Shown here one piece after another: positions 1 to 40,813 of a stretch of 40,813 bases of DNA; positions within the stretch are counted from its first letter, which is position 1, and each line of letters opens with the position of its first letter. This DNA comes from a virus. Its lineage: Duplodnaviria > Caudoviricetes. A model generated the notes under the pieces. That model worked only from the letters and a program-made list of their open reading frames with translations. It had not been told where the DNA came from and searched no databases. The DNA lies in IMG/VR virus record IMGVR_UViG_3300044267_003054, positions 1-40,813 of that record; one strand, 5' to 3'. The position numbers and the translations under genes were made by a program.

Positions 1-272
1 AATGGCGTGGGGGGGAGGGGCGGAGTACCTGCCAAGCTCAAGAGGGGGGTGGGGTCACCTGTCCGGGCCCAGACATAGTGGGCCTCAAGGGAGGGGCCAA
101 GCTCGGTCAGTCAGGTCGGTCGGTCATCTCGGCCAGGACATCTCGGTCATGTCTTCGCGCCCCATCCGATCAGGCTGCTGCTCGCTCCGCTCGCTATCGC
201 TCGGCGTTCCCGACTGGGCACGGTCAGGGGCCGGGACGGGATACCCCCCCCTGTCAACTGTCACCTGACAGG

Positions 273-773
273 CTACGCCCGGTCCAGGCTGGCAAGCTTC
301 AGGCGTAGCTCGGCCAGCACGTCTTCGCTTGAACGCTCAGAGCCCTCAGTGCTGACACGTTCAACGAACATGCTCGGCCCGTCGGTCATGCTGATGGAAC
401 CGAGGGCACGCAGCGCGGCCACGCGCCCGGCCTGGGTACTGTCGTCACGCAGGTCCGGGCTCGTTTCCTCCAGGAGCCGCTCACAGACGAGGTCGTATCG
501 CTTGGAGTGCGACAGGCGCTTCTGATCCCTCAGCCGGGCCAACTCGGTTTCTATTCTACCCGCGATCTCACCGTCATGCCTTAGCTCGTAGGCTCGGCTA
601 TGGATCGTCGGTGCGGACATGCGGGACGTGTTGTAGCAATGCTTGTAGGCTTCTGTCTGTGACTGGCCAGAGACGATCTGGTCAACGAAGCAGAGTTGTT
701 TACCAGTCAGGGTCTTCGACTTTGTCTTCGCCCCCTTGCCACCCTCTACCAGGGTTAGTTTGCTCTTGGTCAT
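273..773 (-). CDS. terS: Terminase small subunit
   Basis: LTGKQLCFVDQIVSGQSQTEAYKHCY HTH motif typical of TerS N-termini, followed by a helical oligomerisation region; start moved to ATG 773 (MTKSK), which has a GGAGA SD. Confidence 0.8.
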   Translation of the reverse strand: MTKSKLTLVEGGKGAKTKSKTLTGKQLCFVDQIVSGQSQTEAYKHCYNTSRMSAPTIHSRAYELRHDGEIAGRIETELARLRDQKRLSHSKRYDLVCERLLEETSPDLRDDSTQAGRVAALRALGSISMTDGPSMFVERVSTEGSERSSEDVLAELRLKLASLDRA

Positions 774-938
774 TCTGTATGGTCTCCGATGCAATATGCT
801 GTTCGCTTCGCTCACTGGACGCCGCGCCGCGCTGTAAGATTTCCGACCGGCGCACGTCTCAATATATGGCTGCACCCAGTCGGCACAAGAGACCTGAATG
901 GGCGTGTCCAGACACAGACATCAATGTGTCAAATAGGT

Positions 939-967
939 CTTGTGGTATACTTGACATTGTGTATTAT
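939..967 (+). promoter_or_regulatory. Candidate sigma70-type early promoter
   Basis: CTTGTG(939-944)-N17-TATTAT(962-967), with an overlapping perfect TTGACA at 951-956; predicted start near 974 coincides with the first leader hairpin. Confidence 0.45.
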
Positions 968-973
968 GTCCGT

Positions 974-1270
974 TCAGTCGTTGCTTCGTTAGCAGCGACT
1001 GAGGGGAGGCCCATGCCTCTCCGAAGACAGCGGAGACCACCGCTGCCCCCCGCTTCCAGGGTCCACACCTGGGAGAGCAGCAGGGCCCAAGTATCGCAGT
1101 GATGCGACACGGCAGGTCTGAAGGGAACCAACCTCCGAGCCAGCTAGTAGCTGCGCCGCCAGTAAGACACTGGCTCGGGTGATGGGTAACAACCCCGCCT
1201 CCGGCCACCGGAGTAAACTTCGACCTGCCGCCCAACCGGGTGATGGTCGACGGGCCCGAACGCTGGGGCC
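974..1270 (+). ncRNA. Putative structured non-coding/leader RNA, family not recognised
   Basis: No credible ORF; about 10 helices read by eye (974-985/991-1002, 1003-1010/1015-1022, 1028-1033/1040-1045, 1054-1060/1068-1074, 1094-1098/1103-1107 with GUGA loop, 1110-1123/1218-1230, 1135-1143/1170-1178, 1184-1187/1192-1195, 1199-1204/1208-1213, 1083-1088/1252-1257); G-U pairs favour a plus-strand RNA. Confidence 0.6.
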
Positions 1271-1271
1271 G

Positions 1272-1320
1272 AGCGGATCACTCCAGTCCGCTTTTCATTC
1301 ACCACCATAAGGAACATCAA
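1272..1320 (+). repeat. Intergenic hairpin-TTTCAYTYA-SD element, copy 1
   Basis: AGCGGA-9nt-TCCGCT TTTCATTCACCACCATAAGGA before ATG 1321 (most divergent copy). Confidence 0.7.
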
Positions 1321-2094
1321 ATGCTTCACACACAGACCACCCTTGATCACTACGCCGAGTTCACCAGTCGCGTGCAGGACGGTGCCCTGGTAGTCGTCAA
1401 CCACTCGGGCGGCAAAGACAGCCAAGCCATGTATGCCGTCATCAAGTCCCTAGTACCCGCCGACCAGATCGTTGTAGTGCACGCCGATCTCGGTGACGGT
1501 GTCGAGCACCTGGGCGTCCAGGATCACATCATCGACAACATTGAACACCCACTGCACATCGCGGAGCCAGTCTGGAAGGACGGCTCGGCCAAGACACTGC
1601 TTGACGCCATCGAACGCCGGGGCAAGTGGCCCAGTGCCGCGCAACGGTACTGCACCTCGGACCTCAAGCGGGGACCATGCGAAAAGGTCATTCGTCGACT
1701 GCTCCGCGAGAGCGGACGCCGGGATGTGATCTCCTGCTTCGGCTTCCGCGCCGAAGAGAGTGCATCCCGAGCCAAGCGGCCCACCTGGGCCAGGGTCGCA
1801 CGCAACTGCACCCAGTCGAGAGAATGGTTCGAGTTCTCACCCATCCATGATCTGACCACCGAAGAGGTCTTCAGGATCATCGCCCAGTCGGGTCAGCAGC
1901 CGCACCCAGTCTACGCCGAGGGGAACACGCGACTTAGCTGTGTGTTCTGCGTGCTCGCCTCCGACAACGACCTGCGGGTCGGGGCACGCCTTCGCCCGGA
2001 ACTGGCGGCTCGCTACGTCGCACTCGAAGACAAGATGGGCCACACGTTCCGAGCCAATCAAAGCCTGCGGGATATCATTGATATCCACGTCTAG
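1321..2094 (+). CDS. Phosphoadenosine-phosphosulfate (PAPS) reductase family / DndC-like PP-loop protein
   Basis: SGGKDS PP-loop, RYCTSDLKRGP, GFRAEES..R, PIHDLT, HPVY..G..RLSCVFC motifs; start at ATG 1321 with AAGGA SD. Confidence 0.85.
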   Translation: MLHTQTTLDHYAEFTSRVQDGALVVVNHSGGKDSQAMYAVIKSLVPADQIVVVHADLGDGVEHLGVQDHIIDNIEHPLHIAEPVWKDGSAKTLLDAIERRGKWPSAAQRYCTSDLKRGPCEKVIRRLLRESGRRDVISCFGFRAEESASRAKRPTWARVARNCTQSREWFEFSPIHDLTTEEVFRIIAQSGQQPHPVYAEGNTRLSCVFCVLASDNDLRVGARLRPELAARYVALEDKMGHTFRANQSLRDIIDIHV

Positions 2095-2098
2095 GCCT

Positions 2099-2142
2099 GG
2101 GGGGCACCGCCCCCCTTTTCATTCATCAACTGGAGAGCCGTC
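2099..2142 (+). repeat. Intergenic hairpin element, copy 2
   Basis: GGGGGGC-ACC-GCCCCCC TTTTCATTCATCAACTGGAGA. Confidence 0.9.
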
Positions 2143-2367
2143 ATGGACAGCAAGGAACTGCACCCAAACACGATACTGAGAATGCGACTGGACAACCTCG
2201 TCAACCTGGACATCCCCAAGGAACGCCGGGACATCGACAACCCCCGGAACGTCGACTGGTTGCTGCGTAACCTCCGCGCCAACAACGCTGACCACCCAGA
2301 CATCGACACGTCGATGGATGCCTTGCGTCAGCACGCTGCATGGAAGCGATCCATGTTCATGTTCTAA
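2143..2367 (+). CDS. Hypothetical phage protein (74 aa)
   Basis: GGAGA SD, flanked by repeat elements; DIPKERRD..N..WLLRNL..NN.DHP pattern resembles small marine phage proteins. Confidence 0.75.
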   Translation: MDSKELHPNTILRMRLDNLVNLDIPKERRDIDNPRNVDWLLRNLRANNADHPDIDTSMDALRQHAAWKRSMFMF

Positions 2368-2376
2368 AAAATCTAA

Positions 2377-2423
2377 GCGGGGGATGAACCCCGCCTTTCA
2401 CTCATCAACCTGGAGAAAACATC
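2377..2423 (+). repeat. Intergenic hairpin element, copy 3
   Basis: GCGGGG-GATGAA-CCCCGC CTTTCACTCATCAACCTGGAGA. Confidence 0.9.
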
Positions 2424-3485
2424 ATGTCTTCATTAAAGCACGCTATCGACACCCTCGTAGAAATCTACCCCACTATGATTGCCCAGCCGAAACGACTGGT
2501 GCCCATGCTGCTCGGTGCGCCGGGCCTCGGCAAATCCCAGGCGGTGTATCAGGCGGCAGAGATCATACGCGAGCAGAACAACATCGAACCCGAAGACTTC
2601 TCAGTCGTCGAGCTTCGCGCAGGCACCATGGACCCAGCCGAGATCGGCGGCTTCCGTTTCGTCATCGATGGCAAGACCGAAGTGACCGAGCCCGACTGGT
2701 ATCCGAAGACGCAGCACGGGCTGCTGTTCCTGGACGAACTTGCCCAGGCCTCTCTCGCAGGCATGAACGCTCTGTCAGAGGTCATGCTTGACCATCGGAT
2801 CGGCACCCGCAGCTTGCCCGCTGGGTGGATGGTCGTCAGTGCATCCAACCGCAAGCAGGACCGCGCTGGTACGAACAAAATCCCGTCGCATATCCAAGAC
2901 CGGATACTGCCTCTCGACATCACCCTGGATGTCGAGGCCTTGCAGGACTACGCCATCCGATCCAACTGGTACGATCTTGTGCCGGTGTACTGGAACTACC
3001 GCCCCGAGAACGTCCACAACTTGGGCGACGATGGCCGGGGTGCAACGCCTCGGTCCTGGGAGATGGTCAGCAACTTCAAACGTGCGGACCTATCGCCCCA
3101 GGTCGATCACACCATGGTGCTCTCTGCACTGGGCGAGGAGGTCGGCTCAGACTTCCTGGCCTTCGAGCGCACGGTCGACTTGCTGCCGGACATCGACGAC
3201 CTCATCAACGACCCCATGAATGCGAAGGTCGATCACAAGCCTGACATCATGTATGCGCTGATGGGTGCGCTCGCTACCAACATGGCCCGGCACCCGGCCA
3301 AGGTCGCAGGTGTCATCCAGTACCTGGACCGGATCGACCAGGAGTGGGCATTCACCTGCATCGCTGACGCTGAACGGTTCAACTCCGCAGCGCGGGAGAC
3401 GGACCCGACGGTCAAACAACTGGCCTCATCCAAGGCCTACACCGACTGGCTCATCAAACACAAAGACGTGTTTGTCGGAGCCTGA
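2424..3485 (+). CDS. MoxR/dynein-related AAA+ ATPase
   Basis: Walker A GAPGLGKS, Walker B LLFLDEL, sensor-1 SASNR, arginine finger region IQDR, sensor-2 ATPRSWE. Confidence 0.9.
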   Translation: MSSLKHAIDTLVEIYPTMIAQPKRLVPMLLGAPGLGKSQAVYQAAEIIREQNNIEPEDFSVVELRAGTMDPAEIGGFRFVIDGKTEVTEPDWYPKTQHGLLFLDELAQASLAGMNALSEVMLDHRIGTRSLPAGWMVVSASNRKQDRAGTNKIPSHIQDRILPLDITLDVEALQDYAIRSNWYDLVPVYWNYRPENVHNLGDDGRGATPRSWEMVSNFKRADLSPQVDHTMVLSALGEEVGSDFLAFERTVDLLPDIDDLINDPMNAKVDHKPDIMYALMGALATNMARHPAKVAGVIQYLDRIDQEWAFTCIADAERFNSAARETDPTVKQLASSKAYTDWLIKHKDVFVGA

Positions 3486-3487
3486 GT

Positions 3488-3535
3488 GCGGGGGCATAGC
3501 CCCCCGCCTTTCACTCACTCAACTGGAGAAAAAAA
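3488..3535 (+). repeat. Intergenic hairpin element, copy 4
   Basis: GCGGGGG-CATAGC-CCCCCGC CTTTCACTCACTCAACTGGAGA. Confidence 0.9.
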
Positions 3536-4468
3536 ATGACCAACCATGACATCATTGACGAGCACCTCCTTGAGGTATCGGTCACCATCAAGTCCTGGGG
3601 CGGCGTGAAGCGCGACCCCAAGCAGGAACGGAAAATTCGAGAGGCCTCGGGTGCCACCCGTAAGATCGGGCACTTCGACAAGTATCTGGTCTCGAAGGAA
3701 ACGCTGGCCACGATCAAGACTATCGACGGCGCATGGCGCAACCGCAACACCGAGTTGACCCTACCCTGGTCAGACACCACTCGGGTGGTGACAGTGGCAG
3801 GCTTCAAGAAGTGGGCCGAAGAGATGCGGAAATTCCAGGTCCGCAGGCAGGCAGCGGTCGACAAGTTCTGCGACAACTGGCCTCACCTTGTCGAGCAAGC
3901 CCGGCAGGAACTGAATGGCAGCTTCAACGAGAGCGACTACCCGTCGGCTAGTGAGGTGCGTGCTCGGTTCGTTGCCGAGGTCGACTACTTCGCAGTGCGC
4001 CGGGGCAAGCACCTATCCCAGTCGCAACTGGTCGGGCAGATCGGCGAGATGCTAAACGAACGTCAGGCCGAGGTCGAAGCGCGTGCGCAGCAGCGTGTCG
4101 CCGACGCCGTGGCCGAGGTCGTCAGCCGCATCAGGGAAAAGCTCGAACACTTCAGCGAGCGGATGCACGCCTATGCCGAGGTCCCTAACCCAGAGTATGG
4201 GACCAAGCCTCGGGCCAAGGAAACGATCAAGGTCGGGACCTTCAAGGAGAACACGGTCGCAGGCCTCCGTGACATGGTCGACGTGCTACCCAGTCTGAAC
4301 ATCTACAATGACCCTGGCATCGCCGAGGTTCTCGCTGACGTGGCCAAGCATTTGACTGGCAAGGGCACGCCCGAGGCCTACGCCCAACAGTTACGCGACG
4401 ATGATGCACTACGCGCCAAGGTCGCCAAGAAAACAGACAGCATTCTCTCGAAGATGAGTGCCTTCTAA
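3536..4468 (+). CDS. DUF3150-like helical phage protein
   Basis: V.I..W.G.K.D, K.L, TLPW.D, F..SDYPS..EVR.RF, LP.LNI.NDP motifs; sits between AAA and vWA genes as is usual for this family. Confidence 0.65.
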   Translation: MTNHDIIDEHLLEVSVTIKSWGGVKRDPKQERKIREASGATRKIGHFDKYLVSKETLATIKTIDGAWRNRNTELTLPWSDTTRVVTVAGFKKWAEEMRKFQVRRQAAVDKFCDNWPHLVEQARQELNGSFNESDYPSASEVRARFVAEVDYFAVRRGKHLSQSQLVGQIGEMLNERQAEVEARAQQRVADAVAEVVSRIREKLEHFSERMHAYAEVPNPEYGTKPRAKETIKVGTFKENTVAGLRDMVDVLPSLNIYNDPGIAEVLADVAKHLTGKGTPEAYAQQLRDDDALRAKVAKKTDSILSKMSAF

Positions 4469-4470
4469 AA

Positions 4471-4513
4471 GGGGGGATCAACCCCCCGTTTCACTTACCA
4501 ATCGGAGATCAAC
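4471..4513 (+). repeat. Intergenic hairpin element, copy 5
   Basis: GGGGGG-ATCAA-CCCCCC GTTTCACTTACCAATCGGAGA. Confidence 0.85.
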
Positions 4514-5761
4514 ATGGAACACATCGAACCACCAGTACAGTCAGCCAAGCGCCTCAGCAAGATACGCTCGCGCATGGCAATGGACGCTGCCTTCTTCGGC
4601 GGCATATGCATGAGGATGAAGGTCGTCTGGCTCCCCGCCGTCTCGACAGAGGTCGACACGATGGCGACCGATGGCAAGCACCTATTCATCAACGTCGGGT
4701 ACTTCGACAGCCTGACCGACGGTCAGGTCCGCTGGGTCCTGATCCATGAGGTCCTGCACGTCACCGATGGACACCATCTGCGGATGGGCAAGCGCGACCC
4801 CAAGCGTTGGAACATTGCCGCCGACTACGCCATCAACCCTATCGTTGTCGAGCAGTGCGGCAACGCCGACATGCCAGAGGGTGGCTTGCTCGACAGCAAG
4901 TATGCGGGCATGAGCACCGAGCAGATATATGGTGCGCTCAAAGATGAGGAGCAGCAGCCCCAGTCGGGTGACGACCAGTCGGGCGACGACCAGTCCGATG
5001 GCAACCAGGGTGACGACAACGCTCAGTCTGAGCAGTCACAGTCAGCCGATCCAGCAGGGTGCGGTGGCGTTATCGCACCGACCAACGATGATGGCTCGGC
5101 CCTCTCGGTCGACCAGATTGAGCAGGCTAAGACCGAGCTTGCTCAGACCATCGCGCAGGCTGCGCAGCAGGCTGAGAAGCGGGGCCAACTTCCAGGCTCC
5201 CTCAAAGAGCTTGTGAAGAATGCCCGGCAGGCGCAGGTCGACTGGAAGGAACGGCTCTGGGACAACGCCAAGGGCTCGACCATCACCGACTACACATGGC
5301 GCAGCCCGAACCGCAGGCGCTTGCAGGACGGCATCTACCTGCCATCCCTGCTGAAGGAAGGGGCAGGCGAGATCGTCATCGGCCTCGACACATCGGGCAG
5401 CGTGTCCCGTGACGCCTTCGAGCAGTTTGCTGGCGAGGTGCTGGCCATCTGCGAGGAGGTGCAACCCAGTGCACTGCACCTGCTGTACTGTGACACCGCC
5501 TTGCACCCCGAGAGCTACGAGCGTGAGGACCTTGATGATATCAAGATCGAACGCAAGGGGGGCGGGGGCACAAGCTTTGTGCCTGTCTTCGACTGGGTCG
5601 AGGACCGCATCGCCGACGGCGAGGACGCACCGCAGTGCCTCATCTACCTGACCGACGGCTACGGCAGCGAGCCCGAGTACGACCCGGATTACCCAGTCCT
5701 GTGGGTCTGCTGCTCGCCGAAGGAGATGCGGATCGGCGAGACGGTACGCATCAACGCCTGA
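4514..5761 (+). CDS. Metallopeptidase (HExxH) + vWA-like domain protein (DUF2201 family)
   Basis: TMATDG, HEVLH zincin motif, WNIAADYAIN, acidic QSGDD linker, MIDAS DTSGS, GGGGT.F.PVF, YLTDG. Confidence 0.9.
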   Translation: MEHIEPPVQSAKRLSKIRSRMAMDAAFFGGICMRMKVVWLPAVSTEVDTMATDGKHLFINVGYFDSLTDGQVRWVLIHEVLHVTDGHHLRMGKRDPKRWNIAADYAINPIVVEQCGNADMPEGGLLDSKYAGMSTEQIYGALKDEEQQPQSGDDQSGDDQSDGNQGDDNAQSEQSQSADPAGCGGVIAPTNDDGSALSVDQIEQAKTELAQTIAQAAQQAEKRGQLPGSLKELVKNARQAQVDWKERLWDNAKGSTITDYTWRSPNRRRLQDGIYLPSLLKEGAGEIVIGLDTSGSVSRDAFEQFAGEVLAICEEVQPSALHLLYCDTALHPESYEREDLDDIKIERKGGGGTSFVPVFDWVEDRIADGEDAPQCLIYLTDGYGSEPEYDPDYPVLWVCCSPKEMRIGETVRINA

Positions 5762-5764
5762 CCA

Positions 5765-5812
5765 GGGGGGGCACCGCCCCCCCTTTTCACTCACCATAAA
5801 TTGGAGGTCCAA
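5765..5812 (+). repeat. Intergenic hairpin element, copy 6
   Basis: GGGGGGGC-ACC-GCCCCCCC TTTTCACTCACCATAAATTGGAGG. Confidence 0.9.
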
Positions 5813-6004
5813 ATGATTATCATCCCAGCCGTTCTCGGATTATTCGTAGGCATCAGCATCACCACCATAGCAATAGTGTTTGTCATCGCTATCAATGCGG
5901 ACCCTGCGGTTGAGCGGGTGCGCAAACAGAACAAGCGCCGTGAAAAACTTTCCCGTGAGCGGGCCCGGCATCGTCAAGCAATGCGCCAGATCAGGAGCGC
6001 CTAA
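5813..6004 (+). CDS. Small single-pass membrane protein with basic tail (63 aa)
   Basis: ATG 5813 after GGAGG; hydrophobic N-terminal segment then Arg/Lys-rich C-terminus. Confidence 0.7.
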   Translation: MIIIPAVLGLFVGISITTIAIVFVIAINADPAVERVRKQNKRREKLSRERARHRQAMRQIRSA

Positions 6005-6005
6005 C

Positions 6006-6053
6006 CAGGGGGGGGCACCCCCCCTGCTTTCACTCACCATAATGGAGGTTACC
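6006..6053 (+). repeat. Intergenic hairpin element, copy 7
   Basis: CAGGGGGGG-GCA-CCCCCCCTG CTTTCACTCACCATAATGGAGG. Confidence 0.9.
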
Positions 6054-6434
6054 ATGAAACGTGCATACCTTAGAGCCGAAGGCATCGACTTTCGTGAATG
6101 GGCCGGGCAGTTTGTCCACCGGGATACCGAGGTTCGCTTCGACTACATCTTCAACCCCGAGTACATAGGCTACGAAGTCGGCCCCGACCATCCAAAAGAA
6201 TTGGTCCGACGAGACCTAGGCCCAATGGGCGAGGCATTCGTTCGCACCAACTGCGATGTGGGCTGCTTCCCTCATCGCGTCTGCGTCAACGACCCACACG
6301 GGTGGGCCTATCGCTACGCCCGAGTGCTGAAGACGGTGGCTCATGTCGTCATCGACGAGGACGAGTGTGGCCACCCAGTCATAGAGCGCTGGAAGATCAA
6401 GCGCCATACAAGCTTCGAGGTGGCACAAGACTAG
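6054..6434 (+). CDS. Hypothetical phage protein (126 aa)
   Basis: ATG 6054 after GGAGG; fills the interval between two repeat copies. Confidence 0.75.
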   Translation: MKRAYLRAEGIDFREWAGQFVHRDTEVRFDYIFNPEYIGYEVGPDHPKELVRRDLGPMGEAFVRTNCDVGCFPHRVCVNDPHGWAYRYARVLKTVAHVVIDEDECGHPVIERWKIKRHTSFEVAQD

Positions 6435-6478
6435 CGGGGCAACGCCCCGCCTTTCACTCACCAACTTGGAGATCGAAA
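6434..6478 (+). repeat. Intergenic hairpin element, copy 8
   Basis: GCGGGGC-AAC-GCCCCGC CTTTCACTCACCAACTTGGAGA. Confidence 0.9.
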
Positions 6479-6826
6479 ATGACAAGCATCAAAATGAAAA
6501 CGGTTCGCTTCAGAATGATCCGCACCGAAATGTGGGAACCCGAATGCCAAGTCCCCGCCCACATGAACGAGGACGAGGCAATGGAATATGCTACCGAGAA
6601 CTATTCCGACCCAATGTACGATGAGTACATGCACAAATATACTTACGACCAGGAGACGGAGTTATCTGTCATAGAACTGGACGTTCCCTTGGGCGAGCAG
6701 AAGGACTGCTCCCTGGTGCATGAGCCTAACGTCTTGCCTAACGGTGACACCTTCGAGCTTGGTGCTCCAGACGTTGAAGATGAGTATGGCGAGGACGGTT
6801 ATGGTGACGGTTTAGGGGAAAAATAG
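6479..6826 (+). CDS. Hypothetical acidic protein (115 aa)
   Basis: ATG 6479 after GGAGA; strongly D/E-rich. Confidence 0.7.
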   Translation: MTSIKMKTVRFRMIRTEMWEPECQVPAHMNEDEAMEYATENYSDPMYDEYMHKYTYDQETELSVIELDVPLGEQKDCSLVHEPNVLPNGDTFELGAPDVEDEYGEDGYGDGLGEK

Positions 6827-6829
6827 AAC

Positions 6830-6873
6830 GGGGGATAGCATCCCCCTTTTCACTCACAACTGGAGAGAAGATC
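6830..6873 (+). repeat. Intergenic hairpin element, copy 9
   Basis: GGGGGAT-AGC-ATCCCCC TTTTCACTCACAACTGGAGA. Confidence 0.9.
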
Positions 6874-7200
6874 ATGGATACCATCTTCAATAAGATCGAC
6901 CACTTCTTTACACACCAGTGTAATGATTACGATGAACTGGACGAGACGCAGCCCGAACACAAGGCATTGCTTGATGCAATAGACCTGCTTGTCGAAATCC
7001 AACAGTCGCCGCCTGCCTTCACGCCTTACCTCAAGCACGATGGTCTAACCAAGATGCACGGGTCGGGACCGAGGTCAGACATAACCGACACAATCTTTGA
7101 ACGCATGAACGGCGTCGAGTTGATGCCGGGCACTCGCATCAAGCGTGTCATGGGACGTGTATATTTGGAAGCGGAGAAGTGGGAGGATCGTAATGACTAA
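6874..7200 (+). CDS. Hypothetical protein (108 aa)
   Basis: GGAGA SD, open frame, coupled to next gene. Confidence 0.7.
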   Translation: MDTIFNKIDHFFTHQCNDYDELDETQPEHKALLDAIDLLVEIQQSPPAFTPYLKHDGLTKMHGSGPRSDITDTIFERMNGVELMPGTRIKRVMGRVYLEAEKWEDRND

Positions 7201-7906
7201 CGCACTCGAAAGGTACGGGGACATGGCCGACAAGTTGGGCATGAGCCACGAACAACCAGTCGGCATCTCCTATAAGTCCTATGTGAATAGGAGCAAGACG
7301 GAGGTGCCGTCGGTCACCGACCACCTACTCAACGAACTTATTAAAGGCTGGCTGAGTGGGAAGATGTCTGACCGTGTCGTCCGGTTCGAGGGGAGCGTGT
7401 ACGCCTTCCACGGTACACGCCTGTATGTGAACCCACGCTGGTCAAAGTGGCGCTACCGCAAACCGTTCGCGGTGGCTCGGGTTGATCGGAAGGACGGCGT
7501 ACTTGAGGCCTTTGGCAAGTACGCCCGATGGGCTGACGCAGCATTCCCGAACGACTGGGAGAAGATCCATTCTAGGATCAGACGCATTGCCCGGAACCAC
7601 TTCAACTCCGCAGATGCGAGCCCCTACGCTCTGCGTTCTCGCATGGATGTGTGCCCCGTCTACTCGCTGCACCAGGGTGCACGGCATAAGGCTAACCACG
7701 CTGCCAACGCCACCGCCTATGACGAATTGCTGCTGCTATTCAACAACAAGTTGAAGCGGGCGAAGCGTCACAAGAGGTTCCACCTCAACGCCTACACCAA
7801 GGTGCTTGAGGAGGCGAAAGAATATGAGGACATCCACGGGGTCGACCTCGGGATTATAATCCGAAAGGATTATGTCCTCGAAAGCTTCCGAAGAAAACTC
7901 AGCTAA
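7193..7906 (+). CDS. Hypothetical basic protein (237 aa)
   Basis: ATG 7193 after GGAGG, overlaps upstream stop (ATGACTAA); ends just before the terminator. Confidence 0.7.
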   Translation: MTNALERYGDMADKLGMSHEQPVGISYKSYVNRSKTEVPSVTDHLLNELIKGWLSGKMSDRVVRFEGSVYAFHGTRLYVNPRWSKWRYRKPFAVARVDRKDGVLEAFGKYARWADAAFPNDWEKIHSRIRRIARNHFNSADASPYALRSRMDVCPVYSLHQGARHKANHAANATAYDELLLLFNNKLKRAKRHKRFHLNAYTKVLEEAKEYEDIHGVDLGIIIRKDYVLESFRRKLS

Positions 7907-7912
7907 CTTGTA

Positions 7913-7957
7913 GCCCACTGTCCTCCCTCACGGGGGGATGGTGGGCGTCTTTTTTTT
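7913..7957 (+). terminator. Rho-independent terminator ending the early operon
   Basis: 15-bp stem GCCCACTGTCCTCCC-TCAC-GGGGGGATGGTGGGC (3 G-U pairs) followed by GTC and T8. Confidence 0.85.
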
Positions 7958-8025
7958 GCCTAGATTTCGCAGACCAATGATGTATTGTTGTGGTGCACAC
8001 GCGCCATAAAACTAGGAGACCATCG

Positions 8026-8217
8026 ATGGCCCAGCCCTTGATGCAACATGAACTGAAAAAGAAAACACGCCACATCCCCTTGCCCATTGAGATATGGGAC
8101 GAGATCGAAGACCGTATGCGAGTGTCGAAGCGCAGCTATGGTGCGGAGATAAGCTCCATGATTGAGCAACTGCTTAACCTGGAGAAACTAACCAGCGAGA
8201 CGCAAGCTCGTAGGTAG
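8026..8217 (+). CDS. Ribbon-helix-helix (Arc/CopG-like) DNA-binding protein
   Basis: AGGAGA SD; TRHIPLP strand, EIWDEIEDRMRVSKRS helix, GAEISSMIEQLL helix. Confidence 0.6.
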   Translation: MAQPLMQHELKKKTRHIPLPIEIWDEIEDRMRVSKRSYGAEISSMIEQLLNLEKLTSETQARR

Positions 8218-8721
8218 GGGGGGACGGACCATCTTGTCAGTGTAGTGGGTAAGGAGAGCGTCGAGCGCTTGGACTAACTGGTCCCTTTTATTTGGCGGCA
8301 GATGATTATCAATGGCCGCTGACACCAGCACCCGCTCGCACTCTCTGCCCGCTTCCCTGCGCACAGCACCCAGTGCATCAAGCACTTTGTGAAAACTGTT
8401 AAGCTGCCCAGTCGACGCAGCCCCTACACTCACTGACCCTGAGCGTTCATAGTTAGACCCGCTGGGCCCAAGCATTCGTGCTCGCCACATGATAGCACAA
8501 AAGCTTTCGGCTGCGCTGTGTTGCACATCACTGATGTGATTGTCTCTCAACATGCCATCGAAGGGTGTCGAGTCGAGACGCCGCAGCCTAACCTGAAAGG
8601 CTTTGGGGGATACAGGTTCGAGCCTGTACTCGCCATGCCTCAGCTTTTCTGGGGGGCCAAAGTCCGACGGACTAGATGTCCCACCCTTGCGTATCGTATT
8701 GCGCTTGCTGTTCTTGCTCAT
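8188..8721 (-). CDS. DUF6456-like putative transcription regulator/antiterminator
   Basis: DFGPPE motif, D.ML....I...QH.AA..F pattern, helical C-terminus with L..ALD.L..HY; located right after primase-helicase. Confidence 0.5.
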   Translation of the reverse strand: MSKNSKRNTIRKGGTSSPSDFGPPEKLRHGEYRLEPVSPKAFQVRLRRLDSTPFDGMLRDNHISDVQHSAAESFCAIMWRARMLGPSGSNYERSGSVSVGAASTGQLNSFHKVLDALGAVRREAGRECERVLVSAAIDNHLPPNKRDQLVQALDALLTHYTDKMVRPPLPTSLRLAG

Positions 8722-10465
8722 CGATGTAACAGCCTGTCGCCACGTCGAACCCGAGAGATGCTTCGCCTAATGCGCCGACCCATTTGTACCTCATCTTCCA
8801 GACGATGAACTTCACTGATACATCGTAGCCCCCATCGGGGTCAAGCTCACGGTGAACAGTCAGGCCGCAATCGCATTTGGAAAACCAGTGGGCCGACCCA
8901 GATATATCCATCCCCCTGGGGGCATGGACCTTGCCGTTCTCACGGGGGAGCTTGGTCGGGTGCGCCACAAAGAACACATGCAGATCGTGATGACGTGCAA
9001 ACAATCGCACCTTGGTAAGCATGTCCGAGATAGCCTCGGTCTCGCTTCGGGTCCCGCGCTTAATCTCCAGGTAGTTATACGGATCGATCACCAGTGCACG
9101 CACCCCGAGCCTTAACACCGCTGCCTGTGCCCGTTCAAGAATGCTATCGACAGAGCAGGGCTCGCCGTCGTTGTGGTCAACGAAAGCGAAGTGCTCGTTG
9201 ATAAATTCTTTGGCCTCGTTCAACTGGTCACGGGACATGCGTGGGGTCAGCCCCTCGAAGAACGGAAGCTTCAGATACTTCTCGGCCAGCTTTGCAATAT
9301 GCGTAGCGGGATCGTTCTCGAATGAGCACACACAAAACTTCCAGCCCTTGTCCCGTGCGAGGTTCATCATAATCGCATCGATCATCTCGCTCTTGCCTGA
9401 ACTGGGGATGCCAGTCACCACCGTAAGCTGGCCCGGCACCACGGAATACAAGCCGTCGAGGGAGGGAAAGCCTGTGCTCGCACCCTTGCCATGACCCTTT
9501 TCATACAGGTCCATCAGCTTATCTTCGTAGAACTTTACATCTCGCAACCCAGCGATAGGCCACGGCTGCGCTTTCTCTATGGCTCCGCGCACCGCATCCG
9601 CGCCAGCTTCCAGCAGGGTGTCGTTAGCATCCTTGCCGACTGGCCACTTGACAGTCCAGCACTTGACCTTACCCACTCGCCTTGCGAGTTCCTCTCCGAG
9701 AGCAGCGCCCTGCTCATCCATGTCCCCCGCAATAATAATCTTCTCGACGTTGGCCAACTGGTCGCGTGCTGACCACACATAGTTAAACTTGCGGTCCTCT
9801 TGCGGATCGATCTTACTGTCACTGAGTTTCATGGGTGCGCCATTCGGTACGCTGACAACGCAGGCTTCGGGCATGGCAGTCGCTATGCTAAGGGCATCGA
9901 TCTCGCCCTCGCAAACAATCAACTCTTTCTCGTCGGTTAAATCTTCAATGCCCCATAAGGTCTGGCATCCCCCAGTCCCCTCCTGGGTGTGCAGCTTCTC
10001 ATCCACCGCCCGATACTTGGACGCATAGATTTCTCCCTCGGAATTTTTGTAAGGGAACCCGATGCACGGAACTTCTTTATCAACCTTTCGGAAGAATTTT
10101 GTGGTGGAGAAAACGCCAAATCTTTTTAGCGCCTCTTCTGAAATGCCTCTGGATTTCAGGTAGTCCAGGTGGGTGTCGATAATGGGGTACGCACTCTTCG
10201 CAATCTCGACATCCTTTGTGGGCATGGGCTTTCGTCTTTCCATCTGAATAGGAGGACGGTCAGAGAATGCCCCCTTGTCTCCGCAATGGTGACAATGCCA
10301 GACGATGTGGTCGGCTTCAACCTTCACGCTAAGGCACGGGTCTTTCTGGTTCTGGCGCTTGCGGGTAGAGGAACAAGACGGGCATGTCGTCCTGACATTA
10401 TGGCCCACCTGCCGCTGCTTGCTACCTAATGAATTGAAAATTTCTTCTCCGACGTTGGCATACAT
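8672..10465 (-). CDS. T7 gp4/Twinkle-type DNA primase-helicase
   Basis: Zn finger CPSC...CHHC, TOPRIM CEGEIDALS / GDMDEQG / KDAND, SF4 helicase TGIPSSGKS, LVIDPY, VAHP.K, DISGSA. Confidence 0.95.
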   Translation of the reverse strand: MYANVGEEIFNSLGSKQRQVGHNVRTTCPSCSSTRKRQNQKDPCLSVKVEADHIVWHCHHCGDKGAFSDRPPIQMERRKPMPTKDVEIAKSAYPIIDTHLDYLKSRGISEEALKRFGVFSTTKFFRKVDKEVPCIGFPYKNSEGEIYASKYRAVDEKLHTQEGTGGCQTLWGIEDLTDEKELIVCEGEIDALSIATAMPEACVVSVPNGAPMKLSDSKIDPQEDRKFNYVWSARDQLANVEKIIIAGDMDEQGAALGEELARRVGKVKCWTVKWPVGKDANDTLLEAGADAVRGAIEKAQPWPIAGLRDVKFYEDKLMDLYEKGHGKGASTGFPSLDGLYSVVPGQLTVVTGIPSSGKSEMIDAIMMNLARDKGWKFCVCSFENDPATHIAKLAEKYLKLPFFEGLTPRMSRDQLNEAKEFINEHFAFVDHNDGEPCSVDSILERAQAAVLRLGVRALVIDPYNYLEIKRGTRSETEAISDMLTKVRLFARHHDLHVFFVAHPTKLPRENGKVHAPRGMDISGSAHWFSKCDCGLTVHRELDPDGGYDVSVKFIVWKMRYKWVGALGEASLGFDVATGCYIDEQEQQAQYDTQGWDI

Positions 10466-10479
10466 CCTGTTCTCCGTTG

Positions 10480-10630
10480 GTTAGTATGAGTGTTTATATT
10501 TAGAATTGTTTTTATTATTATCTTATATCATCTAACTAGGTTATATATTTATAAAATAAATATATGTTCATCTGATATAAGATGTAATAGGAATTATCAC
10601 ACATCGCTAATGAGGTCACTATTTTTTTTC
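10480..10630. other. AT-rich palindromic region, candidate replication origin
   Basis: Most AT-rich non-coding stretch seen in the window; nested inverted repeats ATCTTATATCA/TGATATAAGAT and ATATATTTAT/ATAAATATAT; directly upstream of primase-helicase. Confidence 0.5.
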
Positions 10631-10632
10631 GA

Positions 10633-10908
10633 CTAGAGATTTGGGCGCTCTTTTACCAGCCTATCGTAATGATACCGACGCTGCGTTGGGCTCATGTCCA
10701 GTAGGATGATGACAGCCTCTCGCACCTTGACGGGGTCGAACCCCGCCAGCGTGCAGATGTCGATGAAGTCCTGGTTGGGAACAAGCACCCAGTTCAGTGC
10801 GTCATGCTTGTCGGATGTGGGCGCTGGAAACAGGGCGTCCTTTAGCCCGCGCTGGAGAACTGTCAGCCACAGAGATTTCTCGGAGCGTGATCTCGCATCG
10901 TGGTTCAA
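10633..10908 (-). CDS. Conserved hypothetical phage protein (start uncertain, TTG 10908 chosen)
   Basis: E..LW..VL...LKDA...A..W.....DF..IC.LAG.DP pattern common in phage replication modules; overlaps the rusA 3' end. Confidence 0.6.
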   Translation of the reverse strand: MNHDARSRSEKSLWLTVLQRGLKDALFPAPTSDKHDALNWVLVPNQDFIDICTLAGFDPVKVREAVIILLDMSPTQRRYHYDRLVKERPNL

Positions 10909-11230
10909 CTTTATCCAGCCCCCAATAGATGTGCTTTTCTTTAATCGACCTGTCATTGTGGTACACAATTTGTTGCAGCGCATCAAGGATCACGCTCTCG
11001 TCCAGGTCAGGACGACGGCTGGCGTAGAAGATATGCATGGTGATCGACAGGTCGACACCCTTCTCGAACATCGGGAGCCGCAGCGCATTGGCCTGAAGCT
11101 GAATGGCTTTCACATAGCTGAGAGCCTTCTTGCTTTTAATAAAGCGTGGGCGTCCACCAATCTGGACAAGCCGTCTGCTGTTGCTCTTGCTGGCAGGCTC
11201 TCCGTACAGCGTGAAAGAAAGTGTTGACAT
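10802..11230 (-). CDS. rusA: RusA-family Holliday junction resolvase
   Basis: GEPASKSNSR, RRPDLD...ILDALQ..VY.ND.....K. Confidence 0.85.
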   Translation of the reverse strand: MSTLSFTLYGEPASKSNSRRLVQIGGRPRFIKSKKALSYVKAIQLQANALRLPMFEKGVDLSITMHIFYASRRPDLDESVILDALQQIVYHNDRSIKEKHIYWGLDKVEPRCEITLREISVADSSPARAKGRPVSSAHIRQA

Positions 11231-11251
11231 GCTCGTCTAAGAAACTACATT
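11224..11251 (+). promoter_or_regulatory. Candidate sigma70 promoter for the recombination operon
   Basis: TTGACA(11224-11229)-N16-TACATT(11246-11251) at the divergence point; -35 overlaps the rusA start codon. Confidence 0.5.
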
Positions 11252-11282
11252 CGTGGATTGATTCAAACGTGAGGTGACAGAG

Positions 11283-12188
11283 ATGTCTGAGACTGTAACA
11301 AATAAGTTCAACCTGCCTGCCCCTGTGATGGATATGATTGGTAAGAACGATTATACTCAGGGGCCTACGGATGTAAACGTCACGTCCTTTATTGCACCAC
11401 CCCAGGTCACCAGTCTCAAGCGGAAGCACCGCAAAGATATAGTGGTCGACGCCTCTGACCTTTTCTATGCAGCCTGGGGCAACACCATACACACAGTGCT
11501 TGAGGGCTACGGAGAGCGGAACCCTGACGCTATCGTCGAGGAGTTCCTGCACACTAAAGACCTCGGTGTAAAGTGGGGTGGGCACATCGACTTGCGTGAG
11601 CCGTCACCCGAGGGCCACATTATCAGCGACTACAAACAGACTGGTGCGTTCAAGGTTAAGAAAGCCATCGAAGGTTTTGATGATAGCGACTGGGAGTGTC
11701 AGCTTAACTGTTACGCTCAACTGGTGCGCCGCAATCATCCCGACATTAAGATAGCAGGTATCCAGGTGGTAGCCTGGGTGCGGGACTGGTCAAAGATCAA
11801 GGCCGCAGGCAACCCTACCTACCCACAGGCAGGGGTGGTTACTGTACCCCTCCCGTTGTGGTCAGAAGAACGAGCGGTTGAATATATCCATGAACGCCTG
11901 TCGCTTTGGCAGGATCAGGAACAGCGCATGGACTTCGGTGACCCGTCCATACCATGCACTGATGAAGAGCGGTGGAAGAAACCAGACGAGTGGCGTGTGG
12001 TATTCGCCGCAAGTGGAAAAACCAAGAGGGTATTTGACAATGAGGAAATGGCTAAGGAACTTGTGGCGAGTGAGAAGGGGGGCACCGAAAAATTTGATAT
12101 CACGTTTACCCCCGGACTTCCCACTAGATGCACCTACTTCTGCGAAGCTGCACCATACTGTGCTCAATATAAAGGAGAACAATTATGA
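11283..12188 (+). CDS. PD-(D/E)xK exonuclease (RecB/Cas4-like)
   Basis: G...H..LE, GHIDL, DYK.T, QLN.Y motifs and C-terminal Cys cluster C..FC....YC; ATG 11283 follows GAGG. Confidence 0.85.
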   Translation: MSETVTNKFNLPAPVMDMIGKNDYTQGPTDVNVTSFIAPPQVTSLKRKHRKDIVVDASDLFYAAWGNTIHTVLEGYGERNPDAIVEEFLHTKDLGVKWGGHIDLREPSPEGHIISDYKQTGAFKVKKAIEGFDDSDWECQLNCYAQLVRRNHPDIKIAGIQVVAWVRDWSKIKAAGNPTYPQAGVVTVPLPLWSEERAVEYIHERLSLWQDQEQRMDFGDPSIPCTDEERWKKPDEWRVVFAASGKTKRVFDNEEMAKELVASEKGGTEKFDITFTPGLPTRCTYFCEAAPYCAQYKGEQL

Positions 12189-12973
12189 CGATGATCACCG
12201 CGAAGTTCGTTGACCCACCCCAAGATGCAGATCAAGCGGCGGGCATAAAAGGTCGGAAAAGCTGGAGGATTACAGACCAGAACGGCAATAAATATTTTGC
12301 CAGAGCCGATGCAGGGAGGCCCAAAGAACTTCAAGACCTGTCCGTCCAGATTAAGAAGGGCGGCACCTATGAGGTGGAAGCAAACAGTGACAAGAATGGA
12401 AACAACTGGATCAACGATGCGAAGGAGGGAGAGGCACCTGCCAGTGCACCAGCCCCCGAGGCAGGCCCTGCTGCCTCATCCTGGGGTAGCCCAGACGCCC
12501 GAAGGACACGGTCTATTATATGCCAGTCTATTATCAAAGCCTGTGCTGCACAGGATGGCTCGCAGGAACAGGCCAACCGATGGCTGAGTTGGCATGACGC
12601 ACAGGTTGATGGTGTGGACATGCAGGCTGCTGTCGATAGCATCGCCAGTGCATTCAGTGATGCCCGTCGCACAGGGTTTGTTGTGAACGTCAAGGTTCAG
12701 GCAAGTGTCGATCTTGAAACCAACGACTTCAACATCCCTGTTGAGTTATGGGATGACCACACGGACAAGATCATTAGTCTGGTCGACAGCACCATGGGTG
12801 CCATGTCCTTCGCTGCACCTGAGAAGGTAAGCGAGTGGTGGAAGAGACAGGTGGTAGCACTGGGTCCACTGAAGGAGAAGGACCCTGAGACGTTCGAGAA
12901 GTTCAAAGAGCGTGCTATCGAAATGAAGAAAGCTCTTACGGTTAGTGAAGCCGAAGACGGGGACGGTATCTGA
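12185..12973 (+). CDS. Hypothetical protein, possible ssDNA-binding/annealing partner of the exonuclease
   Basis: ATGA coupling to the exonuclease; beta-rich N-terminus, Ala/Pro linker, acidic C-terminal tip. Confidence 0.55.
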   Translation: MTMITAKFVDPPQDADQAAGIKGRKSWRITDQNGNKYFARADAGRPKELQDLSVQIKKGGTYEVEANSDKNGNNWINDAKEGEAPASAPAPEAGPAASSWGSPDARRTRSIICQSIIKACAAQDGSQEQANRWLSWHDAQVDGVDMQAAVDSIASAFSDARRTGFVVNVKVQASVDLETNDFNIPVELWDDHTDKIISLVDSTMGAMSFAAPEKVSEWWKRQVVALGPLKEKDPETFEKFKERAIEMKKALTVSEAEDGDGI

Positions 12974-13230
12974 TGGCTCGCGGAGGTCTCTGGCACAACA
13001 AGTTCAAGAAGCGTGAGCAGTCAGGCTACGATGACTTCTCTGCTGAGTGCGCTCACCTTACGGGTCACATCGAACTGGTTGCCTCCGACGTTGAGTTTCT
13101 GTCCCAACAACTGGAGGCGGGGAATGCCAGACCTCGTCTCCGCATTTTCGGAGTGTGGCAAGAGCCAGACGAGAGCCCCCGTTGGTTGTCGCTGTCAGCC
13201 CTGCCATACAGGGCACGCAAGAAAAGGTGA
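12973..13230 (+). CDS. Small phage protein, DUF736/SSB-like
   Basis: G.LW.N..K, TG.I, LRI.G.W, WLSLS pattern; TGATG coupling. Confidence 0.5.
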   Translation: MARGGLWHNKFKKREQSGYDDFSAECAHLTGHIELVASDVEFLSQQLEAGNARPRLRIFGVWQEPDESPRWLSLSALPYRARKKR

Positions 13231-13234
13231 CACT

Positions 13235-13417
13235 ATGATTAAAAGAAATTTTAAGCCCGTGCCCATAAGCAAGAGAGAACGTAGGCTACGCCGCAAGGAG
13301 GATAATGAACGGTTAGCAAAGGAGTCAAGGTTTTGGAAGAATGCTCGGTCTGCTATTCAACTGGGATATAACAAACCTGTTAATCGGCAAGCTGCCAAAG
13401 ACTTGAATTGGAGGTGA
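13235..13417 (+). CDS. Hypothetical basic protein (60 aa)
   Basis: ATG 13235 after AAGGTGA. Confidence 0.6.
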   Translation: MIKRNFKPVPISKRERRLRRKEDNERLAKESRFWKNARSAIQLGYNKPVNRQAAKDLNWR

Positions 13418-13421
13418 CACA

Positions 13422-13658
13422 ATGAGCGACTTCAGTGTGAGATGGCGCAACCTTCCCACTCAGAAGGCACAAAGATTTGTTGAGGGTGTGCGCTACGCAA
13501 TTCTCGCAAGAGGTTCCACGTTTGATAAGAACCACCTAGAGAACATCAAGGAATTGCTGGAAATAACACACCATCTGGAGCACGGCGATGAGGGCCGTGA
13601 AGAGAAGCGCCGAACAGATGGGTTGCCTGAACACCGAGCACGCACCCGTGACGGCTAA
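13422..13658 (+). CDS. Hypothetical protein (78 aa)
   Basis: GGAGGTGA SD, in operon. Confidence 0.6.
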   Translation: MSDFSVRWRNLPTQKAQRFVEGVRYAILARGSTFDKNHLENIKELLEITHHLEHGDEGREEKRRTDGLPEHRARTRDG

Positions 13659-13944
13659 CTTCAAGCAGCCTCGCCTGCGCAGCGAGAAGTATTTGCGTTC
13701 ACTGAGAGAGATGCCTTGCCTGTCCTGTGGCATAGCCCCTGCTGGGGTAGCTCATCATCTGCTGCGTGCAGAAGAGAGAGGTGTCGGGCTCAAGACTGGT
13801 GACAATCACGCCGTTCCTATGTGCAACCCATGTCACACCAGACTACACATGAACGGTGACGAGATAATGTTTTGGGATTTGGTGGGCATCAATGCCTATC
13901 AATGGGCAAACAAAAACTGGAGGGAATTTAATGGCGACACTTGA
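13588..13944 (+). CDS. DUF968/HNH-like Zn-binding nuclease (start may be GTG 13648)
   Basis: RS.KYL......PC.SCG, AHH, G.GLK..D...VPMC..CH..LH. Confidence 0.8.
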   Translation: MRAVKRSAEQMGCLNTEHAPVTANFKQPRLRSEKYLRSLREMPCLSCGIAPAGVAHHLLRAEERGVGLKTGDNHAVPMCNPCHTRLHMNGDEIMFWDLVGINAYQWANKNWREFNGDT

Positions 13945-14395
13945 TGAGATTGCAAAGTCAGAAAGCTTTGAAGCTTTATGCATGGCGTTCAAGAAAGACG
14001 GGCCCGGCTGGTCTATTACACTGCGTGTCCAGAACCGTGACCTCTTTCATTCGGACGGGATGCCCTTTCAAATCCTGACGGATCAACTGGGGTCGGGCCG
14101 ATACATGATAGCTATGGTGAAGATTGGCGAAGATGAACACCCAGTCACACCTAAGTCAGTGTCCGAGGGGGAGACAGCAGTCGCATCGGCAGGCAGGCTG
14201 TGTCGGAACAATAAGTTCCAGGCCTTCCTCCTTGATCTGGGCATGGCCTCAGAGCTTTCCGAAGAGGGAGCGAAGGCGGCTGTCTATGACCACTGCCGCA
14301 TAGCTTCCCGCGCTGAACTCAGGAACAACAAGGCAGCACGCAATTCATTCTTTGAATTGGTGAAAGAGTTTGAGTCTCAACATGGAGGAGCCTGA
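13931..14395 (+). CDS. Conserved hypothetical phage protein (154 aa)
   Basis: ATG 13931 after GGAGGG; FEA..., G.RY...MV, AG.LC....F..FL, C.I.SR.EL..N..A motifs. Confidence 0.7.
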   Translation: MATLDEIAKSESFEALCMAFKKDGPGWSITLRVQNRDLFHSDGMPFQILTDQLGSGRYMIAMVKIGEDEHPVTPKSVSEGETAVASAGRLCRNNKFQAFLLDLGMASELSEEGAKAAVYDHCRIASRAELRNNKAARNSFFELVKEFESQHGGA

Positions 14396-14549
14396 GCGTC
14401 CAGACAAAGCATGGATAGAGCACGCTACTGGTGAGAGCGCGAAGCGTAAGTGTATAGTTTGTAACTGTCCAGTCGAGGAGGTTAACTCGCCGAAGGCAAT
14501 TTGTGAGGTGTGCTCCCGCCGTCGACGTGCGGTCCAGTCTTTATACTAG
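14382..14549 (+). CDS. Small Zn-finger protein (55 aa, absent from the ORF track)
   Basis: Manual translation MEEPERPDKAWIEHATGESAKRKCIVCNCPVEEVNSPKAICEVCSRRRRAVQSLY; CxxC...CxxC; overlaps the upstream stop. Confidence 0.5.
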   Translation: MEEPERPDKAWIEHATGESAKRKCIVCNCPVEEVNSPKAICEVCSRRRRAVQSLY

Positions 14550-14673
14550 AACCTTGTTCGCCTGAGCAGCAGGGGTCGATGTTAATCCCGCATCTCACAC
14601 ACTGCCTATGCCCGTGTACCTCGACAACCTGCTGTGCGGACGCGCAGTAGTGACAGTGCAGTTGCTCCATCAT
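14482..14673 (-). CDS. Small Cys-rich Zn-ribbon protein
   Basis: CHYC...VHGH.QC..CG.NI..CC.GE; ATGA coupling to the upstream gene. Confidence 0.7.
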   Translation of the reverse strand: MMEQLHCHYCASAQQVVEVHGHRQCVRCGINIDPCCSGEQGSSIKTGPHVDGGSTPHKLPSAS

Positions 14674-14921
14674 TTCTTTTTCTTCTTGGGCGCAGTTGAA
14701 ACCATCGTCGGCTTTCCGCCTACACCTTGTGGCTTGGCTCGCTTGCGAGATACCGCGCTCTTCTTCTGAGAGGAGGACATCTTCTTTGCTTTAGCAAGCG
14801 GCACACACTTGGGATACTTGCGACCGTCACCCTTCTTCCGCCCGCAAGGCTGATACTTCCCGTTCTTTTTGGGCGCACCTATGTCAACCCACTGTTCGTC
14901 TACCCACTTACGAAGACTCAT
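14670..14921 (-). CDS. Small basic conserved phage protein (83 aa)
   Basis: MSLRKWV.E.WVDI, CGR, YPKC.P; Lys-rich; ATGA coupling. Confidence 0.75.
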   Translation of the reverse strand: MSLRKWVDEQWVDIGAPKKNGKYQPCGRKKGDGRKYPKCVPLAKAKKMSSSQKKSAVSRKRAKPQGVGGKPTMVSTAPKKKKK

Positions 14922-15130
14922 GCCGTGACTCTCATTACAGCGCCGGTGCCCTTGCGTGTAACACCGCACCCTCTACCAACAGACCCGCCCGCTTCTTTCT
15001 TCTTCTTCTTCCCACCGGGCTTGACCTTGCCACTACACACCGCGCTTGCGTACATATTGGCGTAAGCAGAAGGATACACATCAAACTTTCGTTTGGCAGC
15101 AGCCTTTCCTTTGGCGCATAGTTTTGCCAT
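14918..15130 (-). CDS. Small basic conserved phage protein (70 aa)
   Basis: K.KF.VYPSAYAN motif, GG..GRGCG. Confidence 0.75.
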   Translation of the reverse strand: MAKLCAKGKAAAKRKFDVYPSAYANMYASAVCSGKVKPGGKKKKKEAGGSVGRGCGVTRKGTGAVMRVTA

Positions 15131-15136
15131 ATCACT

Positions 15137-15385
15137 CTACCATTTCTTACAGGACCAGTATCGCGCACTGAGTTTGCTGGGTGGCCTGCTATCACACCCA
15201 TGCCGCGCTCGAAAACTTTTCCTTCTCTTAGGCTGGTCCTTCTTGATCTTCATATTCGGATCACCAAACCGGATCAGCTTTACTTCCTTCCCTTGCTTTG
15301 CGAGCACAGCGAACTTCTTCTTCTTGCCCGGTGTGCGCTTGGGTTTGTTATACCCGCTGAACTTCTCGCCACGATAATCAATCAT
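15137..15385 (-). CDS. Small basic conserved viral protein (82 aa)
   Basis: KKF.V, K.IRFGD, RRKSFRARH.C, SA.YWS...W; start MIDY coupled by ATGA. Confidence 0.75.
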   Translation of the reverse strand: MIDYRGEKFSGYNKPKRTPGKKKKFAVLAKQGKEVKLIRFGDPNMKIKKDQPKRRKSFRARHGCDSRPPSKLSARYWSCKKW

Positions 15386-15861
15386 TTCTTTTTGTCCTGT
15401 TGCCATGCCCGTGCCTTGGACATGGCCCTGTTCCCAAACCAGAAACTAATGATAGCACTAAATATAACGCCGTCGGTTTCCTCACGCCACGCCATGTCTA
15501 TGGCTACCGTCCAGTCTAAATTCTGCACGGCAATCATGGCGTAGATCATCGCCCCCTTTGTCGAGAGGTAGGCGAGGACGAACATGTAAGTGAGAACAGG
15601 ACGGACAGAACCGCGAAGGCCGTTGATAAATCCGCCAGCATCGATAGATTGGTCATGCTCATATAGTCCTTTCGTCTCTTCGATCTCGGCCTGGGCATCT
15701 AACTCTGCCAGCTTCAGCTTCGACATCTGATCGGCATACTTTGCCTTGGCTTCCAGCATCTTCAACTGGTGTGCGTCTGCCTGCTTCTGCTTAAAAATTC
15801 CTATGACTTCAGGGATAATGGAAGTGCCGAACCCGAGAAGGCTACCCAGTAAAGATATCAT
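15382..15861 (-). CDS. Holin-like membrane protein (3TM/GTA-holin type)
   Basis: N-terminal amphipathic segment, coiled coil, SVRP.LTY TM, IISFWFG.R C-terminal signature. Confidence 0.65.
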   Translation of the reverse strand: MISLLGSLLGFGTSIIPEVIGIFKQKQADAHQLKMLEAKAKYADQMSKLKLAELDAQAEIEETKGLYEHDQSIDAGGFINGLRGSVRPVLTYMFVLAYLSTKGAMIYAMIAVQNLDWTVAIDMAWREETDGVIFSAIISFWFGNRAMSKARAWQQDKKK

Positions 15862-15868
15862 TCACCAC

Positions 15869-15994
15869 CTACCTTGACTCGTCCAGGTTGATAACGCCCG
15901 ATGGAAATGGAAGCGGTATGTGCATACGGCACCCCTCCATAATTAAGATGGCCGCTACTGCTGCCCCCATAATAAACATGCTTGACGGACTCAT
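15869..15994 (-). CDS. Small hydrophobic, possibly lipoprotein-like peptide (41 aa, absent from the ORF track)
   Basis: MSPSSMFIMGAAVAAILIMEGCRMHIPLPFPSGVINLDESR; ATGA coupling; fills the gap between flanking genes. Confidence 0.45.
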   Translation of the reverse strand: MSPSSMFIMGAAVAAILIMEGCRMHIPLPFPSGVINLDESR

Positions 15995-16530
15995 ATGCTG
16001 CCCCCTTTTTGTGCGGCCCAGTACAAGAGGTAGACAAGGCCCGTCGCTATCATAACAATAATGATGGCTTTCCCCGCCTCTTCCAGAATCTTGCGAAGGA
16101 GATGACGGTCATGCTCTGCCTTGGCCTTGGCTGCGGCTTCCTTCTTCTTGTCCTCCTCCTCCCGTACCTTTAATCTTTTCTCCCGCTCATCAACGATAGC
16201 CTGCCATGTGCCACGCCCCCACTTGTTGTCTATCTCCGTGGCTAAATTCTTGCGGGCAATTTCATTTTGTTTCTCGGCGAGAACGTCATTGGCTACCGAC
16301 GCGATAGATGTATCATCTACCTCTGTCTCACCAGTCCTCATTCTCAGGATCTGCTCCATGCGCGTCTTTGGCTTCTTAACTTTCGTGGACTGTTCCTTCT
16401 TTGCCTTGGCATATTCCTGTTCGTTATGCCACAGGTCCTGCAAAGAATGGCTTAGTTCCTGTACAGATTTGGCGGTGGAGACAGCAGCCTTCGCTGCCCC
16501 GAGGGCAACACCTATGCTGATAGGGTCCAT
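15991..16530 (-). CDS. Coiled-coil membrane protein
   Basis: MDPIS..A.. N-terminus, WG...W, coiled coil, C-terminal TM helix. Confidence 0.7.
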   Translation of the reverse strand: MDPISIGVALGAAKAAVSTAKSVQELSHSLQDLWHNEQEYAKAKKEQSTKVKKPKTRMEQILRMRTGETEVDDTSIASVANDVLAEKQNEIARKNLATEIDNKWGRGTWQAIVDEREKRLKVREEEDKKKEAAAKAKAEHDRHLLRKILEEAGKAIIIVMIATGLVYLLYWAAQKGGSI

Positions 16531-16531
16531 C

Positions 16532-17008
16532 CTAACCTCCTCCGGTTCCTAATAAACCGCGCTGCTTATCCTTTAATGTTTCGACATCGGTGCGTAAAGT
16601 CTTCACGTCTTCCTGTAGACGCTTAATGTTAACGCCGTTGCTCATGCCTTCTTCAATGCGAGACTGTATCTTTTCGACCTGACCGCTGAGGTGCTCTATC
16701 AAAAGATATTGTTCTTGATCCGCACTGGCCTGACCCAGTTCTCCCCTCGGCCACTTAATTCTAAACTCGTTGTTCTTATCTATAGACGCCTTTAATTCTT
16801 TCAACCCTGTTTCCAGGTCTTTCTGCACCAGCTTCTCAAATGTTTCTAATTTATTCAGGCGCTCCACTACACCGAAATATCCCCATACCCCTACAGACAC
16901 CGCTGCTACTATAGAGATAAGGTTGCGGATGGGCATAGAAATAGCCGAGCTATCACTTACCCTTATCTGATCGCTCCCTCTTCTGCCTCTCCCCGATTCT
17001 TCCGCCAT
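16532..17008 (-). CDS. Membrane-anchored coiled-coil protein (possible spanin-like lysis accessory)
   Basis: I.MP.RNLISIV TM, EFRIKWPRG, D.EQ..L, long heptad repeats. Confidence 0.65.
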   Translation of the reverse strand: MAEESGRGRRGSDQIRVSDSSAISMPIRNLISIVAAVSVGVWGYFGVVERLNKLETFEKLVQKDLETGLKELKASIDKNNEFRIKWPRGELGQASADQEQYLLIEHLSGQVEKIQSRIEEGMSNGVNIKRLQEDVKTLRTDVETLKDKQRGLLGTGGG

Positions 17009-17329
17009 CTATTTTCCCAGGTGCTCCACAGGCAACCACTTCTTTCCGTCTTGACCTGTGTCATATTTACGCAGCACCAGCTTTCCTTTCGCACATTCCC
17101 ATCTTGTCCCAACAGAGTGGCCCTGGCTGCGCAATATCTTGCGCTTAACCTTTAAGCATTCAGCCATGCCGCCTCTCGGGGTGTATTCTGTTAACTGACC
17201 TGAGACAAACATATGAAGTATCCAGCCAGCGAATACTTTCTCGTCGGCTACTGCTTTACTGGAACCATATGTGATACACAAGCAGACCAATAATAATGAG
17301 CTTGCCGTAGTCCAAATTGAATACCGCAT
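17009..17329 (-). CDS. Hypothetical exported protein
   Basis: Signal-peptide-like N-terminus; M.ECL..KR...R....W.C motif. Confidence 0.6.
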   Translation of the reverse strand: MRYSIWTTASSLLLVCLCITYGSSKAVADEKVFAGWILHMFVSGQLTEYTPRGGMAECLKVKRKILRSQGHSVGTRWECAKGKLVLRKYDTGQDGKKWLPVEHLGK

Positions 17330-17374
17330 TGTTACCCCCTATGGAGTCCTCAAACCATCTTAATATTCTGTCCA

Positions 17375-17713
17375 TCACTTCTTTCCGTTGGCCATGTATG
17401 CGGTCATGCCCATGTACGCACCAACCACACCAGCCATAGCAACATAGAAAAGGCTAGAAAGATTACCCAATAACTGAACCCGATCATCAGGAACAAAAGG
17501 CATGAAGACAACAACAGTAAACAAAAGCATAGAGACCAGAGCAGTCCATGCCATGTGCCTTTGGGCGTCAGCCTTTTCCTCTGCCGTCGAGGCTTCGTGA
17601 ATTGCTTTGACGGTAGCGAGTTCAGCATCACTAACCACACCATCCCCGTCAAGATCATACTCCTCATACAAGCTATCGTGCTGTAAAGATTTCTTGCCTT
17701 TGTCTACCATCAT
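17375..17713 (-). CDS. EF-hand two-TM membrane protein (holin candidate)
   Basis: DLDGDGVVSDAEL canonical EF-hand loop followed by two TM helices; coupled to the endolysin. Confidence 0.7.
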   Translation of the reverse strand: MMVDKGKKSLQHDSLYEEYDLDGDGVVSDAELATVKAIHEASTAEEKADAQRHMAWTALVSMLLFTVVVFMPFVPDDRVQLLGNLSSLFYVAMAGVVGAYMGMTAYMANGKK

Positions 17714-18155
17714 AACGATCCTTGGTGGTAATTCTTTCCATCAAATATTAACACCTCCCCACGGTTGCCCTCATCCTTATAGGAGCAATGGACCCACCCC
17801 GAGTTAGGCTCCCCCTCTTCATAGTATTCCAGGATAAGCTGGTCGAACGATAGATTGTTTGCAATCCACGCAGCCAACTCCTTGTTGTCTACACCCATGA
17901 CCTCAAAGTCTGCGGCCTCTCCCTTGGCGTGTTGACTGGTAGGCTTCGACCCTATTGCCTCGCACAACTCAGGGCTCCTGAACCCTGACGATGGAGTCAG
18001 CGGACCAAACTCTGAGCGCACATGGTCAAGCACGTTGAGGCAAAGATTTGTTAGGCACTGAAGCTGCTCCTCGTCTGGAGAATTGTCGATGCCCATACGC
18101 AAAGCCGTCTGGCTCTTGGTCATTTCCTGTAGTGAAAAATATTCAGATAGCTTCA

Positions 18156-18156
<1 letters not shown>
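17710..18156 (-). CDS. Endolysin, peptidase M15A family
   Basis: LS.YFSL.E...S.TA.R.GIDN.P, SSGFRS, SQH..GEAAD, FDQLI.E, WVH.S. Confidence 0.9.
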
Positions 18157-28148
<9,992 letters not shown>

Positions 28149-28152
28149 TCAT

Positions 28153-31100
28153 TTAATCCGTTCTTATAATGTTTCCATCGGGGTCCTTCTTAAAAGCCCC
28201 AGCAATATTACCCACACTTCCTAAATCCTTCGGCGCAGCAGAAGATAGTGACTGGTCTCTTTTGGTTCTCCATGCCGCCCATGCTGCACGGGCCGCAGGC
28301 ACGGATTTAATTGCCTTGGCCTTTGCCTTATCGTCATCCCCATCGCCTAGTTTGGCCCCCCGCTTGGGCTCCCCTGTAACTTCATCTATAACAACCTCAA
28401 ACCATCCAGCTTCGTCACTGCCAATGTCAGGGGTGGTATTCGGGATAGCGGTTACAGCCAACTCGTTGTACCTTTTGGTAACTGCCGACACATCAGCGGC
28501 CCTCATCTGTCCTCTGTTTGTCGAGGCCTTGCCCATCGTGTTGAATATTAGATCAATAGTGGATGGGTTTGGAATCCAGTCACCATCGGCGTTTGTTTTC
28601 CCAAGCATAGCAGCAGAGTCGCTCTCGCTAAGGTAGCCAATGATATCCTGAAGCATCCCTTGCTGTCCCGTCTTCTTGCCAAGGGCCCCCGCTTGCGCTT
28701 TACGGAATGCATCCAAGCTCGCCAACTCTGCCTTCTTCTGTCTGCGGTCTGCTTCCTTCTGTCCTATCGTGTCTTTCCAATGCTGAGACTGAGCCTCCCA
28801 GGATTTAATGCGCCCTTCGGCAGTCATGGCCTCAGTGTCCGCACGGCGACTGGCTATATCCAGTTCAGCCTGCTTCGCCACCATATTCATCATGGCCTTC
28901 TGCTGGTCTGCTGTCTGCTTCTGGAATTGAGCATCTGCTGCCCGTCCTCCAGCTATACCAGCGCCTAGAGCCTGACCGAAGTTTGGGCTCTGGCTTCCAA
29001 GCATCGCTGCGCTTGCACCAAGCAACGCATTAGATATGCGCTCGTTCTTATTCTTGGCTGTGTAATCTGCCATGAGATCTTTGTATTGCTCGACCAATGT
29101 CTTGGGCTTGGCCGCAGCCGCTTGCGGTGGCGCGGGAGTTGTCTTGCCTGCACCCATTAACGCATTTCTTTCGGCAGCGAGGTTGTCTATGGTCACGCCT
29201 GACCGGAGTGCTGCGGGCCGAGGCGTTGTGCTCGCCTGCGCCAAGAGCCTCTCTCCTCCGGGGGGAGCCACAAGATCTAGTGCTGCTGCCTGCATTGCCC
29301 GTGCTGTGGTTGCGGCGTTGCTCTGGGGTCTAGCTGCAACATTTTTCACTGCCCTCTTTACAGCCTGAGAGGTGTTTGCTGGTGGAGAAGCTGCTGCCAT
29401 GGCTGGTGCTTGCTGGCTTAACGGAGATCCCTCGGGGTTTTCTGCCAGTTGCGCTTGTAATTCTGCAAACTCACTGTTAGGCCCTCCTGGCATATTAGCA
29501 TTGGTTATGTCTGCCATAGTCGCCCTAATAATATCTTCTCTAGTACCACTAGGTGCCGCTTCTTCATCAAGCCCCGCCGTCGCATCAAAGCTCTCTACTG
29601 AATAGTCAGGAGACGCTGCCATCTCTGCCATTATGTTCGCCATTCTTTCGGGATCTCCTCCATATGCAGGAGGCACATCACCAGACCCTCGAACCTCGGC
29701 TAGAAGTTTTGCCTGAAGCGCTGCTCCTTTTTCTGTGGAAGGAGGAAAGGCTGAATCAAGAAGAGAAGGCCGAGATGCTTCAGCATCAGCAGACTCCAGG
29801 GGATCACCGAAGAATCCAGTACGAACAGGACCTCCAATAGCTTCGATCTGATCTTTGTATCTTTGCACAGCTTGATGCGCTTTGAATATGGGAAGAGGAG
29901 TCCCAGCTTCCTGGGATGGGGCACCCGGAGTGAGGGCATCTCTCGCCTTAGCTGCGGCTCCTGAAAGTAAATCACCCAAACCACCAACAGTGGACCTCAC
30001 ATCCTGCAATGCCTGGGCACCACCCGTGAAGCCTTGAAGTGGTCTGTTTGTAACTTGGTAAGGGTAATCACCACCTGCTGCAAAGACACGATCCGTTATG
30101 CTGTCTGCACGCTTTACTGTGTCCGCTTTAGCTATGGTATGCTGATCCTGACTGGCCTCATCCGCCCTCTGAGAAAAGGTAGGAATTGGAGGGACGCCCA
30201 AGGGCTGAGTAGGATCACGCGCTGCCGGGGTTCCGTCAGCGAGCGCAAGGTTCATGGCCGGGATTGTTGGAGCCACATCAGAAGCGGCTACCACCTCATC
30301 GGATACTTCTGTCCCATCGCCTACAGTTTTAGATTGCTCGAACTCGCTAACAAACTCACCCGGCGTGCCTAGTCCCAAGAGGTTAATCAGGTTCTTCTGC
30401 TTCTCTGCTTGAGGCCGTAAACCAAGCTCGCTCTCTTGCGCAATCAAGTCCTCAGTTGTCATCATGGGTGTGGGCGGAACTTGGCCAAGCCTCCGTCGAT
30501 TATTGTAAATGCGAGACAGCGCTTGCATGGCACCTAAGTCTGTGTACGCACCCATTTGTGCCTTAACAACTCCCCCTTCATCGAATAGCTGTTGCACTCC
30601 CTGCTGGGCGTTGACTTGATTAGACTGTGCTTTTATGGGGTCGAAGATCGGGTCGAATCTTGGGCCTCCCTTACCAGGGAATCCGCCGCCAAATCCTGGT
30701 CGCGCCTGCTGAGGAGGGGCGATAGATTTCATTGCCAGCCCTACTTCATGGTTAGCTCGACCCAGAACATCTCTGGCTTGTCCCAGTTCCTCATGGGCCT
30801 CACCCACTACATCATAAAAGTTGGGCCTGTCGGGCCTTGTGTCCCCATGCCCTGGAGGGGGCATAGAGTCTCTTCGGCCTGAAGCCCGATCTTGATAAGG
30901 ACGAGACGCCATAGACTGTACTAAGCCGCCAGTAAACATCCGTGCGGGCTGTTGCTGGGGCATCTGCGAAAGCGCCCCTAGTCCAGCCATTGGGGGACCC
31001 CCCACAGAGGGAGAGCCCATGGGAGGTGGAGAACCAGGGGCACTTTCTTCCATCATCATGTCTTCAGCCACGGTCGTCTGAGGCTGTTCAGCCTGGGCTG

Positions 31101-31248
31101 CGGCAAAATCACTCCGCATTTCTTTCCGCCGTTGCAATTCAGTGAGGACAAGAAACTGAGGAACATTCCCTGTAGGTGTCTGCATCTCGCTAGAAAGCTG
31201 CTCGTCACTAAAATTCTTCAACAGGTTTTGAAGGCGCAAGATATTCAT
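28153..31248 (-). CDS. Internal virion/DNA ejection protein (1031 aa)
   Basis: Conserved-looking N-terminus (SDEQL..EM..PTG..P.FLV..EL.RR), low-complexity Ala/Pro/Gln body, position before the giant protein. Confidence 0.65.
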   Translation of the reverse strand: MNILRLQNLLKNFSDEQLSSEMQTPTGNVPQFLVLTELQRRKEMRSDFAAAQAEQPQTTVAEDMMMEESAPGSPPPMGSPSVGGPPMAGLGALSQMPQQQPARMFTGGLVQSMASRPYQDRASGRRDSMPPPGHGDTRPDRPNFYDVVGEAHEELGQARDVLGRANHEVGLAMKSIAPPQQARPGFGGGFPGKGGPRFDPIFDPIKAQSNQVNAQQGVQQLFDEGGVVKAQMGAYTDLGAMQALSRIYNNRRRLGQVPPTPMMTTEDLIAQESELGLRPQAEKQKNLINLLGLGTPGEFVSEFEQSKTVGDGTEVSDEVVAASDVAPTIPAMNLALADGTPAARDPTQPLGVPPIPTFSQRADEASQDQHTIAKADTVKRADSITDRVFAAGGDYPYQVTNRPLQGFTGGAQALQDVRSTVGGLGDLLSGAAAKARDALTPGAPSQEAGTPLPIFKAHQAVQRYKDQIEAIGGPVRTGFFGDPLESADAEASRPSLLDSAFPPSTEKGAALQAKLLAEVRGSGDVPPAYGGDPERMANIMAEMAASPDYSVESFDATAGLDEEAAPSGTREDIIRATMADITNANMPGGPNSEFAELQAQLAENPEGSPLSQQAPAMAAASPPANTSQAVKRAVKNVAARPQSNAATTARAMQAAALDLVAPPGGERLLAQASTTPRPAALRSGVTIDNLAAERNALMGAGKTTPAPPQAAAAKPKTLVEQYKDLMADYTAKNKNERISNALLGASAAMLGSQSPNFGQALGAGIAGGRAADAQFQKQTADQQKAMMNMVAKQAELDIASRRADTEAMTAEGRIKSWEAQSQHWKDTIGQKEADRRQKKAELASLDAFRKAQAGALGKKTGQQGMLQDIIGYLSESDSAAMLGKTNADGDWIPNPSTIDLIFNTMGKASTNRGQMRAADVSAVTKRYNELAVTAIPNTTPDIGSDEAGWFEVVIDEVTGEPKRGAKLGDGDDDKAKAKAIKSVPAARAAWAAWRTKRDQSLSSAAPKDLGSVGNIAGAFKKDPDGNIIRTD

Positions 31249-31249
31249 G

Positions 31250-32281
31250 TTACGACATCCCCTTCATTAGCCCAGCCAGTCCTAAGCCGCCGCCTACAAT
31301 CTGACCACCGAGGGACGGAGGAGGCTGATACTCCAGCACTTCAGACTGCGGACTAACAGGTACGCCGCGCAATATAGCATTGTAGAAGTTAATCATGTTC
31401 TTCGTGTAGTCACGTTGGTTAACCCAATCTTGATAGGCCAAGTCCAGGCTTGACTGATCCATTTCTTGTTGCGCTGCACCTACACCGCCGAGCGCCTCAG
31501 CCTGCGCCACCTGCTGTGCAAAGACTTTAGGGTCAAGTCCAGCCATCTGACCAGCCGCTTGCAATCCGTACTGAGCCTCTTGCAGAGATTCAGCCGCACC
31601 TGCCTGCCCTGCCTGAATACCAAGTTGAGCCTGCTGGAGTTGCCTTGCCATTTGCTGAGCGAACTGCTGCTGGGCTTGCTGTTGTGCAGTTTGATAAGCG
31701 GCGGATCGCAATCCTGCTTCTTGTTCTCCAAGTCTGCGGTCAAGCTCTGATTGCGCCTGTCCTCTTCTAAGAGCCTCACGGCTTCCACCAAACGCCCCTG
31801 AGCGGATGGCATCGGCACGGCCTTGTTGTTGCTGCTGGTTGAAAAGCCGTTGCTCCCGAGCACGCTGCTTGTCCATAACCTCCGTAAGGTATGGGTCCAT
31901 GTATTCCTGATAAGCTGTAGACGGGTCATACCGATTCGCAGCCGGATCAAACATATCCGCCATCGCACTATAGTCGGTTGCCTTAAACGCACTTGGCCCT
32001 CCTCCTTCAGGGAAAAGTCCTTGTAAGTAAGTCTGCGCGGCCTCCATGCCTTCTGGGGTCCCGCGCCCAGCAGCGGTGATATCGGCAAACGCCTCCTCTT
32101 GAAGAGGATCATACCCCTGAATCCGTGTGCCTGTGTAGGGCTGGTAATCCTGCTTCGCCTCAGTCTGCGCCCAATCCATAATGTCCTTGAAGTATGGCTC
32201 TGCATACTCAGGAAGACTGGTCTGCGTAACTGTGCTCTTAGTAGGAGCCGTTGGCTGTGGCCCGCCGCCGCCTTTACTCAT
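31250..32281 (-). CDS. Internal virion/DNA transfer (pilot) protein
   Basis: MSKGGG start, LPEYA.PY, YM.PY, GAFGGSR, Gln-rich coiled coil, C-terminal Gly-rich hydrophobic segment. Confidence 0.7.
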   Translation of the reverse strand: MSKGGGGPQPTAPTKSTVTQTSLPEYAEPYFKDIMDWAQTEAKQDYQPYTGTRIQGYDPLQEEAFADITAAGRGTPEGMEAAQTYLQGLFPEGGGPSAFKATDYSAMADMFDPAANRYDPSTAYQEYMDPYLTEVMDKQRAREQRLFNQQQQQGRADAIRSGAFGGSREALRRGQAQSELDRRLGEQEAGLRSAAYQTAQQQAQQQFAQQMARQLQQAQLGIQAGQAGAAESLQEAQYGLQAAGQMAGLDPKVFAQQVAQAEALGGVGAAQQEMDQSSLDLAYQDWVNQRDYTKNMINFYNAILRGVPVSPQSEVLEYQPPPSLGGQIVGGGLGLAGLMKGMS

Positions 32282-32687
32282 AGCTTTTCTCCATTACGGT
32301 AAACTTGGGTGACCAATCCAAGGCCTTGAGCGCTCTAGCCCAACCGTTCCTTCCCGTTAATTCAATTCCCGCACAATTATGGTCACGCCCCCACCTTCTT
32401 AAAATATCATCCAACAAACCCACCCATTCTTTCAGTCGCCCCCCTCCCAAGAACTGCCCGGTAAGCATCCGCTTCTGTGGGTAATCCGTAAAAGACGTAG
32501 TTGCTGCTGCAACAATATCATTATCATCTATGGCTATCCATAGATGAAAGACCTCTGCCTTTATAGAAACAAGGACATCGTCAGTCGTCCACCTTCCACC
32601 TGACATATCGGTCGACTTCCTAAGAAAAGGCTCAACAGTTGCCCAGACATCGTCTGCGCATTGTGGCGGGACTAAAGATATCTTCAT
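32274..32687 (-). CDS. GNAT-fold virion assembly protein (P22 gp14/T7 gp13-like position)
   Basis: LW.A, YP....L...FLGG, C..IE..GR.GW.R.L motifs. Confidence 0.7.
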   Translation of the reverse strand: MKISLVPPQCADDVWATVEPFLRKSTDMSGGRWTTDDVLVSIKAEVFHLWIAIDDNDIVAAATTSFTDYPQKRMLTGQFLGGGRLKEWVGLLDDILRRWGRDHNCAGIELTGRNGWARALKALDWSPKFTVMEKSYE

Positions 32688-35032
32688 GCTGGTAACATTG
32701 CCTGCTCATCCACACGGGATGGCTGTTGCTTAGTTCCGGTTCTTGTCTGGCGAACCCTGTCTAACATCTGATAAAGACGTTTTGCTCCAGCGTCTGAGCT
32801 TCCATCTCCTATGCCACTGACAACATCAGCGGGGATAATAAACTCTCCATCACTTACCCGAAGCTCCTGCTCTCCCTCAATAGATCCTCGAATAAGATCG
32901 TCCCTGCCTGCGCCGGGTCCCGAGATCATGCCTTCGGCAGCAATCTCTTCTGCGCCCCCTACGCTTTCCACCTGCATTTCCTGAATCACCATCTCACGCA
33001 GTCGACCGAAGCTCTCCTCACCAAACATACTAATGTATTCGGTGACAGCCTTCTCAGGTTCAGGGTGGTCGCCGCGAACAGCGGACACAGCTTGGGCCGT
33101 AACCTCCTGTGCCACGATGTCTGCATCGGGCCCAGCCTCTTGCATCATTGCGCCTACTTCCGTGAGCCCCCCTTCTTGGAACCGCTGCGTGCTAAAGAAT
33201 CTGCGCTCTGGACCCTGGCCATAGTTAGTAAGATCCACGCCGCTTAAATCTTCTCTAGCCATGCGTTGGTATCTGGGGTCAAGCTTGGCAGTTTTCTTAA
33301 ACTCGCCCGGTGTTTTTATTGGTGGCACAAAAGGCATCATCATGTCGGTCACTGCACCAGACCCAAGGCCCAGCCCCGCTGCACCCATCAGAGCGTCCCC
33401 ACCGGGAAGCTGGCCAGGAGTTAAAGTTTTAGGAAAGTAACTTTCTGCCCCAGCAAAGAAACCGTCTTTCCCTGCGGTTGTCGCAGCGGTGCCCAGTTTG
33501 TTTAGCCCGTAACTTCCAAGCCCCGCCAACAGTCCAGACGTTAATCCTTTCTGAAGAGCATTCTGATCACCTCTTATCTTTGACTCGGCAAACTGGCCGA
33601 TACCAGAACCAAGCCCCTGCATAACAAATGGATTAATCGCACCCCCTGTAAAAGGCGCAAAGGCAAGACCTGCAAGAGATCCAAGAAGAGAGCCCATAAA
33701 GTTCTCAGGCAGTCCAGTCTGAGGATTGCGCGTTACACCACCAAGAGCCTGCAACCCTGCAACCTCATCGGGTCGCATGTGCACTAGCATGGTGTCGCCG
33801 CCTCTACCCTGAGCGGCCACATTCCTTGCTTGATTTGGTAGGTCCATTAGTCCTCCTCTCTGCGCTGTCCGCGCAAAATTCGTATAGGTGTACCCGGCCT
33901 GAGTCGGGTCAAATCCAGGGGGCAATGCCATAAGCCCGGTTGTCGGGGCGGCAGCAAAAGACGGCCCTTCTGCAACAGGAGCAGGAGCCGCAGGGGTTGT
34001 GCTCAATGGCATCATCGGTGGTTCCGGGTCATTCGTTTCCGGGTCTGGATCACGCTGACCACCAGTTCCCTTCTGTCCTTTCGTCGTCGGACTCACTTGC
34101 GCCATAGTTTTCGGCGCTGCTTGCGGCGTTAGCAGATCTGCAATAGCCTGCGGAGTATCTTTAGTAAGAAAGTCATAAAAGTTATCTAAACTTTTATCGA
34201 TAAATTGTCCCGTAGACCCACCTATATAATCGGATGCGGGTTGGTCTGGCGGCGGTGCCGCTGCAACGGTGACATCTGGCTGCTCCATGGGGGAAAGATT
34301 TACCGTAGGCGCAGGAGAAGCCCCCCTTGCCGCTGGGGCAACACTAGCAGCGTCTCGCGCAGCACGGGCCGCTGGGCTCGGAGTAGAAATTGGCGGTGCC
34401 ATGGGGGCAGCGGGCGCAGCGGGGGTCGCCACGTTGTTCGTCCTGGACGAAAGAGCCACGGCTATCTCAGGAGGCATAGCCACAGGCGCGGATGGAGCAG
34501 ACGGAGGACCAAGCATAGCAACCAGTCCAGGATCGGGGCTTGGAAGTCCCCGATCTATTGTCATGGGACTAACAGGAGCAGGAGCAGGAGCAGGAGCAGG
34601 CTCGGCCAACATATTGTTTGGGGCTGCGGGCCCCGCAGTATTACTTAGAGGATTCGTTTTCCCTAACGTATTGACAGCGGTATTCATAGCACTAAGAGCT
34701 TTACCGGCTGTTCCGAAAGCTTGACTTGCCCCCATTGAAAGCCCAGCACCAAGATATTCTCCGTAAGTTTTCGGCAGCAAAAATTCGAGCAATGGGCCAA
34801 CAAGTGGAACTTTCCCCATAGTACGAGCAAAGCGAGTAGGAAGATTGGGATCGGGATCAGGTATTCCCATATCTTTGAATGTCCTAACCCCTCCACGAAA
34901 ATCTCGCGGGGTAAGCGACATTACATAATCGTAGTCATTACCAAGATCCTGAAGGCCACCTGACGGCGCTGGCCCAAAGTCGGCCATGCTGACATCATGT
35001 TCATCCATGTAGCCGTCGTCCATCTCAGCCAT
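32684..35032 (-). CDS. Internal virion protein (782 aa), Pro/Ala-rich
   Basis: GRGGDT.LVH....E...L...G..T.NP.TGLPE motif and C-terminal GPG.G..D.I...SDGEF.IPADVV..G.GSS.AGA..L motif. Confidence 0.7.
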   Translation of the reverse strand: MAEMDDGYMDEHDVSMADFGPAPSGGLQDLGNDYDYVMSLTPRDFRGGVRTFKDMGIPDPDPNLPTRFARTMGKVPLVGPLLEFLLPKTYGEYLGAGLSMGASQAFGTAGKALSAMNTAVNTLGKTNPLSNTAGPAAPNNMLAEPAPAPAPAPVSPMTIDRGLPSPDPGLVAMLGPPSAPSAPVAMPPEIAVALSSRTNNVATPAAPAAPMAPPISTPSPAARAARDAASVAPAARGASPAPTVNLSPMEQPDVTVAAAPPPDQPASDYIGGSTGQFIDKSLDNFYDFLTKDTPQAIADLLTPQAAPKTMAQVSPTTKGQKGTGGQRDPDPETNDPEPPMMPLSTTPAAPAPVAEGPSFAAAPTTGLMALPPGFDPTQAGYTYTNFARTAQRGGLMDLPNQARNVAAQGRGGDTMLVHMRPDEVAGLQALGGVTRNPQTGLPENFMGSLLGSLAGLAFAPFTGGAINPFVMQGLGSGIGQFAESKIRGDQNALQKGLTSGLLAGLGSYGLNKLGTAATTAGKDGFFAGAESYFPKTLTPGQLPGGDALMGAAGLGLGSGAVTDMMMPFVPPIKTPGEFKKTAKLDPRYQRMAREDLSGVDLTNYGQGPERRFFSTQRFQEGGLTEVGAMMQEAGPDADIVAQEVTAQAVSAVRGDHPEPEKAVTEYISMFGEESFGRLREMVIQEMQVESVGGAEEIAAEGMISGPGAGRDDLIRGSIEGEQELRVSDGEFIIPADVVSGIGDGSSDAGAKRLYQMLDRVRQTRTGTKQQPSRVDEQAMLPA

Positions 35033-35039
35033 AATCCAC

Positions 35040-35336
35040 CTACGATGTCGTAACTGTTACTGTGCCAATGCTTGCGCCCACCAATAAGCTCGGCGCATAT
35101 CCCACATTACTTAATACAACCTTCAGCGTACCCTGATCGTTGTACACCGTTCCAGTTTCCAGCTTGTTCCCGTTAGTGGGAAGCTCCGTGAGAACAAGGG
35201 TGGTCCCGCGCAGGGGGCCTGGGTTTAACTGCTGGTCGACAAACACCGACAGCGTTCTTACTAGGTCATCAAAATAAACCCGCTGATATTCTTCTGGGGC
35301 CAGCGGGAATACAGGGCGAGATGGAGATTCCGTCAT
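35040..35336 (-). CDS. Small structural (tail-associated) protein
   Basis: P.AP.EY......L, LPT....L..G.VY...G.LK motifs; coupled to the nozzle gene. Confidence 0.65.
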   Translation of the reverse strand: MTESPSRPVFPLAPEEYQRVYFDDLVRTLSVFVDQQLNPGPLRGTTLVLTELPTNGNKLETGTVYNDQGTLKVVLSNVGYAPSLLVGASIGTVTVTTS

Positions 35337-37633
35337 CGCCTGCCATCGGGTCTTATATTAAACCGTGGGACCCCAAGCCGCCACTGGACTCCCGAGTCGC
35401 TACTCGCAACCTTCAAAGATATGCTGCGCCCGCGAACACGAAAATAAAGTTGATTGGTAAACTGCTCTACTGGACTGGTCGCTGTCCGTGTCGTCGCGTT
35501 GTTTTGCACCTGATCGTAATTAGCCCCCGGAAAATTGCGGGCCTGCACCGTAAACGTAGCTGTCGGGTCTGCTGCGGTAGACCCTGCAAACGTCAAATCA
35601 GGTATAACTTTGTCGACAAAACTAAACTGATCTCCTTGACCTATGTCAAACTGGGAAGACTCAATGTAAGCTGACAGTGCAGCGCCATCATTATCTGTTC
35701 CCTTCTCATGGTTATAAAGATAGGCGGTGGAGCCAGCGCTAGTGGCAAGAGGGAACTGGCGCACACCCCGGTCTAACCATGCTGTCCGTGACAGAACGCC
35801 ATAGTACCAAACTTTTTCACCGTAGTTATAGATAACATAGTTTGAGTTCTCTTCGCTATCCGCAGCAGGATAAAACCAGACAACCTCATTAAACTCAGAG
35901 TTAACCCCTGCATACACACGGGCCCTCTGGGAATGGTTGAAATCACTAAACACTTTGTCTTTTACGGCACAGGGCAACTGTTGCACTCGCCCATCGTAAA
36001 TATAGAAGGTGTCCCGCCCCATCCAGAAAGCAACATCGTCTACTGCGATGGCTGCATTGGGGCCCATGATTGTGGATACCCCCAACTGAGTGATGCCGAA
36101 AGTATAAGGAGGACCCAACCATGTCATCGAATGGATACTGGTCTCCGTCCACACCAGGATTTCCCGCTTTGTTTCGATAGCCTGCACAAACTCTGACCCG
36201 CTACCAATAATAAGAAAGCCACCTTCCTTCGCGGTGTCGCTGATGTCCCAGTCCGTAATGCTTTCGCTATCACTAAACCGTATAAGCAGCGGGTCCTGTG
36301 TAGAACTGCCTACTGGGTTACAGCCAAAGGCAATGCAATGCCGTGACCTGTCCGACACTAAGATCTGCCTGCACACCGTAGGGACATCCACTCCGCCTGC
36401 AATGGAGGTAAGCTCTACACCTCTAGCCGCTATCCCGCTTGCACGGTCCCAGTAATAAATGGCCCCGTCTCTGACGTTGTACAGAAGGTCCTGCCCAAAG
36501 TTATCATGTGACCAGAGCCTTAGCTCGTTCTCCACAGTGATGGCTGCACTTTCTCCCCACCCGATGAACCCCCTTGCGTCCTGAACTGTAGAGCCATCCG
36601 CATGAGTGGCCCCCGTAGTCCCTCGCGTGGCGCGGGTAATCCCCGTTAAGTCGTTAGTAGATATACCCGTATAGGTAATCAGTTCATTGTCTATAAGAAC
36701 CACGCCCAGATAAGTGGCTGAAGCTCCAGAGGAATGCGCTGCTGCCGTAGTTCCATAAGACCCTCGCGTGAGGTCGGTTAGTGTGTTTCCCGATACAGTT
36801 CTGTAACGGATAATCTCGCTGCCCACCGACAGGCTTCCCTCATCAGGAAATGACGAGGCGTCTGCCAGGACAACGGATTCGGAAATATCTGTAATATCTC
36901 CGTTCAATGTTGTCGTTGCAGACGAAAACCCTGTGGATGAGGTCAGCGTAATATTAGATGTGCTCGACGTACTTGATATCGCCCCGTTCAGCGTAGTGGC
37001 CGCGCCACCAAGAATCTGACCACCCCACAACCCTGCTCCCCATCCGGTTCCACCTGACGAAGTGGATGGGCCCACGTTAACTTGATACTTTGCTGTAAAC
37101 GTATCGCCTCCAGATCCAGCCCCAGTAGAAGTCGCAGCACTGGCCACGGTTATGACGTATACGTTTGAATCCACCACCTGAGTAATTTGGTGCTCTATAT
37201 TCAGATCTGCTGCGGGCACTCCGTTAACAGCACTTAGCCCTGTGTAGGTTACGAAGTCTTCAGCCTGAGCCCCGTGTCCCGCATCTGTAACTCGGATTGT
37301 TGTTTCCGTGTTGGTTGTCACCAGAGCCGCCGCCGTCAAGGACGCCGTTCTCCTGACGGGGGTGACATCATAAAAGGTAAGGCCTGTCTCAATGTAATAT
37401 TTTAGGTTGGTCCCCAGGCCCAGGACATTACTGCCGTCTAAGAGTATCCAGTTGTGCAACGCACGGCATGTCCCCAGAAAAGAATTAGCAGAATACTTTT
37501 CCCAGCCCCCCAGCTTCTCAGGGACGCCGTACCTGAACCGCACCATATCGCAATCAAACCACCCACCCTCGTTTGCATATGAGGTGGTCTCCCTCACGAT
37601 ACCCGGACGGAGCGCAATGTTCTGATACGGCAT
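35333..37633 (-). CDS. Tail nozzle / packaged-DNA stabilisation protein (P22 gp10-like beta-propeller)
   Basis: PG..RE.T.Y..EG.W.D...VRFR.G.PEK.GGW N-terminus, IRFSD.E, FNEV.WFYP, C-terminal R.RGR...WRLG.....PDGRR. Confidence 0.8.
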   Translation of the reverse strand: MPYQNIALRPGIVRETTSYANEGGWFDCDMVRFRYGVPEKLGGWEKYSANSFLGTCRALHNWILLDGSNVLGLGTNLKYYIETGLTFYDVTPVRRTASLTAAALVTTNTETTIRVTDAGHGAQAEDFVTYTGLSAVNGVPAADLNIEHQITQVVDSNVYVITVASAATSTGAGSGGDTFTAKYQVNVGPSTSSGGTGWGAGLWGGQILGGAATTLNGAISSTSSTSNITLTSSTGFSSATTTLNGDITDISESVVLADASSFPDEGSLSVGSEIIRYRTVSGNTLTDLTRGSYGTTAAAHSSGASATYLGVVLIDNELITYTGISTNDLTGITRATRGTTGATHADGSTVQDARGFIGWGESAAITVENELRLWSHDNFGQDLLYNVRDGAIYYWDRASGIAARGVELTSIAGGVDVPTVCRQILVSDRSRHCIAFGCNPVGSSTQDPLLIRFSDSESITDWDISDTAKEGGFLIIGSGSEFVQAIETKREILVWTETSIHSMTWLGPPYTFGITQLGVSTIMGPNAAIAVDDVAFWMGRDTFYIYDGRVQQLPCAVKDKVFSDFNHSQRARVYAGVNSEFNEVVWFYPAADSEENSNYVIYNYGEKVWYYGVLSRTAWLDRGVRQFPLATSAGSTAYLYNHEKGTDNDGAALSAYIESSQFDIGQGDQFSFVDKVIPDLTFAGSTAADPTATFTVQARNFPGANYDQVQNNATTRTATSPVEQFTNQLYFRVRGRSISLKVASSDSGVQWRLGVPRFNIRPDGRR

Positions 37634-37639
37634 GAAAGT

Positions 37640-38221
37640 CTACTCCGCGAGTTCAGGCCAATCGTACAGGATGCCTGACTTCGTGGTTTTGCCATCGCTA
37701 TCCGTGGTGTACTTAACGAACAAAGCCTCCATTGCTTTTGTGCTAGAAGCCTTATCAATGGCCTCTTCCATTTCGGTAGCCTTTGCGCGGATCGCGTCAC
37801 GCCACGTCTGGATGTTGGAGGGCACCGCTGTCCCGGCGTCTGCCTTGCGGATAATTACCCAATCAGTCAAAGCAAGATATGAAGCCTGTTGAGATTTGAC
37901 TTCCTCCTTCAGCTTACTCTTAACGCCAAGGGTGACTAGCTGCTTACCATTAGCATCCAGAATGGGCTTGCCGTCTTTGTCCACTTCGTTGGTATCATCT
38001 AGCGGTTTGTTTTTAGAAGTGACGCTGCCTGTAGCTGTGTGAGAAGAAGTGTAGAGGCGCTGATCGGGAAACGGTTGCAAGACAACTTCTTTAATTCCAG
38101 CAGCCTTCTTCTCCTCTGCGCTCCAGATGTGCCAATTCTTTGGCTGCACAGTGCCGCTCGCGTCTTGCCATGACCTTCCGGGCTTAATTGACTGATCGCC
38201 AACTTTATAAATCGTAGTCAT
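37640..38221 (-). CDS. Tail fibre assembly chaperone-like protein
   Basis: P.NW...WS..EK...G, L..TDW..IRK......P......R..IR, C-terminal WP. Confidence 0.7.
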   Translation of the reverse strand: MTTIYKVGDQSIKPGRSWQDASGTVQPKNWHIWSAEEKKAAGIKEVVLQPFPDQRLYTSSHTATGSVTSKNKPLDDTNEVDKDGKPILDANGKQLVTLGVKSKLKEEVKSQQASYLALTDWVIIRKADAGTAVPSNIQTWRDAIRAKATEMEEAIDKASSTKAMEALFVKYTTDSDGKTTKSGILYDWPELAE

Positions 38222-38235
38222 CTTGCGTCTCCAAT

Positions 38236-38352
38236 CTATCTAACGCGCATGTGCGATTTCGGCCCCAGCTTCTTTCGATGCCGAAGATGAACAGGCTTAC
38301 TCCTGCGGCGGATTATCTTTCGCTCTACCTTGGTTTGCATCTTTTGAGCCAT
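38236..38352 (-). CDS. Very basic micro-protein (38 aa, absent from the ORF track)
   Basis: MAQKMQTKVERKIIRRRSKPVHLRHRKKLGPKSHMRVR after AAGGTG. Confidence 0.4.
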   Translation of the reverse strand: MAQKMQTKVERKIIRRRSKPVHLRHRKKLGPKSHMRVR

Positions 38353-38464
38353 ACCGCACCTTTTTGTTTTTCTCTGTCTTTACCGCTCTACGCCGCCAGA
38401 ACATTGCCTGTTCAGCTTGTGCTTTCTGCGACAAAGGATACCAGACCTTGCCAACCTTGATCAC
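38297..38464 (-). CDS. Hypothetical 55-aa protein (absent from the ORF track)
   Basis: GTG start coupled to the tail-fibre stop (GTGA); MIKVGKVWYPLSQKAQAEQAMFWRRR... Confidence 0.35.
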   Translation of the reverse strand: MIKVGKVWYPLSQKAQAEQAMFWRRRAVKTEKNKKVRYGSKDANQGRAKDNPPQE

Positions 38465-40245
38465 CTAGCTCTTGCTTGCGCTACACCGTCGCCACCAAAT
38501 GGATCTTCTGCAAACGCTAAATACATATATGACGCAGAGCCATTATATCCACCATCCGTGGTTCTTAACTTAAATCCATTAGCAATAAAATCATACGCTG
38601 TTGAGGCGCTATCGGTTCCAGTGTCATTGGCATTAAGACCCAGTGCCGTTGGGTTATATGGAGATCTAACTGCGTCTTGAATATGCCACGCATAGCCAGC
38701 TTCTAGTCTTTTGACCATTACCCAAGCTGGCTTAAAGCCAGATGCGCCATCATCAACTTGTATAAATGCTCCGTCGGCAGAGCCATTACCCGTGTAGGTT
38801 CCCATGCCAATTAGTCCCGGCGTCTTGGCAAAAGCATAGAACACATGGCTATTGTTAGCCGTTAACCATGCACCATTATCTTGCGTAGAAAACACAGTAG
38901 CTGTCGGATCAGTGTTATTCCAAACTGCCGTGCTAGATGCGGGCGCGTCAGTAGTATTAAGAGTTAAATATTTTCCAGCACCTTGTGATTCAAGAAAGGT
39001 CCAATACTGACCTGTCGATACTCTGTCTTTGACAATGATCATTCCGGGCGCACGGCTGAGGCCATGACCAATCGTGATTGCGCCAGTGGTGCCAGTAGTA
39101 AATGTTCCAATACTGAACCCGCCGTGACTCGCTGCGCTAACTGAACTCGTAACATTCCCCTGGACATTGCTAGAAGGAGACCCACCAGCCTTCATGCAAT
39201 ACCCCACGTAAGTTGCACCGCTCCTATTTAGTTCTTCAACAACACCGCCGTGATGAATTACCGTGAACCCGTCAGAGTCAAAGCTCTCAAATTCTTGGTT
39301 CGCACCACTTTGTTCTGTGTTGGTACTACTTGCCATTCTCAACATAGCATCGGCACCACGAACAACGTCCACCACATTCCAGTTTGTGGCGACGGAACGA
39401 CATTTTAACCAAACGAAGTCAGGCTGAAATCCCGCGCCAGTTACCGCTAAGGTTCCACCATTCCCGGTGTACAAAAGCGTATTAAAGAAATCATCTGGCT
39501 TGGTTACAGTCGGAGCCGCAAGATTGGCGGTGTTGACTGCTTTGTAGCCACTTGACGGCGTTTGCTCGAAAGTGGTCTGCCCGAAATTATATGTCTGAGA
39601 GTTTGTTGCCGCTGCTTGATATGTGTGTTGAGCAAAAAGGACCGGCGTTCCAGCAAGAGCCGTTTTACCCGCTCCCGCTGTTATTGTGTTTCCAGAATTT
39701 ACAGTTGCGAAAGACCCACCGCTCGGCTTTCTCCACGCAAAAACGTCTCCCGTAGAGTTGTCTAATTCAAAATGAAATACGTCACCATTGGTCAGTTGGA
39801 AGCCCAGATCGGTCACCATATCACTTCCCGCAAATCGGCTTCTTGCATTAGTGGTGCTGCCCGGATCATTAACTAACGCCCATCCGCTATTTGCAGTAGC
39901 GCCAATATTGTCGCCACCACTAGTTCGATCTGATGATTTCATCAAACCTATCACGGTATTTGTATCATGAGTCGTGACAGTAACTTCCCACGCAAATTTC
40001 CCTGATCCATCTGTTTGTAAGGTTGAGCGAGTGCTTGAGTGATTAGAGCCTGAACCAACTATTGTTAAATTGCCATTAGATAAAACACTTGCACCTTGTA
40101 CCTGATCTATAGGAGATAAAGTTGCAAAGTTCCCAATATCGTTACTTGCATCATCAGAACATGAATCTTCAAATTGATTAGCAGCAGACATACTTACTGC
40201 GGACCAATCCTGTGGAAAGTAGACCGGGGAATATGACTGCGGCAT
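38461..40245 (-). CDS. Tail fibre / receptor-binding protein (SPRY/ConA-like domain + repeated YTGNG..GF.PD.VW.K.R domains)
   Basis: NFATL.P, LSNGNL, SGK..WE, NFGQ..F...P.GYK, YTGNG, GFQPDFVWLK.R, C-terminal Y.AFAE.PF. Confidence 0.75.
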   Translation of the reverse strand: MPQSYSPVYFPQDWSAVSMSAANQFEDSCSDDASNDIGNFATLSPIDQVQGASVLSNGNLTIVGSGSNHSSTRSTLQTDGSGKFAWEVTVTTHDTNTVIGLMKSSDRTSGGDNIGATANSGWALVNDPGSTTNARSRFAGSDMVTDLGFQLTNGDVFHFELDNSTGDVFAWRKPSGGSFATVNSGNTITAGAGKTALAGTPVLFAQHTYQAAATNSQTYNFGQTTFEQTPSSGYKAVNTANLAAPTVTKPDDFFNTLLYTGNGGTLAVTGAGFQPDFVWLKCRSVATNWNVVDVVRGADAMLRMASSTNTEQSGANQEFESFDSDGFTVIHHGGVVEELNRSGATYVGYCMKAGGSPSSNVQGNVTSSVSAASHGGFSIGTFTTGTTGAITIGHGLSRAPGMIIVKDRVSTGQYWTFLESQGAGKYLTLNTTDAPASSTAVWNNTDPTATVFSTQDNGAWLTANNSHVFYAFAKTPGLIGMGTYTGNGSADGAFIQVDDGASGFKPAWVMVKRLEAGYAWHIQDAVRSPYNPTALGLNANDTGTDSASTAYDFIANGFKLRTTDGGYNGSASYMYLAFAEDPFGGDGVAQARAR

Positions 40246-40247
40246 GA

Positions 40248-40813
40248 CTACCTCGCCCGCGCTAAGTTAAATGGTTGGTCTGCAAATGCGATGTATAGGT
40301 TCTTCGCACCGCTTTCATTATAGCCGCCAGCATTAGATCTAATCTTAAAACCGTTAGCCGTAAAATCTATATCAGAGTTTGAATCCGTATATTGCGCGGC
40401 TGTCGAATTAGCCATTAGGTCAAGATCAGTCGGGTTGTACGGATTTCTGGCGCTGTCTCTTATAAACCAATTACCATTGTTACTGCCGCTATATTCTTTA
40501 ATCATTAACCAAGCCGGTCTAAATCCAGAAGCGCCGTCATCAATGGTTACCATTGGGCCGTCAGTAGAGTTGTTGCCAGTGTACGTCCCGATACCAATTA
40601 ATCCTGGCGTCCTAGCAAAAAAGTACCCCACAAAAGTTTCGCTGGATGTATTGACATATCCGCTTGTGCCAAGTGTCCATACAGATGTAGTTGGCGCAGT
40701 ATCGTTGAGCCATGTAGCATCTTGCACGTCATTAGTTAAATTCAAATTGACATACTTATCTTCTGGGGCAGAGGCATCTAATCCTTCATGGTAAACCGCC
40801 CAGTCTTGCGCTA
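40248..40813 (-). CDS. Tail fibre / receptor-binding protein paralog, 5'-truncated by the window edge
   Basis: Frame open to the window end (AQDWAVYHEG...); shares TPGLIG.GTYTGN.S.DG, DDGASGF.PAW.M.K, DF.ANGFK.R and AFA..PF...ARAR with the next gene. Confidence 0.75.
   Translation of the reverse strand, partial: AQDWAVYHEGLDASAPEDKYVNLNLTNDVQDATWLNDTAPTTSVWTLGTSGYVNTSSETFVGYFFARTPGLIGIGTYTGNNSTDGPMVTIDDGASGFRPAWLMIKEYSGSNNGNWFIRDSARNPYNPTDLDLMANSTAAQYTDSNSDIDFTANGFKIRSNAGGYNESGAKNLYIAFADQPFNLARAR

Follow-up and report, generated by a model that had tools for sequence, protein, structure and literature searches.

A string of conserved RNA hairpins behind the putative early promoter of a small clade of uncultured phages

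The RNA that most resembles the element described here comes from cluster A mycobacteriophages, where an abundant, stable and processed non-coding RNA of about 500 nt lies right behind the early promoter Pleft (PMC5712189). As far as the available part of that report goes, the Pleft RNA has no canonical terminator, can be deleted in part and is toxic to the host. A second point of reference is put of phage HK022, an RNA of about 70 nt with two stems, which binds the zinc-binding domain of the beta-prime subunit of RNA polymerase and suppresses termination over 10 kb in operons with internal terminators (PMC9378689, available part). Candidate ncRNAs derived from 5′-UTRs were observed as transcripts in virulent Pseudomonas phages; they are conserved within a genus and mostly end by premature termination (PMC10914365, available part). 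GOLLD and ROOL are phage-associated non-coding RNAs of unknown function with about 580-800 nt, multistem junctions and pseudoknots, and lie near tRNAs (PMC5737381, available part). The ncRNA of the UG27 reverse transcriptase (RT) forms an array of units of about 150 nt with an adjacent RT gene (10.64898/2026.09.22.753630, available part).

In this study we analysed a 40.8-kb virus record of an uncultured marine phage with an estimated completeness of 67%; this whole stretch of DNA is called the window. The element at 974-1270 of its plus strand can be compared most closely with the Pleft RNA of phages L5, D29 and StarStuff. Both occupy an ORF-free region of several hundred nucleotides between the (here putative) early promoter and the first early gene, and, to the extent covered by the available part of PMC5712189, both have a 3′ end without a canonical terminator, are prone to insertions and deletions and include a dispensable part. 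Abundance, processing and toxicity have been shown for the Pleft RNA; our element belongs to another phage group, and the two are likened by description. A covarying hairpin architecture is shown for the element, unlike for the Pleft RNA in that source. By this analogy, the element would work most like the Pleft RNA. Like put, it is a phage structured RNA encoded in cis just behind a putative early promoter that would be read by the host polymerase. Compared by description, it has about 300 nt and nine or more hairpins, H1 and H2 spanning about 50 nt, and its relatives are devoid of the internal U-tract terminators which put serves to overcome. With the Pseudomonas phage ncRNAs it would share a place at the structured 5′ end of a transcript, whereas no conserved terminator belongs to it. 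GOLLD and ROOL are about twice its size, and no tRNA is found near the element.

Searches with the terS and ATPase genes led to three contigs identical to the window at this locus and three diverged ones, L008, L009 and L010, which carry the element in the same slot, divergent from terS. A metagenome scan gave 59 matches, of which five were true loci, one being a new variant (L033). Five sequence types were obtained in all, the window element having four diverged relatives. For relatives, full-length contigs of 54-63 kb exist. Pattern scans of IMG/VR returned the same six contigs (6 of 7, 6 of 22 and 6 of 6 matches); the seventh match of one scan is a chance hit inside a coding region. A blastn search with the element found no match among 50,697 phage records. 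Among the GTDB genomes one pattern scan had no match, and the 29 matches of another reached at most 23 bits with the 5′ model, compared with 69-99 bits for true members, and gave no hit with the 3′ model. The nearest cultured phages are distant (MinM2/Pag-Yong1, DSL-LC04, HTVC023P and CRP-901/902, 30-39% protein identity), and a search of MinM2, DSL-LC04, CRP-901 and two IMG/VR records had a best E value of 0.4, with the 3′ model. L080 was rejected as a relative, as it is an unrelated phage.

MinM2 (L084, OQ594354) has an unannotated gap of 1.1 kb (19473-20563) ahead of its early operon. The last 300 nt of this gap fold with a z-score of -4.7, the rest folds no better than shuffles, and no Rfam match was found in the region. 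This long non-coding stretch lies in a comparable slot and was rejected as a homologue: no homology to the element is detectable, and the divergent ORF of MinM2 does not align with the window terS. The early genes of MinM2 also share a repeated intergenic motif.

A preliminary description of this DNA had regarded 974-1270 as an unrecognised structured non-coding stretch that folds almost completely, holds no credible ORF and cannot be assigned to tRNA, tmRNA or a known RNA family. These points are borne out. The plus strand has a minimum free energy (MFE) of -151 kcal/mol, compared with -118.7 ± 5.9 kcal/mol for shuffled sequences (z -5.48; none of 200 shuffles as good), and every helix listed in that description exists at its given coordinates and in the MFE fold. 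When other 297-nt samples of the window were folded on both strands with ten shuffles each, 1 of 41 had a z-score below -4; it lies at 15101-15397 (+), where plus- and minus-strand ORFs meet. No reading frame is open across all five sequence types. The covariance models of Rfam 15, including riboswitches, ribozymes, tmRNA, RNase P, SRP, 6S, GOLLD, ROOL, raiA and OLE, gave no match at gathering score in the window, and ARAGORN found no tRNA or tmRNA gene in any of the five loci. A search for antisense targets within the window ended at a longest complement of 12 nt (two matches; none at 13). An expression search listed no RNA run with this stretch, and nothing from three RNA runs aligned to it, which speaks neither for nor against transcription. 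The element is not described in the openly accessible literature that we searched. Motif searches of the text and tables of the largest phage RNA catalogue (Fremin 2023, PMC10690425), as far as available, found nothing; its table mmc6 has no sequence column, and a fragment of the element's RNA may be listed in the alignments of that catalogue. Conservation in relatives also supports a location behind a likely early promoter and ahead of the first early gene. Folding and comparison together indicate that the element is a real and undescribed structured RNA family, and a narrow one, as it belongs to one small clade of uncultured phages.

Table 1. Features in and around the element (positions in the window)
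Feature	Position	Strand	Remarks
terS, terminase small subunit gene	273..773	-	PHROG 1595 and 51, E 3e-8 and 8e-8
Putative early promoter region	939..967	+	CTTGT 939-943, TTGACA 951-956, -10-like TATTAT 962-967; conserved in alignment
H1, 5′-terminal hairpin at predicted transcription start	974..1002	+	starts 6 nt after the conserved YATTAT hexamer in 6/6 loci
H2, hairpin with GC-CCAU-GC cap	1003..1022	+	cap invariant in 5/5 types; lower stems differ yet pair
H3, hairpin	1028..1045	+	A-U/G-C change at base; contig variants in loop; diverged in L010
H4, hairpin, then invariant GAGCAG	1053..1080	+	among the best supported; different in L010
Variable middle	1081..1197	+	93-149 nt long among relatives; holds GUGA hairpin (1094-1107) and small hairpins at 1141-1153, 1158-1174, 1184-1195
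3′ module: Ha (1199-1213), linker UAAACUU, Hb (1221-1249), CGGGC	1198..1255	+	conserved, 49-52/58 nt identical to the window in L008, L009 and L010
Hc, 3′ hairpin	1253..1270	+	local hairpin, differing pairs in all five types; L009 one alignment column out of register
Intercistronic cassette: hairpin, U/A-rich ATTCAC/ACTCAC tract, ribosome-binding site	1271..1320	+	repeated in operon
PAPS-reductase-domain gene, first early gene in window	1321..2094	+	PF01507
Strong intrinsic terminator ending early operon	7913..7960	+	15-bp stem and T-run; kept in L008

The architecture differs from the one first proposed, in which a large nested domain was closed by the helices 1045-1049/1265-1269 and 1083-1088/1252-1257. 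In the consensus fold of four sequences these helices give way, and the element becomes a chain of local hairpins (Table 1). One of the best supported, 1053-1075, was missing from the original list. Covariation in homologues, the check proposed at that time, has given a mixed result: pair-preserving changes occur in the local hairpins, but the shuffle control is weak, since the same score is attained by 17 of 500 shuffles and is inflated by relatedness. In H1, the pair 984-992 appears as C-G, U-G or U-A, 981-995 as U-G or U-A and 974-1002 as U-A or C-G, whereas 976-1000 is an A.C mismatch in two of the five types. An X1 contig shows three changes in H4 (U-G to C-G, C-G to U-A and A-U to G-C), and one H4 pair is G-C in L009 and A.C in L008. 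Within the middle hairpins, one contig changed 1144-1150 from C-G to U-A and 1163-1169 from U-A to U-G. Hb varies at 1232-1239 (C-G/G-C), 1230-1241 (G-U/G-C) and 1227-1244 (G-U/A-U), and the closing pair of Ha is turned from G-C to C-G in one depth-2 contig; 14 of the 17 pairs that make up Ha and Hb are the same throughout. In the consensus fold, the ribosome-binding site is unpaired except for one helix with upstream promoter DNA.

Sequence conservation is concentrated at both ends. Compared with the window, 80-85 of 101-104 aligned nucleotides of the 5′ module are identical in L008, L009 and L010. Both modules are 77-90% identical, compared with 40-52% at fourfold-degenerate sites of the terS, ATPase and PAPS genes. 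The middle is mosaic in nature. L010 has the GUGA hairpin and one segment in common with the window, and a different segment in common with L008 and L009. Even the near-identical relative L033 is devoid of the GUGA hairpin, which occurs in 2 of 6 loci, and of the 5′ arm of a 13-bp stem discussed below. The middles look chimeric, and the high identity of the modules could come in part from recombination among co-occurring phages.

The promoter region upstream of the element is conserved, and within IMG/VR its motif is confined to the six contigs that carry the element. We infer an early-promoter function for it from this conservation; it is not a canonical sigma-70 promoter, and a sigma-70 scan of positions 1-9000 called none. 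A perfect TTGACA is kept in all homologues; it lies 5 nt before the -10-like hexamer and 11 nt behind a TTGT, and may serve a regulator instead of being a -35 box.

The terS gene has an equal position in L008, L009 and L010. The plus-strand operon beyond it encodes, in the window, a PAPS-reductase-domain protein, a MoxR-like ATPase and a DUF2201 protein, and is followed by a primase-helicase and then by podovirus-type virion genes. One virion protein has 3330 aa (18156-28148, minus strand), LPD38 and L5 gp82-like domains and an HExxH motif near residue 829; it has no solved-structure match. GCTCGCT/CGCTC repeats are conserved on both sides of terS (window 180-205 and 804-817; L008 627-643 and 1267; L010 837-853 and 1527) and are candidate terminase or packaging recognition sites. 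The terS frame on the minus strand is open far upstream in L008 (733-1629, into the element) and in L010 (972-1670) and closed in the window; the long frame is probably chance read-through. The window and one other assembly end at most 24 nt apart, close to non-coding, G-rich DNA that lies downstream of terS (window 1-60; L006, L082). L082 and L008 continue past this point, which marks the end of the genome or else a break in the assembly.

Early genes have a cassette in front of them, composed of a GC hairpin, an ACTCAC-type tract and a ribosome-binding site (GGAG), and one such cassette also closes the element. Eight cassettes were listed in the window, 9-10 in L008, six in L009 and four in L010; two listed rows are not cassettes, and a further one lies at 2375-2423 of the window. 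The cassettes (2088-6870 in the window) are homogenised within each genome, with TTTC after the hairpins of the window and TAAA-type tracts in L008, L009 and L010. Early gene content between the cassettes varies, which suggests that they mediate its shuffling. In their variable gene content among relatives, the cassettes resemble the PeSLs of T4-type phages (PMC2839356, available part). A PeSL contains a promoter and a terminator, in contrast to the hairpin, A/U tract and ribosome-binding site of our cassettes, and this comparison concerns the cassette, not the 300-nt element. The gene directly downstream of the element differs among relatives: the PAPS-reductase gene is first in the window, second in L009 and L010, and not seen between element and ATPase in L008. 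Because of this change, the element is not tied to one gene.

Our preferred explanation, held tentatively with a probability of about 0.4, is that the element is the 5′-most, non-coding cistron of the early operon and accumulates as a stable, protein-binding RNA of 270-370 nt. Host RNA polymerase would transcribe it from about position 974 as the head of the operon, probably as the earliest RNA of the infection. H1 would protect the 5′ end of the RNA, and the 3′ end would arise by cleavage or by trimming as far as the cassette hairpin. The invariant parts, namely the CCAU cap, GAGCAG and Ha-UAAACUU-Hb, would be recognised by a protein, and the RNA would likely act while the host is being taken over, by binding a protein of host or phage origin. 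Here, the middle would be free to change while both ends stay fixed for recognition.

The foremost alternative, though an unlikely one, is a cis-acting RNA similar to put, which would modify the elongating host polymerase so that it reads the early operon of about 7 kb across pauses and terminators, mainly Rho-dependent ones. The promoter-proximal site and the tandem hairpins at the extreme 5′ end fit this idea. No RNA polymerase gene was found in the window, from which about a third of the genome is missing, and the intercistronic hairpins of the window, with short runs of 3-4 U, score as terminator-like. In L008, L009 and L010, TAAA-type tracts take the place of these U-runs, so that the hairpins are not conserved terminators; the three relatives keep the element and yet have no internal intrinsic terminators to override. 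The strong terminator that closes the operon is conserved and lies about 6.6 kb downstream, inside the 10-kb range of put suppression (PMC9378689, available part). Unlike the small two-stem put, the element is best conserved at its 3′ end. These features of the cassettes, the end terminator and the first genes weaken a put-like antiterminator and disfavour a gene-specific riboswitch.

Distinctly unlikely, and ranked behind the put-like RNA, is a 5′ leader that acts in cis, either as an mRNA stabiliser or as an attenuator which switches between Hb and the long stem 1110-1123/1218-1230, possibly through a phage protein. This 13-bp stem was a main feature of the preliminary description. It exists in the window with a 9-bp core, where it is favoured over the conserved local fold by 1.4 kcal/mol; the other five of six loci offer equivalents of only 5-6 bp. 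When Ha and Hb are imposed on the fold, the penalty is 0-1.4 kcal/mol in four types, compared with 5.9 kcal/mol in L010. In two window-type contigs a change at 1217 lengthens the long stem by one G-C pair, and for this reason the stem may form in the window's own sub-lineage. The linker can pair with some segment of the middle in all five types, but in all ten tests pairing of the middle with the 3′ module stayed at the level seen with shuffled middles (p 0.06-0.27 for the linker and 0.14-0.88 when Hb was included). No conserved terminator or helix occluding the ribosome-binding site accompanies the varying downstream gene. Competing folds of 1135-1178 had earlier been taken to indicate switching; as a conserved feature this is not supported, since the segment has no counterpart in L008 and L009.

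We consider it improbable that the element acts at the level of DNA or of the minus strand, as single-stranded hairpins for replication or packaging near terS or as the leader of a late transcript into terS. The element adjoins terS, and the minus strand also folds well (z -3.90) and outfolds the plus strand in three of four relatives; the original argument for the plus strand, drawn from G-U mismatches, is not confirmed. Several of the A.C mismatches in H1, H2 and H4 of some relatives become G-U on the minus strand. On the other hand, G-U positions outnumber A.C ones by about 7 to 3 in a hand count, the GNRA-type loop sits on the plus strand, and in 6 of 6 loci the 5′ edge falls on the plus-strand start that YATTAT predicts. 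Internal loops and wobbles are also ill-suited to a double-stranded cruciform. Most likely, the element is a plus-strand RNA.

Least probable is that the element forms the conserved core of a larger RNA fold that has a chemistry of its own, whether as a ribozyme, a ligand sensor or an ornate scaffold, and that its middle corresponds to variable peripheral domains: the length fits, and invariant single-stranded end motifs could pair over a long range, as the CCAU cap with AUGG at 1243-1246, but no long-range pair is backed by covariation, the consensus is a string of local hairpins, and a relaxed Rfam search gave only two chance matches (E 2.3 and 8).

Several specific candidates were rejected. 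An HDV-like double pseudoknot failed in a by-eye trial on P3/L3 length and J4/2, which we take to be features of that family. For a riboswitch, the element offers neither a conserved expression platform nor a constant class of downstream gene, and its alternative pairings are at chance level; a sulfur riboswitch for the PAPS gene was dismissed because this gene moves or is missing in relatives. A retron or UG27-like RT-linked ncRNA does not fit a single-copy element in a record with no RT among the 32 window proteins scanned (about a third of the genome is missing from the window). For an N4-type virion polymerase with hairpin promoters, the 3330-aa protein provided no structural match and none of the motifs, presumably diagnostic, in convincing form.

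A bolder idea goes beyond the preferred non-coding early cistron. The element might represent a new class of RNA effectors, modular hairpin scaffolds with fixed ends and an exchangeable middle that would be the initial transcript of infection and would bind and disarm host proteins before any phage protein is made; we regard this as doubtful, ranking it below the leader alternative and above a DNA-level role. Here, the middle would be shuffled between phages like accessory genes, and the targets would be defence sensors, RNA-binding regulators or RNA polymerase. The reach of our findings is limited, since the element occurs in a single small group of uncultured phages. The roles of early non-coding RNAs in phages are poorly understood, and the Pleft RNA, as the best-studied case, is without a structural model. 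With an architecture backed by covariation, invariant ends and natural variants in which the middle is deleted or swapped, the element is directly testable as a synthesised RNA.

Follow-up and report, generated by a model that had tools for sequence, protein, structure and literature searches.

The early region of this phage genome raises the question of why nine successive genes should each be preceded by a copy of the same short, hairpin-bearing element, and whether that element serves gene exchange, gene expression, or both. An earlier note on the window (the whole 40,813-nt stretch of DNA that was analysed) offered four options: (a) weak terminators or attenuators with a factor-binding box, (b) RNA processing or stabilising sites, (c) recombination joints that make each gene a swappable cassette, like the PeSL elements of T4-type phages, or (d) hairpin promoters. 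The reading that we favor, at a probability of roughly 0.58, is that the nine copies are joints of a variable early-gene array, at which related phages gain, lose and reorder genes, likely by recombination through short shared words, and that each likely combines a leaky terminator or pause hairpin with an independent translation start.

Architecture of the array

The array and its flanks comprise the features below.

939..967, +, promoter-like stretch CTTG..N17..TATTAT, conserved in 5/5 aligned genomes, with a conserved TTGACA at 951-956
975..1270, +, conserved, strongly folding non-coding leader of about 300 nt, whose indels in related genomes are modular
1272..1320, +, element 1 (atypical hairpin, box, SD)
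1321..2094, +, PAPS reductase-family gene (PF01507), replaced by a 55-aa ORF in L138, absent from L003
2099..2142, +, element 2
2143..2367, +, 74-aa gene without a known family; in L003 and L139 the homologue sits behind DUF2201
2377..2423, +, element 3
2424..3485, +, MoxR-like AAA ATPase, a core gene of the array (phrog_1297, E 1.6e-62)
3488..3535, +, element 4
3536..4468, +, DUF3150-like gene (PF11348 on homologues at 58% and 27-29% identity)
4471..4513, +, element 5
4514..5761, +, DUF2201 metallopeptidase/VWA-like gene, a core gene of the array (PF13203, PF09967)
5764..5812, +, element 6, with a metagenome joint 5764 -> 6009
5813..6004, +, 63-aa gene whose N-terminus is hydrophobic; one metagenome contig skips it, and L003 and L139 lack it
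6006..6053, +, element 7
6054..6434, +, 126-aa gene of unknown function (phrog_23785)
6434..6478, +, element 8, its stem beginning on the final base of the stop codon before it
6479..6826, +, 115-aa gene without a known family, absent from L003 and L139, shorter in L138
6830..6873, +, element 9, which in L138 has the element-8 hairpin, copied, in place of its own
6874..7200, +, 108-aa gene of no known family (family searches)
7193..7906, +, 237-aa last gene (g237), overlapping the preceding gene, without an element (ORF list, family searches)
7913..7954, +, array-closing site that resembles a strong intrinsic terminator, with 15 pairs and a long U run (7-8 U), conserved in L003, L138 and L139

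The box motif TTTCAYTYA occurs nine times in the window, always on the + strand and always where the earlier note had placed its copies (box starts 1293, 2117, 2396, 3509, 4489, 5785, 6028, 6452 and 6848), far above the 0.88 +/- 0.96 occurrences (maximum 4) in 100 shuffled sequences. Scanning both strands with at most one mismatch recovers 28 sites; upstream of the nine element sites the hairpin energy runs from -10.6 to -20.0 kcal/mol, and upstream of the other 19 from -0.6 to -9.2. By crude gene calls, a hairpin of -9 or better lies upstream of all nine element genes and of 6 of 27 other gene starts. A covariance model finds no further copy in the window apart from reverse-strand shadows and one match at E 0.51; with the motif scan, it bears out for the window the claim that the element is confined to this operon. 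A single contig, possibly from the source sample, matches 1150-7300 without any difference.

The claimed length of 43-49 nt holds from stem start to ATG, and the stem ends 26-29 nt before the ATG in 9/9 copies. The hairpin starts at most 9 nt past the stop codon in the eight window copies that have an upstream gene, and the elements fill the intergenic space of the array. Their loops (3-7 nt) are mutually dissimilar, and the words that window copies have in common are 6-17 nt long (median 10). Stem sequence varies with pairing intact in all 40 tabulated elements, as had been proposed; the loops GCAA, GAAA and TTCG recur, and the spacer lacks G in 32 of the 40. The earlier description needs qualification at its edges: a G-run/C-run hairpin is present in every copy except the first, which is atypical and has no gene upstream, and a tenth gene (7193-7906) overlaps its neighbor and goes without an element.

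By comparison with the consensus, 939..967 reads as promoter-like; the stretch scores below the sigma-70 scan threshold. It is probably the single promoter of the whole array. The leader that follows is a candidate regulator of the array: folding gives z -4.98 for 975-1325 (a stretch that includes element 1), the part at 1192-1265 shows compensatory change in 2 of 20 pairs across five genomes, and a folded leader lies ahead of the array in all three phage groups. Rfam returns no match in the window at E up to 1, and far-below-threshold ones only in L003, L004, L138 and L139; the leader model R1 has no match outside the window in 33 other loci, among which third-group leaders are not included. 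A leader-word match in L133 was attributed to chance.

Gene exchange at the element

The relatives compared were L138 (96% DNA identity), the sister phages L003, L004 and L139, metagenome contigs, and a third group of four phages that has the same layout and element and an ATPase about 30% identical. In L138, the three sister phages and the contigs, whole genes are replaced, missing or moved with boundaries at the element, so that gains, losses and replacements do end where the cassette option of the earlier note had placed them. In L138, a 55-aa ORF takes the place of the PAPS gene from the element-1 ATG to 8 nt before element 2, and element 9 bears the hairpin of element 8 before identity resumes at the box. 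The PAPS gene, gB, gC and gD are each present or absent between elements in the sister phages. Metagenome joints, called at 82-85% likeness from one contig each, run 5764 -> 6009 (element 6 to 7) and 6039 -> 6874, and a further contig has a different spacer and a new gene right after the element-2 box. Within the third group, genes H and I lie on opposite sides of gene A in different genomes. L140 and L141 (58% identity) have a hairpin at some junctions only, and no box.

Any change of a whole gene has to end in an element, whatever its cause, since the elements take up the space between the genes. Breaks also fall within genes (6758, 6906-7121, 6995 -> 7192, and several N- and C-terminal swaps). 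It is only the hybrid elements that point to homology-driven exchange. In three of four three-way comparisons, the single element left at a missing gene is a left/right hybrid of the flanking elements, and the shared word at the crossover is 16 nt long for gD, 9 nt for gB and about 5 nt for gC. L004 stands in for the parent in these comparisons without being it, and the differences are read without direction, as gain or loss. The crossover may lie in the 5' arm, the box or the SD, with no fixed base. In the PAPS case, which has no hybrid, the switch is at the SD/ATG. Contigs of eight runs, which drop rare forms, show no clean element-to-element back-joint of the kind expected of mini-circles, and their lone backward row, 6758 -> 6433, is the L138-type hairpin copy. 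Among recombinase candidates, the predicted fold of g262, beside the exonuclease, has an N-terminus that is only weakly OB-like (pLDDT 64, best E 0.026), which is not enough to identify an annealase. A host search through prophages recovered no relative in genome_contigs.

The concept of a cassette joint is already known. PeSL (promoter-early stem-loop) cassettes of T4-type phages are likewise repeated intergenic modules running from stop codon to SD and ATG. They carry an often polyG/polyC stem-loop and lie in an early region of variable content, where indels and replacements have their ends within the module and chimeric copies show a crossover point that varies (PMC2839356; PMC4122927). PeSLs are also characterised by a stem-loop acting as terminator or attenuator and by excised mini-circles. 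The element described here is shorter (43-49 nt, against about 100 nt), has no AT-rich upstream block and no sigma-70 promoter, belongs to a podovirus-like marine phage, and probably shares one promoter and folded leader with the whole array. Without that promoter, the element behaves as a PeSL-like cassette joint but is no PeSL; the cassette option thus survives through the differing gene content and order and the hybrid elements, without its PeSL label.

Integron cassette arrays also have one promoter and single-gene units, bounded by hairpin-forming repeats and changing in order. The present array resembles them in its repeats, single-gene units and changing order, and probably in its one promoter, but has no fixed crossover point and no attC core motifs, and no integrase or tyrosine recombinase was recognised among the window proteins scanned from this incomplete genome.

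A possible role in RNA

The sequence suggests that the element acts in RNA as a leaky terminator or pause site and a guard of the 3' end after the stop codon, followed by a leader and SD. One upstream promoter would yield the leader and a message of about 6.7 kb. Just past a stop codon, each GC-rich hairpin might slow or partly release RNA polymerase and shield the 3' end of the upstream RNA, and the G-free C/A/U stretch with GGAG would offer each next gene its own ribosome entry, which could make any gene insertable between two joints. Related phages would then gain, lose and reorder genes at these joints by recombining through short shared words, and exchange among copies could homogenise the box within a genome while it drifts between lineages. 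The stems that vary yet pair in all 40 tabulated elements, the recurring loops and the mostly G-free spacer favor such an RNA role, as do the first elements of L003 and L139, which have no gene upstream and keep box and SD without a hairpin. A stop codon inside the hairpin in L003 and L139, the partial set of hairpins in L140 and L141 and the ribosome-site accessibility given below speak against it.

The box reads TTTCACTCAC in this phage and TAAAACTCAC in nearly all sister-phage copies, and the third group keeps the hairpin and CTTT(T), with the 9-mer missing in most copies. The near-invariance noted earlier is therefore a property of this genome, not of its relatives, and such divergence of the box among sister lineages weakens the idea of a fixed factor-binding 9-mer in option (a). 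The terminator half of that option fares better. In this phage and in the distant group, a hairpin followed by a run of 3-4 U suits leaky termination or pausing: the 8 nt past the stem hold on average 4.5 U here (n=18), 4.55 in the third group (n=29) and 2.4 in the sister group. Individual tails have 4-6 U here and 1-4 in the sister group, where 0 of 22 copies reach at least 5; the sister group is thus U-poor, and termination is unlikely to be the shared role. A canonical intrinsic terminator has a GC-rich hairpin and then a U-rich tract of 7-8 nt. A 5-of-8 T scan passes 4/9 window copies, whose longest U run is 3-4, compared with 7-8 at the closing terminator. Internal terminators with low-U tails and GC-rich stems do exist (PMC9045158). 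Two RNA runs of the same sample contain next to none of the words searched for.

Clostridial internal terminators and SRPS stem-loops are similar in being GC-rich, with low-U tails, between operon genes, and in tuning RNA levels; they are single, unrelated structures in fixed operons, whereas those here are repeated, homogenised and mark gene exchange (PMC9045158; PMC10311766). Such operons also frame the strongest rival, which we consider a minority possibility: a host endonuclease cuts in the single-stranded box or in A/U-rich sequence ahead of the hairpin, which then guards the new end, leaving monocistronic RNAs of unequal stability. Both the U-rich and the A-rich box are compatible with this processing, as is the fixed distance from stem to ATG (26-29 nt), but no cut site was seen and no matching nuclease was recognised among the array genes. 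T7-type RNase III sites need stems longer than the 6-10 bp present here. Stem-loops are nonetheless known as cleavage signals and stabilisers (PMC10311766).

Somewhat less probable is purely translational punctuation, in which the hairpin is a ribosome termination structure (RTS) blocking re-initiation, the leader is a standby site or enhancer, and transcription is unaffected. The hairpins do lie directly past the stop in 8/8 window copies with an upstream gene, and overlapping, coupled genes lack the element, both as for RTSs, which are reported behind 18-65% of bacterial genes; an RTS, however, is recognised from folding statistics and has no common sequence, whereas the present copies are alike in sequence and in their distance to the next start (PMC7518266). 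The distance to the downstream start is tighter than that to the stop, two stops lie inside hairpins (one in L003, one in L139), and two distant groups retain the U run behind the stem. Further, the ACA enhancer motif (PMC3879156) occurs in only 1/9 spacers. When the hairpin is deleted in silico, the ribosome site becomes no less accessible (0.599 vs 0.592, p 0.43), so that insulation of that site by hairpin folding is not supported.

It seems doubtful that a lineage-specific factor of the phage or its host recognises the box, or that the leader RNA is an antiterminator letting polymerase pass the hairpins. Boxes are alike within the window (0.81) and less so across sister groups (0.45-0.56), with hairpins less homogenised; TTTCAYTCA recurs in two copies of L032 and one of L313; and all three groups have the folded leader. 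Exchange between copies would explain the within-genome likeness, though, the 9-mer is absent from most third-group copies, leader-box complementarity does not exceed 5-6 nt, and no candidate protein was found.

A separate promoter for each gene, of the hairpin kind or another, on the pattern of N4, PeSLs or halovirus HF2 repeats, is very improbable: the sister-group TAAAAY resembles a -10 hexamer, and repeated intergenic elements are described elsewhere as promoters (PMC2839356; PMC8707807), but this phage's box has no -10 match, there are no sigma-70-like sites in 700-8300, no conserved -35, and no hexamer conserved across the 40 tabulated elements. N4-type hairpin promoters have a conserved short loop and a virion RNA polymerase. 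Loops here are dissimilar, the 3330-aa protein has an LPD38 match and no polymerase or PDB match, and no RNA polymerase was recognised among the proteins scanned, with about a third of the genome lying outside the window and partly seen; option (d) thus finds no support.

Returning to the favored joint-and-hairpin reading, a bolder extension is rather unlikely as a whole: an integrase-free cassette array of marine podovirus-like phages, whose promoter and 300-nt leader would drive genes through leaky terminators, such that row position sets expression, excision and re-entry at joints swap and retune genes, and the leader may control read-through. If the element repeats a PeSL-type design without the promoter, the concept is familiar, and its promoterless form outside T4 phages is the addition. 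PeSL-like gene shuffling here extends beyond those phages and does without a promoter, with hybrid junctions at base level and order swaps documented in wild marine phages. A 45-nt module lends itself to reporter testing and makes a long-standing question accessible to experiment, namely by what means small phages maintain a plug-in site for accessory genes.

Other loci and genes

A tenth box match, at L002:758, precedes ATG-TAG in a divergent control region and was therefore not counted as an element. The GTTCAG-CTGAAC palindrome of Pag-Yong1 also occurs inside genes and is a different element, and g237 shows no likeness to the Pag-Yong1 gene annotated AcrVA2, with Atlas matches all below 0.9. 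A 27%-identical homologue of the gene at 3536..4468 bears the annotation DUF3150, which we take to be the family name of PF11348. Many DUF3150 operons show the same design with other sequences.

Copies and relatives of the element

The element is a real, promoter-less joint between genes, resembling in that respect the promoter-early stem-loop (PeSL) cassettes of T4-type phages, and there is direct evidence of gene exchange at it in three phage groups; it may have a role on RNA as well. The nine copies lie where the earlier note placed them: TTTCAYTYA occurs nine times in the window, always on the plus strand (100 shuffles of the window gave a mean of 0.88 and a maximum of 4), and among the 28 sites with at most one box mismatch, only these nine have an upstream hairpin at or below -10.6 kcal/mol. 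Absence elsewhere in the window was likewise upheld, as a covariance model built on the nine window copies and eight from the related contig L003 finds no further real copy. The copies start just past a stop codon with a 6–10 bp stem, which is followed by the box, then a C/A-rich spacer and lastly an SD; the distance from stem end to ATG is 26–29 nt in all nine. The description of a G-run/C-run hairpin in every copy fails for copy 1, which has another kind of stem and no upstream gene. The array encodes a PAPS reductase-family protein, a MoxR-like ATPase, DUF3150-like and DUF2201 proteins, and six of no known function; its tenth gene overlaps the preceding one and lacks an element, and a strong terminator-like site (7913–7954) lies at its end.

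The element occurs in three groups. Group T comprises the window and contig L138 (96% DNA identity), with identical ATPases in L001, L002 and L006; group A comprises L003, L004 and L139 (ATPase 64–65% identical to that of the window), and L005 reads like L139; group C comprises L264, L270 (= L032), L281 and L313 (ATPase 30–32% identical to the window's, 92–96% within the group). L032 was first picked up by DNA pattern alone, in a scan that reached 10 of 64 parts (124 loci). The group A box is T(T)AAAACTCAC or a near variant, its multi-copy form being found in three contigs among 17 loci, and group C stems are followed by CTTT(TT), varied spacers and an AGGA(GA) SD, with TTTCAYTCA in two L032 copies and one L313 copy. 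The near-invariance claimed for TTTCAYTYA holds within a genome, where the box is homogenised (similarity 0.81), but not across sister groups (0.45–0.56). Hairpins carry only a slight positional signal (0.64–0.65 vs 0.59), the cross-group orthologue being the nearest neighbour at two of three core positions. The covariance model recovers nine of nine L138 copies, eight L139 copies and seven L004 copies at E < 0.001; in group C, the top four copies reach E values of 4e-8 to 4e-4. Some relatives lack the element: L140 and L141 (DUF3150 identity 58–59%) retain a hairpin behind the ATPase, and L141 has another behind DUF2201, but in both the box is absent and no hairpin precedes DUF2201. At least five such hairpins occur in just 4 of 77 further DUF2201 loci, all in group C, although many of these loci had few called intergenic gaps.

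In L264, L270, L281 and L313, the hairpin and SD of several elements are separated by an additional insert containing GTTACAT/ATGTAAC-type words. A word of similar sequence is also found upstream of the promoter in these contigs; the words are possibly an operator. In L002 (730–800), a box-like match beside a hairpin adjoins the start of the terminase large-subunit gene and is followed by ATG-TAG; it probably belongs to a divergent control region.

Gene exchange at the elements

The earlier proposal that the elements are recombination joints is supported by gene content and order in all three groups, in which genes have been exchanged, dropped or shifted as whole units bounded by the element. 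In L138, a 55-aa ORF takes the place of the PAPS gene, from the element 1 ATG to 8 nt before the element 2 stem. Its element 9 carries the element 8 hairpin, and identity returns from the box onward. The group A order before the ATPase is gA-gB-gC in L003, gA-PAPS2-gB-gD-gC in L004 and gA-PAPS1-gD in L139. The element left at a missing gene is a hybrid of the left element's hairpin and the right element's tail in three of four cases. The crossovers fall in words common to both elements, of 16 nt for gD and 9 nt for gB, and, for gC, in a stretch of about 5 nt in the 5' arm; in the remaining case (PAPS), the left element is kept whole and the switch falls at the SD/ATG. A crossover point that moves in this way favours short-homology recombination over a site-specific enzyme. 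The window encodes a PD-(D/E)XK exonuclease, with a weak OB-like fold predicted for the adjoining gene product; neither an annealase nor an integrase was recognised among its proteins.

Genes also change position. By direct reading, the 74-aa gene precedes the ATPase in the window and follows DUF2201 in group A. In group C, gene H precedes gene A in L264 and follows it in L270; likewise, gene I precedes gene A in L281 and follows it in L313. Where gene content differs, either gain or loss may be the cause. Metagenome contigs from other runs (eight compared, at 82–85% likeness), one per joint, show three further cases: element 6 joined to element 7 with the 63-aa gene left out (depth 16.9; short side 49 letters, 7 ambiguous), the element-7 box linked to the 6874 gene, and the element-2 box followed by a spacer and gene that are both new. 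Because the elements fill the intergenic gaps, whole-gene changes must end at them in any event, and breaks occur within genes too (6758, 6906–7121, 6995 to 7192, and several gene ends).

The PAPS gene (window 1321–2094; L139:7730–8500) has 80% DNA identity between groups T and A, against 68% for core genes, which suggests that this cassette was transferred recently. L004 has a different PAPS type in the same slot.

PeSLs are described as having a polyG/polyC stem-loop, SD and ATG and as marking indels, with varied recombination points and mini-circles; their defining feature is a strong sigma-70 promoter, and their length is about 100 bp (PMC2839356, PMC4122927). The window element serves as a gene joint as PeSL does but has no sigma-70 promoter; it is PeSL-like as a joint and not a member of that family. 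The element was also compared with T7 RNase III sites, with N4 promoters and with integrons. No published account of the element was found in a literature search covering few subscription papers.

Possible role on RNA

Stems vary in sequence yet pair in 40 of 40 tabulated copies of groups T and A, and the group C loops repeatedly read GCAA, GAAA or TTCG. In L003 and L139, the first element, which has no upstream gene, keeps box and SD without a hairpin, which indicates that the hairpin belongs with the upstream gene and the box with the downstream start. The spacer is free of G in 32 of 40 copies and so would be open on its own; deleting the hairpin in silico leaves ribosome-site accessibility unchanged (0.599 vs 0.592, p 0.43), and scrambling it lowers accessibility slightly (0.574). 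The spacer does not hold ACA enhancers of the kind described in PMC3879156.

The weak-terminator reading survives in part. In the 8 nt past the last G-C pair, U averages 4.5 in group T (at least five in 7 of 18) and 4.55 in group C (13 of 29), but the group A mean is 2.4 (0 of 22); the closing terminator has 7–8 U in 8 nt, counted from 1–3 nt past the stem. Leaky termination or pausing is accordingly plausible in groups T and C but unlikely in A, and a function shared by the three groups would more probably be pausing, or protection of an RNA end by the hairpin. Among models at the RNA level, the nearest are internal low-U terminators (PMC9045158), processing stem-loops (PMC10311766) and ribosome termination structures (PMC7518266). 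A hairpin promoter finds no support, with no sigma-70 site found in the array and no polymerase match among the window proteins scanned, the 3330-aa protein included. The repeats of HF2 act as promoters (PMC8707807).

Upstream of the array, a promoter-like stretch is followed by a 300-nt non-coding leader that folds much more strongly than shuffles (z -4.98) and is modular, with modules present or absent across five genomes. Its 3' domain shows compensatory change in 2 of 20 pairs, a weak signal from five related sequences (6 of 500 shuffles reached its score). No leader-box complementarity was found, and the leader has no Rfam match. A bolder reading, a position-tuned array run by a leader RNA, is unlikely. 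Structured leaders lie at:

window 975–1270
L138:2415–2700
L003:1420–1760
L139:7020–7410
L313:930–1215

These five have modular indels, some compensatory changes and no Rfam match. The L138 and L313 leaders share a 13-nt word, though their ATPases are 31% identical.

The phage and other DUF3150 operons

The window phage is uncultured, from marine, seawater and estuary metagenomes, and its tail-stabilisation protein is 33–39% identical to proteins of DSL-LC04, HTVC023P, CRP-901/902 and Pag-Yong1. Contigs with close relatives of the DUF3150-like protein reach 54–63 kb, and about a third of the genome is therefore absent from the 40,813-nt window. A 3330-aa virion protein (18156–28148) contains an LPD38 domain but matches nothing in the PDB.

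Among 80 distant DUF3150 loci, with redundant loci left in and crude gene calling, 33 have at least five intergenic gaps, and 22 of these 33 share an 8-mer in at least three gaps. The same holds for 2 of 12 control loci from 56 examined, L032 being one of these two, and for fewer than 1% of shuffles. Lineage-specific repeats between genes thus recur across DUF3150 early operons. The repeats are unrelated in sequence, some have several stems, and none of the 11 loci scanned gave an Rfam match.

Around the DUF3150-like gene of L157, L175, L177, L181, L184, L191 and L207, the gaps contain a repeated three-stem element before a GGAGTC/GGAGAC SD, with stems that vary but stay paired and no Rfam match in the five scanned; as a candidate new structured RNA, it is stronger than the window's hairpin element. 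Other lineage-specific repeated modules, with hairpins or short palindromes, occur in the DUF3150 operons of L149 and L167 (10150–13200), L199, L217, L218 and the L151 group. In Pag-Yong1 (L143/L145, OL906435), the ATPase-DUF3150-DUF2201 operon is homologous and has repeated intergenic blocks as well as a non-coding leader that is long and GC-rich; the phage's GTTCAG-CTGAAC palindrome, found at about 30 places, some within genes, is possibly an operator. In the viral contig L153 (4292–4670), an alphaproteobacterial permuted tmRNA adjoins the DUF3150 operon.
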